Shown here: positions 1-64,000 of the stretch, piece by piece
Layout: every line of letters begins with the position of its first letter
Numbering within the stretch: the stretch's first letter is position 1
Source of the DNA: an uncultured bacterium
Lineage (GTDB): Bacteria; Verrucomicrobiota; Verrucomicrobiia; Limisphaerales; UBA8199
Reading direction: 5' to 3'
DNA: 64,000 bases
Assembly (NCBI GenBank): GCA_963749495.1
Contig: CAVVMW010000021.1
Coordinates: 384,001-448,000, forward strand
The notes under the pieces: model-generated
Told to the model about the DNA's origin: nothing
The model's input: only the letters and a program-made list of their open reading frames with translations
The model's database searches: none
Position numbers and translations under genes: made by a program

Positions 1-1607
1 AGCGCCTGTTCCAGGCGCGCGAACGGCGCGAGCCGGTTGTCATTTTTGGAGATTATGACGTGGACGGAGTGACCTCGACGGCGCTGCTGCTGGAGGTGCT
101 GGGCGCGCTGGGCTGGGTGGCCAATCCTTACCTGCCCAACCGGCGCGACGAGGGCTACGGCCTGAGCCGGGACGGCCTCGACAACTGCCTTCGCAAATTC
201 CCGGCGTCACTCCTGCTCGCGGTGGATTGCGGCTCGACGGCCGTCGAGGCCGTCTCCTGGCTGCGCCAACGCGGTGTGGACGTGATAGTCCTGGACCACC
301 ACCAGATTGCTTGCCCCGCCCCCGCCGTCACGGCCCTGGTCAACCCTCGGCTTAGAGGTTCAGCGTTTCCCGTTCAGGGTTCAGAGGTTCACGACCTGGA
401 CATCCTTGAACGGGGAACCCTGAACCCTGAACGGGGAACCTCGGAACCCCCGTCCGAGTTTACCGAACTCTGCTCCGTGGGCCTGGCCTTCAAACTGGCC
501 CACGCCCTGGTCAAGCGCGGACGCGAATCGGGCCTGCCGGGTGCGGCGGAGTTCGACCTGCGCCCCTTGCTGGACCTGGTTGCCCTGGGCACAGTAGCCG
601 ACATCGTGCCGCTGGTGGCCGAGAACCGCATCCTGGTGAGCGCGGGCCTCGAGCGGCTCAATGCGACGCGCCGGCCCGGCCTGGTTGCCCTCAAGCAGGT
701 CGCCCAAAGCCCCCCGATTCTGGGCGTTCACGAGGCCGGCTTCCAGCTCTGCCCGCGGCTCAACGCGGCCGGGCGATTGGAGACGGCCGAGGCGGCGTTG
801 CGCCTGCTCCTGGCGCGCGACTTGGCCGAGGCGATGCCCCTGGCCCAGGACCTCGACGCCTGCAACCGCCAGCGGCAGCAGATCGAGCGCCAAATCGCCG
901 AAGAGGCCATCGCCGCCGTGCGCTCCAGGTTCAAGACCGGCGCGGACTTTGTCATCGTCGAAGGCCAGCCGGCCTGGCACATCGGGGTGGTGGGCATCGT
1001 GGCGTCGAGGGTGCTCCAGCGGTTTTATCGCCCCACGATCATCGTCGGCGCCGAGGGCGGCGAGTGGCGCGGCTCCGGGCGGAGCATCGCCGGTTTCGAC
1101 CTGGCGGCCGCCTTGCGGGAGTGCGGCGGCCTGCTCGCGCGCCACGGGGGCCATGCCCTGGCCGCCGGGCTGGCCTTGCCCGCCGCAAATCTCGATGCCC
1201 TGCGCGCTCGCCTCAATGACTTGGCCCGGCAGGCCCTCAAGCCCGAGGACTTGCAGCCCTCCTTGTGCCTGGATGCCCAGGTGGGCCTGGGCGAGGTCAC
1301 CCCGCCTGCCCTCGAGGAACTGGCCCGCTTGAAACCCACCGGCCCAGGCAATCTCCCAGTCCAACTCCTAGCCCCCAACCTCGCCCTCCGCGGGCCCCTC
1401 CAATGGATGGGCGCCCAAAAACGGCATCTCAAAATCTGGGTCACCGACGGACACGCCACCCTCGAGGCCGTCTGGTGGGGGGCTGCCGACGAGACCTTGC
1501 CTGGCGAGAGCTTCGACCTCGCATTCAGCCCGCAATTCAACACTTACAATGGCCGCCGCTCGGTCCAACTCAAGGTCTTGGACTGGCGCCCCGCCCAGAA
1601 AGGCTAA
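1..1607 (+). CDS. recJ: ssDNA-specific exonuclease RecJ (5'-partial)
   Basis: GDYDVDG at 49-69, VDCG, LDHH, GTVADIVPL, PRLNAAGR, GSGRS and GGH motifs of DHH/DHHA1; the frame is open from the window start. Confidence 0.95.
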   Translation, partial: RLFQARERREPVVIFGDYDVDGVTSTALLLEVLGALGWVANPYLPNRRDEGYGLSRDGLDNCLRKFPASLLLAVDCGSTAVEAVSWLRQRGVDVIVLDHHQIACPAPAVTALVNPRLRGSAFPVQGSEVHDLDILERGTLNPERGTSEPPSEFTELCSVGLAFKLAHALVKRGRESGLPGAAEFDLRPLLDLVALGTVADIVPLVAENRILVSAGLERLNATRRPGLVALKQVAQSPPILGVHEAGFQLCPRLNAAGRLETAEAALRLLLARDLAEAMPLAQDLDACNRQRQQIERQIAEEAIAAVRSRFKTGADFVIVEGQPAWHIGVVGIVASRVLQRFYRPTIIVGAEGGEWRGSGRSIAGFDLAAALRECGGLLARHGGHALAAGLALPAANLDALRARLNDLARQALKPEDLQPSLCLDAQVGLGEVTPPALEELARLKPTGPGNLPVQLLAPNLALRGPLQWMGAQKRHLKIWVTDGHATLEAVWWGAADETLPGESFDLAFSPQFNTYNGRRSVQLKVLDWRPAQKG

Positions 1608-1797
1608 AGGCTGAAGGCTAAAGGCTAAATCGAGTGCGGAATGCGGAGTGCGGAGTGCGGAATGCCGAACGGCAAGCGCCCAGCTCAGGGCTCTCATCGT
1701 GGACCGTGGGCTGTGGACTGCACGATCTGAAATCTGGGATTTGGGATCTGAAATCTGATCCGGGGACTGTGGACTGTGGACTGTGGACTGTGGACTA
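1600..1797. repeat. Mixed heptamer tandem repeats (AAGGCTA, GAGTGCG, ATCTGAA, TGGACTG)
   Basis: Several different 7-mer units, each repeated 3-5 times, between recJ and ispD. Confidence 0.85.
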
Positions 1798-1800
1798 ACC

Positions 1801-2484
1801 ATGACCTCCGCCATCATCGTCGCGGCCGGCAAGGGTACCCGTATGGGACCCGGCGTGGACAAGCTTTTCCTGGAGTTGAGCGGATGCCCGCTGGTCGGGC
1901 ACACCTGGCGGCGATTCGACCAGGCCGATTGCATTGACGAAATCCTGATGGTCGTTCGGGATGGGGTGCAGGCCGCCTTCGCGCGGTTGGCCAGAGAGCA
2001 GGGGTTTAAGAAGCCGTTTCGCCTGGTCGCCGGCGGCAAGGAACGTCAGGATTCGGTGTGGAACGGCTTATGTGCGCTCGCCGCCGGCGCCGAGATCGTG
2101 GCGGTCCAGGATGCGGCGCGGCCCTGCACGGGTCCTGCCCTGATTGCGGCGACCATCGAGGCTGCGCGCCAAGTCGGCGCTGCCGTGGCCGCCCAGCCCA
2201 TCACCGATACTATCAAGGAATCCGGCGACGGACAGTTGATTGAACGCACCCTGGACCGCTCCCGCCTCTGGGCGGTCCAGACCCCGCAGACCTTCCGCGT
2301 CGAGGTTCTCCGCCGCGCCCTGGCCCTGGTCCGCCAGCGCGGCTTGCTCGTGACCGACGATACCGCCGCCTGCGAACTGATCGGCCAGCCCGTAAGGCTC
2401 GTCGTGAGCAACCTCCCCAATCCCAAGGTCACACGACCCCAGGACGTGCCCTATGTGGAACTGCTGCTCCGGCAGGCAGGGTGA
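1801..2484 (+). CDS. ispD: 2-C-methyl-D-erythritol 4-phosphate cytidylyltransferase
   Basis: AAGKGTRMG, GGKERQDSV, DAARP, QTPQTF, TDD and NPKVT motifs. Confidence 0.95.
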   Translation: MTSAIIVAAGKGTRMGPGVDKLFLELSGCPLVGHTWRRFDQADCIDEILMVVRDGVQAAFARLAREQGFKKPFRLVAGGKERQDSVWNGLCALAAGAEIVAVQDAARPCTGPALIAATIEAARQVGAAVAAQPITDTIKESGDGQLIERTLDRSRLWAVQTPQTFRVEVLRRALALVRQRGLLVTDDTAACELIGQPVRLVVSNLPNPKVTRPQDVPYVELLLRQAG

Positions 2485-2548
2485 ATTTTCCTTGCAGGCC
2501 GCACCTGCCGGCTTAGTCTGGTCCTCGTGCGCTGCCATCTGCTAACTG

Positions 2549-2690
2549 GAGCCTATCGCAAACGCCCCGCGAGTGGGGGACCTTTGTCGCGGCCTTTGTC
2601 GAAACCTTTGTCGGATTGGCCCTTTTCGACAAAGGCGCCGACAAAGGCTGCGAAAAAGGTCCTGAACCAGAGCTTTTGGGACAGGCTCTA
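2549..2690. repeat. CCTTTGTCG / CGACAAAGG 12-mer-unit inverted repeat element
   Basis: Tandem CCTTTGTCGnnn followed by inverted CGACAAAGG; related copies at ~8912-9040, 18530-18600, 54510-54605, 57525-57560 and 57820-57852. Confidence 0.85.
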
Positions 2691-2707
2691 ACCACCAGTT
2701 GAACAAA

Positions 2708-3436
2708 ATGAACCTCCCCTTCTTCTGCGGAACCGTGGTCTGCCTATCGAGTTTGGCCGTCACGGCCTCGGGCCAGTCTGCCGCCTCCTCGCCGCAGATG
2801 GCCAAGCACTTCGAGGCCAAAATCGCCACTACCGTCAGACTCGACTACCTCCTCTTCCTGCCCAAGGGCTACGAAAACTCTGACAAACGCTGGCCCTTGA
2901 TGCTCTTCCTGCACGGGGCCGGCGAATCGGGCAGCGACCTCGACAAGGTCAAGATCCATGGCCCGCCCAAGCTCGTCGAGTCCAAGCCCGATTTCCCCTT
3001 CATCCTCGTCTCGCCCCAAAGTCCCGGCAGGGGCTGGAATGCCGATGCGCTTAACGGCCTCCTGGACGAGGTCATGCGCCAATACCGCGTTGACCCGGAC
3101 CGCGTCTATCTGACCGGGCTGAGCATGGGCGGCTATGGGACTTGGACGCTGGCGGCAGCCCACCCGGAGAAGTTCGCCGCCATCGTGCCCATCTGCGGCG
3201 GCGGCAACCCCGGCGACGCCCCCAAACTGGCGCGCCTGCCCATCTGGGTCTTTCACGGCGCCAAAGACCTGACCGTGCCGCAGGAGCGCTCCAAGGAAAT
3301 GGTCCAGGCCATCCAGGCCGCCGGAGGCAATCCCAAGCTTACCGTCTATCCCAAGGCCGGCCACGACTCCTGGACCCAAACCTACGACAATCCCAACCTC
3401 TATCAGTGGCTGCTGCAACAGAAGCGAAAACCGTGA
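2708..3436 (+). CDS. Secreted alpha/beta hydrolase (carboxylesterase/peptidase-like)
   Basis: Signal peptide, FLHGAGE, GLSMGG nucleophile elbow, HGAKD and GHDSW. Confidence 0.85.
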   Translation: MNLPFFCGTVVCLSSLAVTASGQSAASSPQMAKHFEAKIATTVRLDYLLFLPKGYENSDKRWPLMLFLHGAGESGSDLDKVKIHGPPKLVESKPDFPFILVSPQSPGRGWNADALNGLLDEVMRQYRVDPDRVYLTGLSMGGYGTWTLAAAHPEKFAAIVPICGGGNPGDAPKLARLPIWVFHGAKDLTVPQERSKEMVQAIQAAGGNPKLTVYPKAGHDSWTQTYDNPNLYQWLLQQKRKP

Positions 3437-3484
3437 CGGCTGGTTTTCTTTGACAGGGGCCTGCGGTATTGTTAGTTAACCAGG

Positions 3485-4024
3485 ATGCAAGAGTCTGGTC
3501 GTTGGAACAAAGGGAACCTGGAGATGAGGCGGGCGCCGCTTCGTGGTCCGATCACCAAGCGCAGCGCGGCATTTTGGATTGCGAGATTGCTTTACCTGGA
3601 AGCAGCGGACAAGCACGCGCCAATCCTTATCGAGTTGGATTCACCCGGAGGTTCGGCAGCCGATTCGCTCCCGGCCATTCAGGTGCTGGAGAAGCTCTCC
3701 TGCCCGGTCGCCGTGTTCTGTCGCGGAACCGTCGGGGGAACGGCTCTCTCGATAGCCGCCCACGGCTCCAAGGGGTACAGGGCAGCCGCGCCGGGCACGC
3801 GCTTCCTGTTCACGGCCATGGCCGGCGAGTCCGCCTCCGGCGCAGCCAGGGCGCCCGAGGCAAACCCGGATCGATTGATCGATGGCCTGGCCAAGGCGGC
3901 CGGCCGGCAGGTCTCCGAGGTGACCCAATGGCTGGGCAGTAGCGCCGAATTCGACGCCCAGCAGGCGGCCGAGCGCGGCCTGATCGATACGGTCTCCGCC
4001 AAACCGGTCTTCCCGGGCAAATAG
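3485..4024 (+). CDS. ClpP-like protein, probably catalytically inactive
   Basis: IARLLYLEAAD, LDSPGGS and A..GLID.V match the ClpP fold; the catalytic Ser and His positions appear substituted. Confidence 0.75.
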   Translation: MQESGRWNKGNLEMRRAPLRGPITKRSAAFWIARLLYLEAADKHAPILIELDSPGGSAADSLPAIQVLEKLSCPVAVFCRGTVGGTALSIAAHGSKGYRAAAPGTRFLFTAMAGESASGAARAPEANPDRLIDGLAKAAGRQVSEVTQWLGSSAEFDAQQAAERGLIDTVSAKPVFPGK

Positions 4025-4071
4025 CGGCGGGAGTCCGGAGATGGCAGAAAAATGGGGGCAGAAAGATGAGG

Positions 4072-5218
4072 TTATATCTTATCTTTCTGCCCCCATTTTT
4101 CTGCCTGCTTTGGATTTAGGATTTCGGGTTTCAGATTCCTCTGTTCATAGTACCGCTTAAAGCGCCTGGTCTCGAAGGTCTGGAGTTTGTCGCCCGGGTT
4201 GCGCATCAGGCGGGCGGCGGCGCCCCGGGCCGCCTCGACCAGTCTGAAGCCCTTGCCCGGTCCCAGGACGCAGACGACTTTGGTCAGGCTGTCGGCCGTG
4301 ATGCCGCGCGGGGCGATGACGTTGACCAGGGCATGGTTGGTCAGGCCGATGCCGGTGCGCGGGTCCAGGATGTGCGAATAGCGGACGCCATCGATCTCGA
4401 GGCGCTGGTAGAGGTCGCTCGATGTGGAGATGGCGGCGTTGTTGAGCAACAGGAACCGGGCCGGCGGGGCGTTCGAGAACGTCCAGGAGCGCCAGTTGGA
4501 TGCGCCAGGCGGATTTGCCGGGCGGCGGGTTGCCCACCGCCACGTCGCCTCCGCCCTCGATCAGCGCCCGGTCCATGCCCAGCCCTTTCAAGGTGCGGAG
4601 GGCCTCGTCCACCGCGTAGCCCTTGCCGATGCCACCCAGGTCCAGCCGCATGTCCGGTGCCAGCAACTCGACGGCCCGGCGCTTGGGATTGAGCCGGACC
4701 AGGCGATAGCCGACGGCCTTGCGCGCTTGGGCCAGGCGGGCGGGATCGGGCAGTTCGTGGCGGCGCCGCGCCCGCCGCCACAGGTTGACGCAGGGCCCGA
4801 CCGTGATGTCGAAGGCCCCGCCGCTCTGTTGGGCCAGGGCCTGTGCGCGCTCCAGGACGAACCAAAGGTCGGCGCTCACGGGGACCTCGAGCCCCTGGCC
4901 GGAGGTGCGGGAGAGTTTGCTGAGTTCGCTCTCGGCATCATAATCGCTCATGATGTCGTTAAGCTCCTGGATGCGCCGGAAGGCCGCCTCGGCTGCCCGG
5001 CTGGCGCCGGCGGGGTCGGGCGCGTAGAGCACGATGCGGAAGGGCACGCCCATCTCCGGCCGCTCGAACTCAAAACGGGCCAGGACAGGGGTGTCCCGCG
5101 GCACCGAGGCGCAGGACGCCGCCGCCAGCCAGAGCGCCGGCAAGAGCCCGGGGCGCGCCCGCCGGAGGCAGGCCCAATGACCGCCCCGCGCAATCGTCCT
5201 CAGAAAAGCCAGTAGCAC
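4072..5218 (-). CDS. apbE: FAD:protein FMN transferase ApbE; +1 frameshift near 4475, start uncertain
   Basis: FDITVGP, LDLGGIGKGYAVD and GGDV in ORF 4157..5326; AISTS, YSHILDPRTG and ADSLTK in the next frame. Confidence 0.85.
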
Positions 5219-5261
5219 GCCCCAGTTTAGGGGCCGGGGCCGGGTTTTGTAAACAGCCGGC

Positions 5262-5594
5262 TCACTGCCGGTCGTGGTAGGGATTGCCGCCGCCCTGCCC
5301 GCCGCGATAGCCGCCGCCACCACCACCGCCCGCCTGAGGCCGTTCCTCGCGCGGACGGGCCTCGTTCACCGTCAGCGAGCGGCCCTGGAAGTCCTTGCGA
5401 TGAAACATGGTGATGGCCTTCGTGGCGTCTTCCTGCGAGCTCATCTCAACAAAAGCGAAGCCTCGTGAGCGCCCCGTCGCCCGATCCTGCATGATATTGA
5501 CCGCCACCACTGCCCCAGCTTGCGCGAAATAATCCTGCAGGTCGTTCTCGGTGGTTGTGAAGGGTATGTTCCCCACGAATAATCTGGCTGCCAT
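5262..5594 (-). CDS. RRM RNA-binding protein with Gly-rich tail
   Basis: RNP2 LFVGNI, RNP1 RGFAFVEM, VNEARPRE. Confidence 0.93.
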   Translation of the reverse strand: MAARLFVGNIPFTTTENDLQDYFAQAGAVVAVNIMQDRATGRSRGFAFVEMSSQEDATKAITMFHRKDFQGRSLTVNEARPREERPQAGGGGGGGYRGGQGGGNPYHDRQ

Positions 5595-5782
5595 AATTGT
5601 TCCAAATGTCTCCGCTGCTCGGGCTGGTGAACGTTCCTGTTCCGAAGGTCTCAAATCGTCTGCTCTAAAAGCACGAAAGACAATTTCCGCATCACCTAGT
5701 CTCTGCTGCTGAATTGGTCTAAATAAAGGACAATTCGCCCCAATAGACAAGAAAATAATTAGGCTCCGGTTGCGACCGGAGT

Positions 5783-5915
5783 GCATCCCGACACTGCCCC
5801 CGGAGCGCGCCCGTCCCCGGGCGCAGCAGCGACGGAGCGGTCAGGCGCGCCGGAGTAATTGACCGCTGCCCTGGGTGCGGCCGTCGCTGCGCCCGGGGAC
5901 GGGCGCACTCCCTTC
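5783..5915. repeat. Dispersed palindromic repeat (ATCCCGACACTGCCCCCGGAG family)
   Basis: Near-identical copy at 49238-49410, which has terminal inverted repeats; partial copy near 45517. Confidence 0.75.
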
Positions 5916-6061
5916 TGGCCGCGGCCAGTGGGAGCGCGCCTGGCCTCGGGCTGAAAGCCCGGAATGTGACAGCCTGGGCTGGAGCGAGCTTGCGAGCGGA
6001 GGCCCAGGTCACCGGGCCATAACTGCTGTGCGCCCTGTAGGGGCACTATAAGGTGCCGTCC

Positions 6062-6797
6062 TTACAGGCCCGGGGTTCTTTGAGGGGCGGAGGCTCGGGC
6101 CGCCTCCTCCGCGGCGGCAACCAGGGCCACGAACTCGCCCTTGAGTGAGCGGCGGGCAACGGCCTCGATGAGCTGGGCGGGGCGGCCGCGCAGGTACTCC
6201 TCGAATTTCTTGGTCAGTTCGCGGGCCAAAACGACCTGGCGCTCGGGAAAGACCTCCCGCAGCTCGGCCAGGAGCCGCTCGATCCGGTGAGGCGACTCGT
6301 AAAGCACGAGCGTTCCGGGCACGGCCTGGAGTTGCTGCAGCCGCTTGCGGCGCTGGCCCGATTTGTGGGGCAGGAAGCCCAGGAAATGGAATTCGCCGGT
6401 GGGCAGGCCGCTCGCAGTGAGGGCCGCGACCAGCGCGCTGGGGCCGGGCACAGGCTCGACGCGCAAGCCGGCCGCGACGGCGGCCCGCACCACGCGCTCG
6501 CCCGGGTCACTGATGCCGGGACTGCCCGCGTCGGTGACCAGGGCGACTTTCTGACCCCGCCGCAGACGTTCCAGGAGTTCTTCGCTCCGCCTGGCCTCGT
6601 TGAACTGGAAGCAGCTCAGCAAGGGCTTGGAGATTCTCGAAATGCCGCAGCAGTTGTCCCGTGCGGCGGGTGTCCTCGGCGGCCACAACATCGCACTCCT
6701 TCAAGGTGCGCAAGGCGCGCAGGGTGATGTCCTCGAGGTTGCCGATGGGTGTGGCGACCAAATAGAGGGTGCCGGGGATTAGGGCAGGGGGGGGCAT
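6062..6797 (-). CDS. rsmI: 16S rRNA C1402 2'-O-methyltransferase RsmI; frameshift near 6635
   Basis: [15 protein letters not shown] and AEDTR in one frame; [22 protein letters not shown] and KGEF in the next. Confidence 0.9.
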
Positions 6798-6911
6798 GGG
6801 GGAGGGGATGAATGACGAATGACGAATGACGAATGACGAACGTGAAACGTGAAAGGTGAAACGGATGACGGGTGATGATGGGGGCGCATCGGCACCGGGC
6901 TCCGGGCAGAT

Positions 6912-7397
6912 TCACCCCTGAGTGCCTCCGGTCAGGCGGTGCCAGGCGGCGAGGTATTTCTGGAGGCGCTGGGCATCTGCGGCGGTCATCTTGTTGAAGC
7001 GGCGCACGTCCAGGTTGTCCTCGAAATCGGCAATCTTCACCCGGCGGGCGAGCGGGTTGGCGGCGCAACGCTCGATTAGGGCCGGGTACGGCTCACCCGG
7101 GCGCTTAGTCAGGCAATCGACGGCCTGGATGATCTCCCGGGGAAACCCCTCGCGCTCCAGGCCGGCAAAGGTTCACCGGGTGTCCTCGACGACATCGTGG
7201 AGCACGGCGACGGTCTTTTGGGCAGTCATCTCGACGCGGGCCATCACGCGCAGGGGATGGAGGACATACGGTGCGCCATAGCGGTCCTGCTGGCCGCGGT
7301 GGGCTTCGACGGCGATGGCGATGGCTTTTTCCAGAAGGACCGGCTCGGCGGCCTGCTCCTGCCTGGCCGATTTGGACTGCGTTGCGCTCGACTTCAT
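6912..7397 (-). pseudogene. Small HD-domain (ppGpp hydrolase/Mesh1-like) protein with an in-frame TGA at 7173-7175
   Basis: AH.GQ.D..G.PY..HP and LHDVVEDT, then TGA; the same frame continues TFAGLEREGF...LTKR...VKIADFEDN to a stop at 6912. Confidence 0.75.
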
Positions 7398-7476
7398 AGC
7401 TGGCGGTTCTTCAAACCCGCTTGACGTGACTCAAGGTCGAGTGAACCATAAATCGCGCGGTTGACAAGCTAATGGA

Positions 7477-7592
7477 ATGACGAATGACGAATGACGAATG
7501 ACGAAGGCGAAACGTGAAACGTGAAAACGAATGACGAATGACGGATCCTCGGTCTTTGGTCATTCGTCATTCGTCATTCGTCATTCGTCATT
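7477..7592. repeat. GAATGAC/GTCATTC inverted heptamer arrays
   Basis: (GAATGAC)n ... (GTCATTC)n; related arrays at 6811-6865, 8341-8410, 39109-39146 and 41845-41890. Confidence 0.85.
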
Positions 7593-7742
7593 CCGTACTT
7601 TACCCGTCGCCCGGTGCGTAATCTCCGGGCTTGTTGCAGGGCAGGGCAGGGGGAATAATCTCAATGACTTTAATGTGATGAACCCAGTGCGCACAGGGGA
7701 GATCACGATGACCGGGTCCGGGCGGCTCCGGCGGGCTGGGCC

Positions 7743-8345
7743 TTGAGCCGCCTCCTGTCCGGGGGACCAGGGCGCCGCGACAATGCCTTGTATCGCCTGC
7801 TGCAGTGCCTGGCTATGGCGCCATTGGCGGCGGCCAGTTACCTCTTCATCAGCGGTTTCATCTTCCAGTCCGTCCAGATCGTCGGCCGGAGCATGGCGCC
7901 GACTCTGCAGGACTCCCGGCGCTACCTCTTCAATCGCTTGGTTTTCCACATCCGAGGCCCCCGGCGCGATGACATCGTCGTGATTCGCGACCCGGCCGAC
8001 CGGCGCCTTTCCGTCAAGCGCATTATCGCTCTGGCGGGGGATTCGGTCTATTTGAAGGATGGAAGCGTGTATGTGAACGGCCGCAAGCTCCAGGAACCTT
8101 ATCTGCCCGCCGGCACGCCGACCTTTCCGGAGGGCAAGCTCGCCGAACAATGGCTCAGGTGCGGCCAGGACCAGTACATCGTCCTGGGCGACAACCGCAA
8201 GGACTCCGCCGATAGCCGCAGTTACGGGCCCGTATCCCGCCGCGATGTTCTCGGGCTGATCGAAGTCCACAGTCCAGAGTCCACAGTCCAGAGTCCACAG
8301 TCCACAGTCCAGAGTCCGGATACCAGAGTACAGAATGATGAATGA
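7743..8345 (+). CDS. Signal peptidase I (short paralog)
   Basis: TM segment, GRSMAPTL (Ser), VKRII (Lys), GDNR..SADSR. Confidence 0.9.
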   Translation: MSRLLSGGPGRRDNALYRLLQCLAMAPLAAASYLFISGFIFQSVQIVGRSMAPTLQDSRRYLFNRLVFHIRGPRRDDIVVIRDPADRRLSVKRIIALAGDSVYLKDGSVYVNGRKLQEPYLPAGTPTFPEGKLAEQWLRCGQDQYIVLGDNRKDSADSRSYGPVSRRDVLGLIEVHSPESTVQSPQSTVQSPDTRVQNDE

Positions 8346-8586
8346 CGAATGACGAATGACGAATCCTTGGTCTTTGGTCATTCGTCATTCGTCATTCGTC
8401 ATTCGTCATTCCATCCCCCGCTCTCCGTCTCCCTTCCTCGGAAGGATTCCGCCTTGCTTTTTCCTGTTGCGCACGGCGGGCGATCAGCTAGGATAGCGCC
8501 CATGCACCCAACCACCCCATCGAGGTCGAGATGAACCGAGCGGGGTTGCGGGCCGGGGACCGTGATTGCGATGCACTGTGCAGCGT

Positions 8587-8836
8587 ATGCGGATACTCCT
8601 TCAGCACAAAGAAACGGGCCTTTACCTCAAAGGTCCCGGTGCCTGGGCGCGCAATAGCGTCGAAGCCGCTGATTTCGTCAGTTCCGCGGCGGCCATCGAG
8701 TATTGCGCGCGAGAGAAACTGGCCGACGTACAACTGGTCTTGAAATTCGAAAGGAGAGGTACGACATTGTACTGCCTTTCCAGGTCTGTGCGCAGTTGTC
8801 CGGTGTGCGGCCGGCGTTCTCCACCCAGGGCACATG
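8587..8836 (+). CDS. Small hypothetical protein; probable 1-base deletion near 8750
   Basis: MRILLQHKETGLYL...VQLVLKFE continues plausibly as ERYDIVLP in the shifted frame to TGA at 8834-8836. Confidence 0.5.
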
Positions 8837-9069
8837 ACGGCCGGACATGGCCGCCGGTCGGCACGCCGGGCGTTGGGCGCCCTGCGGGCGCGACTGGCGC
8901 CGTGTGTATTTAGAGCCTGTCCCAAAAGCTCTGATTCCGGACCTTCGTCGCAGCCTTTGTCGGAACCTTTGTCGAGAAATGGCCAATCCGACAAAGGCTT
9001 CGACAAAGGTCTCGACAAAGGTCCCCCACTCGCGGGGTCTATGGGACTGAGGGTCCGGCGGGCGCACCG

Positions 9070-10107
9070 TCACCTGGGCCGGAACCAAACCGGTTGCTTG
9101 TTGCTCAGGCCGTTGGTGGTCAATAGGGCGAACTGGGAGGGCGTCGCCCGGTTCAGATCCAGGGTTCCGGATTGTCCGGCTGGGACCGCCGCCAGATTCC
9201 AGCCGGGCGCATAGACTCCGACAATGCCGGCTGCGGCTGCGAAGGTGCCGGGTTTTGTCGGATCACCCCGGCCGTCGGGGCCGCGGCTGAAGGCCAGGAA
9301 TCGTCCGTCCGGCAACCAGGCGGCGTGCAGGAGGCGGTTGGTCTGGTCCCGGATATGGAGACGCCATGGGCCCACAGCCGGGCGGTCCGCGTCCAGGTTG
9401 AGCGGGGCGACGGCGATTTCATGCTCGCCAGCAGACCAGGCGATCTGTTTGCCATCCGGACTCAAACGAGGGCGGCAGCCCGGGATTTGGAGGTCCAGAA
9501 CGCGGTTGCCCTGTGGCTCAATCAAGAGGATGGCATGGGCGAAGCCCATCCCTCCATCTACGGTGGCGATGATCCACTTGCCGTTTGGCGAGAAGGAACA
9601 ATTATAGAGGTGCCGGAGGTGCGGGCTATTGGGGTGGAGACGGACCGTTCCGGTCCGCAGGCCCACAAAGCTCATCCCCTTGGTGTAGTAGTCCATGACG
9701 TTGAACTTGGGGTACTCCTGGTTCAGAAAACCAATCTCCTTGTTGTCCTGCGTCCAGAAGGGCTCGCGGGCACATCGAGCGAGTTGGCGGCGGTTGGAGC
9801 CGTCGCTGTTCATCACGCAGAGCGCGCGGAGGGTGTCTCGGCCGGCCCCGCTATCCGCCAGGAAGGCGATCTGGGAGCCGTCGGGCGAGGCCTGCGGGTA
9901 ATGCTCGTGCTCGGTGAGCGTGCCCGTCAGGTTGGTCGGACAGGAGCCATCGGCGTTCATGGCGAAGATCTCCCAGTTGTCGTCAACGTAACATTCGTAA
10001 AGGATTTTGAAAGGGGCTTTGCCCAGAGTCTCCCGGAGTGTGGTCTGCGCGGCAGCAGTCCCAACCAAGGCAGAGAGACAGAGGGTAATAAGTGCCGGTC
10101 CGCTCAT
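9070..10107 (-). CDS. Secreted TolB-like (PD40 beta-propeller) protein
   Basis: Signal peptide; repeated SPDGSQIAF, SPNGKWI, SPDGKQIAW and PDGRFLAF. Confidence 0.8.
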   Translation of the reverse strand: MSGPALITLCLSALVGTAAAQTTLRETLGKAPFKILYECYVDDNWEIFAMNADGSCPTNLTGTLTEHEHYPQASPDGSQIAFLADSGAGRDTLRALCVMNSDGSNRRQLARCAREPFWTQDNKEIGFLNQEYPKFNVMDYYTKGMSFVGLRTGTVRLHPNSPHLRHLYNCSFSPNGKWIIATVDGGMGFAHAILLIEPQGNRVLDLQIPGCRPRLSPDGKQIAWSAGEHEIAVAPLNLDADRPAVGPWRLHIRDQTNRLLHAAWLPDGRFLAFSRGPDGRGDPTKPGTFAAAAGIVGVYAPGWNLAAVPAGQSGTLDLNRATPSQFALLTTNGLSNKQPVWFRPR

Positions 10108-12839
10108 TTTATCAGCCGGAAGTAGGCGGCGTTGGTGGGGGGGAGGACGAAAGGGCTTGCAGTGATGGGGCCCGGCGCGTTGGTCCAATCCGGGGGACCC
10201 GGGCCGAGCCCGCTCGCCTGCTGGAGGGTAAAGCCGTCCCCATTCCAATAGAGGGTCAGGAGGCCCTCCGAGAGCTGAAAACGCAACGCCGGCAGCGGCG
10301 GCCTGAGGTCGGTCCCGTAGAGTGCCGAGCCGAATGTAATGTCCTCGCTGTCCGGCTTGTAATTGTGGACTTCGACTGCCAGCACGTTGTCGCCCTGGAC
10401 CAGGCTGGCCAGGGAGTCGCCCTTCAGATTGAAGAGTACCGGGCAGGTTGCATCGCCGCTGCAGTTGTAGGCCACCGTCAAAGTATCGTTCGAGATGGCC
10501 ATGGGCGCCCGCGGCATGTTGTTCCGGTGGACCTCGGGGCCGTTGAGATAGAAGACTGCGCCGTCATCGATGTAATTGGAGAAGACCAACCCGGCTCCCG
10601 CCGTGCTGCGGGGAAAGTCGAAATGCGTGCGGAAGTAATAGGTGATGAAGGGGTAGCCCGTCGCCGGGTTGGCCGGCATCTGGGTGTTTTTGTTGTGGAC
10701 CAGCGGGTTGGGGCCGTTGGTCCGCACGTTGACCCAAAGCAGGCCGGGGCCGCCCGGCCAGGCCGAATCATCGTAACCCGGGCTCTGCCAACCGGTCCCA
10801 TCCAGGTCCGCGAAGCTGTATTTCCAGGCGTTTGTCACGTCGAACAGCAACAGAACATTCGACACAAAATTGGTTGTCGTGAACGTCCCGTCATAGGTGT
10901 AATCCAGTTCGCCGCAGACGGACCTGGCGCGGAAGTAGTAGAGCGTGCCGGCGGTCAGGTGGGTTAACGTGGCAACGTGGTCCAGGAGCGGTTGCGAGTT
11001 GGTGGCGCAGAAGCTGCCGAAATCCGGGCCAAGGCCATACTCGAGCTGCGTCGTGGCCGGGGCGGGAGTGCGCCAGGTGATATTGGCGGTCGTGTCGAAG
11101 GGCTCGATCTGCACATCCCCGATGAACCCGGGGAGGGGCAGGGTGAGCGGAGACAACTTCACCACGTCCGCCACGGCCCAGTTATTGGTCTGGTCTTTGG
11201 CGTTCACGACCATCTGCAGCACGTTGGCCACCGCGGCATCCAGCAGCGGCGTGCCCAGATAGACCCACTGGTTTGCCGGCAAGGGGTCTGCGAAGAACAC
11301 CGACAGCGCGTTGGAGCCGCCGGCCAGGAGGCTGAATTGGACCTGGCCCGCGGGATTGGGCACTGCGGGCACCTGGACAAAGATATTGTAGGAAGCGCTG
11401 GCCGTGATGGGCAGCACCCATTGGGCCAGGGCCGTGGCATTCGTTGCGAGGGAGCAGACCCGTGCATCGGTCCCCCAGGCGGCGGTCGAGGTCGAGGTCC
11501 ATTGGCCGCTCACCTCCTGGTAGGCGCTGTCCAGGTTGTCGAGGAACAAGTCGTCCGGGAGGCAGCGGACAATCCGCGTGGTTAGGTTGCCGGTCAGGTC
11601 GGTCACGGCAACGCCGTACTTGGCGATGAGCCCGCGCGCCACCGGCAGGACGGCCGTCCAGGCTTGGGTGTTGGTGCCGGTCTGCTGGCAGGGGACGATA
11701 CTGTAGTGCCCGTAAATGTTCTTGAGGGCGACAAAGGGCTGGGGCTGGAAGATCGGTTTGTCGGTGCCTAGCAGCAGGGTGAGAGTCTGGTCCTGGATAC
11801 TTTCGGCCAGGTCGAGTTGGGGCGGGGTCGCGTCTGAGGTGCCGCGCCAGCGTTGCATGGCTTCGATGGCGGTGCAGTAGCGGAATGGGACCTGCGGGTA
11901 GTTGGTGGCCGAATTGTGGATCAACTGGCCGGTGCTCAGCAGTTCGTCCGGGAAACCCGGCTCAGGCAGGTGTGACCAGAGCGACACGACCTGGTCGGTC
12001 CCGGCGGCGCTGGCGGCGAAGATCTGGTCCATCAGGGCTTGGGTCACCCCCTGCAGCTTGACCGAACGGACATTCCAGCCCGGGCTTTGCCCGGCGACCT
12101 GGTAATTGGTTGGCGACGGGTTGAAGGGGATAAAGTCCGACGGCGCTTGGGACCAATCGAGGACGTTGAAAACCGGCTCCCAGTTAGACCAGGGGTTGTC
12201 GAGCGGCCAGTCGTTGTCCATGCTGTAGAGCAGGAGTTGGTTGAGGTAGTTCTGCCACTCGTTGTCCATGTAATGCCAGCCGCTGCGAAACGAGACCGGG
12301 AAGACCTCCTCCTCGAGCAAACTCTGCGCCAGGGCCTGGTCGAAGTCCGCACGGCATGGGTGGAAGCTTTCCGCCTCGTTCCACCAATAGACGCCGTCGA
12401 GGTTGTAATCGCTCCAGTAAAAGGTGTGGTAATGCAGGGTGAGCTCGTCGCCGAACTGGCGGATGGCCTCGCCGTGATACTTGCGCATCAGGTAGAGCGG
12501 CATCAGGTTGGCTATCGGCACGTCCGTATTGTCGGCCTGCCCGTAGGCGCTGCCCACCAGCATCCACCACGTCATCTTAAGCGGGTTGCCGTAAAAATCC
12601 GCGAACTGCGCCCGAAAGGCCGGGTCCATCACCGCATAGGCGTTCTGGTCCGGCTGCGAGTAAAGAGCCGGGCTGAAGTGATTGTGGTAAACAGAGGCAT
12701 CAATGCCGCCGGGGACATTCCAGACCGCCGTATCCGACCCCAGCACCAGGTAAATGTTGCCCGGAGCTGCCCAGCCCAATGACATACCCCCCAGCACGAA
12801 CAGCGCCGCCAAAGCCCAGGACGCCAATCGAGACTTCAT
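10104..12839 (-). CDS. Large secreted multidomain protein (deacetylase-like barrel, golvesin-like, Fn3 and jelly-roll domains)
   Basis: Signal peptide; SDT, LHYH and SFRSGW; Fn3-like TANITW...YYFR; DDGAVFYLNG...NVLAVEVH. Confidence 0.65.
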   Translation of the reverse strand: MKSRLASWALAALFVLGGMSLGWAAPGNIYLVLGSDTAVWNVPGGIDASVYHNHFSPALYSQPDQNAYAVMDPAFRAQFADFYGNPLKMTWWMLVGSAYGQADNTDVPIANLMPLYLMRKYHGEAIRQFGDELTLHYHTFYWSDYNLDGVYWWNEAESFHPCRADFDQALAQSLLEEEVFPVSFRSGWHYMDNEWQNYLNQLLLYSMDNDWPLDNPWSNWEPVFNVLDWSQAPSDFIPFNPSPTNYQVAGQSPGWNVRSVKLQGVTQALMDQIFAASAAGTDQVVSLWSHLPEPGFPDELLSTGQLIHNSATNYPQVPFRYCTAIEAMQRWRGTSDATPPQLDLAESIQDQTLTLLLGTDKPIFQPQPFVALKNIYGHYSIVPCQQTGTNTQAWTAVLPVARGLIAKYGVAVTDLTGNLTTRIVRCLPDDLFLDNLDSAYQEVSGQWTSTSTAAWGTDARVCSLATNATALAQWVLPITASASYNIFVQVPAVPNPAGQVQFSLLAGGSNALSVFFADPLPANQWVYLGTPLLDAAVANVLQMVVNAKDQTNNWAVADVVKLSPLTLPLPGFIGDVQIEPFDTTANITWRTPAPATTQLEYGLGPDFGSFCATNSQPLLDHVATLTHLTAGTLYYFRARSVCGELDYTYDGTFTTTNFVSNVLLLFDVTNAWKYSFADLDGTGWQSPGYDDSAWPGGPGLLWVNVRTNGPNPLVHNKNTQMPANPATGYPFITYYFRTHFDFPRSTAGAGLVFSNYIDDGAVFYLNGPEVHRNNMPRAPMAISNDTLTVAYNCSGDATCPVLFNLKGDSLASLVQGDNVLAVEVHNYKPDSEDITFGSALYGTDLRPPLPALRFQLSEGLLTLYWNGDGFTLQQASGLGPGPPDWTNAPGPITASPFVLPPTNAAYFRLIK

Positions 12840-12910
12840 ATCGCGCACTTCGGTGGCGAGGCTAACCTTCTCAAGAACCGAAGCCAAGGAGAAAGATGCC
12901 CTCTCAGTTT

Positions 12911-13804
12911 TCAAATTCCCGGCTCTTCCGCCGGGATGTCGCACACGATGAAATCGGGTTCCTTGAATTTGGCCACGCGGAGGGCGGTGCCGTCCGGGCG
13001 GGCAACCAGCGAGCAGCCTGAGTGGAGCCGGTCTTTCCAGGCGCCGCCGCGGACACGCCCCAGGACGGTGTCGGTGGCGACGACCCAAAGGCCGGTCTTG
13101 GCGGCCACGTTGCGGATGTGGGCCTGGTAGTCGCGGGCGTTTTCTGGGAGCTTCGCCTGCTCGGCCGCGAAGCCGTGCGGAGCGATCAACAGCCAGGCCC
13201 CCTGTTCGGCCACCCGTTGCGGATTGCTCAGTGTGAAGTTGTCCGCGCAGATGGTCAGGCCGATGCGGCCAAACTCCGTCTCGCAGGTCTTGATGTCCTC
13301 CGGGCGGCCCGCGTCGTAGAGGTGGCGCGTCAGCCACGGCAGCGTGTCGATCTTCCGGTGCTTGAGCACGATGCGGCCGGCCCGGTCGATGAGCACCGCC
13401 GCGTTATAGACCTTCTCGCCGTCTCGTTCGAGGCAGCCCGCCGCAATCCAGAGCTTGTGGCGCCGGGCCAAATCCTGGAGCAGGCCGGTGTATTTGCCTG
13501 GAATGGGCAGGGCGTCACGCCGGGCCTGCTGGTGCAGCCAACCCCAGTCCGCAGCCTCCGGCAAGGCCAGCAAATCCGCCTTCTGCCGCGCCGCCTCGCC
13601 CGCCGCCTCAACTGCCAGGCGCATGTTCTGGTCGAGGTTGCCGTCTTCGACCGGCAATTGGGCCAGGGCGGCGCGCAGGCCGGGGTGCCGCCGCCGCCGG
13701 GGCTGGGCGGCCGGTTGCTCGGCCGCTCCCACATCCAAGCCCGAGACAACCAGCAGAACGCACGCCAGCGCCATCGATAAGTCAAGCCAGGGACAATTCA
13801 TCAT
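12911..13804 (-). CDS. Carbon-nitrogen hydrolase (nitrilase family), possibly secreted
   Basis: Glu-Lys-Cys triad motifs LPE, HRK and ICAD. Confidence 0.85.
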   Translation of the reverse strand: MMNCPWLDLSMALACVLLVVSGLDVGAAEQPAAQPRRRRHPGLRAALAQLPVEDGNLDQNMRLAVEAAGEAARQKADLLALPEAADWGWLHQQARRDALPIPGKYTGLLQDLARRHKLWIAAGCLERDGEKVYNAAVLIDRAGRIVLKHRKIDTLPWLTRHLYDAGRPEDIKTCETEFGRIGLTICADNFTLSNPQRVAEQGAWLLIAPHGFAAEQAKLPENARDYQAHIRNVAAKTGLWVVATDTVLGRVRGGAWKDRLHSGCSLVARPDGTALRVAKFKEPDFIVCDIPAEEPGI

Positions 13805-13997
13805 GTCGGCATTTTCGCTTGACCATGAAACCTCCGCACCCCCTTGTCGAGCCTGAACTCCGCGTTTTTGGGGTTTGCCAAACGCGGCCCACAATGGCAA
13901 AAAGGCCGCACCGCCCGGAAGCCAGGGCCCTGCAAATGCCCGATGATCGGAGTCGGGCAAAACCAGGCAGGCGGCCTGGGCACTGGGCGCCAATGCT

Positions 13998-16900
13998 ATG
14001 AAACGACTCGCATGTCTCGGTCTGGTCTTGTTCCCCTGGACGGTTTGGACCCTCGCCCAGGACAACTCATCCGCCGCCGCCGCAACCCAGGTCTTCCAGA
14101 TCGGCGTCGCGGATGGCGACTGCCGCGAATTCGCCCTGGCCGGCGATTACGCCTCCTACCGGCAACGCTTCCCGCACGATGTCGAATTTGTCGTCGGCAA
14201 GAGCAACGCCAGGCAGGATTGGCCCTGGATTCACCCGGGCCGGCCGACTCGTGGGCCGGGGGAGGCGCGCACGCCTTCAAGATCCGCTTCGAGTTGCCGC
14301 AGGCGCCCGCCGGGCATTACCGGCTCATCTTGGATTTCGTGGATACGCATGCCGGGCTGCCGCCGCGCCTTGCCATCGCCATCAATGGCACCTCCCTGAA
14401 GTTCAATCTGCCGCCCGGCCATGGCGATGAGACCTTGTCCAACTTCAAAGTGGGAAAGCACTATACGCTCGAGGAAGTTTTCCCGGCGTCGCTCCTGCAG
14501 GCTGGCACAAACCAGATCACGGTGGTCAATGAAGAGGGGAGTTGGGCGATCTACGACGCGCTCAGGCTGGAGAGCGGCGCGCCCGCCCCGGCCGAACCCC
14601 TCCGCTTCAGCGTCCAAGCGCCGCCATGGCTGAAGCGCTCGGCCCAAGGCCCGCGGCGCATCCTCAAGGCGGCTATCGAGAACCTGGCCGATGCCAACCA
14701 ACCGGCAACGATCAATTGGAAGGCGGGCGCAGCCTCCGGCCAGGAAAACCTCGAACTGCGTTTCGGCCACAATGAATTGTCCGTCCCGCTGCCCGAGGTC
14801 GAGCAGAAGACACCCGTCGAGGTGGCCCTCAAGACCGGCGGGAAGGTCTTCCGGGCCTCCGTGACGCTGCAGCCGACCCGGAGATGGCGCGTCTTCATTG
14901 TCCCGACAGTCCACACGGACGTCGGTTACACCGACTTCCAGGAATCGGTAATGAAGCGCCACGCGGACAACACCATGCAGGCGCTGGCCCTGGCCGAGCG
15001 ATACCCCGCCTTTGCCTGGGACTTCGAGACCTTCTGGCAGTTCGACAGCTTCCTGCGGGCGCGCCCGGAGAAGGCCGAGGCCGCCTTCCAGTTCCTGCGC
15101 CAGGGACGGATGGGATTGTCCGCCTTCTTCGCTAACATGCTGACCGGGCTCTGTTCGCACGAGGCCCTGAACCGCGCCACGCTGCCCGCGCGCAACCTCG
15201 CCACGAGCCACGGCTTTGATTTCACTTCGGTCATCCTGGATGACGTGCCCGCCGCCGTCGGAAGCCTGCCCACGGTGCTGGCGCACGCTGGCATCAAGTA
15301 CTTCATCGAGGGCGTCAACAACGACCGCGCCCCTTACGCCACGGAAGGACTCAAGAACCCCTTCTACTGGGAGGGCCCCGACGGTTCGCGCCTGCTCAGC
15401 CACATTGCCCCAGGGTATGCCATGGCCGGCGGCCTGCTTTCCTCGGTCGAGCAAGTCGCCGCCCAGTTGCCCGGCTTGCTGGCCGCCCACGAGCGCCCCG
15501 ATTATCCCTATGACGCCGTGCTCGTCAACGGCGCCTTCGGGGATAACCAGGGCGTGGCGTCCTGGGTGGCCGAGGTGGTCGAGAAATGGAACGCGGAATG
15601 GGAGTATCCCAGGCTCATCCTGGGGCGTCCGGAGGAGTTCTTCCGCTATGTCGAGGACAATTTTGCCGCCCGCATCCCGGTGGTCAAAGCGGACTTCGGC
15701 GCGTGGTGGGAGGATGGCGCCGGTTCGAGCGCCTTGGAGACCGCCCTCTGCCGCCGTGCCGAGGAGCGCGCGGTCACGGCCGAGATGCTTCACTCGTTGG
15801 CCGCCGTGCTGGGCGGGGCGAAGTACCCCAAGGAGGATTTCGATCAACTGTGGCGCAACGCGCTGCTCTACGACGAGCACACCTGGGGGGCCTGGTGCAG
15901 CATCTCTCAGCCGCAGTGCGAACAGACGATACGGCAATGGGATGTCAAAGGGGCCTTCGCGCGCCAGGCGGACGCGGCCTCGCGCCGGCTGCTCGACGAG
16001 GGCATGAGGAAGCTGGCGGGCTTGGTCCCGGCCGCCGACGTGGTGGTCTTCAATCCGTTGGCCTGGACGCGCAAAGACCTGGTGGTTATGAGCGGGCGCG
16101 CGGCAGGGACTGTCCAGGACCTGCAGAGCAACCAGGAGTTGCAGTGCCAGGCCCTGCCTGAAGGCGGCGCCTGCTTTATCGCGCCGGACCTCCCCTCGGC
16201 CGGCTATCGTTCTTATCGCCGCCTGGCCGACCGGCCGACACCCGCCCAGGGCCCGGCGCCCGCCTCCGAGTCTGTCATGGAAAATGAATTCTACCGGGTC
16301 AGCCTCGACCCGACGACCGGCGCAGTGAAGTCCGTGCTCGACAAGGAGACCGGGCGTGAATTGGTGGACGCGCAGAGCGAATATGGCCTGGGCGAGATGC
16401 TCTATGTCAGCGGCGGTGAAGGCAGTTACGCGGTGCATTCTGACCTGAGGGGGTTGCCGGCGCCGAAATTCAGCGTTCACCGGCAACGCTCCACACGCAT
16501 CCGGCAGGTCGATGGTCCGGTCTTTAGCGAACTGACGAGCCAGGCCGAAGGGGAAACCCTCCATGGCATCGCGTTGCGGGTGCGGCTCTATCACGGACTC
16601 AAGCGGCTCGATCTGCGCTGCGAGTTCGTCAAGCAAGAGACCAATGCCAAAGAGGCCGTTTATGTCGCCTTTCCGTTCGCGCTGGACTTGGAGGCCGGTG
16701 GATTATGGCTGGAGTATCCCGATGCCATTACCGAGCCGCTCAAGGACCAGCATCCCTCCGCCTGCCGGGACTGGTTCGCGGTGCAGCGCTGGGTGGCCGC
16801 CTCGGACGGCCAGGCCACCGTTGTGCTCTCGCCCCTGGACACGCCCCTCGTCACCCTGGGCGGCCTCACCGCTTCGACCTGGCCCCGCAAGCTGGCGCTC

Positions 16901-17380
16901 ACGCGCGCCCATGTCTTCGCCTATGTCATGAACAATTATTGGCACACCAATTACAAGGCCAACCAGGGCGGCCGGCACGTCTTCCGCTTTTCTCTCACCT
17001 CCGCCGCAGGCGGCTTCTCCAAACGCGATGCGCTCGCGCGCGGCTGGGAGATGTTCTGTCCGCCCGCAGCGGGGCAGGGGACAGGACCACACGAGGCGGC
17101 GCTCCCGGCTCCTGCCGCAGACCTGCTCCGCATCGAGCCATCTGGCGTGCCCCTGCTGGCCTTCAAACAGGCCGAGGATGAAAAGGGCTTTGTCCTCAGG
17201 GTCTGCGATTTCGCCGGAGTGGGGGGCGACGTGAAACTGACCTTGCCTAAACCCGCCGCGGAGACCTTCGAGTGCAACCTCGTCGAGGCCAATGCCACCC
17301 GGCAGGATGGCCGGGGCAAAACCGTCAGTGCGCCGCTCAGGAGGTTTGCACCCAAGACCATCAAGGTCCGGTTCGAGTGA
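13998..17380 (+). CDS. Secreted GH38 alpha-mannosidase-like protein with an N-terminal PL4 domain III-like module; frameshift near 14240
   Basis: Signal peptide at 13998; HTDVGYT, FYWEGPDGS, LYDEHTWG, VFNPL and MNNYWHTNY. Confidence 0.85.
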
Positions 17381-17565
17381 CGTGTCCCTCCGGGACAAAG
17401 TTCAACCCCACGTGGTGCAGGGAGCTCAGAGGGCGCTTTCTGCTCAGGCTGCCGAAAAGTGAACAGAGTCAGGCGCCTACGCAAAAGGGATGTCGGATTG
17501 TGAGAAGGGGGGTCCACGGCTACCTTTTCTGCGTCGCCCCGCAACGCGCGCGCCGCTCCCGGCTC

Positions 17566-17760
17566 ACCGCGTAGCGGTGCCCGATGGTAGCCGCGGACTT
17601 CCAGTCCACGGACCCATGGCCCAAGCTCGACAGCGTCGCGTAGCGACGCCTGAAAACCGCAACGCTCTCAGGCGTCGCTACGCGACGCGTGACCATTCCC
17701 ACGCCCCGAACCGTGGACCGAGGTCCACGGCTACCTTCACTGCGTCGCTCCGCGACGCGC
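17566..17760. repeat. ~200-bp REP/MITE-like palindromic element (CGTCGCGTAGCGACG family)
   Basis: Highly similar copies at 43705-43914 and inverted at 51921-52132. Confidence 0.85.
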
Positions 17761-17801
17761 GATGATTCGCACGCCCCGAACCGTGGACCGAGAGGGCTCG
17801 G

Positions 17802-18491
17802 GTGAGCGGCCCACCGGGGACTGCCTCCGCCTTCACTGACCGATTACCACCTGGCACATTATTTGCTCGACAGCGCGGCGTGATTACAACCGAATCCCTG
17901 GTTCCCGGCAAGGCTTACCCCCTCAGCGCCCCGGCCCGCTCCTTCGTCACCGGCTCCGAGCGGCGCGTTCTTCGCGTCTGGGTGGCGGACGACAATGCCG
18001 CCCTGCGCGTGCTCTTCGCACAGTTGTTGAACCAGCAGCCCACCCTCCGCTGCACGGGCCAGTTTCCTTCGGCCAATGCGGTCCTGGCTGCACTGGCCGA
18101 GGAGCGGCCGCCGGACGTTGTTCTCCTGGACGCAAATCTCCAGGGCCAGGGCGGTTTACGAGCGATTCGGCGCATCAAGAAGATGGCCCGTTCGGTCAAG
18201 GTGCTGATGTTGGCCATGTTCAGCAGCAGTTGGTCTGAGTTGCAGGCCCTCCGGGCAGGGGCGAGCGGCTTTCTGCTCAGGAGCTACGAGTTCGATGATA
18301 TCGTGAGGCTCATTCGCGAGGCTCACCGCAACCCCGGCGCCCCGTGCCTGTTTCCCAGCCTGCCCCTGCGCCAGGCGGCAGAGTCCAAACAGGCCGCTCA
18401 GGAGGGCATTGCCCGCGCTGCGGAGGAGGACTTCAGCCTGGTCGCTGCCTTGCGGGGACTGTGCGGCGTCCAGCGGCGGCAGAGGATGTGA
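17802..18491 (+). CDS. Response regulator receiver protein (start uncertain)
   Basis: VADDN, PDVVLLD and ALRAGASGFLL; no clear HTH output domain. Confidence 0.7.
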   Translation: MSGPPGTASAFTDRLPPGTLFARQRGVITTESLVPGKAYPLSAPARSFVTGSERRVLRVWVADDNAALRVLFAQLLNQQPTLRCTGQFPSANAVLAALAEERPPDVVLLDANLQGQGGLRAIRRIKKMARSVKVLMLAMFSSSWSELQALRAGASGFLLRSYEFDDIVRLIREAHRNPGAPCLFPSLPLRQAAESKQAAQEGIARAAEEDFSLVAALRGLCGVQRRQRM

Positions 18492-18725
18492 CACAGACCG
18501 CTGCTGCACTGCACCGGACTTTGAGTGACTTTCGCGATCGTTGTCGAAAACGGGGACAATTCGACAAAGATTGCGACAAACGTCGCGACAAAGGCACCAA
18601 GGTCATCCAAAGTCCGGTGCAATAGACGGCTGCTGGGACCTGGGGAACGCGACCCTCTGGGCCGGCTTCAGTTCTTCCTTCGTTTCCTTCGTTTCCTTTG
18701 TTTCCTTCTGTTCTCTTCCTTCTGT

Positions 18726-21700
18726 TCACTTCCCCGGCGCCGGCGGTTGCTGGAAGTCTGGTCTTCGCATGAGCGGGCCCAGGCGGGGGTCTTTTTGGGC
18801 CTCGCGGAGGAGGTCGCGGGCGCGCGGGTCCCTCTTGAGGCGCTGGGCGTTGAGTTCGAGGGTGCGGCGCAGGTGCGTCATGGCCTCGGGGGCATTGTCG
18901 ATGGCGGCCTTGAACGCGGCCACATTGAACCAGGCCTCCGGGGAATCGGGCGAGAGCTTGAGGGCCAGCTCGAGCGTGGCCCCGAGCCTGGGGATGTCGC
19001 CGATCTGGACGAAGGCCTGGGCCAGGACGTCCAGCGCGGCGTAATTGACCTGGGGATTGTGAAGGACCCGGTCCAGGACCTCGACCGCCCGGTTGGTTTG
19101 GCGCAACTGCAGGAGGGACACGGCGAGGTCGAAGGCAGCCTGGAAATTGGTGGGGTTGTCCTGGACGGCCTTCTCCAATTGGGGAATGGATTGGGTGGTG
19201 CCGGTGCGCTTCCCGGCCTCGGCTTTCCACTTCTGGAGGCTGTTGATGATCGTGACGGTCTGCCCGTTGTTCGGATCCAGCTTGAGGCAGGTGTTGGCAA
19301 TGAGCAGGGCATCATCGAACCGCTGGAGGTTGGCCAGGAACTGCACGTAGCGGCCGACAGCCTCGAGGTTGAAGGGGCAGAAGGCGAAGGCCTGGCGCAG
19401 GGTAAAGTCCAGCTCTTTGATCAGCCGCTGCTGCTCGGGCCCCGGCTTGGCCGTGTTGAAAAGCCGGTAGTTGTAGATCCCCGCAATCGCAGAGCGCAGT
19501 TTCGAGTACACTTTCTGCGCATCATCGTCGCGGATAAACCGGCGATCCCCCGTAAACCCGGTGAAATCGCGGCGCCGATAGACCCGCTCGACCCACGCCA
19601 CGATCTCCTGGATGCTCGTGTCGTAGGTAATCCAATTGCCAATGAGCCGGGCCGAATACTGCGTCCAAAACTGGTGATCGCGCTGGACCATCTCCTCGGT
19701 CAATTCCGGGGGCGGCTGGCGGTTGAGCTTCATGATGATCCCGTAAGGTGTCAGATACGGGTACATCCATTTGATCGGCATGCTCTCCTCGACATAGAAC
19801 TCCCGGCTGGGGTTCCGGTCGAATATGACCTTGGTCAGAAGACCGTTGACGGCCATCACCCCGAATTGGCCATGGATCTGCACCTGGCCGTTGGGGAGTT
19901 CGACGATGTCTTCGCCCGGGTCAAGTTTGTTGGAATGGAGCCGTTCCCTGGCGTTGACCAGATATTCCTGAGTGCAGCGAAGGGCCTCGGCCTCCGTGGG
20001 GGTGACGATTTCGCGGTCCGGATAGACCCCGCCCAGGCTGCGAGCCAGTTCCTTGGGATAAGCGGCCTCCAGGAGCAAGCGGTTCAGACGGATGCGCGTG
20101 TCGCCCTTTGGATTTTGGCTGATGAATTCGGCCAGGTAGGGCGAAATGACGACCTGCTTGAACCGCTCCGGTTCGTAAAGCGGGCCTGGTGGCGCCCCCC
20201 GGTCCACCAACTCCCGCTCCAGCAGACGATTCAGGTCCTGGACCAGGTTGCGGCGCAAGCCGGGCCCGTCGGGTTTGGCGGCGAGCAGTTGGCGGGTCGA
20301 GGGGGCGAGGTTGGCGTAGAGGCATTTCGAGACCGGGTCCTGGCCAGGGCCGGGGCAGAGCCGGGCGGCAAAGGCGGGCAGGTCGGTGAAGTCGCCCTGG
20401 CTGAACCAGGAGGTATAGGTGCGGCGCCGCTTTTCGATCCGCTCGCCCAGGCGGGTGAAGAAGCGGTCCAGCGGCAGCCCCGCGCGGGCGAAGATATTGG
20501 TCTCGTCCGGCTTATCGCGGAAGATTTGGCGCAAGCCCTCCTCAAAGAAGGGCGGGTCAAACTGCTGGCTGCGGCTGTATTGCGCGCGGATGTAGTTGAG
20601 GTAAGGCGGGTCGGCCAGGGCGTTTTGGGTGATGATATACACGTCGCGGCGGTCGAACGACGGGTCCTGGGGCTTGCACCGGGGCGGGATGAAGCTCTCG
20701 CAGAAGATCATGTAGGTGGGGCAAAAGCGCCCGGCGTCGGTGCCGCCGAAGAGGATGGCATCGCGGGCCATCTCCGGGTAGAGCGGTTTGTGCTCGGAGC
20801 CCTGGAAGGGCGGGCTGAACATGTCGTGGCCGTACCAATAGCCGAACCAATGCCCGCGCTGTTCGTTGTCCGACCAGTGAGTCAGAATCGAGTGCAGGGG
20901 CATCAGGGCGAAAAGCGACAGGGTCAGGGCCAGCGGCGCGCGCTGGCGATAAAACCAGGCGGCTGCAAGGAAAACCAGCGTCATCGCCAGCAGTATCAAC
21001 CCGGCATAAACCGGCAGGCCGTATTGATTGGGATTGGTGAAGACCTCTCCGATGAAGCGGAGCAGCCGCCCCACGCCCATCTCGGTGTCTTCGCCGAAAT
21101 AAGTGGACTGCGTCAGTTCAGCCAACGAGAGCGCGGCCAACGCCGCCGCGGCCAAGCCCCCGGCCAGGCCCCAGGCGCGAAACCGCTCATAGTGCGTCGC
21201 CATGTACGCCGCGATGAGGGTCAGCCCGTAACCCATCAGCAAGGCGATGAACGTGTGCGAGGCAGTGAAGAAGACGCGCACCAGCGCCTGGGCGTTGCGG
21301 TCCGGCGGCGGATTCAGCAGAATGAGCAGCAGCACGCCCATGCACAGGTACATCGCCACGATGCCGATCAGCCAGGCGCGTTCCCGGCGATGGAGCTTGC
21401 GGAAAAAGACAAAGGGCACCAGCGCCAGGAATGCATAGACCCAGTTGAACTCCTCGATGATGCCCTTGCCAAGGCTCGTCAACTGCCAAAGGAAAACGCC
21501 GGGATGGCCGAAGATGTCGGTCGGGTGGGTCTTCTCGTACTGGCCGCGCGTGAGGGCGTGGATGAAGCCGTCCACGGTGCGGGGATAGGCCCATTCCATG
21601 GGCGGGTTGCTCATGCAGGCCAGGGGCATGTAGAAGTAGAATGCCGCCCCAACCAGCCAGCACAGGCCGCAAACGAGCACCACACTCCACTCGTTGCCCA

Positions 21701-22841
21701 GGTGGCGCGTCCGCCGCGCCAGCCACACGAAGACGCCCAGGACCGCCAGCGCCACCGCCAGGCCCGGCGCGCCTGTGATCGGCATCGAGATCAGCAGCAG
21801 CCACAACGCCGTGTACGCCGCATCGGTCGCAAACTCCTCGGCACGCTCCCGAGTCAGCGCGGCAAACGCCGCATAGGCCGCGATCGAGCAGCCGCCCACG
21901 ACGTGGAAGATGACGAACACCGCAGGGTTGGCCTCCAGGATGGCCAGCAGATGCCGCGTGCTCAGCAGCACGCCCCCGACATAGATGATGCTGTTGCCCA
22001 GAAACAGGTTCCGGCCCATGCGAAAGTCCCGGGCCGCGATGGCCACCTCGATCCCCATAGCGGCCACAATGAGCGTCTGGTGGTTGGTGAAGCACAGGCC
22101 GAAAAAGAACAGGGCATAGTAGAGGTAGCGCCGCTGAGAGGGGGCATACACCCAACGCTGCAAACAGAGCAGCACGATCACCAGCGAGAGCACGCTCAGG
22201 GAATAGACCTCGACGATGACCGATTGGCTCCACATGAAGCCGTTGTAACCCAGAAGCATGCCCGCCACGAACCCGGAGACCGTGCAGATGGCGCGCTCCC
22301 ACCGGCCGGCCAGCGTCTTGAGTTCCTCGATCCCCTCGATCAGGAGGCTGCTCCCGCGGCAGACCAGCAGGCCCAGCAACCCGGCCGCCAGCGCCCCGCT
22401 GGCCGCCTCGCCCAGCGCCACCCGCCAGGCGACGTTCCGCAACGGCACCAGCACCGTCCACAACCACGTGTAGAGCGTCCAGACCGGGTAGCCGGGCGCG
22501 TGGGGAATCCCGGCGTAAAACGAGCCGGTCGCCAGTTCGCCCGAATCCTCCAGCGTCACCTCCGGCGCCAGCGTCAGATAGTAGCCAAGCCAGACGGCTG
22601 CCGCAGTGACCAGGCACGTGAGCCAGTCAACCCGCCGGAACAGCGGCGCCGGTGCCGCAGCCAACGCGGCGGACTGCCCGGGCGCCGAGGAGGGCAACGG
22701 TGGTGCGTTCTGGTTAATCAAATCTCTCTGCCCCCATGTTTTTGCCTGCTCTTGTTTTTGGCTGGGGCTGGCCGCTACCAGCGCCTGCGCGAGTCGAAGA
22801 CGGCGCTGACGGGCGAGGTCGTCCCGTTGCGGACGGTCCAT
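18726..22841 (-). CDS. DUF2723 (TMEM260-like GT-C glycosyltransferase) multi-pass membrane protein with C-terminal TPRs; start uncertain
   Basis: DSGEL, GIPHAPGYP, EVYSL and NH motifs, many TM helices, and TPR-like repeats at the C-terminus. Confidence 0.85.
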   Translation of the reverse strand: MDRPQRDDLARQRRLRLAQALVAASPSQKQEQAKTWGQRDLINQNAPPLPSSAPGQSAALAAAPAPLFRRVDWLTCLVTAAAVWLGYYLTLAPEVTLEDSGELATGSFYAGIPHAPGYPVWTLYTWLWTVLVPLRNVAWRVALGEAASGALAAGLLGLLVCRGSSLLIEGIEELKTLAGRWERAICTVSGFVAGMLLGYNGFMWSQSVIVEVYSLSVLSLVIVLLCLQRWVYAPSQRRYLYYALFFFGLCFTNHQTLIVAAMGIEVAIAARDFRMGRNLFLGNSIIYVGGVLLSTRHLLAILEANPAVFVIFHVVGGCSIAAYAAFAALTRERAEEFATDAAYTALWLLLISMPITGAPGLAVALAVLGVFVWLARRTRHLGNEWSVVLVCGLCWLVGAAFYFYMPLACMSNPPMEWAYPRTVDGFIHALTRGQYEKTHPTDIFGHPGVFLWQLTSLGKGIIEEFNWVYAFLALVPFVFFRKLHRRERAWLIGIVAMYLCMGVLLLILLNPPPDRNAQALVRVFFTASHTFIALLMGYGLTLIAAYMATHYERFRAWGLAGGLAAAALAALSLAELTQSTYFGEDTEMGVGRLLRFIGEVFTNPNQYGLPVYAGLILLAMTLVFLAAAWFYRQRAPLALTLSLFALMPLHSILTHWSDNEQRGHWFGYWYGHDMFSPPFQGSEHKPLYPEMARDAILFGGTDAGRFCPTYMIFCESFIPPRCKPQDPSFDRRDVYIITQNALADPPYLNYIRAQYSRSQQFDPPFFEEGLRQIFRDKPDETNIFARAGLPLDRFFTRLGERIEKRRRTYTSWFSQGDFTDLPAFAARLCPGPGQDPVSKCLYANLAPSTRQLLAAKPDGPGLRRNLVQDLNRLLERELVDRGAPPGPLYEPERFKQVVISPYLAEFISQNPKGDTRIRLNRLLLEAAYPKELARSLGGVYPDREIVTPTEAEALRCTQEYLVNARERLHSNKLDPGEDIVELPNGQVQIHGQFGVMAVNGLLTKVIFDRNPSREFYVEESMPIKWMYPYLTPYGIIMKLNRQPPPELTEEMVQRDHQFWTQYSARLIGNWITYDTSIQEIVAWVERVYRRRDFTGFTGDRRFIRDDDAQKVYSKLRSAIAGIYNYRLFNTAKPGPEQQRLIKELDFTLRQAFAFCPFNLEAVGRYVQFLANLQRFDDALLIANTCLKLDPNNGQTVTIINSLQKWKAEAGKRTGTTQSIPQLEKAVQDNPTNFQAAFDLAVSLLQLRQTNRAVEVLDRVLHNPQVNYAALDVLAQAFVQIGDIPRLGATLELALKLSPDSPEAWFNVAAFKAAIDNAPEAMTHLRRTLELNAQRLKRDPRARDLLREAQKDPRLGPLMRRPDFQQPPAPGK

Positions 22842-23161
22842 TCATAGGCGTCGGCGGGGAGGCGGTTTTCGGTGCGCGACAAGTTGCCGGCAATGAAGGC
22901 GGCGGCGCTTTGGTTGCTGAGGATGACGGCGACCATCGGTCCGGCATTGGAAGGGCTGAGGAAGGGGTTGCTATGATGAGAGAGGAAGAGCCCCAGCAAC
23001 ATGAGGCCTACGGTGGCGGGAGCCAGCCAGTCGAGCCGGAAGGCGGGCAGCGTCTCGGCCATGGCCGGGCGCGGAGCGAAGAGCCGCCGCTCAAGACTCG
23101 CCGAGGGGCGGCGCGGCGCCCACGAGCGCAACTGGGCTTCCAAATCGTTCATCTCGTTCAT
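22775..23161 (-). CDS. Putative anti-sigma factor / small membrane protein
   Basis: Overlaps the ECF sigma 3' end; one TM segment. Confidence 0.6.
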   Translation of the reverse strand: MNEMNDLEAQLRSWAPRRPSASLERRLFAPRPAMAETLPAFRLDWLAPATVGLMLLGLFLSHHSNPFLSPSNAGPMVAVILSNQSAAAFIAGNLSRTENRLPADAYEWTVRNGTTSPVSAVFDSRRRW

Positions 23162-23663
23162 ACTCGACCTCCGTTCGTTCCAGGTGCCGCCGCAGTTTCT
23201 GCAGGCCGTAACGGTAACGGCCGGCGGCGGTGTTTGGGGATATTTCGAGCAACTCTCCGATCTCCTCGAAGGTGTACTCGTGCCAGATCTTCAGGACAAT
23301 GACCTCCCGCTGTTCCCGGGGCAGGCCGGCCAACGAGCGCATCGCTTCCCGTTCGGCCGGCGTCTCGGAGGGGGAGGCCTCGAACCAGTTGGCGGCCTCC
23401 CACTCGCGGGCCAGCCGCCGCCAAAGGCTGCGCCGATAGTTCAACGCCCGGTTGCGAAAGCTGCGCACGCAGTAGTGCTCCGGCAGGGCAGGGGACTGGC
23501 TGCGGCGCATAAGCGCCAGAAACGTCTCTTGCAGGACGTCTTCGGCTTCGCTATGGCTCAGCCCCAGCGCCCGGCCATACAGGATCAACTCGGAGGCCTT
23601 GGCATGATACAAGGCCTCGCACCAGCCGCATGGTTCGCCAGCAGTCACATTCCAAGCATTCAC
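23091..23663 (-). CDS. ECF RNA polymerase sigma-70 factor
   Basis: AEDVLQETF; region 4 LPREQREVIVLKIW...TFEEIGELLEIS.NT...RY. Confidence 0.9.
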   Translation of the reverse strand: MNAWNVTAGEPCGWCEALYHAKASELILYGRALGLSHSEAEDVLQETFLALMRRSQSPALPEHYCVRSFRNRALNYRRSLWRRLAREWEAANWFEASPSETPAEREAMRSLAGLPREQREVIVLKIWHEYTFEEIGELLEISPNTAAGRYRYGLQKLRRHLERTEVEYERDERFGSPVALVGAAPPLGES

Positions 23664-23778
23664 TGAATAGACACCAAACGCCAGTGATTTGTATAACCGA
23701 ATTCCGCGGATTTGGGAAGGGGGTAATCAATGGGCGCAACTCAGTTTCTGGCAACCCGCGGCGATTGGTCGCCCCTTG

Positions 23779-23925
23779 CCCCTCACCCCGGCCCTCTCCC
23801 CGTCTGACGGGGAGAGGGAGCAGCAAAGCGCGGTTCTCCCAAATTCCAGCGCCGCGTGATTCGTCAACAGACGGGCGGCGATCCTCCCTCTCCCCATCGG
23901 ATGGGGAGAGGGCCGGGGTGAGGGG
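23779..23925. repeat. Double-hairpin element CCCTCACCCCGGCCCTCTCCC...GGGAGAGGG
   Basis: Copies at ~32015-32160, 33668-33814, 35723-35896 and 39192-39338. Confidence 0.9.
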
Positions 23926-25297
23926 AAACCCCGCCCTCGGCGCCAACGATGGCGCTTCCCTGTTCCAGCAGGTCCCGGATCTCGGCGGCGGTCTTGTGCC
24001 CGGCGCGGTATTGTGCTCGCAGCTTGATCAGTCGATTCAGTTTGTCCGCGGGCGCGCCCTGTTCCAGTTCGATATACTCGATGCTCCGGTAGCGCGTCCG
24101 GGGCGTGGGCCGGTGCTCCTGCCGGCCCAGGCCCGCCTTGGCGCCATCCACCAGCATGGCCGGCGGCGGGTACTCCTTGACCTGCTGTGGCAGCGATTCG
24201 GTGACGTGGTCGAAGATGACGCTGTCCATCGCCACCGGGTCGGTCCCGAGCAGCAGGCAATTGGGGGAGCGCCCCCCGAACTGCTTCCACCCGGTGGGCG
24301 GGTTGCCGCCCCAGTTCCAGCCCGCGAAAATGCCGTCGCACACAATCAGCCGCGTCTTGGCGCCCACGTGGGGGTTCATCCAGATGTCCACGGCCGGGTT
24401 GTTCTGGCTGTGGAACATGGCGCCCTTTTGGCCCTCGCCGTTGTAGCGCGGCTCGTGAAAATAGGCGCAACTGGCGATGGTGCCGAAGTTGTTCTTGAAC
24501 GCGCCCGTCACGCCCGCCGAATCGTGGCGCTTCATGATCGGCAGATTGATGAAATGGGCGGCGCCGATGAGCTGGTCCGGGACGCGGTGGCTGGTGACCC
24601 GTTGCTTGCGCCGGTCAATGACCGGGTCGCGGAATTGGACCACGGCATGGGGATCGTTGCTGGTCCAGGTGATGCCGTTGCCGTCGGGCACATACGAGGA
24701 GCGGAAAAGGGCCACATTGGGGAAGGCCGCCTTGATCTTCCTGGCCAGCCGGTCCGGAGTCAGCCGCGGCGTGCGCCGCCCGGGGTCCGGGTCCCCCTCC
24801 GACCAACTGGCGTCGCCGATGCCGATGTGGTCCTGCGGCACGCCCAATCGCGTGAGCGCCCGGAGCACCGCGTTGATCGGCTCGGCAATCGCGTCCGTGT
24901 CGTTGTAATGCGTGTCCCAGGCGATCTTGTCCCACTCGCCTTTCCACATGTCGTAAGTGGTGGTCGTGTTGATCTTGATAAAGACGCGCTCGCCCGGCTG
25001 GTAGGGCACCAGCCGCCGCATGGCCTGGTCCGCGCCGCTCTCGCCGGTCAGGGCGCACAGGGCCGAGTCGAACATGGCGCACACGGCCTTCTGGCTCACG
25101 AAATTGCCGTAATACGTCTCCCGCGCGCCCTGCTGAAACTCGAAGTCCAGCACGTCAAAGAAGCTGGCCAGCGGATTGTGTACCCTCACGATGCGGTGCT
25201 CCCAGCGGACGGCGCCAGCCGACGCCGGCCCGGGCCACAGCGCGGCCCCCGCGGCCACAGCCGACACCTTCAGAAATTCACGGCGGTTCAGTTGCAT
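23864..25297 (-). CDS. Tat-exported DUF362 protein
   Basis: NRREFLK twin-arginine signal; V.IKIN, INLPIMKRH, VTGAFKN.FG and DPVAMD. Confidence 0.8.
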   Translation of the reverse strand: MQLNRREFLKVSAVAAGAALWPGPASAGAVRWEHRIVRVHNPLASFFDVLDFEFQQGARETYYGNFVSQKAVCAMFDSALCALTGESGADQAMRRLVPYQPGERVFIKINTTTTYDMWKGEWDKIAWDTHYNDTDAIAEPINAVLRALTRLGVPQDHIGIGDASWSEGDPDPGRRTPRLTPDRLARKIKAAFPNVALFRSSYVPDGNGITWTSNDPHAVVQFRDPVIDRRKQRVTSHRVPDQLIGAAHFINLPIMKRHDSAGVTGAFKNNFGTIASCAYFHEPRYNGEGQKGAMFHSQNNPAVDIWMNPHVGAKTRLIVCDGIFAGWNWGGNPPTGWKQFGGRSPNCLLLGTDPVAMDSVIFDHVTESLPQQVKEYPPPAMLVDGAKAGLGRQEHRPTPRTRYRSIEYIELEQGAPADKLNRLIKLRAQYRAGHKTAAEIRDLLEQGSAIVGAEGGVSPHPGPLPIRWGEGGSPPVC

Positions 25298-25396
25298 ATA
25301 AGCTTGGGAGGAGCATAGGGCAGATCGGTCGGCCGGTTCAAGGGCCGAGTGGCGGGGGACGCGATTAAAAGCGTCGGGCATGCGCCTCGGGGGTTT

Positions 25397-25585
25397 TGTC
25401 CCGGAGGGACATCTGACAGTAGCCCGGCGTTTCAACGCCGGGAAGGCCGCAAAAGGGACGCTCGTCCCGAAGGGACGACTGAAAACACTCCTTGCTCTCA
25501 GCCGTCCCTTCGGGACGGACCGGCTCCTTTGGTCCGCTCACCCGGCGTTGAAACGCCGGGCCATTGTCGGAAGCCCCTTCGGGGC
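25397..25585. repeat. Palindromic element (CCCGGCGTTTCAACGCCGGG / GTCCCGGAGGGAC family)
   Basis: Related copy at 30666-30869. Confidence 0.8.
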
Positions 25586-25697
25586 AAGAAAGCGCCGTGC
25601 GCTGACCGACAGTCTTGATCACACCTGTGTCGAGGGACGAGGGACGAGGGACGGTCGCCCAGCGTTGTCGAGGCCAGTGTCGTGTGTGATTGAATTG

Positions 25698-25980
25698 TCA
25701 GTGGGCCGCCAGCCAGGTCGTCAGGTCCTGGCGGGATGTGAAGTCCACCAAGGCCTCCCCAAGGTCTCCAAGTTGCTCGAAGGAGAATTGGCCGATGCGC
25801 GCCTCCCATTCGGGCTCCAGCGGGCCAAACCGTTTTCGTAACTGCCGCAGGACGAGTTGGCGCTCCTGTTCGCGCCCAATTTCAATGCCCTTCTCTTCCC
25901 AAACTGGTCGTCAGTTCCATAATGCTGGCCTTTTCGCTTTCTCCGAGCAATGTAGCGGCCTGGCGATCCAAAAGCAATGT
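25698..25980 (-). pseudogene. DUF4351 / Rpn-family C-terminal fragment, frameshifted
   Basis: IMELTTS, then shifted WEEKGIEIGREQERQLVLRQLRKRFG...EQLGDLGEALVDFTSRQDLTTWL. Confidence 0.65.
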
Positions 25981-26122
25981 TCCGTGCCTGTTGCGCCGTG
26001 AGCACGCGCCGATGAACCGTGAACAAGGCCGGGCTGCCGGATGGTTGAGGCTGCGCGCTTGCACGCTTTGGCGCAAAACTTCGCCCTTGCATTTGCCTTA
26101 CGGCGTAATAGGAATTCAAGCC

Positions 26123-26446
26123 ATGAACCGCAAAGACATCGAATTCGACGCCGAGGCGCTGGTCGGGAGTGTGGAGGCGCTGGCTGCCCACGTTCGCGGT
26201 GAGCGCAAGCTCACGTTGCGCACCCGTGCCATGGCACTGCCGGGACCCATTCGAGCGCTCCGTCCCAAGGACGTGGCTGCCCTTCACCGCCGGCTCAACG
26301 TGAGCCAGTCGGTTTTTGCCGCCCTGCTCAATGTGCCCAAAGTCACCGCCATCAGTTGGGAGAAAGGGCGGCGCAAGCCCACCGGCGCCGCCCTGCGCCT
26401 CCTCGATCTGGTTCGCAAGAAACCTGACATTCTTCAGGGCGCGTAA
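26123..26446 (+). CDS. XRE HTH protein, HigA-like antitoxin (orphan)
   Basis: LNVSQSVFAALLNV...SWEKGRRKPTGAALRLL. Confidence 0.85.
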   Translation: MNRKDIEFDAEALVGSVEALAAHVRGERKLTLRTRAMALPGPIRALRPKDVAALHRRLNVSQSVFAALLNVPKVTAISWEKGRRKPTGAALRLLDLVRKKPDILQGA

Positions 26447-26504
26447 AGCAACGCGCCGAGAAAGTCGGCCTCAAAGAGTAGCAGATCCAGCCAGGGGCGT
26501 CGGG

Positions 26505-26875
26505 TTAGCGCGTGAGCGGCGGGCGGAAGCGTACGCGGCCGGCTTCCAAGATGACCAAGTGCCCTGGGACCGACTCGACCAGGGCGGCCTGTTTCAGGAA
26601 CCGATCCAGTAAACCGACAATCTGTGGGGCGGCCGCATCGTCGGGCAACCGCATCACCACAAGCCCTGCGTAATCGGACGGAGGATAGCAGCGGACATCG
26701 GCAAAATCCAGATCACGGGTCAACAAAACGGAGCCGGTGCTGCGAGCGTGGGTGGCAATCTGGGTATCGGGTGCGGCCCGAGGCCAAGGTCACGGGCATC
26801 GTCGGCTGTATGGCCAAACCGCTGGAGCAAAGCCAGCGCCGAACGCGGCAGGTTGGCATCCACCAGGAAGCGCAT
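26505..26875 (-). CDS. DUF5615 PIN-like toxin; 1-base deletion near 26778
   Basis: MRFLVDANLP...; then, after the shift, APDTQI...LLTRDLDF; downstream of the DUF433 gene. Confidence 0.75.
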
Positions 26876-26884
26876 GGCCCGACC

Positions 26885-27112
26885 TTAGGCGGCGAGTGGA
26901 TGAAAGGATTCTTGCTCGGCCAATTCGCCAACGAACTTGAGCGCCGCTCGAATGTCCTCCACACTGAGATCGTATTCGCGCTGGACTTCCTCGAATGTCA
27001 TACCGCCGGCAAGACTGCCGACAACGAGTGTGACCGGCATTCGAGTGCCGCGAATCACCGGCTTGCCGTGACAGATAGCCGGGTCAATGACAATACGATC
27101 GTGACCTTTCAT
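26885..27112 (-). CDS. DUF433 antitoxin
   Basis: IDPAICHGKPVIRGTRMPV...EDIRAAL. Confidence 0.9.
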   Translation of the reverse strand: MKGHDRIVIDPAICHGKPVIRGTRMPVTLVVGSLAGGMTFEEVQREYDLSVEDIRAALKFVGELAEQESFHPLAA

Positions 27113-27312
27113 AAAGTCAGGATAACGGTTTAAGCCCTGGAATGGTAGGGGAAAGGAGGAGGCTCTTAACTAAATATAACAAACATTGTGCGAAATTACA
27201 CTGTGCAACAAATTGAAAAGCGATATACGACCCGAGGCGGCTTGCCGCCCAAATCCGTTCTTGGCGAACGTCCGCGATAGGTGTAAGTTTTCTGGCGGAA
27301 AAAAAGTGCATT

Positions 27313-27564
27313 ATGAGCGTCACCATTGAATTGGATTTGCCCGAGGAACTCATCCGACAAGCGCGCGAAATGGGTTTGCTGGACAACCGTCGGGTGGCTG
27401 AATTGCTGGCTGACGAAGTGCGCCGCCGGAGCGCCGGGCACGAATTGAAGAAGGTGCTGGACGAGATTCGTTCCGTGCCGGGCGAACCGTTGACCATGGA
27501 CGAGATTGGCGCCGAAATAAAGGCCGCCCGGGCGGAGCGGCGCGCGCGTGAAGCTCGTCGTTGA
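27313..27564 (+). CDS. Putative antitoxin
   Basis: 83 aa; overlaps the downstream PIN gene; ends M.EI.AEIKAAR. Confidence 0.65.
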   Translation: MSVTIELDLPEELIRQAREMGLLDNRRVAELLADEVRRRSAGHELKKVLDEIRSVPGEPLTMDEIGAEIKAARAERRAREARR

Positions 27565-27730
27565 TATAAATGTGCTCGTGTCGGGTTCGCTGTGGAGGGG
27601 AAACCCTTCGCGACTAGTGGACGCGCTGCTTGAGGGCTCAGCCACGCTCTGCGCCTCTGCCCTTGTCATGGCGGAATTCGAGGAGGTGATCCAACGAGAC
27701 AAATTCCAAGAGCGAATGGAGCAACGGACA
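27548..27730 (+). pseudogene. Truncated PIN-domain toxin
   Basis: MKLVVDINVLVSGSLWRGNP...EFEEVI.R.KF, then unrelated sequence. Confidence 0.65.
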
Positions 27731-28051
27731 CGGACCGCAGTGCGGGCTGGAGAACACCAGGAGCACGCGACTGCCGCGCAGGCCCTTCCAGCGCCAACTC
27801 GGTTCCGTCCAGCCGCGGCAGGCGGAAGTCGGGCGCGGGCGTGCCAGGTCAAGAGCTGTGCAAAGAAGTCCTGGGTTGCGTCTTCGGGGTCCGATGGCGA
27901 GTGTCCGCTGCGGCGGATGAAGGCGCAGGGAGCGCACCCATGTGCCGCGCAGAATTCAGCCGGCGCTCGTTCCGAACTCGGCGAGCCACGCTTGCAGATT
28001 GCTGAGGCCAACTCATGGAGTTGATCGGCTTGTACGTCATCCCCGAGTCTC

Positions 28052-28525
28052 CTAATCCTTCACGAACACGACTTCCATCCCCTCAGCCGCCGCAATCCTG
28101 GCCTGGCACGCGTCCGTCGAAAGAAAAAGCTCACATTCCAACTCGATGGCGAATGCCAGGTGCAACAGATCCAGGCTCTTGGCCCCGGTGGTTTCAGTGT
28201 GCTTGAGGGACAAACTCCTGGCCCTGGCACAAGCCGCGTCCCAATCTCCACTGGTTTCGACCAGCGCGCCGCGGGCACTGAGGTGCGAGAGACGGTGCAG
28301 CGCGGCCGCCGCGTCCCGGGTCACTTGGGACCGCTCCCGCGAGCCCACCGAGTTTCTGAGGTCAAACGCCCTCGCCCGGATAGCGTTCTCGGCCTCAAGC
28401 GCGTGCAGAGGCAGAAATGGCAGAGCGGGCCTGCCGAGCCGGCGAAACTGGGCCACTGCCTCGTCGGTGCCGGCCTCGCGGGCGATTAGCTTAACGACGA
28501 AGCTGGTATCGGCATACACTCTCAT
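28052..28525 (-). CDS. VapC-like PIN toxin
   Basis: YADTS, E..NA, SLDLLHLA and STD..Q. Confidence 0.85.
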   Translation of the reverse strand: MRVYADTSFVVKLIAREAGTDEAVAQFRRLGRPALPFLPLHALEAENAIRARAFDLRNSVGSRERSQVTRDAAAALHRLSHLSARGALVETSGDWDAACARARSLSLKHTETTGAKSLDLLHLAFAIELECELFLSTDACQARIAAAEGMEVVFVKD

Positions 28526-28764
28526 CGGCGGGCATCCTTGATGATCCTTGAAAGGCTGAGAGGGGACGCCGGTTGGCGCAGAACTTCATCCAGCAGTTCA
28601 TCGATGGCACTGGCGCGCTCCGGGGCGTCGCCTTGCGCAACGGCCGGCTGTAAAATCCAGAGCGGCCGCCCTCGATCGGTGATCTGGACCGGCTGCCCGG
28701 CTCGGGTGATTCTCTTCACCCGGATGGGTTCTCTGAGCAGTTGACGAAGCGGAATGGATTTCAT
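28522..28764 (-). CDS. Phd/YefM-type antitoxin
   Basis: MKSIPLRQL...GQPVQITDRGRP; ATGA overlap with the toxin gene. Confidence 0.8.
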   Translation of the reverse strand: MKSIPLRQLLREPIRVKRITRAGQPVQITDRGRPLWILQPAVAQGDAPERASAIDELLDEVLRQPASPLSLSRIIKDARR

Positions 28765-28799
28765 CTTGTCTGACGTTATCGTCAGACGAGCCGCGTGTC

Positions 28800-29020
28800 A
28801 ACCTCAGAATCGGTATCACCGAATACGATTGGGGCGCCGAAAGCCACAACAACTGCGCTACCTCGCGGGCCGCTATCCTCGGCATCTTCGGGCGCGAGGG
28901 CTTCGACCTCGCCACCCGCTGGACGGCGCCAAGTGCCGACACGCCCGCCTACGCGGCAATCCAGACTTGCCGCGATTACGACGTTAACAGGTTCGGCTTC
29001 GGCGACACGAGCGTCCAGAC
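28800..29020 (+). pseudogene. Internal fragment of a GH44 endoglucanase
   Basis: Frame not in the ORF track: RIGITEYDWGAESHNN...ILGIFGREGFDLATRW...RDYD...FGDTSV. Confidence 0.7.
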
Positions 29021-29349
29021 CGGCTTGGCTCCAGCAGTGGCACGCGGGCCGGTGCTTCGGGTCATACGTTGACCCGGTGCTGCTGCTGGGGCTGCGCCGT
29101 TTCTGTTGCGAACGTGGTATGGCGTTCGAGAGCTCCGCAACCACCGGCAAATGGGATGGTTCCAAAGCTGAGCGCCGGGCAGGCGCAAATATCGGTGAAT
29201 CCCTGAACGTCCCCTGCCCAGCCTGAGGTCCCCCGTGGACAGCGTGTCCGACTAGGGCGAACAAGCGGCGCTTTCAGCATGTTTCCCGCGTCCCCACACG
29301 CTACGCGGCGCGGAGCGCACCCCAAGAGCAGTTTTGGCTTGCAACAAAC

Positions 29350-29547
29350 TTAGTGCGTTGGCTCCGAGGCGCGCTCCAGTGAATCAGGTGGGAAAGCGTC
29401 GGATTTTTTTTCGCCTTGGGGGTTGAACCAGGTGCAGGTAACATGCCATTCGCCGGTAACGTCGCCTTGCCAATTGGGTTTGGTGACGGTCATTACGGGT
29501 CCACCGGATTTGAGTATTACTCTGTCGCCGACTTTCCATGTATTCAT
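29350..29547 (-). CDS. YodC/DUF2158 family small protein
   Basis: KVGDRVILKSGGPVMTV...CTWF...FP..SL. Confidence 0.85.
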   Translation of the reverse strand: MNTWKVGDRVILKSGGPVMTVTKPNWQGDVTGEWHVTCTWFNPQGEKKSDAFPPDSLERASEPTH

Positions 29548-29584
29548 GTTTAGTGGATAGCCCTTTTTGAAGCGCCGGGCAATA

Positions 29585-29959
29585 CTATTCCGGCTCCATG
29601 TGCCGAAGTCTTAACTTGCCGGCCTCCATCAATTCAGCAACCAGCTTATGGCCGGCCTGTGCTTCCTCGCGCGTCCTGTAGGACTTGAAGTAAAGATCCC
29701 TGTTAAAGTCGTGAGCCCTAACCGACCCAGAGCGGTCGCAACGGAAAACTTGCGTGAAGAACCCTTCCTCACCACAAGCAATTTCCCCAAATGCTTTTCC
29801 AGTCTTGAGACTCTCCGTCAATCGTGCCAAATCGGATCGACCATCGGAATATATGGTTGAGACGAGGTAAAACCGGCACGGCACCCACGCAGCAACGATG
29901 GCCTGGCCGATAATGGGCGGCTTGGGATCCGGATTGTGGAGAATCCATCGCGCTTTCAT
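29585..29959 (-). CDS. Hypothetical protein
   Basis: 124-aa ORF of lower GC, co-directional with its neighbours. Confidence 0.55.
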   Translation of the reverse strand: MKARWILHNPDPKPPIIGQAIVAAWVPCRFYLVSTIYSDGRSDLARLTESLKTGKAFGEIACGEEGFFTQVFRCDRSGSVRAHDFNRDLYFKSYRTREEAQAGHKLVAELMEAGKLRLRHMEPE

Positions 29960-30053
29960 GGCGCTCCATTACGCCGAAAACCGATGAAATCGCAAGCCTA
30001 AATGCTCGGCCGGCAAAGGCGGCCGATGTGACTTGCGCGCTGGGGGGCCTGAG

Positions 30054-30419
30054 TTAGTGTGAGGGGGGTTCTGGCCCGGTGTGGAATCCGATTTCCCTCG
30101 GGGGCTTGTTTTCTGCGGTTTTGGAAACCGTTATGAAAATGGACAGTTGCTCCACGGGGCAAAAGATTACGTTAAAGGTGTCCTCGAGTGCGGCGGTGAC
30201 GATGTAAAGGCATTCGGAGGAATAGGGCGAGAGCTTTGCTACGGGATAAAGGCTTCCGCCAATACAGCAGGTGAGTTCGACGGTCTGGTCTGCGCCGAGA
30301 TTGTTCTTCAGCAGCTTGTATTTGGAAGCGGCTTCGGCAACCAGGTTGCTAGCCTTGATGGTGCCTCCCTGCTTGATTGGGAATGCGAGGTGAGTGGATT
30401 CGGGGTCAAGTTTCTTCAT
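30054..30419 (-). CDS. Hypothetical protein
   Basis: Lower-GC ORF ending ...PPREIGF. Confidence 0.5.
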   Translation of the reverse strand: MKKLDPESTHLAFPIKQGGTIKASNLVAEAASKYKLLKNNLGADQTVELTCCIGGSLYPVAKLSPYSSECLYIVTAALEDTFNVIFCPVEQLSIFITVSKTAENKPPREIGFHTGPEPPSH

Positions 30420-31041
30420 AATCGCTGCGAGTCTATTATGGTCCGAGGCGCTTGGCAAGTCCGGTGCGCTGAGTTTTGCGATTGACAGCAAACGTTGTTC
30501 GGGGGCAATTCCCCAGGGCAATCGTGGGGGCTAATTTTCGGCTTGCCAACAAACATTGTGCGAAACGGCATCTTGATCGCGGAGAGGCACCGTCCCCGGA
30601 TGGTGACTGTTCAGGTGCAGGACACGTTTGACGTGAATGTTCATGCGGGGACGACGGCGAGCTTTGTCCCGGGGAGACATCCCGACAATAGCCCGGCGCT
30701 TCAGCGCCGGGGAAAGCGGTCTAATGTCCGGCCCGTCCCGGAGGGACGGCTGAATCGGCTGCCCTCTTGTAGCGCTGAGCCTCAGGCGTCCCTGTCGGGA
30801 CGCGGGGGTTTTAGGGCGTCGGACCCGGCGCTGAAGCGCCGGGCTATTCTCGGGTTGTCCCTCCGGGACGGCGGCTTGGCTGTGCCCGGGGCTGGTGTCC
30901 AAGCCCGCACTGGTCCAATACCTGAGCAATTACCCCGGATGAACAGACTGCCACCAGCGGAGCGCAAGCAGTTGCGGGATCGTGCCATGCGGCTTGCATT
31001 TGGCCCTGCCCTGCATGTTTACATCGAGCGCCATCGCCAGT

Positions 31042-31989
31042 ATGGTAATGGTGATGCGACTAATCCTGCCAGAATGGGGCCGGCCGGAGGGGCGACTGGT
31101 CATCGAGACCGGCCAACTCGCCGGTCGGGGCTTCCGAGTTGGACCCAAGGTCTGCGGCAACCCAACCTGTGAGTGCAGGCGAATTGTCCTCGAATGCTTT
31201 CCGGAAACCGGAGGGGGCGCCGGGGTGCCACCGGAACCGTCTCGCCTCGAGATGGACCTGGAACGACGTGTGATAGCGGAGCCGGAGATTTCCGAGAACA
31301 CGCCTGCGGCCACACTCGCGAAAGCGGTGATGGACGAAATCACCCAGGACCAATGGGGTTGCCTTTGGACCTTCTTCTTCGACCTCAAGGTCTATTATAC
31401 CGAGCACGCCAACCTCGATGAGTTGGACACGGATTTCCCGCCCAACGCAAGCGAGGGCAGCATGGTGGGCTATTATGAAATCCTGCCCTTTGCCCGGCCC
31501 ATCAGCTTTAGCGCCGCGGGTCAGGACTGGGCTTTCGATGACCAGTATTGCCTCCGGCCCGCCTGCTCGTGCCGGGCCGCGGCCTTACAGTGCTTCCGGA
31601 TCGCTCCGGCCCCGGAGGGGGCTGGCCCCGCAGGGCCGAACCTCTGCTTCCGCTATTATTATGATACTCGGCGCATCGAGATGGTGGAGACGCAGGGACC
31701 GGGCCTCAGGCCAGAGACCGTCCTCAAGGTCATGCGCAAGGCCCGACCGGATTTCGATGTCTTTCTCGCCAAACGCCACCGCCAACTCCGCCACCTCTAC
31801 CGGCTATTCTTGCAACGCCATCCCGCTGCTGGACGTGCACAGGTCGGAGACTCCGAATGGCATGAGGATTCAGTGGACGTGCCCGCCCCGGTTCCGGTCC
31901 GGGCAACGCGCAAGCCTGGCCGAAACGACCCGTGTCCCTGCGGCAGCGGCAAGAAATACAAGAAATGCTGCGGGGTAAGACCTCAGTGA
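31042..31989 (+). CDS. SEC-C motif protein
   Basis: C-terminal [18 protein letters not shown]; two additional C-x3-C-x-C motifs. Confidence 0.8.
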
Positions 31990-32321
31990 AGGCGGGCGCG
32001 TCCCAGGGGGCCGACCCCTCACCCCGGCCCTCTCCCCATCGGATGGGGAGAGGGAGTGTCCTCGGTGGCGCTTTGAGGAAGCCGAGACGCCTGGAAGCTC
32101 CCGAGACTGCCGACGCTGCGCCCTCTCCCCTTCGGAAGGGGAGAGGGCTGGGGTGAGGGCTCTGCCCGGCGCTCCGTCGCCCCCTTCACTGATCGATTAC
32201 GCTGCGGGGCGCAAAACATTTGACCAGGCATTTCGCGAGATGGCAGTCCACCCTCAGCGCAGTGCTTCGTTTTCTTGGTTTCCTTCGTTTGCTTCTGTTT
32301 CACGTTCCGGCGCCCCGGGGC

Positions 32322-33573
32322 TCAGTGGTATCCCCAGCCGAAGCGTTCGGTGATAGGCCAATAGACGAAGAAGGACTTGCCGATGGTTTGGGCGGCTGGG
32401 AAATCGCCCCAGAAGCGTGAATCGAGGCTGTTCATGGTGTTGTCGCCCATGACGAAGAAGTGCTCGGGCTCGACGGTGAATGAGACGCCGGGGGCGAGCT
32501 TTTCGATCAGGGCATGGCCGAAGTAGTGGTTTTCCTTATAGGCCAGGACCTGGTTTGCCGGCTGGCCTTTGGAGCGGTTGGCGGGGGCGCCGCAGTAGGA
32601 ATAGACATTCTCGAAATGAGGGGTCGAGGCGGTAACCGGGCGGCCGTTGACGGCGAGGTGGCCCAAGGGCACGGGGTTGGCGTAGCCGGGGGCGCCTGCG
32701 ACCAGGTAATCCTGGTTCAGGCAGAGAGTCTCGCCGCCCAGGCCGGCGAGCCGTTTGATGTAGAACTGGTCGGGCGGCAGGCCGGGAATGCCCTTGGTCT
32801 CGAAGACGACGATTTCGCCCCGCTCCGGCGCGCGGAAGTTGTAGCTGACACGGTCGACGAAGAGGTGGTCGCCGGCGCGGACTTTCATCCTAATGATGTC
32901 CTCGCCTTTGCGGAAGGACTGGCCGAGCGTGAGGCCGGCGCGGCGCTCGAAGCGTGGGCTGGCCGTAATCGGGCGGGAACCAGATCATGTAGGTCCTGCC
33001 GCCGACGACCAGCTTCTGCCAGAGGTTGAAGATGAGGAACTTGACCGGGGGGTCTATCTGATCAATGGGCCCATCGGACTTGGCGACGATGTGGATGTAG
33101 GAGACGCCCGCGAACCACTCGCGGACGCGTTTGAAGCCCGAGGGAATATCGAAGGCCGTTTGCTCGGGGGGCCGGTTGAAATCGAACCCGGAGTGGTCGG
33201 GCACGGAGGTGACGCCGTAGAGGGTGGGCTGCATGGAGCCGGTCGGGATCTTGAAAGGCTGGAGGAAGAAGGTGCGGATGCCCATGGCGACCGTCAGGGC
33301 GACCAGGAGCACCTCGATGTTCTCGCGGAAGCCGGGGTTGGGATAGGGCTTGAGCCACTTGTTGGCGGTTTCCTCGAGGTTCTGGGCCTGCTTTTCCAAC
33401 TCGGCCTTGTCCGCCCTGTCGGCCACGGCCTGCCGGACGGCGGCCATGGCGGCGCGGACGCTCTCGACGGCCTGGGGCGAGAGGATGTCGCGTTGATGAT
33501 CGAGGAGCTTGCCGACATGCTTGCGCATGGCGGTGGCGTCGCGGACCGTCTTGGAGAGAAACCAGTGAATCAT
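32322..33573 (-). CDS. lepB: Signal peptidase I; frameshift near 32940
   Basis: PFKIPTGSMQPTL in one frame; GDHLFV, YIKRL and GDNT.NSLDSR in the next; lies downstream of lepA. Confidence 0.9.
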
Positions 33574-33828
33574 GCGAGGGTTAAGGGTCGAGGGTCGAGT
33601 GGGCGGAGCGCCGTGGGCCGGCGCAAACCAATTCTGGGACAGTTCCTTGAGTCTGCTCGTCAAGCTTCCCCTCACCCCAGCCCTCTCCCCATCCGATGGG
33701 GAGAGGGAGGAGCGTCGGCCATCCGTGAACAAGTCGGAGCGCCCAGGAGCTTAGGCCAGCCAGGCGTTGCTGCTCCCTCTCCCCATCCGATGGGGAGAGG
33801 GTCGGGGTGAGGGGCACTCCGGGCGGCT

Positions 33829-35619
33829 TCATGTTTTGAGGACCTCGATGAAGGCCTCCTGGGGGATGTTGACGGAGCCGAAGGACTTCATGCGTTTCTT
33901 GCCTTCCTTCTGTTTTTCGAGGAGCTTGCGTTTGCGGGTAATGTCGCCGCCGTAGCACTTGGCGGTGACGTCTTTGCGGAGGGCGCCGACGGTTTCGCGG
34001 GCGACGATCTTGCCGCCGATGGCGGCCTGGATGGCGACGGCGTATTGCTGGCGGGGGATGACTTCCTTGAGCTTGGCGGCCAGGGCACGTCCCCTGCCCT
34101 CCGCCTTGTCGCGGTGGACGATGCAGGAGAAGGCGTCCACGGACTCGCCATTGACGAGCATGTCCAGCCTGACCAAGTCGGATTCCCGGTAGCCGGCGTG
34201 CTCGTAATCCATCGAACCGTAGCCGCGGGTGAGGCTCTTGATGCGGTCGTGGAAATCGATGAGGATTTCGTTGAGAGGGAGCGGGCCGGTGAGCATGACG
34301 CGGCGGGGATCGAGGGTCTCGGTCTGGTCCACGGCGCCGCGTTTTTCGGAGATGAGGGCCATCATGTCGCCGATGTATTCGTTGGGACAGATGATGAAGG
34401 CCTTGACGAGGGGCTCCTCGATGGCGGCGATGTGGGTGATTTCGGGCAAGAAGGCCGGGTTATCAACCTGCTTGAAGGAGCCGTCGGTGAGGCGGACGCG
34501 GTAGATGACGCTGGGGTAAGTGGCGATGATGTCCATGCCATATTCGCGGCGGAGGCGTTCCTGGACGATCTCCAGGTGGAGCAGGCCCAGGAAGCCGCAG
34601 CGGAAACCGAAGCCGAGGGCGACGGAGGTCTCGGCCTGGTAAACGAACGCGGAATCGTTCAACTGGAGCTTGGCCAGGTTGGCCTTGAGGTGCTCGTAAT
34701 CGGCGGTGTTGATGGGGTAGATGCCGCTGAAGACCATCGGGTGGATCTCTTTGAAGCCGGCCAGCGCGGGAGAGGGATGGCGGGCGTCAGTGATGGTATC
34801 GCCCATCTTAACCTCCTGCGGGGTCTTGATGTTGGCGGTGATGTAGCCGGTCTCGCCCAGTTCGAGTTTCTCGCGGGGGTAGGGCTTGGGATTGAAACCG
34901 CCGACCTCCTTGATCTCGACGTTTTTGCCGGAGTGCAGGAGCTTGACCTGGAGGCCGGGCTTCAACTCGCCGTTGAAGACGCGCACCAGGATGACCACGC
35001 CTTTGAAGGTGTGAAAATAGGAATCGACGACCAGGGCCTGGAGCGTGGGAGCGCCAGTGGGCTTGGGCTGGGGGATGCGCGCCACGATGGCTTCGAGGAT
35101 TTCATCGATGCCGATGCCCTCCTTGGCGCTGGCCAGGATGGCGGAGTCGCCGGGGATGGCCAGGATGTCTTCGAGTTGCTGGCGGGCCTGGGGGACGTTC
35201 GCGTGGGGGAGATCGATCTTGTTGATAATCGGGATGATGGCCAGGTCCTGTTTCATCGCCATGTGGACGTTGGCCACAGTCTGGGCCTCGACGCCCTGGG
35301 CGGCGTCGACGACGAGCAAGGCGCCCTCGCAGGCACTGAGGCTGCGCGAGACCTCGTAGGAGAAATCCACGTGGCCCGGGGTGTCGATCAGGTTCAACTC
35401 ATAGGTCTCGCCGTTTTTGGCCACGTAGCGCATGGTGACCGGGTGGGCCTTGATGGTGATGCCGCGCTCCTTCTCCAGGTCCATGGAATCCAGCAATTGG
35501 TCCTCCATCTCGCGCGTCGTGATCGTGCCCGTGCGATGCAGAAGACGATCCGAGAGGGTCGTCTTCCCATGGTCGATATGGGCGATAATGCTGAAGTTTC
35601 TTATGTGCCGGACATCCAT
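33829..35619 (-). CDS. lepA: Elongation factor 4
   Basis: AHIDHGKTT, DTPGH, NKID, GFRCGFLGLLH and KCYGGDITRK. Confidence 0.98.
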   Translation of the reverse strand: MDVRHIRNFSIIAHIDHGKTTLSDRLLHRTGTITTREMEDQLLDSMDLEKERGITIKAHPVTMRYVAKNGETYELNLIDTPGHVDFSYEVSRSLSACEGALLVVDAAQGVEAQTVANVHMAMKQDLAIIPIINKIDLPHANVPQARQQLEDILAIPGDSAILASAKEGIGIDEILEAIVARIPQPKPTGAPTLQALVVDSYFHTFKGVVILVRVFNGELKPGLQVKLLHSGKNVEIKEVGGFNPKPYPREKLELGETGYITANIKTPQEVKMGDTITDARHPSPALAGFKEIHPMVFSGIYPINTADYEHLKANLAKLQLNDSAFVYQAETSVALGFGFRCGFLGLLHLEIVQERLRREYGMDIIATYPSVIYRVRLTDGSFKQVDNPAFLPEITHIAAIEEPLVKAFIICPNEYIGDMMALISEKRGAVDQTETLDPRRVMLTGPLPLNEILIDFHDRIKSLTRGYGSMDYEHAGYRESDLVRLDMLVNGESVDAFSCIVHRDKAEGRGRALAAKLKEVIPRQQYAVAIQAAIGGKIVARETVGALRKDVTAKCYGGDITRKRKLLEKQKEGKKRMKSFGSVNIPQEAFIEVLKT

Positions 35620-35980
35620 TTTCAGTGCCGCGAAAACATACCGGAATCCGGCCTAAAGAAAAGGAGAATCCGGTTTTGGTTGTAAGGCGTCGGTGAAGGC
35701 GGGAGCGGCACCGCGGGCAGGCCCCTCACCCCTACCCTCTCCCCACCCGCTGCGACGGCGCGGCAGCGCGGCGAGTCGGATGGGGAGAGGGAGAATTCTC
35801 CGCAGCGTCTTGAGGAAGCGGAGACCCCAGGGAATTCGAGAGACTGCCGAGGCTTCTCCCTCTCCCCGTCGGACGGGGAGAGGGTCGGGGTGAGGGGTCG
35901 GCCGGGGACTCTGTCTCCGCCTTCATTGACTGGTTACTTTTGGTTGCGGCGGCGCCCCGCTGCGCTACATTCGCGCCCGT

Positions 35981-36484
35981 ATGAAACGCACGACCACCGT
36001 CCAACCCTTGGTGGCCATCCTGATGGGCAGCGACTCGGACTGGCCGACAATGAAGGCCGCGGCCGACACTTGCGCGGAATTCGGCGTCCCATACGAGGTC
36101 CGAGTGAGTTCGGCTCACCGGACGCCGCAGGACCTGTCGCGCGTTGCAGCCGGGGCGCACAAACGCGGGGTGCGCGTCATCATCGCCGGGGCGGGCGGCG
36201 CCGCCCATTTGCCAGGCGTCATCGCTGCCTTGACGCCCCTGCCCGTCATCGGGGTGCCCATTATGAGCAAGGCCCTCAAGGGCCTGGATTCGCTGCTGTC
36301 GATTGTCCAGATGCCCGGCGGTGTCCCGGTGGCCACAGTCGCCATCGATGGAGCGCGCAATGCCGGGCTGCTGGCGGTGCAGATCCTGGCCGTGGGCGAC
36401 GCTGCGTTGCAGGGGAGATTCATTGCCTTCAAGGCGCGTCTGGCCGCCGAGTCGCGCGCCAAGAACCGCAGTTTGGCCAGGTAG
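35981..36484 (+). CDS. purE: N5-CAIR mutase
   Basis: [23 protein letters not shown] and [11 protein letters not shown]. Confidence 0.97.
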
Positions 36485-36550
36485 GCGGGGGAGCAACGCC
36501 GAGCCGACGGAAGTCTTGACCTAAGTACGGCTTTGGAGTATCAGGGAAGC

Positions 36551-36858
36551 GTGGTTTTTATCGAACTGCCGGCGTTCACTCGGCGGCTGCTTGAATTGCT
36601 GGACGAGGCTGCCTATCTCGCATTGCAGGTCCACTTGGTTGTTCGCCCTGATGCCGGCAGGTTGATCCGGGGGGCAAAGGGCTGCGCAAGGTCCGTTGGG
36701 CGGCCAAGGGGCATGGCAAACGAGGCGGGGTGCGGGTAATCTATCTTTGGCTGCCCTCAGCCGGCCAGATCATTCTTGCCAGACTGTACGCCAAGAACGA
36801 ACGAGAAGACTTTGGTCCTGCCGAACTTAAGACCACAATTCGTGAGCTTGGACTATGA
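36551..36858 (+). CDS. RelE/HigB-type toxin; 1-base deletion near 36680
   Basis: VFIELPAF...PDAG.LI.G, then shifted LRKVRW...GKRGGVRVIY...YAKNE. Confidence 0.8.
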
Positions 36859-37208
36859 CGAAGACACTCATCGAGCAGATTCATCGCGAGATCGCCGACA
36901 TCGAAAGCGGCAAGGCCGCGCCCAGCCGCGTGTGGGAGTTGAGGCCAGACGGAAAAGGGGGATTCACGCGAGACACTATCCCGACCAGGGATTTCCAGCG
37001 GGCAAGGACGGCCGCGTGGGACAAAAACGTGGAGGGGACGCAACGCAAACTCGGCCTTTCTCAGGACCGTTTTGCGAGTCTGCTCGGGATCAGCGTACGC
37101 ACGTTGCAGCATTGGGAGCAGGGCAGGCGAAAGCCCAGCGGCGCGGCGCGCGTTCTGTTGAGGATCGCCGCTCGACATCCCGAGCTCGTGCTTGAGGCTG
37201 CTGCCTGA
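36855..37208 (+). CDS. HigA-type XRE antitoxin
   Basis: LGLSQDRFASLLGISVRTLQHWEQGRRKPSG; ATGA overlap with the toxin gene. Confidence 0.85.
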   Translation: MTKTLIEQIHREIADIESGKAAPSRVWELRPDGKGGFTRDTIPTRDFQRARTAAWDKNVEGTQRKLGLSQDRFASLLGISVRTLQHWEQGRRKPSGAARVLLRIAARHPELVLEAAA

Positions 37209-37265
37209 GCTGCGCCCTGCGCTCCCGGCCTTGCTTGCGCTGTGATTCAGCGTAAGATTGGTTCG

Positions 37266-37670
37266 ATGCAAGCAGCAGAAGCGAGCGACGGCTGGGGTTC
37301 GGCAGCCCAGGTGATTCTCGGCCCGGATCCTCAACTGGCCCTCTATGGTGAGGCGGTGGTATGGTTCCATAAAGTGGAGCTGTTTCGCCACGGAGAGGAC
37401 GCGCGGATGTATGGGCAAGATCCTGCTCCCGAGGATTTGCTTCTGCACAAGGAACTGCTGCTACGCTTGGTTGCCGACGGCGAGCACCTGCTGCGGCTTA
37501 TCGAACAGCGCGGCTTTCTGCCCAATGCCCAAGGCGTCACGGAGGCCGATGTCAGGGCCACCCTCCAGAACCTTCGGGCCGACTACCGAGGCTGGCATGA
37601 GCCAATGCCAGCAGCCCAGAAAGCGCAAATCCTCTCTGAGGTCTTCAATGGCGCGAAACCCGCTCATTGA
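37266..37670 (+). CDS. Hypothetical protein
   Basis: 134-aa ORF with plausible helical composition. Confidence 0.55.
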   Translation: MQAAEASDGWGSAAQVILGPDPQLALYGEAVVWFHKVELFRHGEDARMYGQDPAPEDLLLHKELLLRLVADGEHLLRLIEQRGFLPNAQGVTEADVRATLQNLRADYRGWHEPMPAAQKAQILSEVFNGAKPAH

Positions 37671-37675
37671 GGCCT

Positions 37676-39034
37676 TTACGGCCTCCTATTCCATCCGGGA
37701 TAGGCCCCTATCAATTTCTCGAGCGCCCGCGGTTTTCCCAGGATAGCGATCAAGTGGTAGAGGCTGGGGCAGGCCGTGTTGCCGCAGCAGGCCAGGCGCA
37801 CGGGATGGACCAGGACGCCGGTCTTGACGCCCAGTTCCTTGGCGGCCGCGGCGAAGGCCGCCCCGATGGTTTGGTGATCGAAGGGTTCAAGGCCCGCCAG
37901 GACCTCCCGCAACCGCGCCACGCGCGGCTTGTTTTCAGGTGTGAACTCGCGCCGGGCGGCCTCGGGGTCGCACTGGACCTGGTCCTGGAAATAGAACCCG
38001 GCATAAGCGGGCAGTTCGCTGAAGAGCTTGAACTTGCCCTTGCAGGTGTCGAGGGCGGCCTTGACATAATCGAGGGTGCAGCGGCTGGTGTCCAGGCCGG
38101 CGCGGGCCAGGGCGTGGACCGATAGCTCGTAGAACCGGTCGTCGGTCATTTGGCGGATGTACTCGCCGTTGAGCCAGTTGAGCTTGGCAATATCGAAGCG
38201 AGCGTTGTGGCGGAGGATTTGGGGCAGGTCAAACGCGGCGATGAGCTCGGCCAAGGGGAGCATCTCGCGGTTGCCTTTGGGGGACCAGCCGAGCAGGGCC
38301 AGGAAATTGACCAGGGCCTCGGGGGCGTAGCCCTCCTGCACGTAGGTGAGCAGCGAGGCGCCCTGGTCGCGCTTGCTCATCTTGGTGCCGTCGTTGTTGA
38401 GGATGAGGGGGATGTGGGCATAGCGCGGCGGCTCGACCCCAAAGGCGCGGAACAGGGCGATGTGTTTGGCGGTGTTGCTCAGATGGTCTTCGCCGCGGAT
38501 GACGTGGGTGACGCGCATTTCGAGGTCGTCCACGACGTTCACCAGGTGAAAGACGGGCTGGCCGTCGGAGCGCACGATGACGAAGTCCGGATCCAGTTGC
38601 TCGCGGTCGGTCAAGTCGCGGCGCACGTCCCCAACGACGAGGTCGGGGATGACAATGGGCTCGCGCTGCATCTTGAATTTGACCGCCCCCTTCTGCTCGT
38701 AGGCCAGGCCGCGCGAGAGCAGCGCCTGGACCCGCCGGCGGTAATTCTCCTGCCGCTGGCTTTGAAAGTAGGGCCCGCACTCGCCCTTGCCCGGGCCGGT
38801 GGCATCCCCGCCAATCGGGCCTTCGTCCCACTCCAGCCCCAGCCAGCGCAGGCCGTTGAGGATGACATTGACCGCCTCCTGCGTGTTGCGGGCGGCGTCG
38901 GTGTCCTCGATGCGCAGGATGAACGTGCCGCCGGTGTGCCGGGCGAAGAGCCAGTTGAAGAGCGCCGTGCGCGCCCCGCCGATATGAAGAAACCCGGTGG
39001 GACTCGGAGCGAAACGAACGCGAACTTTCATAGT
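37676..39034 (-). CDS. gltX: Glutamate--tRNA ligase
   Basis: RFAPSPTG, HIGG, RGEDH, KMSKR and an anticodon-binding domain. Confidence 0.96.
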   Translation of the reverse strand, partial: TMKVRVRFAPSPTGFLHIGGARTALFNWLFARHTGGTFILRIEDTDAARNTQEAVNVILNGLRWLGLEWDEGPIGGDATGPGKGECGPYFQSQRQENYRRRVQALLSRGLAYEQKGAVKFKMQREPIVIPDLVVGDVRRDLTDREQLDPDFVIVRSDGQPVFHLVNVVDDLEMRVTHVIRGEDHLSNTAKHIALFRAFGVEPPRYAHIPLILNNDGTKMSKRDQGASLLTYVQEGYAPEALVNFLALLGWSPKGNREMLPLAELIAAFDLPQILRHNARFDIAKLNWLNGEYIRQMTDDRFYELSVHALARAGLDTSRCTLDYVKAALDTCKGKFKLFSELPAYAGFYFQDQVQCDPEAARREFTPENKPRVARLREVLAGLEPFDHQTIGAAFAAAAKELGVKTGVLVHPVRLACCGNTACPSLYHLIAILGKPRALEKLIGAYPGWNRRP

Positions 39035-39412
39035 CATCATTCAGGCCGGACAGCCTCGCCTGAAACTCAAGATACTGTGGCCCGGGCGAGCAGCAAGCCC
39101 GGAAAGGGTGAAGCGTGAAACGTGAAGCGTGAAACGTGAAACGTGACAAAAGGGTAATGCCTCTGAGGGCGAGGGCGACACGGCGGGCAGACCCCTCACC
39201 CCGGCCCTCTCCCCTTCGGAAGGGGAGAGGGAGGATTCTCGGCAGCGGCTTGACAAAACGGAGACGCCGGGAATTCCCAGAGACGGCGGACCCTTCTCCC
39301 TCTCCCCTTCGGAAGGGGAGAGGGCCGGGGTGAGGGGTTCGCCGGAGACTCCGTTTCCGCCTTCACTGACCGACCACAACAAGAAGGACGTGCGGAGGCC
39401 AAGACCGTTGGC

Positions 39413-40399
39413 TTACGGCGCACGCCTCCGGGCGGCGCGGGCGGTTTCCAGCGCACCCAGGACACGGCAGAGGGCCGAGAGGCGGGGCACGGGGAGCTTT
39501 GCCCGGCGGGCCTGGCGGAGCGGTTCCAGGAAGAGGCTCTCCAGTTCGAGAGGCAGGCCGCGCTCGAAATCGATGAGCGTGGATGCCTTGTAGGCGCCCA
39601 TCGTTCCGGTGCGCTGGATGTGTTTGTCGGCCATGGCCTCGGGCACGTCGAGGCCGAGGGCGCGGGCTGCGCTGATGACCTCGAGCATCAACTCGCGCAG
39701 GAGTTGCTTCCATTGGCGGTCCCCCAGGATTTGGTCGGTGGGCAGGCAGGGACCGAGCGGGGCGCCCTCCGCCAACTGGCCGCGCAGGACCGCTTGGTAA
39801 CCGGCGGCCCCAGCCACGCCCAGGCCGTTGAACGGGATGTTCCAGACCAGCTTCTCCCAATGGGTGCGCGCCAGGTCATCGGTGATCGAGCACGGGACGC
39901 CGGCCTTGCAGAACAAGGCGGCCAGGTCATGGGTGCGCGGTTGGGGCGGGCGCTGGAATTCGCCCAGGACAACCTGGCCGTGGTCAATGTGGTGAACCAG
40001 ACCCGGGGCCACGCGGTTCAAGCAGACGAAGCAAAGGCCCCCGAGGATTTGTCCGGGCGGGACGAGGCGGGCCAGGTGCTCCTCGTTGCCAAGGCCGTTC
40101 TGCAACGTGACCAGGGCCGTGGCCGGTCCGGCCAGCGGCGGCAGCAGACGCGGGAACTGGTCGTTGGCCGTGGTCTTGAGCCCGATGAGGACCAGGTCGC
40201 TCGGGCCGATTTCCTCAGGCAGGCGGGCGCACCGGGGCTGGACGTGGAAATCGCCTTGGAAACTGCGGACCCAAAGGCCCTGGCGCCGAACCGCCTCGTA
40301 ATCCGAGCGCAGCAGGAAATGCACGTCCTGGCCGGATTGGGCGAGCCTGGCTCCGTAATAGCTGCCGACGGCCCCGCACCCGACAACGGCGATCTTCAC
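39413..40399 (-). CDS. panE: 2-dehydropantoate 2-reductase
   Basis: GCGAVG, LQNGLGNE, WEKLVWN and S...D...G..LE. Confidence 0.88.
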   Translation of the reverse strand: MKIAVVGCGAVGSYYGARLAQSGQDVHFLLRSDYEAVRRQGLWVRSFQGDFHVQPRCARLPEEIGPSDLVLIGLKTTANDQFPRLLPPLAGPATALVTLQNGLGNEEHLARLVPPGQILGGLCFVCLNRVAPGLVHHIDHGQVVLGEFQRPPQPRTHDLAALFCKAGVPCSITDDLARTHWEKLVWNIPFNGLGVAGAAGYQAVLRGQLAEGAPLGPCLPTDQILGDRQWKQLLRELMLEVISAARALGLDVPEAMADKHIQRTGTMGAYKASTLIDFERGLPLELESLFLEPLRQARRAKLPVPRLSALCRVLGALETARAARRRAP

Positions 40400-40409
40400 A
40401 GGGCAGCGA

Positions 40410-40440
40410 AAAAGCACCCGGGACGACCCCGGGTGCTTTC
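40410..40440 (-). terminator. Intrinsic terminator after the HU gene
   Basis: AAAGCACCCGGG-acgac-CCCGGGTGCTTT hairpin followed by a T-run on the minus strand. Confidence 0.7.
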
Positions 40441-40456
40441 TCCAAGACAGAGCGAA

Positions 40457-40753
40457 TCACTTGGCGGCGAGGATGGCGTCTTTGGCGGCCTTGGCGACGC
40501 GGAACTTGACAACGCGTTTGGGTGGGATGGTGATCGTCTTGCCCTTGTCGGGGCCGAATTGCATCACCATGGACCGGGCGGGACGGCTCACCAGGACCAG
40601 CTTGCCGAGCCCCGGCAGGGTGAAAGTATTCTTGGCCTGCTTGTAGGCGAGTTCCGCAATCGAGTCCAAGACCTGCACGGCCTGTTTCTTCGAAAGGGCG
40701 TTCTTCTCGGCGATCGTGGCGGCAATTTGCGATTTGGAGAGTGCTTTAGCCAT
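40457..40753 (-). CDS. HU family DNA-binding protein
   Basis: FTLPGLGKL...RPAR...TITIP.KRVVKFR. Confidence 0.93.
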   Translation of the reverse strand: MAKALSKSQIAATIAEKNALSKKQAVQVLDSIAELAYKQAKNTFTLPGLGKLVLVSRPARSMVMQFGPDKGKTITIPPKRVVKFRVAKAAKDAILAAK

Positions 40754-40929
40754 AGTGGTAAACGATGCGTTTTGTTGTTTATGGTCACTTGCGCGCTAAC
40801 GAGTCGTAAGACTCGCTGGAGTTAAACTCTTTTGGCGCGGGGACGCAAGGATAAAATGACGCAGACTTGACTTCGCGGAAAAGCTCTCGCCAAGATTGGG
40901 CGTGGCCCTCTTCACGATACAGGACTTGT

Positions 40930-41832
40930 ATGAGTAATGCGCATTTCAAGGCGGGCCGGACTGTGACCCTGGGCCTGGTGCAGGCCGGCGCCGTTGCGGA
41001 CCCGGCGGTGAACTTGAGCAAGACCCTGTCCGCTGCCCGGGAGGCGGCGCGGCAGGGCGCTCAGATCATCTGCACCCAAGAGTTGTTCCGCTCCCAGTAC
41101 TTCTGCCAATCCGAGGACCACCGCTTCTTCGAACTGGCCGAGGCCATCCCCGGCCCGTCCACCGAGGCCTTCCAGCAATTGGCCCTCGAGTGCCAGGTGG
41201 TGGTGATTGCCTCCCTCTTCGAGCGGCGCGGCCCCGGTCTCTATCATAACACGGCCATCATCATTGATGCGGACGGCTCGCTGCTGGGGCGCTACCGCAA
41301 GATGCACATCCCGGACGACCCGCTCTACTACGAGAAGTTTTACTTCGCGCCTGGGGACCTGGGGTTTCGGGCCTGGCAGACCCGTTACGCCAGGCTCGGG
41401 GTCCTGGTTTGCTGGGACCAATGGTTTCCGGAGGCGGCGCGCCTGACGGCGCTGCACGGGGCGGAGATCCTCTTCTACCCTACCGCGATCGGCTGGCATC
41501 CTGCCGAGAAGGCGCAACAGGGCCGCAGCCAGCTTGAGGCCTGGGAGACGATTCAACGCGCGCACGCCATCGCCAATGGGTGTTATGTGGCCGTGCCCAA
41601 CCGCGTGGGGCATGAGAAACTGGCCGGAGCGGGCATCGAGTTCTGGGGCCAGAGCTTCGTGGCCGGTCCGGGGGGCGAGGTCCTGGCCAGGGCCGGCGCG
41701 GACCAAGAGCAGACCCTGGTGGTGCCGGTGGACCTCGCCAAGGTCGAGGCCGCGCGCACGCACTGGCCGTTCCTGCGCGACCGCCGCATCGATGCCTACG
41801 GGGACCTGACAAAAAGGTTTATTGATGAATGA
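40930..41832 (+). CDS. aguB: N-carbamoylputrescine amidase-like C-N hydrolase
   Basis: TQELF, YRKMHIPDDP.YYEKFYF and CWDQWFPE. Confidence 0.8.
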   Translation: MSNAHFKAGRTVTLGLVQAGAVADPAVNLSKTLSAAREAARQGAQIICTQELFRSQYFCQSEDHRFFELAEAIPGPSTEAFQQLALECQVVVIASLFERRGPGLYHNTAIIIDADGSLLGRYRKMHIPDDPLYYEKFYFAPGDLGFRAWQTRYARLGVLVCWDQWFPEAARLTALHGAEILFYPTAIGWHPAEKAQQGRSQLEAWETIQRAHAIANGCYVAVPNRVGHEKLAGAGIEFWGQSFVAGPGGEVLARAGADQEQTLVVPVDLAKVEAARTHWPFLRDRRIDAYGDLTKRFIDE

Positions 41833-41918
41833 GGCTCCCTCGCGGTTCACGGTTCATGGTTCACGGTTCGCCTTTCACGTTTCACGTTTCAGCCCTTGAG
41901 ACCTGACAAAGAGGCTTA

Positions 41919-42776
41919 TTGATGAACGACGCTCCCATCTGGGTCACCGGCGCGGCGGGCTTGATCGGGCATTACCTGGTGCAGACCGCGCCCAATGGGG
42001 CGCCCGGCGCCAGGACGGTGGGCCTGACTCAAGCGGAGGTGGACCTCCTGGATTTCCAGGCCGTGCGCCGCCAGTTCCGCCGGCAGCGCCCGCGGCTCGT
42101 CATCCATTGCGCCGCCCTGAGCCAGAGTCCCGAGTGCCAGGCCCACCCTGCCCTGGCCAGGCGTCTCAACCTCCAGGCCACCGCCTTGCTCGCAGACCTG
42201 GCCGCCGACATCCCCTTCTTCTTCTTCTCGTCCGATCTGGTCTTCGACGGCAAGCAAGGCAATTACGACGAATCGGCCCCGGTCAATCCCCTGAGCGTCT
42301 ATGCCGAGACCAAAGCCGCCGCCGAACAGGTCGTCCTGGCCAACCCCAAACACACGGTCGTCCGCACTTCGCTCAACGGCGGCGTCTCCCTCACCGGCCG
42401 GCGCGGCTTCAACGAGCAGATACGCCTGGCCTGGCAGGCCGGGCAGACCTTGCGCCTTTTCAAGGATGAGTTCCGCAGCCCGATCCACGCCCGCGTAACC
42501 GCCCGGGCCGTCTGGGAGTTGGCCGCCCTCAACAAACACGGCCTCTACCATGTCGCCGGCAGCGAGCGCCTCTCGCGTCTGCAGATCGGCCAACTCCTGG
42601 CGGCGCGCTGGCCCCACCTCCAGCCGCGCATCCTAACCGCCTCGCTCCAGGAATACACCGGCGCTCCGCGCCCGCCCGATACCTCGCTCAACAGCGCTAA
42701 GGCCCAGCAACTGCTCTCCTTTGCCCTGCCCGGCCTGACCCAGTGGCTGGCCCAGCGCCCCAACGAGGTGTTCTGA
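41919..42776 (+). CDS. dTDP-4-dehydrorhamnose reductase-like SDR
   Basis: GAAGLIG, SSDLVFDG, YAETK and RPPDTSL. Confidence 0.85.
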   Translation: MMNDAPIWVTGAAGLIGHYLVQTAPNGAPGARTVGLTQAEVDLLDFQAVRRQFRRQRPRLVIHCAALSQSPECQAHPALARRLNLQATALLADLAADIPFFFFSSDLVFDGKQGNYDESAPVNPLSVYAETKAAAEQVVLANPKHTVVRTSLNGGVSLTGRRGFNEQIRLAWQAGQTLRLFKDEFRSPIHARVTARAVWELAALNKHGLYHVAGSERLSRLQIGQLLAARWPHLQPRILTASLQEYTGAPRPPDTSLNSAKAQQLLSFALPGLTQWLAQRPNEVF

Positions 42777-42831
42777 CGCCCGACGGAAGGATCAACCACG
42801 CATGAATAAACTGAGAAATCCGTCAACCTGA

Positions 42832-43674
42832 ATGTCTCCGATCCCCTACCGCGGCCGCCTGGCGCCCTCGCCGACCGGCTTGCTGCACCTGGGCCATGCG
42901 CGGACCTTTTGGATGGCCCAGCAACGGGCCCGGCGCCACAACGGGGCGCTGGTCTTGCGCAATGAAGACCTCGACCCCGCGCGCTCGCGCCCGCAATATG
43001 TCGCCGCGATGCTCGAGGACCTGCGCTGGTTCGGCTTTCAATGGCAGGAGGGACCGGATTGCGGCGGGCCTTATGGGCCCTATTCGCAAAGCGAGCGCCG
43101 CCCGCATTACCTGGCCGCCTTCGAACGGTTGCGCAAGAGCGGCGCTATCTATCCGTGTGTCTGTTCGCGCCGGGACGTCCTGCGCGCCCTGCACGCCCCT
43201 CATGCCGGCGAAGACGAGGCCATCTACCCGGGCACCTGCCGGCCTCGACCCTCGAGCCCAGACCCTCGATTGCGCGCCCCGTGCAACTGGCGGTTCCAGG
43301 TGCCTGACGGCCAGGCGATTCGCTTTGTGGATGGTCATTATGGCCCGCAGGAATTTGTTGCGGGTAGCGATTTCGGAGATTTCGTGGTCTGGCGCCATGA
43401 CGATGTGCCGTCCTACCAGCTCGCGGTGGTCCTGGACGATGCCGGGATGCGGATGACCGAGGTGGTCCGGGGCCAGGACCTGCTCAAGTCCACCGCGCGC
43501 CAGCTCCTCCTCTACCGGGCGCTCGGATTGAGGCCACCTGAGTTTTATCACTGTCCGCTGGTCACCGATGCCTTGGGGGCGCGCCTGGCCAAGCGGCACG
43601 ACGCCCTGAGCCTGCGCGCCTTGCGGGCCCAGGGACTCGCCCCGGAGAGGTTGCGGGAAACGTGGGGTAAGTAG
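42832..43674 (+). CDS. gluQ: tRNA glutamyl-Q(34) synthetase
   Basis: RLAPSPTG, HLGH, YQLAVVLDD and RLAKR; no anticodon domain. Confidence 0.92.
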   Translation: MSPIPYRGRLAPSPTGLLHLGHARTFWMAQQRARRHNGALVLRNEDLDPARSRPQYVAAMLEDLRWFGFQWQEGPDCGGPYGPYSQSERRPHYLAAFERLRKSGAIYPCVCSRRDVLRALHAPHAGEDEAIYPGTCRPRPSSPDPRLRAPCNWRFQVPDGQAIRFVDGHYGPQEFVAGSDFGDFVVWRHDDVPSYQLAVVLDDAGMRMTEVVRGQDLLKSTARQLLLYRALGLRPPEFYHCPLVTDALGARLAKRHDALSLRALRAQGLAPERLRETWGK

Positions 43675-43965
43675 CGTGGGGCGCCATTCACGCAACTGCC
43701 TGGCACCGCGTAGCGGTGCCTGACGGTAGCCGTGGACTTCCAGTCCACGGACTGCTGGCTGGAGAACAGCTTGCGTCGCGTAGCGACGCCTGAAAACAGG
43801 ATCCGCCCGGCCAATGACAAGCTTTCCGGCGTCGCTACGCGACGCGTGCCCCTTCCAACGTCCTGGACCGTGGACCGAGGTCCACGGCTACCTTCACTGC
43901 GTCGCTCCGCGACGCCCAGCGCCCTGGACCATGGACCGCGTCGCTACGGGACACACCCGCCGCGC

Positions 43966-45234
43966 CTACACGAAGATCGTCTGTTCCCGCCCTGGCCCGA
44001 CCGAGGCGATAGCGAGTTTGGCGCCGGTGAGTTCGGCCAGGGCCTTGAGATAGACGCGTGCTTTGTGAGGCAGGTCCTTCCATTTGCGGGTGTTGTGGAT
44101 CGGGCAACGCCAGCCTGGAAACTCGGCATAGACCGGTTTGCAGCGCTCCAGCACCTCGATGTCGTTGGGCACGTAATCGTAGCGCGCCTTTCCATCCTGG
44201 TAGGCAACGCAGAGACGGATCGTCTCGACGGAATCCAGTCCATCGAGATTGGTCACGGCCAGGTCGTCGATGCCGTTGACGATGGCAGCGTGATGGGTGG
44301 CGACGGCATCGAACCAGCCGCAACGGCGCGGCCGGCCCGTGGTGGCGCCAAACTCGCGGCCCATGGCATGGAGCATGTCGGCTATCTCGGCATTCTCGGT
44401 TGGCAGGGGCCCCTCGCCCACGCGCGTGGTATAGGCCTTCATGACGCCGACGACCCGGTCTATGCGGTGCGGGGGGATGCCGGAGCCGGTGCAGGCCCCG
44501 CCGGCCGTGGTGTTCGAGGAGGTCACGAACGGATAGGTGCCGTGGTCGATGTCCAGAAACGTCCCTTGCGCCCCTTCGAACAGGATGTCGTCGCCCCGCC
44601 GGACCGCCTCGTGCAGGAGGATGACGGTGTTGGTCACCAAGGGCCTGAGGAAATCCCCTGCCGCGCGGTAGGCGGCATGGACCTTTTTGAACGAGAGCGG
44701 TTTGGCGCCGAAGGCCCGGAGGACCTCGTTGTTCTCCCGGATCTTGGCCCGGAGCAGGGTCTCGAACCGCCGGGCATTGATCAGGTCAATGACCCGCAGG
44801 CCGGTGCGCGCGGCCTTGTCGCCGTAGGCGGGCCCGATCCCGCGTTTGGTGGTGCCGATCTTGTTCCTGCCCTTGAGGGTTTCGCGCTGGGCATCCAGTT
44901 CGCGGTGATACGGCAGGACCACGTGCGCCGTCTCGCTCAGGAACAGGTTGCCATCGATCTCGATGCCCAATTTGCGAAGCGATTGGATCTCCTCGACCAG
45001 GCCCACCGGGTCCACGACCACGCCGTTGCCGATCACGCAGATCTTGTTCTTGCGCAATATGCCGGACGGGACCAGGTGGAGGATGTATTTCTGCTCGTTG
45101 AGGTGGACGGTGTGGCCGGCATTGTTGCCGCCCTGGGTGCGGACCACCACGTCCGCCTGCTCGGTCAGCACGTTGATGATCTTGCCCTTGCCTTCATCGC
45201 CCCATTGGGCGCCGACTAGGATGGTATTGGCCAT
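43966..45234 (-). CDS. purA: Adenylosuccinate synthetase
   Basis: QWGDEGKGK, GGNNAGHT, EGAQG and GATTGRPRRCGW. Confidence 0.98.
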   Translation of the reverse strand: MANTILVGAQWGDEGKGKIINVLTEQADVVVRTQGGNNAGHTVHLNEQKYILHLVPSGILRKNKICVIGNGVVVDPVGLVEEIQSLRKLGIEIDGNLFLSETAHVVLPYHRELDAQRETLKGRNKIGTTKRGIGPAYGDKAARTGLRVIDLINARRFETLLRAKIRENNEVLRAFGAKPLSFKKVHAAYRAAGDFLRPLVTNTVILLHEAVRRGDDILFEGAQGTFLDIDHGTYPFVTSSNTTAGGACTGSGIPPHRIDRVVGVMKAYTTRVGEGPLPTENAEIADMLHAMGREFGATTGRPRRCGWFDAVATHHAAIVNGIDDLAVTNLDGLDSVETIRLCVAYQDGKARYDYVPNDIEVLERCKPVYAEFPGWRCPIHNTRKWKDLPHKARVYLKALAELTGAKLAIASVGPGREQTIFV

Positions 45235-45758
45235 AAAGTGGCAAAGCGCTCAGCCTTTGCGCGCTGAACCTAGGAGCAGGCCCGTCAAGTGTCAACCTCC
45301 AAGGATCACATTGAGCGGTCCCGGGCGTCGCGCACCCGGTAATGGACGCCCAGACGCAAGCGCGTCATCTCCCCGGGCGTCGCGATGGGGAACGTCACGC
45401 TTGCCCCGTCCGCCTTCACCCGGAAGTCCTGTTCGTCTTTGTTGACTGGCCGCGCCCTGCTTACCACGCCCGCCCTGAACAGAGGAAGCACAAACCCTCC
45501 GCAGGTTCCGCGCCGGGCGTATCCCGACACTGCCGCCGCCGGACGCGGCGGGGGCGGGGAGCGCACCCATTCGCGGGCGCACTCCTGGGCAGTCTCGGAA
45601 TGCGCGGCAGGGCCGAAGGCCCGTCATGTGATAGCCTGGGCTGGAGCGAAGCGGAGGCCCAGGTAGGCGAGTGCCCCTCGGAACGGCCCCGGGCTGTAAG
45701 GCCGGGACACGTTGCCCAGGAGCCCGAGCCTTGTGGCGCCCCTACAGGGGAATGGCGC

Positions 45759-47225
45759 TTACATAAGACCGAGCTTGCGCAAACGGGCCCTGGTGCGGCG
45801 CGTGTGACGTTTGAGATGATCGCGGAACCTGCGGCGGGGTGCGTTGAGCCGCGGGTATTTGTTTTTCTTGCGTTTGACGGCGCGCGGCTCGCGTCGGTTT
45901 GGCCGCTCGGGGACCAAATCGGCGGCTAGCGTTTCGAGCAGATCGGACCACAGTTGGCGGCGTTTCTTTTTGGAGCGGGCTTGGGCCATGGCCTGGGTAA
46001 AGTGCCGGATTGCGTCCAGCGAGCCTTTGAAGCTGATGCGCTCCAGGGGCACCTCATGTTCGGTGGCGGCCTGAGCCATGGTGCCACGGATGAGATTGTG
46101 GGCGATGAGGCGCGTGTAGGCCTCTTTGCGAACCATGTTCGGGCTGCGCCCGCGGAGGGTCTCCATTTCCAGAGTGGTTTTCAGGTCATCCAGGCACATC
46201 TCCAGGCGCCACCGCCGCAAGTAAGCGCGGAGGATCTGCTCGGCGGGGTAGAGTTCTGGGTCCAAGAGCGTGGTCACCAGTTTGACCTGGCGTACGCGGA
46301 AGCCTTTCTGATAGCAACTGCCCTTGACCACGCGCACCGTCAACTGGCTGGGCAAGCCAATCCATTGGAGCAGCGTCAGCCAGGGAGCCCGGCGCTGGGG
46401 TTTTTCCCACACGAAGAGCCAGTCGTTTCTGCCCAAGCGGCGGAGCCGCCTTCGCCCATCGAGCCGGCGCGTGGACCGCCCGATGAAGTCCACGTTCAGA
46501 AGGTGCTTGAGCCAGGCGAGGACCGCGTAAAAACCGAAGCCGCGGTCTGCCACCAGGATATCCCCGGCCGCCAACTGGGTGCTGAGCAGCGTCAACAACG
46601 ACAGTTCGGAGACCGCCAAGCTGCCTTGGGCCATGGCCAGGATCGCGCCGCTGAGCATGGAAAAGAGCACGACGATGCGCATCTTGGGGAAGCTGGGTTT
46701 GTCGGCGCACTGCATGGGGGGATACGCCCTTCGGTTTTTGCGCGTGTCGGCCAGTGTGAGCGCCGAGCCGTCGGCGGCCTTGAGGGGCCGGCCTTGGAGT
46801 TGGGTCAGGGCCGGGACTTGCTTGTCGGCGGCCCGGGCGGTGGCGGCCAAAACCTTGGGGAATTCCCTGAGAGGCAGCCGGGCCTTGGCGCGGCAGTAGG
46901 CGCCGTCCTCGGGGGAGATCTGGGGGCCGTCTTCCAAGAGGAAGAGGGCCTGGAGTTGGCGCACGACCTCGCGCCCGGAGGCGTCGGGGTTGAGGGCTTG
47001 CCAGACCATGCACCAGAAGGTGCGCCAGCGGGTGTAGTCGCGGTCGCGGCAGTTTTTGTGGGCGGAGGCCTTGGCCTTGGGAAAGCACTCCTGGGGTACC
47101 GAGGAGGAGAAGCACTTTTCCAGTTGGCAGAGGGTATAGGCGCGGACCTGGCGGCAGGCGTGGGCGGTGCGGGAACCCAAGCGGGCCAGGCGAGAGCGCC
47201 AGGGTGCGAAAAAGGGCGTGTGCAT
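45759..47225 (-). CDS. IS4-family DDE transposase
   Basis: ADGS, ADRGF and Y..RW..E...LK (YREK) motifs. Confidence 0.93.
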   Translation of the reverse strand: MHTPFFAPWRSRLARLGSRTAHACRQVRAYTLCQLEKCFSSSVPQECFPKAKASAHKNCRDRDYTRWRTFWCMVWQALNPDASGREVVRQLQALFLLEDGPQISPEDGAYCRAKARLPLREFPKVLAATARAADKQVPALTQLQGRPLKAADGSALTLADTRKNRRAYPPMQCADKPSFPKMRIVVLFSMLSGAILAMAQGSLAVSELSLLTLLSTQLAAGDILVADRGFGFYAVLAWLKHLLNVDFIGRSTRRLDGRRRLRRLGRNDWLFVWEKPQRRAPWLTLLQWIGLPSQLTVRVVKGSCYQKGFRVRQVKLVTTLLDPELYPAEQILRAYLRRWRLEMCLDDLKTTLEMETLRGRSPNMVRKEAYTRLIAHNLIRGTMAQAATEHEVPLERISFKGSLDAIRHFTQAMAQARSKKKRRQLWSDLLETLAADLVPERPNRREPRAVKRKKNKYPRLNAPRRRFRDHLKRHTRRTRARLRKLGLM

Positions 47226-47245
47226 GTCCAGTATATATACTGGAC
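47226..47245. promoter_or_regulatory. Perfect 20-bp palindrome, putative operator
   Basis: GTCCAGTATATATACTGGAC lies between the divergent IS genes and abuts the transposase start codon. Confidence 0.5.
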
Positions 47246-47277
47246 TATGCTTGACCGGCAAGCTAAAATTGAGGCCG

Positions 47278-47628
47278 ATGAACAAAAATCTGGATAAGGG
47301 CACCGCCTCCTGGGACCGGCAATACGAGCAATTGCGACGCCGTTTGAGCCAAATAGGCTACCTCAGCCAGGGCTCGGTGCAGGACCGCACGCGGCGCTCG
47401 GGCGGAGGTGCCGGTTACCAGTGGACGCGCAAAGTCGCGCAGAAGACGATCACCGTCTCACTAACCCAGGAGGAGTTCGAGCAGATGCGCCAAGCGGTTA
47501 ACCACTACCGACAGGTGCGGGGGCTGTTGCGTGACATGGAGCGGCTGTCCCGCAAGATTATCTTCCAGAGGGCACCTCATCCCCATCAACGCAAGCGCCT
47601 AAGCGCCAAAGTTTTAGGCACTAAGTAA
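47278..47628 (+). CDS. DUF6788-like IS accessory protein
   Basis: L..IG.L..GSV...YQWTRKV..KT.TV.L; its stop codon lies within the right TIR. Confidence 0.75.
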   Translation: MNKNLDKGTASWDRQYEQLRRRLSQIGYLSQGSVQDRTRRSGGGAGYQWTRKVAQKTITVSLTQEEFEQMRQAVNHYRQVRGLLRDMERLSRKIIFQRAPHPHQRKRLSAKVLGTK

Positions 47629-47838
47629 GTGCCATTCCCCCTACAGGGCGCGGCACAGGAGGGCATCGTGACCTGGGCCTCCGCTCGTAAGCTCGCTCCA
47701 GCCCAAGCTCTCACATCTCGGGCTTTCAGCCCGAGGACCGGCCCGCCCCGGGGGCAGTACCGGGTTGCGGCCTGCTGCGTGGTCTGCGGGCACTTCGGAG
47801 GCTGGACAGAAGCAGGCGCTTTTGAAAGCATCTCATCA

Positions 47839-48445
47839 GTGAAACAATCGATCGTGACACTGGATATGGAGGGGGTCCTGACCCCCGAGATCTGGATTGC
47901 CGTGGCCGAGAAGACGGGCATCAAGGAACTCCGGCGCACGACCCGCGATGAGCCCGATTATGTCAAGCTGATGCGGGGACGGCTGGAAATCCTCGACCGG
48001 CACTGCTTGAAGCTGGCGGACATTCAACAGGTCATCGCCACGCTGCGGCCCCTGCCGGGCGCCAGGGAGTTTCTCGATGACCTGCGATCCCAGGTCCAGA
48101 CGATCATCCTCTCGGACACCTTCGAGCAGTTCGCCGCCCCGCTCCTGCGCCAGCTCGGCTGGCCCACCCTGCTCTGCCATCGGCTCGTGGTCCAGGACGG
48201 CCGCATCGCCGGTTACCAATTGCGCATCCCGGAGCAAAAGCAGCGCGCCGTGGCCGCCTTCAAGCTCCTCAACTACCACGTCATCGCCGCCGGAGATTCC
48301 TTCAACGATACCGCCATGCTCGCCGAGGCCCACGTCGGCTTGCCTCTTCCGCGCCCCGGACAACGTCAGATGCCAGTTCCCGCAGTTCCAGGCCGTCGAA
48401 TGCTATCCCAACCTGATGCGCTTAATCCAAGGCGCGATGGCGTAG
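47839..48445 (+). CDS. thrH: Phosphoserine phosphatase / homoserine phosphotransferase; frameshift near 48340
   Basis: LDMEGVL.PEIW, TTRDEPDY, LSDTF and AGDSFNDT.ML; LFRAPDNV follows in the shifted frame. Confidence 0.88.
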
Positions 48446-48511
48446 GCAGAAACCCGAAACCCGAAATCCGAAGCAGGCAGAAAAATGGGGGCAGAAAAAT
48501 AGGAAATAAAC

Positions 48512-49180
48512 TCATTTTCCTTCCCCCATCTTTCTGCCAACATCGGCCACTGGAGTCCTCCGCCCAATCCGATTTTCCGTGCCGCTGAGCAGCCGCCGGA
48601 TATTGGCCCGGTGCTGATACACCGCCAGCACCGCCATGGCAGCGGTGACGGCTGTGAGCGTGGAGTCCCGCTTGGTCAACCCGGCCGCCAACGGCAGGGC
48701 CACCGCGGCGGCCAGCGAGGCCAGCGAGGCATAGCGGCTCAAGACCAGCACAACGATCCATATAACCAGGATGATGGCCAGCGCCAGCGGCACCAACGCC
48801 GCCACGACGCCCGCGGAAGTGGCGATGCCCTTGCCGCCCTTGAAATAAAGCCAGCAGGTGTAGTTGTGCCCGAGGATGGCGCCGAGGCCGGCGCAAATCT
48901 GCAGCCACTCGGTTGTGTGCGCCCCGTCGGCGGGGGCTAACCAGCCCGAAACCAGTTTGGCCAATACCGCAACCGCCAGCAAACCCTTGGCCGCATCGGC
49001 CAGCAGAACGAACAGGCCCGCGGGCACGCCCAGGTGGCGGAAGACATTCGTGGCGCCGATGTTCCCGCTGCCCACCGAGCGGATGTCAATGCCCCGCGCC
49101 TTGGCCACCAGGAAGCCCGTGGGAATCGAGCCCAGCAAATAGGCGCCCAGCGCCACTACGATGTAACCAACAATCAACAC
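48512..49180 (-). CDS. plsY: Glycerol-3-phosphate acyltransferase
   Basis: YLLGSIP, GSGNIGATN, FKGGKGIAT and HRANI.RL..G.E. Confidence 0.95.
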   Translation of the reverse strand: MLIVGYIVVALGAYLLGSIPTGFLVAKARGIDIRSVGSGNIGATNVFRHLGVPAGLFVLLADAAKGLLAVAVLAKLVSGWLAPADGAHTTEWLQICAGLGAILGHNYTCWLYFKGGKGIATSAGVVAALVPLALAIILVIWIVVLVLSRYASLASLAAAVALPLAAGLTKRDSTLTAVTAAMAVLAVYQHRANIRRLLSGTENRIGRRTPVADVGRKMGEGK

Positions 49181-49455
49181 GACAATAATTTATCCCCCAA
49201 AAACCAAAAGTTGAAAGTCAAAATGCGTCTTCGGATGGGCGTATCCTGACACTGCCCCCGGAGTGCGCCCGTCCCCGGGCGCAGCAGCAACGGTGCGGGC
49301 AGGAGCGCCGGAGTACTTGACCGCTGCCCTGGCTGCGGACGTCGCTGCGCCCGAGGACGGGCGCACTCCCATCTCGCCGCAGCCGGTGGGGGCGGTGTCG
49401 GGATACGCCCTCTTTGGATTGTCACTGGCGCCCGGTTGATGGCACACTGGGCCGG

Positions 49456-50499
49456 ATGACTACGGACCATGCGCCGCAAGCTCCGGAGAATGTCCGGGTG
49501 TCGGTCCTGGGCGCCGGCTCGCTGGGCAAGGAGCACGCGCGCATCTACGCCGAATTGGCGGCCGGCGGGCTGGCGGACTTCGTCGGCGTGTACGATGTCG
49601 CCGCCGAGACCGCGCGGCGGGTTGCCGGGAAATACGGCGTGCGTGCCTTCGGTTCGGTCGCCGAGGCCGCCGCCGCCTGCGACGCCGCCAGCGTCGTCAC
49701 CCCCACCTCGGCCCATTATGAATTGGCCGGGGGCCTGCTGCGTCAGGGCAAACACGTCCTGGTCGAGAAACCAATGACCGACAGCGCCGCCCGCGCGGCC
49801 GAACTGGTCCAGTTGGCCCGGCAGCAACGCTGCGTCCTCCAGGTGGGCCATGTCGAACGCTTCAACCCCGTCTTCAAATACCTGGAGACCGTCGCCACCG
49901 ACCCGCGCTTCATCGAGGCCCACCGCCTCTCCCCCTACCCTGCCCGGAGCACCAACATCGGCGTGGTGCTCGACCTGATGATCCATGATCTGGACGTCGT
50001 CCTGGCCTTCGTGAAATCGCCCGTGACCAGTGTGGACGCCGTCGGCATCCCCGTTCTGAGCCAGTCGGAGGACATCGCCAATGCGCGGCTGCGCTTCGCC
50101 AACGGCTGCGTCGCCAATCTCACCGCCAGCCGCGTGAGCCCCGAGCGCATGCGCAAGATACGCGTCTTCAGCGGCGGCCCCACTACCAGTTACATCTCGC
50201 TGGACTACCGCGCCCAGGAGGGTTTCATCTATCGCATCGCTCGCAGCAACGAGGCGGAGAGTTCCCTCCTAAAAAAGCTGCTCCACGGCAAAGACACCGC
50301 CATCGTCAGCGAATTCGGCGGCAAACGCATCGTGCGCGAACCGGTCCCCATTGCCAAGGAAGAGCCCCTCAAGCTCGAACTGCAGGACTTCGTCCAATGC
50401 GTTCGCGCCCACCGGACACCGTTGGTCAGCGGCGAATCGGCCAAGCGCGCCCTGGACCTCGCCTTTGAGATTACGAGCCAGATTCGGGAGCTGCCGTGA
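49456..50499 (+). CDS. Gfo/Idh/MocA oxidoreductase (GnnA-like)
   Basis: GAGSLG, VEKP, GHVERFNP and DLMIHDLD; 4-bp overlap with lpxB. Confidence 0.85.
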   Translation: MTTDHAPQAPENVRVSVLGAGSLGKEHARIYAELAAGGLADFVGVYDVAAETARRVAGKYGVRAFGSVAEAAAACDAASVVTPTSAHYELAGGLLRQGKHVLVEKPMTDSAARAAELVQLARQQRCVLQVGHVERFNPVFKYLETVATDPRFIEAHRLSPYPARSTNIGVVLDLMIHDLDVVLAFVKSPVTSVDAVGIPVLSQSEDIANARLRFANGCVANLTASRVSPERMRKIRVFSGGPTTSYISLDYRAQEGFIYRIARSNEAESSLLKKLLHGKDTAIVSEFGGKRIVREPVPIAKEEPLKLELQDFVQCVRAHRTPLVSGESAKRALDLAFEITSQIRELP

Positions 50500-51845
50500 G
50501 ACCCAGGAGCCTCATGCTGATCGCCGGCGAGGCCAGCGGCGACACACTCGCGGCGGAGTTGGTCCAGGCCCTCCGCCTGGAATTCGGGCTGGCGCTGGCG
50601 GCGGCGGCCCCCAGCCGGGATTCCCAGCCCTTGCGCGCCGGGCTGGAGCCGCGCTTTTTCGGCGCCGGCGGCCCGCGCATGGCCGCCGCGGGAGTCGAGT
50701 TGGCCTTCGATATGACTGCCCATTCGGTCCTCGGGTTGTCGGACGTGCTGCGGGACCTTCTGAAATTCCGCCGGCTCTTCGACCGTTTGTTCGGCCTGGC
50801 CCTGGACCGCCAGCCCGACGCCATCATCTGCGTGGATTTCTCCGGCTTCAATCGCCGCTTTGCCCATGCTGTCCGCAACTACACCCGATCCCGCTGCGAT
50901 TGGTTTCACGACTGGAACCCCAGGCTCATCCAGTACGTCTCACCCCAGGTCTGGGCCTCGCGCGAAGGGCGCGCCCGCAAGATGGCGCGGGACTGTGATT
51001 TGCTGCTGAGCATCCTCCCTTTCGAAAGGGCCTGGTTCGCGCAGCGCCTGCCCGCCTTCCGGGTCGAGTTCGTCGGCCATCCCATGGTGGACCGCTGCGC
51101 GGGGCCAGTGGGGCAGACCTCTGGTCTGCCGGTTAGGGGGGCCTCTGGCCCCGTGGGTGCCGAGTTGCCGGGCGCGCCGTCTGCCAAGATCGACACGCCT
51201 CCAGAGGAGGCGCTAACCGGCAGACCAGAGGTCTGCCCCACGGTCCTGCTCCTGCCCGGCAGCCGCCCCGGCGAGTTGCGCCGCCATCTGCCCGTCCTGC
51301 TCGAGGCCGCCAGGCTGATTGCCGCAGAATTGCCCGCCTCGTTCCGCATGATCCTCCCCGACGAGACCCTGGCCAGGTCCGTCCAATCGCTGCTCACCCG
51401 GGCGCAAGGCCAGGCCCCGCCCCTCCCTATCCAGGTCCAGACCGGCGGGCTTGCCGAGGCGCTCGCCCGGGCGGACCTGGCTTTGACCAAGTCCGGCACG
51501 ATCACCCTCGAGTGCGCCTTCTTCGGCGTGCCTGCGATCGTGTTCTACAAGACATCCCTGATCACTTACCTCGCCGCAAAACAGATCGTCAAAGTGAAGT
51601 ACATCGCCATGCCCAACCTGCTGGCGGGCCAACCGCTCTTCCCCGAGTTCATCCAGGGCGCCGCCACGCCCCGGAACATCGCCCGTGCCGCCGTGGCGCT
51701 CCTGCGCGACGAACCGCGCCGCGCCGCCATCAAAGCCCGCGTCGCCCAAGTCGTCTCCGCCCTTGGCCCTGCCGGCGCCAGCCGCCGCGCCGCCCGCGCC
51801 ATCGTCCGGCTCCTGGAGGGCGAGGGTCCAGTGCCACCAAGGTGA
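50496..51845 (+). CDS. lpxB: Lipid-A-disaccharide synthase
   Basis: AGEASGD, YVSPQVWA, FVGHP, LLPGSR and SGTITLE. Confidence 0.95.
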   Translation: MRPRSLMLIAGEASGDTLAAELVQALRLEFGLALAAAAPSRDSQPLRAGLEPRFFGAGGPRMAAAGVELAFDMTAHSVLGLSDVLRDLLKFRRLFDRLFGLALDRQPDAIICVDFSGFNRRFAHAVRNYTRSRCDWFHDWNPRLIQYVSPQVWASREGRARKMARDCDLLLSILPFERAWFAQRLPAFRVEFVGHPMVDRCAGPVGQTSGLPVRGASGPVGAELPGAPSAKIDTPPEEALTGRPEVCPTVLLLPGSRPGELRRHLPVLLEAARLIAAELPASFRMILPDETLARSVQSLLTRAQGQAPPLPIQVQTGGLAEALARADLALTKSGTITLECAFFGVPAIVFYKTSLITYLAAKQIVKVKYIAMPNLLAGQPLFPEFIQGAATPRNIARAAVALLRDEPRRAAIKARVAQVVSALGPAGASRRAARAIVRLLEGEGPVPPR

Positions 51846-52131
51846 ATGAATTGCCTAAACCAAGACCCTTTCGCGCGTCCACCATCAGCCACTGCTACGC
51901 AGTGAGCGGGACGCACCGCGCGCGTCGCGTAGCGACGCAGTGATGGTAGCCGTGGACCTCGGTCCACGGTTTGCAGCGCGGGAAGGATCGAGCGTCGCGT
52001 AGCGACGCCTGACAGCCTGCAACTGGCGGATCGCATCCTGTTTTCAGGCGTCGCTACGCGACGCTGGCGAGCTTGGCCCATGGGTCCGTGGACTGGAAGT
52101 CCACGGCTACCATCAGGCACCGCTACGCGGT

Positions 52132-52280
52132 GAGCAGGCCGTCCGCCGCAACCCGGACCGTTTTCCTGCTGACATCATGTTTGAACTGGGGAGCCACGAA
52201 GTGGCTGCCCTGGTGTCACAAAATGTGATACCTGGCCGCGGCAAGCTTGGCGGAGCCCCGCCCATGGCCTTCACCGAGCA
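52132..52280 (+). pseudogene. ORF6N domain fragment (C-terminal part)
   Basis: QAVRRNPDRFPADIMFEL...SQNVI...PMAFTEQGVAMLS. Confidence 0.75.
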
Positions 52281-52447
52281 GGGGGTGGCCATGCTCTCCA
52301 TTCGGGATTTCGCCAGATCCGACGGTGAAATTGCATCGGATTTCGGCAGTGGTTCCATCTCCGCGACGTGCGCCGGCTGGCCCCAACCATGCCGTGAACC
52401 CCACTGCGCTATTGCCTTTCTCGCCGTGAAATGGTTTATTTCACGGC

Positions 52448-53704
52448 ATGAACGACATTCGTCCGCGTTGGTTTGAGCGCAACCTCCAATCCGCCCTCCG
52501 AGTGCTGCCCGTGACGGTCGTCACCGGCGCGCGGCAGACGGGCAAGACGACCCTGGTCAAGTCCCTTGGACCCGGCCGCGCCTACTTCACGCTGGATGAG
52601 GTCGGCGTGTTGGACCAAGCCGAGCGCGATCCCGACGCCCTGCTCCGCAGCCGGCCGGTCACGCTCGATGAAGTGCAGCGCACTCCGCCCCTGCTCCTGG
52701 CCGTCAAGCGGGCGGTGGACGAGCGCCGGCGCGCGGGTGATTTCCTGCTCACCGGCTCCGCCAACCTGCTCCTCATGGGCCGCGTGGCCGACACGCTGGC
52801 CGGGCGCGCGATCTACCTCGAACTGCCGCCCTTCTGCCCGTCGGAATGGCAGCAACGAAGGGACGCCCTCCTGCCGCTCGACCGCCTCTTTGCGGCCGAC
52901 TTCGACTTCCGGGAGTGGCCGGCTCAAACCGGCGACTGGCCAGGTTGGCTCCTGCGGGGCGGCTTCCCTCCGGCGCTCGCCATCGCGGGCGACGCCGATC
53001 GCGCGCTGTGGTTTTCCGCCTACGTCCAGACCTACCTGGAGCGCGATCTCCGTCAATTGAGCGCGGTGTCCAGCCTGCCGGACTTCCAAAGGGTGATGGC
53101 GCTGGCCGCTCACCGGGTGGGCCGGTTGCTCAACCAGGCCGACATCGCCCGCAACGCCGCGCTGCCCCATCCCACCGCGCACCGCTACCTGAACCTGCTG
53201 GAAACCGGCTGCCTGGTCACCCGCATCCGCCCCTTTGCCACGAACCCGTCCATTCCGCTCGTCAAGGCGCCCAAGCTGTTCTGGACCGACTGCGGCCTCG
53301 CGGCTTCCCTGGCTGGCATCAAGACCCCGGCGGACTTGGCCAACCGTCCCGACACGGGTTTCTGGCTGGAACAGACTCTCTTCCAGACGCTGCAAACCTG
53401 GCGCGCGTTGGAGCCGCTTGGGCGCAAACTCCATTTCTGGCGGGACCGGTCGGGACGTGAGGTTGATTTCGTTCTCGAACAGGGCGGAAAGCTGGTCGCA
53501 CTGGAAATCAAAACCGCCAGCACGGTCACCAGTGCCGACGCGGCTGGCATCCGGGCGTTTCGCGATTCGCTCACGAGGAAATCGGCGCTCGTGCGCAGCG
53601 CTGTGTTTCACGCCGGTCAAGCTCGCCCGCTGGACACCGACATCCTCGCGCTGCCTTGGGGATGGATGGTGGCCGCACTAGAGTCCTTGAATTTCAAAAC
53701 GTGA
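52448..53704 (+). CDS. AAA_14 ATPase with DUF4143 domain
   Basis: GARQTGKTT, LDEVQ, LTGS, GGFP, YLERD, KAPKL and EVDF...EIK. Confidence 0.9.
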   Translation: MNDIRPRWFERNLQSALRVLPVTVVTGARQTGKTTLVKSLGPGRAYFTLDEVGVLDQAERDPDALLRSRPVTLDEVQRTPPLLLAVKRAVDERRRAGDFLLTGSANLLLMGRVADTLAGRAIYLELPPFCPSEWQQRRDALLPLDRLFAADFDFREWPAQTGDWPGWLLRGGFPPALAIAGDADRALWFSAYVQTYLERDLRQLSAVSSLPDFQRVMALAAHRVGRLLNQADIARNAALPHPTAHRYLNLLETGCLVTRIRPFATNPSIPLVKAPKLFWTDCGLAASLAGIKTPADLANRPDTGFWLEQTLFQTLQTWRALEPLGRKLHFWRDRSGREVDFVLEQGGKLVALEIKTASTVTSADAAGIRAFRDSLTRKSALVRSAVFHAGQARPLDTDILALPWGWMVAALESLNFKT

Positions 53705-53846
53705 TGCAGACAGGTCAAGTTTGTGGCACGGGCATCCTGCCCGTGGGGGGGGCTTGGGCAGGATGCCCGAGCCACGGTCTGAGGCCCTGCCTCTCTAGAA
53801 GAATCGTGCCAGGACCGGCGGGGATAAAACTGACCTCCTTGAGCTT

Positions 53847-53990
53847 CAAGTTGAGAGGCGCATCTTTTTGCTCCGTGGCCTCAGGGTCATGTTCGACTAC
53901 GACCTCGCTGAGCTTTACGGTGTGGAGACCAAGGCCCTGAACCGTGCCGTTAAGAGGAATGTCGAGCGTTTTCCAGACGACTTCATGTGT
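53847..53990 (+). pseudogene. ORF6N domain fragment (N-terminal part)
   Basis: QVERRIFLLRGLRVMFDYDLAELYGVETKALNRAVKRNVERFPDDFM; frame not in the ORF track. Confidence 0.8.
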
Positions 53991-53991
53991 G

Positions 53992-54303
53992 CTAAAGGAG
54001 GCCATCTCGCCTCAACTCCGCTTTGAACTGCTCGTGCGGGATGGTCGGTTCCTCCCGCCGTTCTGCTATCGCGGCGAGATCGTCGAGGTCCTCCAGCATC
54101 TTTTCATAATCCGTGATGGGGAGCACCACGGCCGTTTTCTTGCCGGCCTCGTCGGTCAGATACCGAAGCGATTGGGCGTCAATGGGCACAAGGACAGCCA
54201 CCGGTTCCCCCTGCGCCGTGACAACCAGGTCGCCGGCCCTGGCCGCCTCGCGCCATTGCTCCGTTGGCTTCCGCTTCAGCTCACTAACCGTGATCGTGCT
54301 CAT
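53992..54303 (-). CDS. Antitoxin-like protein (Phd-like N-terminus), orphan
   Basis: MSTITVSELK...VVT..GEPVAVL, followed by YLTDEAGKKTAVVLPI...LEDLDD. Confidence 0.65.
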   Translation of the reverse strand: MSTITVSELKRKPTEQWREAARAGDLVVTAQGEPVAVLVPIDAQSLRYLTDEAGKKTAVVLPITDYEKMLEDLDDLAAIAERREEPTIPHEQFKAELRRDGLL

Positions 54304-54700
54304 GGCTGCAATCTACCCCATTCGGGACGCCTCCCGCAAGCTGGCGCTGATGCGGAGGATGGTCCTTCGAGAACGGGGTCAGCCAACCCATAGCATGGTT
54401 CGCACCGTCGCGGAACCACACCAAGCTATGGGCTGACCCATAATTCGAGTTCGTCGGCCATCCCGTGGTGGACCGCTGTGCAGCGCCAGGCACTGGCGGG
54501 GCGCAGGCATCTTTGTCCCAACCTTTGTCGCAGCCTTTGTCGCAACCTTTGTCGATTTGGGCGGGTTTTCGACAAAGGTTCCGACGAAGGTTTCGACAAA
54601 GACACCAGAGGTCACCCCAAGCGCCTGACGGTGGGGCCGGAGTGAGGGGCTGCTCACCCGGGCCGAAGGCCAGGCGCGGCCCCTCGACCCCGCCCCTCGG

Positions 54701-55834
54701 TCACGCCGCCTGGCGCTGGGCGGGGCGGGCGGGGATGCCGGCCAGGCGGGCCAGTTCGCGGTGGAGGCGGGCGACACGTTCGACCTGGCCCTTGGCGGCA
54801 AACCGCTCGTAAAAGCCCTCGTTGCGGAAGTCGCGCACGTGCTCGGTCCATGGGGAGAGCCGCTGACGCCAGCGGTCGAGGCGGCCCTCTTCGGGGGCGG
54901 CGTCCTGGGCGGCGAGATCGGCGCAGACGCGGATCATGGCCTTGAGGGTGACCGGTTTGGTGACCATGTGGCTGTCATTGCCCCAGGCCTCCTCGAAGAC
55001 CTGCGAGGCGGCCTTGAGAAAATCGCCGACGCAGTCGTAATAGCGGGCCGCCGCCCGTTTGTCGGCGCCTTCGGGCTCGATTTGCTGCCAGTCCTGTTTG
55101 ACCCAGCGATGGATTTCGTTGAACAACTCCGCCTGGAGGATCCACTTGTCCTGTTTGCTGCGGCCACCCAGGCGGTTGATGCGATACCGCAGCGGGCTGT
55201 CCCCCTGGCTGTAGAGCATCTGGACGACCCGCGCCGCGAACCGGCGGTCCGGCTCCGCCCAGGACACCCGCTCGTAGAGGTCCACCAGGTGGCTCTTGTT
55301 GATGCGCGTGGGCGTCGAGTTGATGATGACGAACATCTCCGCGGCAAAATCCTCGCTCCGCCCGTCGAAGATGACGCACGGCACATAGATCGACTTGGCC
55401 TCGTCCGGGTGCGTCCGCTCGTAGAACTGCAGCGCGGCCAGCCGGTGCTGCCCGTCTATGATCAGGAATTTCTCCGCCGGGTCCGGGAGGTTGCCCACCG
55501 TCTGGTTTCCCGCCAGCAACTCGAATTGGAGCTTCTCCGGCGTGAACAGCAGCACCGTGCCCGGTATCGGCGGCTGGCTCACGGCCGTCTCGTAGAAGTT
55601 GCGGATGGCGCGCACCTTCGAGCGCGAGAGCAACCGCTGGAAGGCCTTCTCGCTCCGCTCGACCCGCCCAATGAATTGCGCCACGTCGTCCTCCGCCGCC
55701 GCCTCTTCGGGCTTGATCTCCTCGCCCTCGTCGTAAAAACGGCTGATGAACCGCACCCGGCCCAGCAGGTCCTCCGACGGATAAGCCACGAAATAAAACA
55801 CCGCGTCCTTCTGCCGTATCTGCGTTGCGATCAT
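54701..55834 (-). CDS. DGQHR-domain protein (DndB-like, ParB/Srx superfamily)
   Basis: FQR, IIDGQHR and F..IN motifs. Confidence 0.88.
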   Translation of the reverse strand: MIATQIRQKDAVFYFVAYPSEDLLGRVRFISRFYDEGEEIKPEEAAAEDDVAQFIGRVERSEKAFQRLLSRSKVRAIRNFYETAVSQPPIPGTVLLFTPEKLQFELLAGNQTVGNLPDPAEKFLIIDGQHRLAALQFYERTHPDEAKSIYVPCVIFDGRSEDFAAEMFVIINSTPTRINKSHLVDLYERVSWAEPDRRFAARVVQMLYSQGDSPLRYRINRLGGRSKQDKWILQAELFNEIHRWVKQDWQQIEPEGADKRAAARYYDCVGDFLKAASQVFEEAWGNDSHMVTKPVTLKAMIRVCADLAAQDAAPEEGRLDRWRQRLSPWTEHVRDFRNEGFYERFAAKGQVERVARLHRELARLAGIPARPAQRQAA

Positions 55835-55973
55835 TTCTGCGCCTTTCGTTGAAACTGCACCCGGTTCGCCAATGCGCCCGGCCCTCGTAAAACCCGACGC
55901 GTCCGGCCTGGCGCGTTCGCCATCGAGGGCCATCTTAATCCGGCTCCGCCCGGAAGACAAGACCAGGCGAGTC

Positions 55974-56108
55974 GTAGCGCAGGTTTCCAAACCTGCTGTA
56001 TCGCCGATTTCCAATCGGCAGGGCGTCGGCATATCGAGCGCCCCCGATTTGCCGACGGCCTGCGGGTTTGGAAACCCGCGATACGGCAGGTTTGGAAACC
56101 TGCGCTAC
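55974..56108. repeat. GTAG-type REP doublet (GTAGCGCAGGTTTCCAAACCTGC)
   Basis: Inverted arms; related copy at 61801-61937. Confidence 0.8.
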
Positions 56109-56246
56109 GCTGGCGCCCCGGGGCGCACAGGCGCGCCGAGCGACTCTGTCAATGGCCCTGCCCCGTCCCTCGGCGGTCCCCACTTCTTGCTTGCGGCATG
56201 ACAAAACATGGCCGATGGTCCTTCACACTGGATAGGCACACACTTT

Positions 56247-57515
56247 ATGAACGGCCCGGAGCTTTCGGTCCTCTTTTTCATGCAGATGTTCTGCATCCTG
56301 GCGGTCTGCCGCGGGGTGGGGGCGGTGGCGCGCCGGCTGGGCCAGCCGCAGGTGGTGGGGGAGATGGTTGCGGGGGTGTTCCTGGGGCCGTCCTTGCTGG
56401 GGCTGGTGTTGCCCGGACCGCAGCAGCAACTCTTTCCCGGAGAATCTTTGAAGTTCCTCTACATCGGGGCCCAGTTGGGCGTGGGTCTTTATATGTTCCT
56501 GGTGGGGGTGGAATTCAACAGGGAGACCTTTGCGAACCGGGCGCGGAGCGCTTTGACGATCTCGGCAGCCGGGATGGTTGCGCCGTTCCTCCTGGGCGCC
56601 GGGCTGGCGCTGGCTTTCTTCAAGGCCCCGGGCTTGTTTTCGACTCGGGCGACCCCGTTCGAGGCGATGCTCTTTTTGGGGGCGGCGATGTCGATTACGG
56701 CGTTCCCGATGCTCGCGCGGATCATCTATGAGCGCGGGTTGACGGGTTCGCCGCTGGGCACGCTGACTCTGGCAGCGGGAGCGCTTGGGGACGCGGGGGC
56801 GTGGTGCGTGCTGGCGATCGTGCTGGCCAGCTTCGGCGCAGGACCGGCGGTGGCGGTCAGGGCCATCGCGGGCGGGCTGGCTTACGGGGTCGGCGTGCTC
56901 ACCATTGGGCGGAGGCTCCTGGCCCGGCTCGGCGTGGCGGCGGAGCGTGCCGGCAGAATCACTCCCGGCCTGATGGCTCTTACCCTGATGCTCTTCCTGC
57001 TGGGGGCCTGCACCACCGATGCCATCGGCATTCATGCCGTGTTCGGCGGTTTCCTGCTCGGGGTGGCGATGCCGCGGGGGTTCTTCGCGCGCGAAATCCG
57101 GCGCCAACTCGAGCCGTTTGCCGTCGTCTTCCTCCTGCCGATGTTTTTCACTTTCTCCGGGCTCAACACCCGGCTCGACCTGCTGGTGAATCCGCAGATG
57201 TGCTGGATCGCTCTCGCCATCATCGCGGCGGCCTGCCTGGGCAAGGGGGGCGCCTGCTGGGCGGCAGCGCGGCTCGGTGGGGAGGACAACCGGACGGCCC
57301 TGGCGGTCGGCACCCTGATGAACGCGCGGGGCCTCATGGAGTTGATCCTCATCAACATCGGCCTCCAGCGAGGCATCATCCAGCCCGGGCTTTTCTCGAC
57401 CCTGGTCCTCATGGCCATCGTTACAACCCTAATGGCCTCGCCCGTCTTCGAGTGGGTCTATGGGCGCCACGCCCGCAAGAGCGAGGGCCTGAAAGTCATG
57501 CCCGCGGAGGCGTGA
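56247..57515 (+). CDS. Cation:proton antiporter (CPA2)
   Basis: GQPQVVGEM.AG..LGPS, SITAFP.LARI, MNARGLMELI and many TM helices. Confidence 0.9.
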   Translation: MNGPELSVLFFMQMFCILAVCRGVGAVARRLGQPQVVGEMVAGVFLGPSLLGLVLPGPQQQLFPGESLKFLYIGAQLGVGLYMFLVGVEFNRETFANRARSALTISAAGMVAPFLLGAGLALAFFKAPGLFSTRATPFEAMLFLGAAMSITAFPMLARIIYERGLTGSPLGTLTLAAGALGDAGAWCVLAIVLASFGAGPAVAVRAIAGGLAYGVGVLTIGRRLLARLGVAAERAGRITPGLMALTLMLFLLGACTTDAIGIHAVFGGFLLGVAMPRGFFAREIRRQLEPFAVVFLLPMFFTFSGLNTRLDLLVNPQMCWIALAIIAAACLGKGGACWAAARLGGEDNRTALAVGTLMNARGLMELILINIGLQRGIIQPGLFSTLVLMAIVTTLMASPVFEWVYGRHARKSEGLKVMPAEA

Positions 57516-57626
57516 AGCAGGGGAGACCTTTGTCGCAGCCTTTGTCGAAACCTTTGTCGGACCGGCCATGTTGCGATTAGATTAGACCTTGGTTCATAAG
57601 TAATCGGACACGCATACACCTCGCAC

Positions 57627-57728
57627 AAAAGCGGCAGAGGACTGCCGCACTCCAAAACGCTTCGCGAAGCAGGGATGCGGCCGAGGTCGCGCTAGCGTCT
57701 TGGAGTGCGGCAGTCCTCTGCCGCTTTT
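57627..57728. repeat. Inverted repeat element (AAAAGCGGCAGAGGACTGCCGCACTCCAA)
   Basis: ~29-bp inverted arms between convergent genes. Confidence 0.75.
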
Positions 57729-57880
57729 CCTCGCAAACCCAATCTCTAAGCCCGTGCCGAGGGGCAGAGATTCCTGTTGTTGACCTTCGATTTCTGGCTT
57801 CCTGTGAACGGAGACCTAACGACAAAGGCTGCGACAAAGGTTGCGACAAAGGTCCGGAGCTGGGGTTTTTGGGCCGCGCG

Positions 57881-59014
57881 TTACCTGAAGCGGGTTTGCT
57901 CGAAGCGCGCGTAATCCTTCATCATCTGCTCGGTGGCGCTGGGGGGGATGGTTTTCAGCGCGCACTCGATGTCCTCGGGGGTGAGCAGGTTGGAGCCGCC
58001 GCCGATCGCGCGGCGGAAGCCGGCCCGCTTGGCGCTTTGGATAATGGCGACGATGTCCGACCCGGTGTAGCCGTTGAGCCTCGGCGCCAGGGCCGGGGGG
58101 TTCACCGCCGCATCGACCGGGGCGGCGCCGAGCTGCTTCTTGAGCATGAACTCAATCGCCGGCTCATCGGGCAGGCCGACGAAGATCTTCTCGTCGAACC
58201 GGCCGGTGCGGAAGACGGCGTCATCGATGTCCCAGGGTTTATTGGTGGCGCCCAGCAGGAGCAGGACGTTGGGGGACTCGACGAATCCGCCGATCTCGGC
58301 CAGGAACTGGACGACCAGGCGGTTGTCCACCACGGAGTTGCCGCCCCGGCGCGGGAGCAGGCCGTCCACGTCATCCAGGAAGAGGACGCTGACCGCCTGG
58401 GAGCGTGCGGCCAGGATGAGCTTGCGCAGGCGCTGCTCGGATTCCCCATGCCATTTGCTGCGGATCTCGGCGCCGGTCGCGTAAAAAAAGGCCGCGTCCA
58501 ATTCCCCCGCCACCGCCTTGCCCAGGGTGGTTTTGCCGTTGCCCGGCGGGCCAAAAAGGAGCAGGCCGCCGCCGGCGCGGATGCCCCATTCCCTGGCCTT
58601 GTCCGGGTGCCGCATCGGTTCGATGACCATCTCATCCAGCTTGGTCTTGACATCGTCCATGCCAGCGATGTCGTTCAGACGCACGTTGGGCTTGTCGGTG
58701 ACCAGCCAGTCTTCGCTGCCCTCGGCCGCCTCCCCTTTGCCTGCGGGTTGGTCGCTCACCGGTTGGCGGGCCCGGCTGGACGAATCGGCGCCGGCGGCTT
58801 TGGCCTTCTGCTGCAACTCCTCGGCAATCTCGACCAGGTCTCGAGCCTCGGTCACAAAACCGCGCCGGATCCGGCCGTCGGTCTTGTCCGAGAGCTTGAG
58901 GGCGAACTCGGCCGCCTTGGCCATGTGGAAGGCCCCGCCTCGCAAATTGCCCTCCTGCATCGCCGTTTCGGCGGCGGCCGCATGTTCACGCTTTTTATCG
59001 GCATCGAAGCTCAT
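57881..59014 (-). CDS. Vps4/CdvC-like AAA+ ATPase with an N-terminal MIT-like helical domain
   Basis: DKPNVRLNDIAG, GPPGNGKT, SKWHGESE, FLDD, ATNKPW, and a C-terminal helix PSATEQMMKDYARF; AAGGAGG RBS at 59019-59025. Confidence 0.8.
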   Translation of the reverse strand: MSFDADKKREHAAAAETAMQEGNLRGGAFHMAKAAEFALKLSDKTDGRIRRGFVTEARDLVEIAEELQQKAKAAGADSSSRARQPVSDQPAGKGEAAEGSEDWLVTDKPNVRLNDIAGMDDVKTKLDEMVIEPMRHPDKAREWGIRAGGGLLLFGPPGNGKTTLGKAVAGELDAAFFYATGAEIRSKWHGESEQRLRKLILAARSQAVSVLFLDDVDGLLPRRGGNSVVDNRLVVQFLAEIGGFVESPNVLLLLGATNKPWDIDDAVFRTGRFDEKIFVGLPDEPAIEFMLKKQLGAAPVDAAVNPPALAPRLNGYTGSDIVAIIQSAKRAGFRRAIGGGSNLLTPEDIECALKTIPPSATEQMMKDYARFEQTRFR

Positions 59015-59047
59015 TGTTCCTCCTTGGACCTCCTTGGTTCACCCGCA

Positions 59048-59962
59048 TTAGGTCTCCAGCCTCAGCGCAAAGGTCATAATCGAGACATTGTAGGCAAAGG
59101 CCAGGCCCGCCAGCAGGAGGAACAACGCCGCCGAGAACCAGGACGAAAAGCCGACCTCAAGCATCACCAAGGCCATGAGGACATCGACAGCCAGGTAAAT
59201 CCCCAGCGTGAAGGCATTCGAGCGGTTCGACCCCTTGCGCACCATGGTGCGGATGAATGAGATGGTGAGGACCGGGAGCAGCAGGACGATGGCCGCCCAG
59301 ATGAAGAGCCGCCGCGCCCAGGCCATCCGCTGCACCGGCGCCGGCGGGTCCAGCGCCGCTACGGCGGCCGCCGCCGTTGCACCGGGCGCCCCGGGCTTGG
59401 TCTCGTTATTGTAATGGCGCGTGAAGACCGTATCGCCGCTGCCCACCTCGGCCAGAGTCAGGTCGAGGTCGAGCCTGGCGCCGCCCGGATAGGACTCGAA
59501 GCTGTTGATCTTGCCGAAGAGCACCCCCTGCGCCCCGGAGCCGCCGGCCTGACGCTGCGCCTGGCCCGGCTCGGTCGGCCCCTGGACGCGCAGGTGCAGG
59601 GCCTTGCGGAGCCTGTCCCAGAGCCGCTCCTGGCGCACGTCGAAGACGCCGCTCTGCTCCAGCGCCGAGCGCAAGTGGTCGCTGACATAATCGCTCGGGT
59701 CATTGGCCAGGTGCAGCAGGACGACCGACCCGACGGGGGCCTTGGCTTTGCGCAGGTCCTCGACGATGAGCGGGACCATTTCGTTTGCCGTCTGTTTGCG
59801 CAGCATCCCCACCTCGGGCTTCGTGGGGCCGATGTAAAACCAGCCCTGCAACAGCAGATAACCCGCCAGGGCGGCCACGCCCAGGAACACGAGCAATCTG
59901 AACAGCCAGGTTACCGGATGGCGAACGACGCTGACAGGGGTTTCATATAATGTTCTTAACAT
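59048..59962 (-). CDS. Membrane protein: N-terminal TM, soluble alpha/beta domain, three C-terminal TMs
   Basis: Hydrophobic segments; L..SG.F.V.E...GAQGVLFG.I resembles the CsgG/TolB-N/LpoB-type fold. Confidence 0.7.
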   Translation of the reverse strand: MLRTLYETPVSVVRHPVTWLFRLLVFLGVAALAGYLLLQGWFYIGPTKPEVGMLRKQTANEMVPLIVEDLRKAKAPVGSVVLLHLANDPSDYVSDHLRSALEQSGVFDVRQERLWDRLRKALHLRVQGPTEPGQAQRQAGGSGAQGVLFGKINSFESYPGGARLDLDLTLAEVGSGDTVFTRHYNNETKPGAPGATAAAAVAALDPPAPVQRMAWARRLFIWAAIVLLLPVLTISFIRTMVRKGSNRSNAFTLGIYLAVDVLMALVMLEVGFSSWFSAALFLLLAGLAFAYNVSIMTFALRLET

Positions 59963-59980
59963 AGGCTCTCGCTTTCGCTC

Positions 59981-60638
59981 TTAGTGTTCATTGCCGTCGA
60001 TGATGCTCCGGGCCCGCCGCCGCAGGTCGGTGGTGTCCCCGGCCTCGGCCGTCTTTTGGACGGCCCCGCGTTCCCTGGAGGGCGATTCGCTCTCCTGCTG
60101 TGCGCCCACCTCGTCTTCGAGGTCCTTGAACATCTGGTCGATCGACGGGATGGTCTCGGCCATCGAGGTCTGGACCCCGTCCATCTCCTTGCCGTGCATC
60201 TTCTCCCAGAACGCGGTCGGTGTCCACCTGGTCGCCCAGCTTGTCCTCGACCTCGCCCAGCACGTCGGCTACGGAATCCGGATCGATCCTGACCACGGTG
60301 TTGATGGCCCCCAGGGCGCCGGAGAATTCCTGGTCGGTTTTGGCCATCTCCAGCTTGGCGAGCAATTGCTCGAAGACCCAGCGTTTCATCTCCAGCTTGG
60401 ACATCATCAACTCGCTGGCGCGGCAGGTCTGGAGGTTGCGCTGGGCGGCGGCCTTCTGGCCGTCCCGAAGGTAGCTCCGGGCATCGGCCCAGGCCTTGTC
60501 GCGGTCCGTCTTGAGCTTCTTGATGCGGTCCTTCACGGCATCCACCGCGCCCTCCGCCTCGCGAAAAGCCCTCCGCCGTCTGCTCCTGCCTTCGCGCTCG
60601 CGCTCTTGTCGGGATTTGAATAGGTCTTGAACGGCCAT
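59981..60638 (-). CDS. Snf7/ESCRT-III-like protein (218 aa after correcting a +1 frameshift near 60212)
   Basis: Basic N-terminus, helical hairpin with GQKAAAQRNL, LEMAK..QE...AL and IDPDSV.DVL.EVED, acidic tail, terminal helix DLRRRARSII. Confidence 0.7.
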
Positions 60639-60758
60639 AACTTTGGTTCTTTCAGATTTTCTTGGGTTAATTGGTTGGTTTTGTCGCTCCGGGCCAGCTT
60701 TCAAACGCCTCGTTTCTGCGTGCAAGGGGATGTGACATTCTCAATCTCTTTTCCTTCC

Positions 60759-61361
60759 TCACTCCAGCTCCAATTGCTTGAGCAACTTCAAGTCGTCCTG
60801 CGAAAAATGGCGGGCGGCGCCGCCCTGCGCGGGCATCTCGTGGAGCTCGCCCTCGCTGTTTTCGGAGGCGAACACCGCCGGCTTGTGTTTGATCTTCTGC
60901 AAATCCGTGAGGGCCTCGTTGGCCTCCTCGACGCGGTCCAAGGCCTCCTCCAATTGCACCGCGATGGCATCCAGGTCCTCTCCTTTGACCCCGCGCCCAA
61001 TGGCGTTTTCCAATTCGCCGAGCTTTTCCAGGGCCATGGTGTTGGCCTCGATGCTCGCCAGCAGGAAATCGCCCGGCCCTTCCATCCGGCTCAACTGCCT
61101 CAAGTCCATCTGGATTTCCTTGGCCAGGAGCCTCTGGTTCAAACCGCCGGTCCGGTCGTACTTCGCCTTTTTGTCTCGAATCCGCTTTTCGTGCTGCGTG
61201 ATCTCCTCCCGCAGCCCGTCCAGGCGGTCCTGGTTGCCGGCGCGATTCCGGGCCAAGCTGTCCCTCCAGAGCCTCAACTGCTCCTTCTCCCCGGGCCGCA
61301 GCCCCAGCCCTCGAGCCAGGCGCGAAGCCACCGAACCGATAAAATCGCTAAAATTCTCCAT
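60759..61361 (-). CDS. Coiled-coil protein, probable second ESCRT-III/PspA-superfamily paralog
   Basis: 200 aa; amphipathic N-terminal helix, basic first half and acidic second half, terminal helix SQDDLKLLKQLELE. Confidence 0.6.
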   Translation of the reverse strand: MENFSDFIGSVASRLARGLGLRPGEKEQLRLWRDSLARNRAGNQDRLDGLREEITQHEKRIRDKKAKYDRTGGLNQRLLAKEIQMDLRQLSRMEGPGDFLLASIEANTMALEKLGELENAIGRGVKGEDLDAIAVQLEEALDRVEEANEALTDLQKIKHKPAVFASENSEGELHEMPAQGGAARHFSQDDLKLLKQLELE

Positions 61362-61530
61362 GCATCTGTCCCTTCAATCACATTCAATGCCTTTTGAAAG
61401 ATCAGCCCGTTTGGACCACCGCCGGTGCCGCAGCCGCAACCGCAGCCGCCTTTCCTTACGGCGGAAAGCGGATTCCTATTCAGCGCGGCCGAGGATGGAG
61501 GAACCCCGGGGCCAATGTCGGGAGGCGCCC

Positions 61531-61760
61531 CAGGGCCGAAGGCCCGTCATGTGACAGCCCGGCCTGCAGCGGAGCGGAGGGCCGGGTAAGCCAGTGCCCG
61601 CGAAAACGGTCCCGGCCTGTAAGGCCGGGACCCTCTGCCCGAGGTCCCGAGCCTTGTTGCGCCCTTGCAGGGCGCGACCGATTGTCTCCCGATGACCTGG
61701 GCCTCCGCTCGCAAGCTCGCTCCAGCCCAGGCGCTCACATTTCGGGCTTTCAGCCCGAGC
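61531..61760. repeat. Intact copy of the REP-like element that the IS4 interrupts
   Basis: Collinear with 45610-45749 plus 47649-47733; partial inverted copy at ~5948-6045. Confidence 0.85.
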
Positions 61761-61996
61761 GAGGGCGCACCTTAGTACTACCGGACGCAAATACGGTGAC
61801 GTAGCGCAGACCTCCGAGTCTGCTGTATCGCCGACTTCCAAGTCGGCTGCGCGTCCGTGAAGGCACGCGCGTCCGCACCTCGGTTGGCCCGCAGGTTTGG
61901 AAACCTGCGAGACAGCAGACTCGGAGGTCTGCGCTACCCTGGCGGCGGCCCTGCCGCGCATCGAGGATACGTCATCGTATTTATGAAACGGCCCAC

Positions 61997-64000
61997 TTAG
62001 TTCTCCTTAATCCAAACGATGGACCGTCCGCCGCGGTTTAACCTGGCGTAATTGGGAATGGCGGTCAGGGGCTGGCCGTTGGAGAAGGTGCCCTTGATGA
62101 CCATGACGCCGCCCAGCAAGTCCGGGTTCCATTCGGCGCGAAGGGGCGAGCCGGGGCCGAGGGCAAGGTCGAGATTCTGGTCAACGGTTTCGATGTTGTA
62201 GAGGAGAGCGCCATAGCGGAGGGCAACGCGTCCGCGGAGGGCGGCGACCTGGGGGGCGGCCCGGAGGCGCTGGACTTTCATCGGGAACATTACCTCAACT
62301 TTGTCCCCGGCCTTCCATGTGCGCGTGAGGCCGGCGTAGCCGTTCTCGATGGACGGTTTGACCGGGGACCCGTTGACGGAAATGGCCGTGAGGCCCTCGC
62401 AGGCGGGGCTTGCGGTGTAGAGGAGGCTGACATTCCTGCGCGGGACGCGGAGCTTGAGTGTGAACCGCTTTGGCTGGGCGGGGCTGACGCCGAGCTCCAC
62501 CTTGCCGCTCCATGGATAATCCGTGGTTTGGGTCAAGGTCACCGCGGTTCCGCCGATGTCCGCCTTGGCAGTGATTCCCGAGTAAAGATTGACAAAGAGG
62601 GCATCCGCCGTTTTGGAGCAGGTCCAGGACGGCAGCATGAGGAGGGTGCGCGGGATGTTTCCGACGCAGCACGGGCAGCCATGCCACTTGTAACGTTTCT
62701 CGCCGGAATCCAGCGGGTTTGTGTAGGTGAAGTTCTCGGCCTCGAGGTCGAGCGAGCCAAGAATGGCGTTGTAAAGCGTTTCCTCGTAGAGGTCGGCATA
62801 TTGCCCTTGGCCGTAGGTGAGCTGCAGCTTGTATTGGAAGAACAGCTCCCCGCAATCCGCGCACGATTCGGAATAGGCGCGGTTCGGGAGCGAGTAGTCC
62901 TTGCCAAAGCCCTCCGAGGTTTCGCCGCTGCCGATGCCGCCGGTGACGTAGTATTTCCGGTTCACGATGCTGTTCCACAACGACATGACCGCCGAGCGGT
63001 ATTCCGGGTCGCCCGTTTCCATGGCGATGTCCGCCATACCGGAGTAGCAATAGGCCGCGCGGACCGCGTGGCCGACCGCTTCGTACTGGCGGGTCACCGG
63101 CAGATGGCTCTGGTCGTACTCCTCGCCATGGCCGCGCGAGTCGAGGAGAAACCTTGCCAGTTCGATGTATTTCCGGCCCTTGCCCGGGCCGTCGAGCCGC
63201 TCGACGAACCGCCCCAGGCGGACCAGCGCCTGCTCGAGTTCTTCGTGGCCCTCGTACCAGGCCCGCTTGGGCGCCGGGCCGATGTTGGCGCACCAGCAAT
63301 CGGCGAGTTTTCGCGCCGCGTCGAACAGGCGCCGGTCTGCGCCATCGGTGAGCAGGCAATGGGCGATGGCGGCCTCGATGAAATACCCGGCGTTGTATCC
63401 TTCGTGGTCGAATTTGTTGGACCATCGTTTGTTGCCATTGATGGTGTACATCGTCTGGAGATACCCGTCCGGCTCCTGGGCGCCGAGGATGGTGGGTATC
63501 CAGTCCTCGAGGGTCTTTCGCAGGGCGCGCTGGGCATTGGCGATCTCCGGGTCGCCCTGCGGCTCGACCATCAGAGCCAGGCAAGTGGATTCCACCGTGT
63601 TATAGACCCACGCATTGGCGAAGGGGGCGCCGGTGTGCCTGGCGCCGCTCTTTCCCTCGAGTTTGTTGGCGGCCTGCACGAAATTCTCGATGCCCCCTTC
63701 GGGCAGTCTTGGATCCGAGATTTTGGCCGCGCAGTGTGGAATCCAATGAACGATAATGTTTTTGATCCGAGGCCTCCAGAAGGGACTGCCCACGCTGTAG
63801 GGTTCGGGCCAGACCGTCTCCAAGTGGTTGCTGGGGGCCGGCGGTTCAACGGTCACGTTGACGGTGTTGGTGGAGGCGAATTGCCCGTCGTCCGCTTTGA
63901 GCGCGAGCACGTAAACGCCGGGCTCGGAAAAACGCGCCGCGCTTTCGGGCTCGCCTGGACTCTCAAACGCCACGGAGCCGGGCCCGACAGCTTCCCCCAT
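61997..64000 (-). CDS. GH127 beta-L-arabinofuranosidase-like protein with a PKD-like domain (5'-partial)
   Basis: HEGY, GHAVRA, YVTGG.GS, YSESCA and CPCC..N. Confidence 0.88.
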   Translation of the reverse strand: MGEAVGPGSVAFESPGEPESAARFSEPGVYVLALKADDGQFASTNTVNVTVEPPAPSNHLETVWPEPYSVGSPFWRPRIKNIIVHWIPHCAAKISDPRLPEGGIENFVQAANKLEGKSGARHTGAPFANAWVYNTVESTCLALMVEPQGDPEIANAQRALRKTLEDWIPTILGAQEPDGYLQTMYTINGNKRWSNKFDHEGYNAGYFIEAAIAHCLLTDGADRRLFDAARKLADCWCANIGPAPKRAWYEGHEELEQALVRLGRFVERLDGPGKGRKYIELARFLLDSRGHGEEYDQSHLPVTRQYEAVGHAVRAAYCYSGMADIAMETGDPEYRSAVMSLWNSIVNRKYYVTGGIGSGETSEGFGKDYSLPNRAYSESCADCGELFFQYKLQLTYGQGQYADLYEETLYNAILGSLDLEAENFTYTNPLDSGEKRYKWHGCPCCVGNIPRTLLMLPSWTCSKTADALFVNLYSGITAKADIGGTAVTLTQTTDYPWSGKVELGVSPAQPKRFTLKLRVPRRNVSLLYTASPACEGLTAISVNGSPVKPSIENGYAGLTRTWKAGDKVEVMFPMKVQRLRAAPQVAALRGRVALRYGALLYNIETVDQNLDLALGPGSPLRAEWNPDLLGGVMVIKGTFSNGQPLTAIPNYARLNRGGRSIVWIKEN

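Follow-up and report, generated by a model that had tools for sequence, protein, structure and literature searches.

Does any bacterium couple a Snf7-type polymer to a Vps4-type ATPase? According to recent reviews, this pairing is missing from bacteria. The question is raised by four adjacent genes in a 64,000-nucleotide stretch of bacterial DNA, which we refer to as the window. Taken together, the predicted products point to a bacterial ESCRT-III/Vps4-like membrane-remodelling module, which we consider the probable reading of the cluster.

Organisation of the locus

All four genes lie on the minus strand (Table 1) and encode, in the order of transcription, a helical protein that we call cc1 (gene 1), a Snf7-like protein (gene 2), a protein with four transmembrane segments (the 4-TM protein) and an AAA ATPase. 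The ORF coordinates give intergenic gaps of 120 bp (60639-60758), 18 bp (59963-59980) and 33 bp (59015-59047). An initial annotation of this DNA had described the same co-directional arrangement, and both the strand and the gap coordinates are exact; its 218-aa gene 2, and with it the 18-bp gap, holds when one extra base is skipped but not as one continuous open frame. The same annotation placed the cluster between repeats. These are real, but further copies of both flanking repeats are found at 54509-54601 and 55973-56109, the latter being the second copy of the upstream inverted repeat, which identifies them as dispersed intergenic palindromes and not as boundaries specific to the module. 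The terminator-like hairpin downstream of the ATPase gene sits within a 35-nt palindrome. The host had been taken for a member of the PVC group, and this proved right, a contig of the same genus belonging to Verrucomicrobiota. The carrier is described as a soil or sediment-type bacterium.

Table 1. Features of the four-gene cluster and its flanks, in window coordinates
Feature	Position	Strand	Basis
cc1 gene (gene 1)	60759-61361	-	ORF listing, 200 aa
Snf7-like gene (gene 2), N-terminal part (family residues 1 to ~144)	60207-60638	-	Pfam Snf7, family profile match
Frameshift site, one base more than in four relatives	60207-60216	-	DNA alignment, two-piece profile match
Snf7-like gene, C-terminal part in shifted frame	59981-60211	-	72-aa ORF (59981-60199), profile match 143-217
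4-TM protein gene	59048-59962	-	ORF listing, 304 aa
ATPase gene	57881-59014	-	ORF listing, 377 aa
ATPase N-terminal domain with predicted MIT fold (residues 1-76)	58787-59014	-	AF2, Foldseek, VIA-align
Single classic-clade AAA cassette, lid and C-terminal helix	57881-58702	-	Pfam AAA, AAA_lid_3
Terminator-like GC hairpin with T-run, just past the ATPase stop	57631-57648	-	consensus match only
Dispersed palindromic repeat block downstream of the module	57514-57858	.	12-nt tandem units, inverted orientation
Inverted repeat upstream of the module, 41-nt (61801-61937)	61800-61944	.	repeat search

Gene 2 is assigned by sequence to the Snf7 family

The description of gene 2 as Snf7-like is upheld by its relatives: Pfam Snf7 (PF03357) matches 26 of 27 family members at E <= 0.01 (best E 8.8e-11), and PspA_IM30 (PF04012) is absent from the families listed for these 27. 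The N-terminal part encoded in the window reaches 28.0 bits against a gathering cut-off of 27.3, and one member (L004, the first) no more than 19.9 bits; scores of single members thus fall on either side of the cut-off. PspA_IM30 matched neither of the two helical proteins of the window, nor any protein of the host genome, which is 88% complete. The closest PDB sequence match of the Snf7-like protein is yeast Snf7, and the family profile aligns to the yeast Snf7 core structure with E 3.6e-4. In an intact relative (G003) the protein is strongly asymmetric in charge, with +9 in its N-terminal half (pI 9.9) and -14 in its C-terminal half (pI 4.4). The C-terminal part consists of an acidic segment, a linker that is variable and floppy, and a terminal helix of conserved, basic/hydrophobic character; the type and motif of this tail co-vary with the subtype of the ATPase, and the tail encoded in the window is that of relatives of the same subtype. 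On these profiles, gene 2 encodes a true Snf7-family protein and not one of PspA type.

Read from the ATG at 60638, the frame of gene 2 runs to a stop at 59988 and yields 216 aa, of which the final ~55 residues are off-frame; the conserved C-terminus is carried by the 72-aa ORF in another frame. The Snf7 family profile matches the gene in two pieces, 1-144 and 143-217, and alignment with the DNA of four relatives places the extra base near 60207-60216. Matches in the 12 other matching Verrucomicrobiota genomes contain no internal stops, and none is split between frames. The gene in the host assembly (G000) therefore carries a one-base insertion, which reflects either an assembly error at this base or a recent inactivation of the copy; the site has no coverage in public runs. 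This frameshift was left out of the initial annotation, as were the ties of the relatives to caspase-like proteases and kinases.

A real insertion would cut the Snf7-like protein short, ahead of its acidic region and terminal helix, and the locus would be a decaying, non-functional remnant in this genome. We judge this rather unlikely. The extra base and the split match, found only in this genome, are what it would predict, and two further features are compatible with it. The first is a rearranged gene order: the TM gene stands here between the Snf7-like and ATPase genes, which overlap in 13 other genomes. The second is an Asp in place of the Walker B Glu (DD for DE), but this DD is common to 3 of the 21 other ATPases of the family and those three relatives are intact. 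Past the shift, 72 codons still form a conserved open frame, and none of the other three genes is disrupted; this agrees with an assembly error or a change that happened very recently, and the assembly itself is made up of 31 contigs with 88% completeness and 5.8% contamination.

The module recurs across phyla, with proteases and kinases as frequent neighbours

Co-conservation of the four genes is borne out by related loci in Verrucomicrobiota, Planctomycetota, Hydrogenedentota, Desulfobacteraceae and Anaerolineales. Among 16 genomes with such loci, the 4-TM protein is present in 13, cc1 is encoded beside the Snf7-like gene in 10, and nine have all four genes. The recurrence of the arrangement in many genomes puts it far from chance. 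In 13 of the 16 the Snf7-like gene is followed directly by the ATPase gene with a 4-nt overlap, which argues for coupled expression. The module is rare, occurring in 13 of 401 sampled Verrucomicrobiota.

The surroundings, which vary from genome to genome, include genes for proteases, kinases, FHA and SPFH proteins; reverse transcriptases and transposases also lie close by. Caspase or CHAT genes occur in the module locus of 11 of the 26 other genomes, and caspases can be concentrated there: in one genome three of four caspase genes are in the locus, and in another all six lie within 14 kb of it. A Desulfobacteraceae MAG and a Thermoguttaceae MAG share the order cc1-caspase-Snf7-ATPase, and the His and Cys catalytic columns are kept in all nine aligned caspases.

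With such neighbours, the same parts might have another role in a conflict or programmed-cell-death system, as its executioner or its brake, a reading that we regard as possible but on balance doubtful. Caspase, CHAT or papain proteases, or kinases, would sense infection or damage and switch on the Snf7-like polymer, for example by cutting an autoinhibitory acidic tail; the membrane would be sealed or lethally disrupted, and the ATPase would reset the system. The protease-rich loci, the intact catalytic residues, the changing neighbourhood and the patchy spread all favour this role, yet the module of the window itself has no protease or kinase neighbour and the single caspase gene of the host genome lies 134 kb away. 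Two defence models, IetA of PADLOC (95.6 bits) and the anti-phage model IteA of NCBIfam (90.3 bits, cut-off 510), also match the ATPase weakly, but these scores reflect generic AAA similarity and lie far under those of the CDC48 and CdvC models; in the IetAS/IteAS anti-phage systems the IetA-type ATPase is paired with the protease IetS. None of cc1, the Snf7-like protein and the 4-TM protein is matched by a PADLOC model, phage and plasmid collections gave no match to the Snf7-like protein, and no cleavage site was identified.

More broadly, and only tentatively, we suggest that Vps4-coupled, Snf7-type ESCRT-III may be a horizontally mobile module of several bacterial phyla, often wired to caspase-like proteases or kinases, and either a prokaryotic counterpart of the way in which eukaryotes tie ESCRT-III repair to regulated cell death or membrane damage, or a protease-triggered membrane effector. 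If true, a mobile bacterial module would overturn the view of ESCRT-III plus Vps4 as restricted to archaea and eukaryotes.

The ATPase joins a predicted MIT domain to a single AAA cassette

The ATPase's N-terminal domain was modelled by AF2 as three helices with a pLDDT of 93.3. In Foldseek, MIT domains make up seven of the ten best rows (CdvC, SKD1, an S. solfataricus Vps4-like protein, VPS4B, NRBF2 with TM 0.87, VPS4A and MITD1), the best match being the MIT domain of archaeal CdvC (2w2u) at 27% identity. A wide VIA-align search of 48,161 chains likewise returned MIT-domain entries in seven of its top ten places, with Z 10.5-11.3 (MITD1, SKD1, katanin p60, Vps4, VPS4A, CdvC and calpain-7). 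By sequence, Pfam MIT matched none of 14 members of the ATPase family and the profile of the N-domain found no MIT chain. Judged from its model, the domain is confidently predicted to be an MIT three-helix domain.

The remainder of the protein is the single AAA cassette that the initial annotation had described, matched by Pfam AAA at 2.6e-33 and by AAA_lid_3. It has a GPPGNGKT Walker A motif, an aromatic pore loop and the DD Walker B mentioned above, followed by a small domain and C-terminal helix of ~94 residues. The further designation of the ATPase as Vps4-like stands in part: one cassette behind an MIT-fold domain agrees with it, but Vps4_C (PF09336) has no match at E <= 1 in the ATPase of the window, and the NCBIfam CDC48 model outscores CdvC. 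The window's protein scores 195.1 bits with CDC48 (cut-off 802.65) and 178.6 bits with CdvC (equivalog cut-off 650). In all eight family members CDC48 leads, with margins of 6.6 to 41.6 bits; in two of the eight CdvC is also exceeded by the proteasome-activating nucleotidase model, and across the family the CdvC equivalog model gives 160-204 bits against its cut-off of 650. Vps4_C is seen in a distant relative (L020) at 22.3 bits. By these scores the ATPase is a candidate member, not an established one, of the Vps4/meiotic clade.

These scores leave some room for another reading, in which the ATPase branched off from Cdc48/VAT with one cassette and serves as a general unfoldase or extracts membrane proteins, with the helical proteins as its adaptors and the likeness to Vps4 convergent. 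VAT, Cdc48 and p97 are indeed the closest solved relatives by sequence, and theirs is the most similar cassette. They have two cassettes, however, and the ATPase has one, preceded by an MIT fold and not by the double-psi barrel of the Cdc48 N-domain, while its obligatory partner is a Snf7-family protein. A tree that included FtsH and sampled two-cassette proteins, but no named Vps4, katanin or spastin, places every MIT-bearing cassette on one side, with weak support of 77-89, apart from FtsH and from the canonical, distinct D1 and D2 groups of those two-cassette proteins. We therefore consider a Cdc48 offshoot improbable and retain the comparison with Vps4.

The 4-TM protein and cc1

Hydropathy analysis of the third gene product gave hydrophobic segments at residues ~18-44, 216-240, 250-272 and 275-298, in agreement with the four transmembrane segments called earlier. 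One N-terminal segment is followed by a soluble domain of ~170 aa and by three C-terminal segments with a conserved basic loop. The soluble domain has a weak LpoB-like similarity (E 0.0042, below the cut-off). All 116 relatives bear the source-given name 'hypothetical protein', and the protein represents a family specific to this system.

The AF2 model of cc1 (pLDDT 79.3) has helices at residues 2-16, 23-70, 74-123, 127-158 and 188-199, that is, a short N-terminal helix, a long hairpin, a fourth helix, a disordered linker and a conserved C-terminal helix. This modelled plan resembles that of ESCRT-III, and in Foldseek CdvB2, CdvB and Asgard ESCRT-IIIB appear at E 0.1-0.4. In VIA-align, designed helical bundles at Z 12.2 rank ahead of IST1-CHMP1B (Z 9.0) and Ist1 (Z 8.9), and the nearest named language-model clusters, Snf7 (0.86) and PspA (0.82), serve as leads only. 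No Pfam family, Snf7 and PspA included, and no PDB entry is matched by the sequence, and its profile finds only generic coiled coils in the PDB. The initial reading of gene 1 as a second ESCRT-III protein is not established: profile-profile comparison with the Snf7-like family (hhalign) gave a probability of 0.6%, amounting to no detectable homology, and the fold matches lie within the noise expected of helical bundles. It is possible that cc1 is a divergent member of the ESCRT-III superfamily.

Proposed mechanism and relation to known systems

In the membrane-remodelling module that we favour, the Snf7-like protein, probably together with cc1, would polymerise at the cytoplasmic face of the inner membrane, where the 4-TM protein may nucleate or anchor the polymer. 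The ATPase would dock through its MIT domain on the terminal helices and pull subunits through its pore; the resulting turnover of the polymer could drive membrane repair, constriction or vesiculation. Given the links of the module to caspase/CHAT proteases, Ser/Thr kinases or SPFH proteins in many relatives, envelope damage or conflict signals probably trigger its activity.

The nearest parallels are archaeal. In the parts of Makarova et al. 2024 (PMC10936438) that deal with CdvB/CdvC-type systems, a Snf7-family gene lies directly upstream of a gene for an MIT plus one-AAA ATPase of ~370-380 aa, ESCRT-III proteins have a terminal helix on a floppy tail, and one archaeal group has a neighbour of SPFH plus zinc-ribbon type, as do three of the bacterial relatives (L040, L042 and L043). 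Unlike the archaeal Cdv systems, the present one has a bacterial host, and neither CdvA nor a winged-helix (ESCRT-II-like) partner could be recognised in it; cc1 and the 4-TM protein with its LpoB-like domain stand in their place. The low scores with the CdvC equivalog model and the frequent protease and kinase neighbours are further differences. With eukaryotic Snf7/CHMP4 and Vps4 the module shares the Pfam Snf7 match, the split into basic and acidic halves and the MIT-AAA architecture, whereas the ATPase of the window lacks a match to the beta-domain/Vps4_C, ESCRT-I and ESCRT-II are absent, and the bacterial tail is at most a putative MIT-binding motif (MIM).

PspA and Vipp1 (IM30) belong to the same superfamily and likewise act, in all likelihood, at the inner membrane, and they are its usual bacterial members in the sections of PMC8281802 covered; an envelope-stress system of this type, whose polymer works without an ATPase partner beside an unrelated AAA gene, might fill the niche left by the missing PspA_IM30 match in the host genome, but with PspA_IM30 unmatched in both helical proteins, a dedicated MIT-AAA partner in place of PspF/PspBC and the 4-nt overlap of the Snf7-like and ATPase genes, we consider it very improbable.

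Related bacterial contexts, left out of the initial annotation, are described in the passages and supplement rows of Ravi et al. 2024 (PMC11237479) that were searched. The combination of a soluble Snf7, a one-cassette MIT-AAA ATPase, a 4-TM protein and cc1 was not found in this material, which reports a bacterial MIT plus Vps4-like ATPase followed by a TPR plus 6TM protein, in operons where snf7 is displaced, and a two-cassette AAA ATPase that accompanies PspA or a TM-anchored divergent Snf7. The Snf7-with-AAA case differs from ours in its signal- or TM-anchored Snf7 and in a double AAA ATPase with one inactive and one active cassette. These contexts are alike in their lineages, which include Verrucomicrobia and Planctomycetes, and in that an MIT plus AAA protein or a Snf7-clade protein adjoins an AAA ATPase; for them the authors, in the same passages, suggest ATP-dependent membrane remodelling.

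Organisation of the locus

To characterise the four-gene module, we re-examined its reading frames and surroundings in the genome of the window (G000, an 11.37-Mb assembly of 31 contigs, 88% complete with 5.8% contamination; the window is G000:C21:384001-448000). In transcription order the genes encode a helical protein (cc1), a Snf7-like protein, a transmembrane (TM) protein and an ATPase. The gaps of 120, 18 and 33 bp reported in the initial annotation are exact, and hydropathy identifies the four segments of the 4-TM protein. However, the 218-aa Snf7-like product of that annotation, and with it the 18-bp gap, hold only if two frames are joined, and there is no single open frame. The raw sequence, and its alignment to the DNA of four relatives, reveal one extra base near 60207-60216, and the family profile matches the gene in two pieces, 1-144 and 143-217. 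The matches in 12 further Verrucomicrobiota genomes have no internal stops and are never split across frames, leaving G000 as the sole frame-split copy among 13. Since the 72 codons past the frameshift are open and conserved, the shift is either recent or an assembly error; the local gene is thus broken or mis-assembled. The best carriers among public sequencing runs contained 0.13 and 0.10 of the words, with contigs spanning 60284-60502, outside the frameshift site, and no RNA run was listed among the public carriers.

The repeats described as bounding the module are real, but copies at two other nearby sites mark them as dispersed palindromes. These intergenic repeats are of two kinds: one has 12-nt tandem units arranged as inverted arms, and the other is an inverted repeat of 41-42 nt. 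A terminator-like hairpin lies 3′ of the ATPase stop codon, and no sigma-70-like promoter was found within 57400-62100.

Table. Positions of the module's genes, neighbouring features and variant loci (window coordinates unless a locus, L, or genome, G, is named)
Feature	Position	Strand	Source or context
cc1 ORF, 200 aa	60759-61361	minus	ORF listing
Snf7-like gene, first frame, 216 aa	ATG 60638 to stop 59988	minus	ORF listing
Snf7-like gene, other frame, 72-aa ORF	59981-60199	minus	ORF listing
TM protein ORF, 304 aa	59048-59962	minus	ORF listing
ATPase ORF, 377 aa	57881-59014	minus	ORF listing
Walker B box DD, ATPase residues ~208-215	58370-58393	minus	ATPase motifs
DUF4143/AAA_14 ATPase	52448-53704		accessory patch 52448-56032, adjoining the module
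96-aa ORF	53715-54005		accessory patch; overlaps the antitoxin
Phd/YefM-RelB antitoxin	53992-54303		accessory patch
DndB/DpdB-like gene	54701-56032		accessory patch
Palindromic repeats	54509-54601, 57514-57858, 55973-56109, 61800-61944		intergenic
Ten-gene cluster	L010:221-11277		same strand
Eight-gene cluster	L014:3791-12648		same strand
Same-genus (G003) locus	L047:5012-11638		
SPFH/Band-7 proteins with double zinc ribbons	L040:13718-15346, L042:4840-6510, L043:3352-4437		adjoin modules with Trp-type pore loop
Tandem Snf7-like locus	L044:8041-10019		G308
Variant with 412-aa protein	L020:157-2640, G155:C66:15036-15557		

The second gene belongs to the Snf7 family

The N-terminal part of the window's Snf7-like protein scores 28.0 bits against Pfam Snf7, above the gathering cut-off of 27.3, and the best solved sequence relative of the protein is yeast Snf7 (family profile, E 3.6e-4). 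Pfam Snf7 is matched by 26 of the 27 aligned members, the best at 8.8e-11, and PspA_IM30 is absent from the families listed for these 27. These sequence matches place the protein in the Snf7 family, as had been proposed. Its N-terminal half is basic and its C-terminal half acidic, and the C-terminus consists of a variable linker followed by a conserved basic/hydrophobic helix.

A word-indexed search returned 344 relatives. The best 120 of these share 65-100% identity with the same-genus copy, originate from MAGs of Verrucomicrobiota, Planctomycetota, Phycisphaeraceae, Hydrogenedentes, Thermodesulfobacteriota and one Dongiaceae, and are unnamed or called 'hypothetical', with the exception of two JGI labels reading V-ATPase subunit. 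Plasmid and phage collections yielded zero matches.

The genes are co-conserved across phyla

The proposed operon was assessed in 16 comparison genomes, comprising two of the same genus and 14 named MAG loci (Verrucomicrobiota, Anaerolineales, Phycisphaerae, Hydrogenedentota, Desulfobacteraceae, Planctomycetaceae, Thermoguttaceae and other Planctomycetota). The complete set of four occurs in 9/16, the TM gene in 13/16 and cc1 in 10/16; some of the absences fall at contig ends. In 13 of the 16 there is a 4-nt overlap between the ATPase gene and the Snf7 stop codon. Co-conservation of the genes across phyla is borne out. The module was found in two of three other same-genus genomes, with the gene order TM-cc1-Snf7-ATPase; in G000 the TM gene has been relocated between the Snf7-like and ATPase genes.

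In an even sample of Verrucomicrobiota the Snf7-like profile matched 13/401 genomes and 11/185 genera, and the tightly coupled Snf7 and MIT-AAA ATPase pair is strongly conserved, with 65-94% identity across phyla. That the module is rare and patchy yet so highly conserved suggests lateral spread. PspA_IM30 occurs in 0/13 module genomes versus 39/401 overall, numbers too few to mean anything, and gave no match in the whole of G000 (88% complete).

The ATPase combines a predicted MIT fold with a single cassette

The initial annotation had called the ATPase Vps4-like. Pfam recognises one AAA cassette and its lid. Residues 1-79 form three helices in the predicted model (pLDDT 93.3), and MIT domains, the N-terminal domain type of Vps4 and CdvC, occupy 7 of the 10 best Foldseek rows: archaeal CdvC 2w2u (27% identity), SKD1, an S. 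solfataricus Vps4-like protein, VPS4B, NRBF2 (TM-score 0.87), VPS4A (TM-score 0.82-0.84) and MITD1. Katanin p60, ULK3 and calpain-7 appear lower down, and all E-values exceed 0.001, as expected at so small a size. A fold search independent of Foldseek, run over 48,161 representative chains, placed titled MIT-domain entries at 7 of its top 10 positions (Z 10.5-11.3) with TPR-like proteins close behind, and a language-model look-up gave, as a lead only, MIT clusters at 0.84 and 0.81. Pfam MIT matched none of 14 family members, the sequence profile of the N-domain found no MIT in the PDB but only weak Sel1/HEPN-like matches, and the ATPase itself was the only MIT-tagged protein found in G000. Judged from the model, the architecture is Vps4-like.

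At the sequence level, by contrast, the enzyme looks closer to Cdc48 than to Vps4. Its best matches among solved structures are VAT, Cdc48 and p97, whose D2 domain alone scores 174 bits, and among eight family members the NCBIfam model CDC48 ranks first in 8/8 and CdvC second in 6/8, all scores being far under the curated cut-offs. Vps4_C has no match in the window's ATPase and only three marginal matches across 401 Verrucomicrobiota, one of them in another member of the family. The N-domain is present in 8 of the 150 best library representatives, which are mostly multi-cassette proteins; the library entries P0144 and P0209 resemble an MIT-AAA protein fused with a second cassette.

We also built a FastTree phylogeny of 75 of 368 cassettes (293 were excluded), covering all 23 from the family, one FtsH, every cassette of the eight MIT-bearing representatives and both of the first 20 two-cassette proteins. 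In this tree, which lacks named Vps4, katanin and spastin and has a midpoint root only, all MIT-bearing cassettes fall on one side and the canonical two-cassette proteins and FtsH on the other, with weak support (77-89). D1 and D2 of the canonical proteins form separate groups, and the MIT side also holds a few two-cassette proteins with near-duplicate cassettes. The Vps4-like description stands for the architecture, whereas the sequence scores do not remove the objection that the enzyme groups with p97, and membership in the Vps4 clade is unproven. Overall, the Snf7 plus MIT-AAA module is real, conserved and bacterial, and is best regarded as a variant of ESCRT-III/Vps4 systems.

The Snf7 tail covaries with the ATPase subtype

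One subtype comprises the ATPases of G000 and of loci L007 and L011: its pore loop is Trp-His, it carries the motif 'RTGRFDEK' and its Walker B box reads DD. The window's enzyme is 71-74% identical to the other two, versus 40% to the copy of the same-genus genome G003. With L029, DD in place of DE, which turns the usual catalytic Glu into Asp, is found in 4/22 family ATPases. The L018 enzyme has the same loop and 'RTGRFDEK' motif but a DE Walker B, and most of the remaining ATPases have a Tyr-Val pore loop, 'RPGR' and an acidic C-terminal tail. The Snf7 tail motif covaries with these subtypes, a sequence pattern to be expected if the two proteins docked.

cc1 and the TM protein

The first gene had been read as a second ESCRT-III protein. 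The predicted model of cc1 (pLDDT 79.3) comprises a short N-terminal helix, a hairpin of 48 and 50 residues, a fourth helix, a disordered linker and a terminal helix, a plan that fits ESCRT-III. However, hhalign against the Snf7-like family gave a probability of 0.6%, and in a wide VIA-align search IST1-CHMP1B (Z 9.0) and Ist1 (Z 8.9) ranked 22 and 24, under designed bundles (Z 12.2). Pfam, NCBIfam and the PDB contain no sequence match, Foldseek returned nothing at E ≤ 0.001 (CdvB, CdvB2 and Asgard ESCRT-IIIB among the weak rows), and the nearest named language-model clusters, Snf7 and PspA, are leads only. A word search found only two relatives, and the alignment was therefore assembled from loci; copies adjoining the Snf7-like gene elsewhere are 22-37% identical and conserve the C-terminal helix. 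That cc1 is a divergent ESCRT-III member is possible but unproven.

The TM protein has 116 relatives, and wherever a source names one, the name is 'hypothetical protein'. Three carry a precomputed LpoB domain, and LpoB matches the window's protein below cut-off only.

Comparison with published systems

According to a 2025 review, bacteria appear to lack a Vps4-like ATPase (PMC7619361), and Makarova et al. (2024, PMC10936438) write that ESCRT homologs can be identified in archaea but not in bacteria. Bacterial MIT+Vps4-like ATPases, including those of Verrucomicrobia and Planctomycetes, are described in passages of Ravi et al. (2024, PMC11237479), where snf7 is 'displaced' in such operons by a TPR+6TM protein; the paper also lists a divergent Snf7, anchored by a TM segment, together with a two-cassette ATPase. 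Unlike those TPR+6TM systems, the window's module pairs a Snf7-like protein with the MIT-AAA ATPase; the module's architecture is not among the supplement rows and passages of that paper that match a term search. The literature searched contained neither a description of this architecture nor a bacterial Snf7-caspase link.

Possible mechanism and genomic neighbours

Snf7 membership, the gene coupling, the tail/ATPase covariation and the single cassette with its modelled MIT fold are established features to which steps known from ESCRT-III/Vps4 can be fitted. By analogy, the Snf7-like protein (with cc1) would polymerise on the inner membrane, the TM protein may anchor the polymer, the MIT domain would dock on the terminal helices, and the ATPase would extract subunits in an ATP-driven manner. 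The operon offers a direct handle on membrane upkeep in bacteria without PspA, and on whether ATP-driven ESCRT-III turnover is older or more mobile than thought.

The machinery may serve repair, vesiculation or a conflict response triggered by a protease or kinase. The last is a serious rival given the neighbours: caspase (Peptidase_C14) or CHAT genes occur in the module locus in 11/26 genomes (8/14 named loci, the G003 locus and 2/11 further Verrucomicrobiota loci), a count that excludes G374, a probable duplicate of L016; the contig of G001 ends inside the ATPase. This linkage is not background: the 11.4 Mb of G000 contain one caspase gene, 3/4 of those of the L010 genome lie in the locus and 6/6 of those of the L014 genome ≤14 kb from it, and in three other genomes the locus accounts for 1/4 or 1/5. 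L010 and L014 share the order cc1-caspase-Snf7-ATPase, and the catalytic His and Cys columns are kept in 9/9 aligned caspases. Ser/Thr kinases, often with FGE-sulfatase-like domains, also recur, as do SPFH plus zinc-ribbon proteins, papain-like and trypsin-like peptidases, DUF4384 proteins and FHA proteins. Such recurrent association with caspase/CHAT proteases, kinases and SPFH proteins suggests that the module acts in a regulated response to damage or conflict.

In the window the module stands alone, flanked on one side by a GH127 glycosidase and on the other by a Na+/H+ exchanger, the DndB-like gene, the Phd/YefM antitoxin and the DUF4143 ATPase. In the G003 locus a DUF4384 protein immediately precedes the TM gene, a 596-aa caspase immediately follows the ATPase and a group II intron reverse transcriptase lies upstream; G000 has none of the three there. 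The SPFH/Band-7 proteins with double zinc ribbons at L040, L042 and L043 recall the SPFH plus zinc-ribbon proteins of one archaeal ESCRT group, noted in a passage of PMC10936438.

Variant loci

At L044 a Snf7-like gene, cc1 and a second Snf7-like gene stand in tandem before a TM gene and a caspase, and no ATPase was recognised in the 18-kb stretch. In the L020/G155 variant a divergent Snf7-like gene and a 384-aa ATPase, whose N-terminus by eye resembles the family's MIT-fold domain and which has a marginal Vps4_C match, precede a coiled-coil protein of 412 aa, in whose AAA-like region the Walker A looks degenerate by eye. The L010 and L014 clusters interleave caspase genes with cc1, Snf7, ATPase and TM genes, and L010 also encodes two small proteins that match FYVE-like zinc fingers, the first at 30.2 bits (cut-off 27.8) and the second below it at 24.3.

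Follow-up and report, generated by a model that had tools for sequence, protein, structure and literature searches.

The window analysed here, a stretch of 64,000 nucleotides from an uncultured bacterium, contains a gene that an open reading frame (ORF) list presents as a 245-residue ORF overlapping one of 72 residues. Read as one, the two would encode a Snf7-like protein, and a AAA ATPase is encoded close by. The locus raises two questions: whether the split belongs to the organism or to its assembly, and whether this bacterium pairs a protein of the ESCRT-III type with an ATPase that recognizes its C-terminal tail.

Reviews restrict ESCRT-III/Vps4 pairs to archaea and eukaryotes, and one of them, from 2025, notes in the part available to us that bacteria appear to lack a Vps4-like ATPase (PMC7619361). 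Within the ESCRT-III superfamily, the branch known from bacteria is PspA/Vipp1 (IM30) (PMC7619361). According to the accessible text of Ravi et al., 2024, VPS4-like AAA+ ATPases were transferred from archaea to bacteria with snf7 replaced by a TPR plus 6TM protein, and some bacterial members of the PspA/Snf7 clade associate with AAA+ ATPases, for which ATP-dependent membrane remodelling was proposed (PMC11237479).

Results

One extra base splits the gene

We examined the gene by translation of the minus strand and by comparison with its relatives. Frame 1 begins with an ATG at 60638 and gives 143 residues that end in ...DTDRV, with the V codon at 60210–60212, and frame 2 runs from WEKMHGKEMDG... 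to ...IIDGNEH before a stop at 59981–59983. The parts of the gene are as follows.

60210..60638, minus strand: first part of the Snf7-like gene (residues 1–143, frame 1), with a conserved N-terminal motif, a basic N-terminal region and the Snf7-type core; supported by translation, Pfam Snf7 and the match to the relative P0077.
60209..60211, minus strand: the single extra base that shifts the frame; supported by a one-column gap in both orthologs (alignment A1) and by the P0077 junction at residue 143/144.
59981..60208, minus strand: second part of the Snf7-like gene (residues 144–218, frame 2, stop at 59981–59983), with a conserved stretch, a variable acidic linker and the C-terminal tail; supported by translation, the P0077 match and alignment with 30 homologs (A4).
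59984..60037, minus strand: a C-terminal tail of 'type B' made up of the last 18 residues, on which the ATPase N-domain may dock.

Two same-genus orthologs each have 218 codons in one frame, and when their DNA was aligned with the window (A1), the window had exactly one base more. The nearest intact relative, P0077 (218 aa), aligned gap-free with residues 1–143 at 86.0% identity and, again gap-free, with residues 144–217 (74 aa) at 83.8% identity. This comparison places the extra base at plus-strand position 60209 or at either A at 60210–60211; a scan of codon scores located the frame switch at ~60205. The joined product (143 + 75 = 218 residues) has the modal length of the family. Frame 1 itself stays open past the shift, to 59988, as an Arg/Gly-rich wrong-frame tail. 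Among 71 loci of relatives (including two pairs of duplicate contigs, L002/L006 and L008/L037), 65 hold a complete Snf7-like gene, five are cut at contig ends and one (L014) has a fragment only, and the gene lies in a single frame in every complete copy (65/65). A preliminary description of the same DNA had proposed that one base near 60212 splits the gene in the ORF track and that its removal yields a product of 218 residues; the ortholog alignment and P0077 confirm both the split and the product, and move the site by 1–3 bases. The gene and its one-base split are genuine features of the deposited sequence.

The extra base is probably an assembly error

The assembly comprises 31 contigs, the longest of 1.25 Mb, has a G+C content of 63% and looks like a long-read metagenome bin. 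We scanned the whole genome for frame switches by codon log-odds, with the scores of the Snf7-like site itself as the strict threshold, and found 87 switches as strong as this one (183–315 at looser thresholds). Twenty of the other 86 strong sites were sampled at random and Pfam was run on both halves of each. Twelve of the 20 were clearly one gene spread over two frames (both halves matched one family over complementary stretches of its profile, or matched successive domains of a single enzyme), and the genes split in this way include a GlnRS-type synthetase, ThrRS, triosephosphate isomerase (TIM), UvrD and a Mu-type portal; the remaining eight were two probable splits, one apparent true gene junction and five sites without Pfam information. 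The sole tpiA (TIM) gene and the sole thrS gene of the assembly are each split over two frames, and such breaks in essential single-copy genes point to consensus indel errors. At the Snf7-like gene itself, the two halves are about equally conserved with respect to P0077 and do not decay after the shift, and three partner genes (encoding the coiled-coil protein CC1, a membrane protein and the ATPase; see below) are intact. Together, these results indicate that the one-base insertion is probably an error of the assembly consensus (a consensus indel) and not biology. The living organism most likely makes an intact 218-residue Snf7-family (ESCRT-III-like) protein, with the insertion introduced as a consensus error of long-read metagenome assembly.

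Alternatively, the frameshift could be real, in which case the gene was either recently inactivated or encodes a 216-residue protein with the wrong-frame, Arg/Gly-rich C-terminus in place of the tail, its partners remaining intact. The extra base does lie outside any long homopolymer, and no public read or contig spans 60205–60220: three public metagenome runs contained 5–6% of the sampled words each, no RNA run was listed, and the four contigs from those runs reached only 59000–59107, 60284–60502 and 61358–61500. A real lesion would also be in keeping with a module that is dispensable in the lineage, as the gene is carried by 3 of 41 related genomes (its own and two of three same-genus genomes), and with a gene order in the window that is rearranged relative to other loci, which suggests a locus with a history of change. 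We nevertheless regard a real frameshift as unlikely, because identity to P0077 is maintained past the shift, frame 2 contains no stop, the sole tpiA and thrS genes are broken in the same way and most of the sampled switches are splits of ordinary genes. In favour of a programmed +1 ribosomal frameshift that regulates synthesis of the full-length protein, both frames are open across the site. Against it, the gene is single-frame in each of the 65 loci of relatives with a complete copy, the extra base is missing from both same-genus orthologs and frame 0 offers neither a stop nor any other stalling signal there; as such a shift occurs in none of the homologs, this mechanism can in practice be dismissed. 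A chimera of two lineages was rejected, since both halves have P0077 as their nearest relative.

The joined protein as a member of the Snf7 family

Pfam Snf7 (PF03357) matches the window at the border of its cut-off of 27.3 bits, scoring 26.4 bits with the first part alone (E 6.1e-6 over residues 32–133) and 28.0 bits with the frame-1 ORF. Support from the family as a whole is broader: of 109 full-length representatives, 70 match Snf7 at E ≤ 0.01 and 19 at the cut-off, and many homologs carry a precomputed PF03357 annotation. By contrast, PspA_IM30 (PF04012) matched none of the 109 representatives at E ≤ 0.01, nor did it match the window. When the family profile (A2) was searched against PDB sequences, it matched the core of yeast Snf7 (chains 5fd7/5fd9; E 4.6e-5; positions 24–138 against 12–133) as well as 9jsd and 8wb6, and the sole other match was one chance-level row. 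Net charge is +7 over residues 1–60, −4 over residues 61–143 and −6 over residues 144–197. These data bear out the preliminary description, which had called the protein Snf7-like and had named a basic N-terminus and an acidic C-terminus as features of ESCRT-III proteins, and we are confident that the protein belongs to the Snf7 family. Sequence searches show a small, discrete family: 398 proteins came up at E ≤ 0.001 in a word-indexed search, and a full profile search of 1.84 billion representative proteins returned 193 clusters at E ≤ 0.001, 65 of them at E ≤ 1e-30.

The Snf7-like gene recurs in a four-gene module

We found that the same set of genes recurs across the loci of relatives: a membrane protein, CC1, the Snf7-like protein and an AAA ATPase of 370–400 residues. 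In the window, the partners of the Snf7-like gene are the following.

60759..61361, minus strand: CC1, a coiled-coil protein of 200 aa encoded upstream, whose C-terminal helix is itself conserved; its gene neighbours the Snf7-like gene in many loci, and the protein was aligned (A5) and modelled.
59048..59962, minus strand: membrane protein (304 aa), hydrophobic at either end and with a middle domain weakly similar to LpoB/CsgG; conserved in the module.
57881..59014, minus strand: single-cassette AAA ATPase (377 aa); Pfam AAA at 115.7 bits plus AAA_lid_3, with its motifs in alignment A6.
58790..59014, minus strand: MIT-like three-helix N-domain of the ATPase (about residues 1–75), from the model, Foldseek and VIA.

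The hydrophobic segments of the membrane protein were judged by eye from the translation; its middle domain matched Pfam LpoB at E 0.0042, under the cut-off, and a protein Atlas search provided leads only. The Snf7-like stop codon overlaps the ATPase start by 4 nt in 60 of the 61 loci with both genes. The window is unusual in that the membrane-protein gene sits between the two.

Module loci are labelled Verrucomicrobiota, Planctomycetota/Phycisphaerae and Anaerolineales, and the sources of homologs add Hydrogenedentes and Thermodesulfobacteriota. Across these phyla the Snf7-like core retains 60–80% identity, which, together with the presence of the gene in so few related genomes, suggests horizontal spread under strong constraint. 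Palindromic repeats that flank the region were considered as the boundary of a mobile element and set aside, since the repeat occurs in at least 224 copies of at least 100 nt genome-wide and its presence is uninformative. In the defence-system library PADLOC, the ATPase found only weak matches of the IetA/TRIP13-type AAA kind, and the other three proteins found none. A caspase-domain gene adjoins the module in many related loci.

CC1 is modelled with helices at residues 2–16, 23–70, 73–123 and 128–158, a disordered segment at 159–181 and a last helix at 188–199. In outline, the first helix is short, the next two make a long hairpin, and after the fourth a disordered linker leads to the terminal one, a layout that resembles closed ESCRT-III; the terminal helix of CC1 is conserved equally in modules with either of the two tail types described below (A5). 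Several searches failed to link CC1 to ESCRT-III, and its reading as a second ESCRT-III protein was set aside. Profile-profile comparison with the Snf7-like family gave a probability of 0.4%, and the CC1 profile matched only coiled coils in the PDB. Foldseek gave no hit better than E 0.001 and placed CdvB2/CdvB at ranks 6, 19, 43 and 44 (E 0.12–0.4), and a wide VIA search was headed by generic four-helix bundles (Z 9–11.4), with IST1 at ranks 27 and 33 (Z 8.8 and 8.5). The Snf7-bearing cluster of the Atlas reached only 0.86.

An ATPase built like Vps4 and CdvC

The ATPase has one AAA cassette, in which the P-loop (G-P-x-G-x-G-K-T) and the other catalytic positions are invariant across 18 sequences (A6). 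Among NCBIfam models it scored highest with CDC48 (195.1 bits, on the D2 part), followed closely by CdvC (178.6 bits, over nearly the whole AAA part), PAN (155.1) and FtsH (145.1); the CdvC score falls short of the equivalog cut-off (NF041006, 650 bits), and all AAA family models stayed far below their cut-offs.

At the N-terminus, a model of residues 1–100 (pLDDT 83.7) has helices at 3–20, 24–43 and 47–83. Its Foldseek top list is dominated by MIT domains (Vps4/SKD1, Sulfolobus CdvC, NRBF2, katanin, MITD1 and ULK3; E 0.016–0.8, TM up to 0.85), and VIA superposed it on MIT domains with an rmsd of 1.6–2.0 Å over 71–82 residues at Z 10.2–12.5, below the Z of ~13 asked for helical bundles, under which two bundles may merely share a common arrangement. 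Pfam MIT matched none of five N-domains at E ≤ 1. We therefore describe the N-domain as MIT-like by predicted fold only.

At the C-terminus, the last 98 residues of the window ATPase did not match Vps4_C (PF09336) at E ≤ 1, and relatives near its clade likewise gave no match or 14–15 bits. A Vps4_C-type last helix is, however, found in other ATPases of the module: seven of eight in the major clade reach the Pfam cut-off of 21.3 bits (21.4–30.4; the eighth, L012, scores 17.5), and 10 of 18 full-length ATPases match at E ≤ 1. The matches in the major clade span only profile positions 27–57 of 61; the first 26 positions, which are unmatched in these ATPases, we take to be the beta-domain part. 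The ATPase is thus built like Vps4/CdvC and bears some marks of Vps4, but cannot be filed as a member of either family.

The C-terminal tail and its pairing with the ATPase N-domain

The tail is a conserved terminal segment behind the variable acidic linker and exists in two forms. Type A is the majority form and recurs, diverged, across the wider family; type B was found in the window and in 15 of the 120 homologs listed. The preliminary description had read LRRRARSI in the window tail as a degenerate MIM1, the ESCRT-III motif that binds as a helix to the H2/H3 groove of MIT domains in the account of Wenzel et al., 2022, as far as the text was available (PMC9477494). Scored against six positions of the consensus (D/E)xxLxxRLxxL(K/R), the window tail reached 2/6 in its best register, as 70% of the 6233 long-ORF C-termini of the genome do, and the type A tail reached 3/6, a level attained by 19% of random C-termini. 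Relative to these random C-termini, the degenerate MIM1 is unsupported as a motif match. Loosening the residue classes raised the match to 5/6, which 1.8% of random C-termini reach, with classes that were loosened after the tails had been seen.

We then compared tails with the N-domains of their ATPases. Tail type agreed with N-domain type in all 31 non-redundant pairs, the window included. The type-specific positions are 59, 62, 66, 69 and 70 in the tail and 25, 28, 31, 38, 50, 55, 56, 58 and 68 in the N-domain, and several of them are size swaps in opposite directions. In three loci, the ATPase body is close to that of the window, yet the N-domain and the tail are both of type A; in the window, the types match although a gene separates the two coding regions. 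Type B forms a single clade on the ATPase tree, so the covariation reflects a single evolutionary event, or perhaps two, given the L040 lineage, and because tail and N-domain lie on contiguous DNA in nearly all loci, the two could co-travel by recombination alone. An enrichment of the type-specific N-domain positions on helices 2 and 3 was discarded, since the 9 of 11 bundle positions located there are approximately what the helix lengths would give.

A prediction of the complex, which the preliminary description had suggested, was run with N-domain residues 1–80 and the last 40 residues of the tail, using our own 31-row alignments. Three runs scored 0.51, 0.53 and 0.53 (median 0.53), compared with 0.00–0.01 for three controls; the runs agreed in at least 95% of contacts with a partner pLDDT of at least 58, and no contacts were returned. 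Of 157 solved complexes, 116 reach the mark applied to these scores, as do 2 of 215 mismatched pairs. Within the range that passes the mark at ≤0.60 lie 18 of the 157 solved complexes and both of the mismatches that passed, and a pass in this range errs more often than not when the pairing was not already likely. In addition, MIT-MIM complexes have already been solved, so the pass may reflect likeness rather than binding. The suggested prediction separated the pair from its best control (0.53 against 0.01) and is graded as weak support.

From the covariation and the predicted complex, we judge that the tail probably binds the ATPase N-domain. It is plausible that the Snf7-like protein is the substrate of the ATPase through such tail-MIT binding, and we propose that the tail is MIM-like in the functional sense of a docking element, not as a match to the MIM1 consensus.

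It is possible, though we think it distinctly less probable, that the conserved tail is no handle for the ATPase and instead keeps the Snf7-like core autoinhibited, binds the membrane or contacts the membrane protein or CC1; on that reading, the ATPase N-domain might recognize another target, such as the CC1 tail or the caspase-like neighbor, a suggestion we hold equally tentatively. The chance-level likeness to strict MIM1, a covariation of one or two events on contiguous DNA and the weak support from complex prediction would all accommodate a tail of this kind, as would the conserved terminal helix of CC1, which is unchanged between type A and type B modules, and the caspase-domain gene beside the module in many loci. 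Against it, the prediction sets the tail on the N-domain in agreeing runs and with scores that the three controls do not approach, and the tail keeps to the type of the N-domain even when the ATPase body departs from it. Moreover, ESCRT-III proteins recruit MIT domains with this same arrangement, in which the tail hangs from a variable acidic linker, according to the available part of Wenzel et al., 2022 (PMC9477494).

Discussion

The reading that we find best overall, and consider probably correct, combines an intact Snf7-like protein, a split that is an artefact and an ATPase docked on the tail. In such a machine, the Snf7-like protein would polymerise on the cytoplasmic membrane, where the membrane protein might nucleate it. 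The tail at the C-terminus of the Snf7-like protein, carried on the variable acidic linker, would dock on the MIT-like domain of the ATPase, which would then extract subunits from the polymer, as Vps4/CdvC do with ESCRT-III.

The closest counterparts are archaeal CdvB/CdvC and the Asgard and eukaryotic ESCRT-III (Snf7/CHMP4 class) with Vps4. The present module shares with them a Snf7-family protein of ~200 residues that has a basic region at its N-terminus, is acidic in its C-terminal half and ends in a conserved segment. Likeness to individual members of these systems extends to yeast Snf7, which the family profile matches, to CdvC, the second-best NCBIfam model for the window ATPase, and to Vps4, through the Vps4_C-type last helix of many ATPase relatives. 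Several features differ. The host of the module is bacterial, the ATPase scores slightly higher on the Cdc48 D2 domain than on CdvC and lacks both a Pfam MIT match and a match to the first 26 Vps4_C positions, and the Snf7-like tail misses the MIM1 consensus. No CdvA or ESCRT-I/II partners were seen in the module, which has the membrane protein and CC1 instead. The type 1–7 MIT-MIM modes, in which an element of the ESCRT-III tail is recognized by a three-helix MIT bundle, offer the nearest precedent for the proposed docking (Wenzel et al., 2022, in the part available; PMC9477494); the module resembles them in its terminal tail element and three-helix MIT-like bundle, but departs from the strict MIM1 pattern.

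Among bacterial proteins, PspA and Vipp1 are likewise helical, membrane-associated and of the same superfamily, but the representatives of the present family match Snf7 and not PspA_IM30, and no PspA/Vipp1 chain appeared in the PDB profile search. To our knowledge, PspA has no partnership with a Vps4-like ATPase. The other contexts described in the accessible text of Ravi et al., 2024 involve two-domain ATPases or ABC transporters, unlike the present module (PMC11237479). In the literature as available to us, we found no description of the four-gene module, the two tail types or the matching MIT-like types, although members may be listed in the supplements or web application of that paper (PMC11237479).

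A more ambitious reading, which we advance only tentatively, would make the module a genuine bacterial ESCRT-III/Vps4-type machine, homologous to those of archaea and eukaryotes and spread horizontally among Verrucomicrobiota, Planctomycetota and other phyla. The ATPase would be recruited by co-evolving pairs of type A or type B tails and MIT-like domains, possibly with the invariant CC1 tail as a second recruiter, and coupling to a caspase-like protease in many loci would suggest a role in membrane repair or in cell suicide and defence.

For the annotation of this assembly, a split gene should be suspected first of being a consensus error. For the family, if the preferred reading is true, a conserved operon in bacteria that couples a Snf7-type protein to a MIT-like AAA ATPase qualifies the picture of such pairs as limited to the archaea and the eukaryotes, and the Vps4_C-type last helix in many of the module ATPases strengthens that qualification. 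The module would then offer a compact bacterial system for how tails recruit a disassembly motor, with its two natural pairs of tail and N-domain types as a ready-made specificity-swap test.

Gene order and flanking genes

In the window, the membrane-protein gene (59048-59962) lies between the Snf7-like and ATPase genes, unlike in the related loci, where it was found either upstream or downstream of the Snf7-like/ATPase set and where those two genes share a 4-nt overlap (60/61 related loci). The following genes flank the module or lie beside it:

54704-56032, minus strand: 443-aa ORF scoring 37.3 bits for a DndB-type domain (associated with DNA-sulfur modification), beside the locus
56208-57512, plus strand: Na+/H+ exchanger gene, flanking the module
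62000-64000, minus strand: GH127 beta-L-arabinofuranosidase gene, flanking the module

A palindromic element of ~137 nt, with 42-nt arms that are 90-93% complementary, is present in two copies (55973-56109 and 61800-61937) that enclose the exchanger gene and the module. Because at least 224 copies of at least 100 nt are distributed over 19 contigs of the genome, this element is a dispersed REP/MITE-like repeat and does not mark a boundary of the module locus. Near-perfect inverted repeats with 35-nt arms, 91-97% complementary (57525-57559/57820-57854 and 57627-57728), sit in the 365-nt spacer that separates the exchanger gene from the ATPase gene's 3' end; these may be terminators or belong to another repeat family.

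Caspase-domain and DUF4384 neighbors in related loci

Many related loci encode a large caspase-domain protein next to the module, in most cases on the module's own strand. Single-linkage clustering of flanking ORFs placed such a gene near the module in 27/71 loci and direct BLAST in 16/71, many loci being too short to tell by either count. Against Pfam Peptidase_C14, the protein of locus L005 scored 67.3 bits. In the window's own genome, the sole caspase-domain match falls on contig C21 (~578,263-578,920), at a distance of about 130 kb from the window. Also recurrent is a protein of 679 aa whose DUF4384 domain scored 40 bits, found 5' of the module in 12 loci.

Neighboring genes in related loci
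L005:7920-11591, minus strand: caspase-domain protein (Peptidase_C14)
L023:4577-6493, L024:5893-7779, L026:5936-7852, L027:5932-7776 and L030:5786-7495, plus strand: caspase-domain proteins
L039, L042, L049, L063 and L072: caspase-domain proteins, upstream of the Snf7-like gene
L006:2120-4156, plus strand: DUF4384-domain protein, 679 aa (example; 11 further loci)

Split and partial genes

Genes split over two frames also occur outside the window in the same assembly, among them the triosephosphate isomerase gene and thrS, each the sole copy in the assembly, and a gene for a GlnRS-type synthetase:

C4:228722-229457: triosephosphate isomerase
C15:428537-430310: thrS
C4:246441-247999: GlnRS-type synthetase

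A genome-wide scan returned 87 strong frame switches, and split genes of this assembly are best taken as probable consensus errors. The window's 72-aa frame-2 ORF is itself listed as a separate protein (P0248) in the public protein collection. The collection also contains two similar C-terminal-only pieces, of 72 and 62 aa, from other assemblies (protein set P0248, P0216, P0252); truncated or split calls of the Snf7-like gene therefore occur elsewhere too. On a 488-kb contig of a Planctomycetia MAG, only a 78-aa fragment related to Snf7-like residues 57-122 was found (L014:6052-6288, plus strand). The module partner genes were not detected there, so the fragment is possibly a remnant.

The terminal helix of CC1

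The coiled-coil protein CC1 (60759-61361, minus strand) ends in a conserved helix of its own, with the consensus G-L-S-x-x-T-x-x-R-L-K-Q-L-E (alignment A5). Modules of both types, A and B, have the same helix, whereas the Snf7-like tail differs between the types. The CC1 terminal helix could be a second, type-independent recruitment element.
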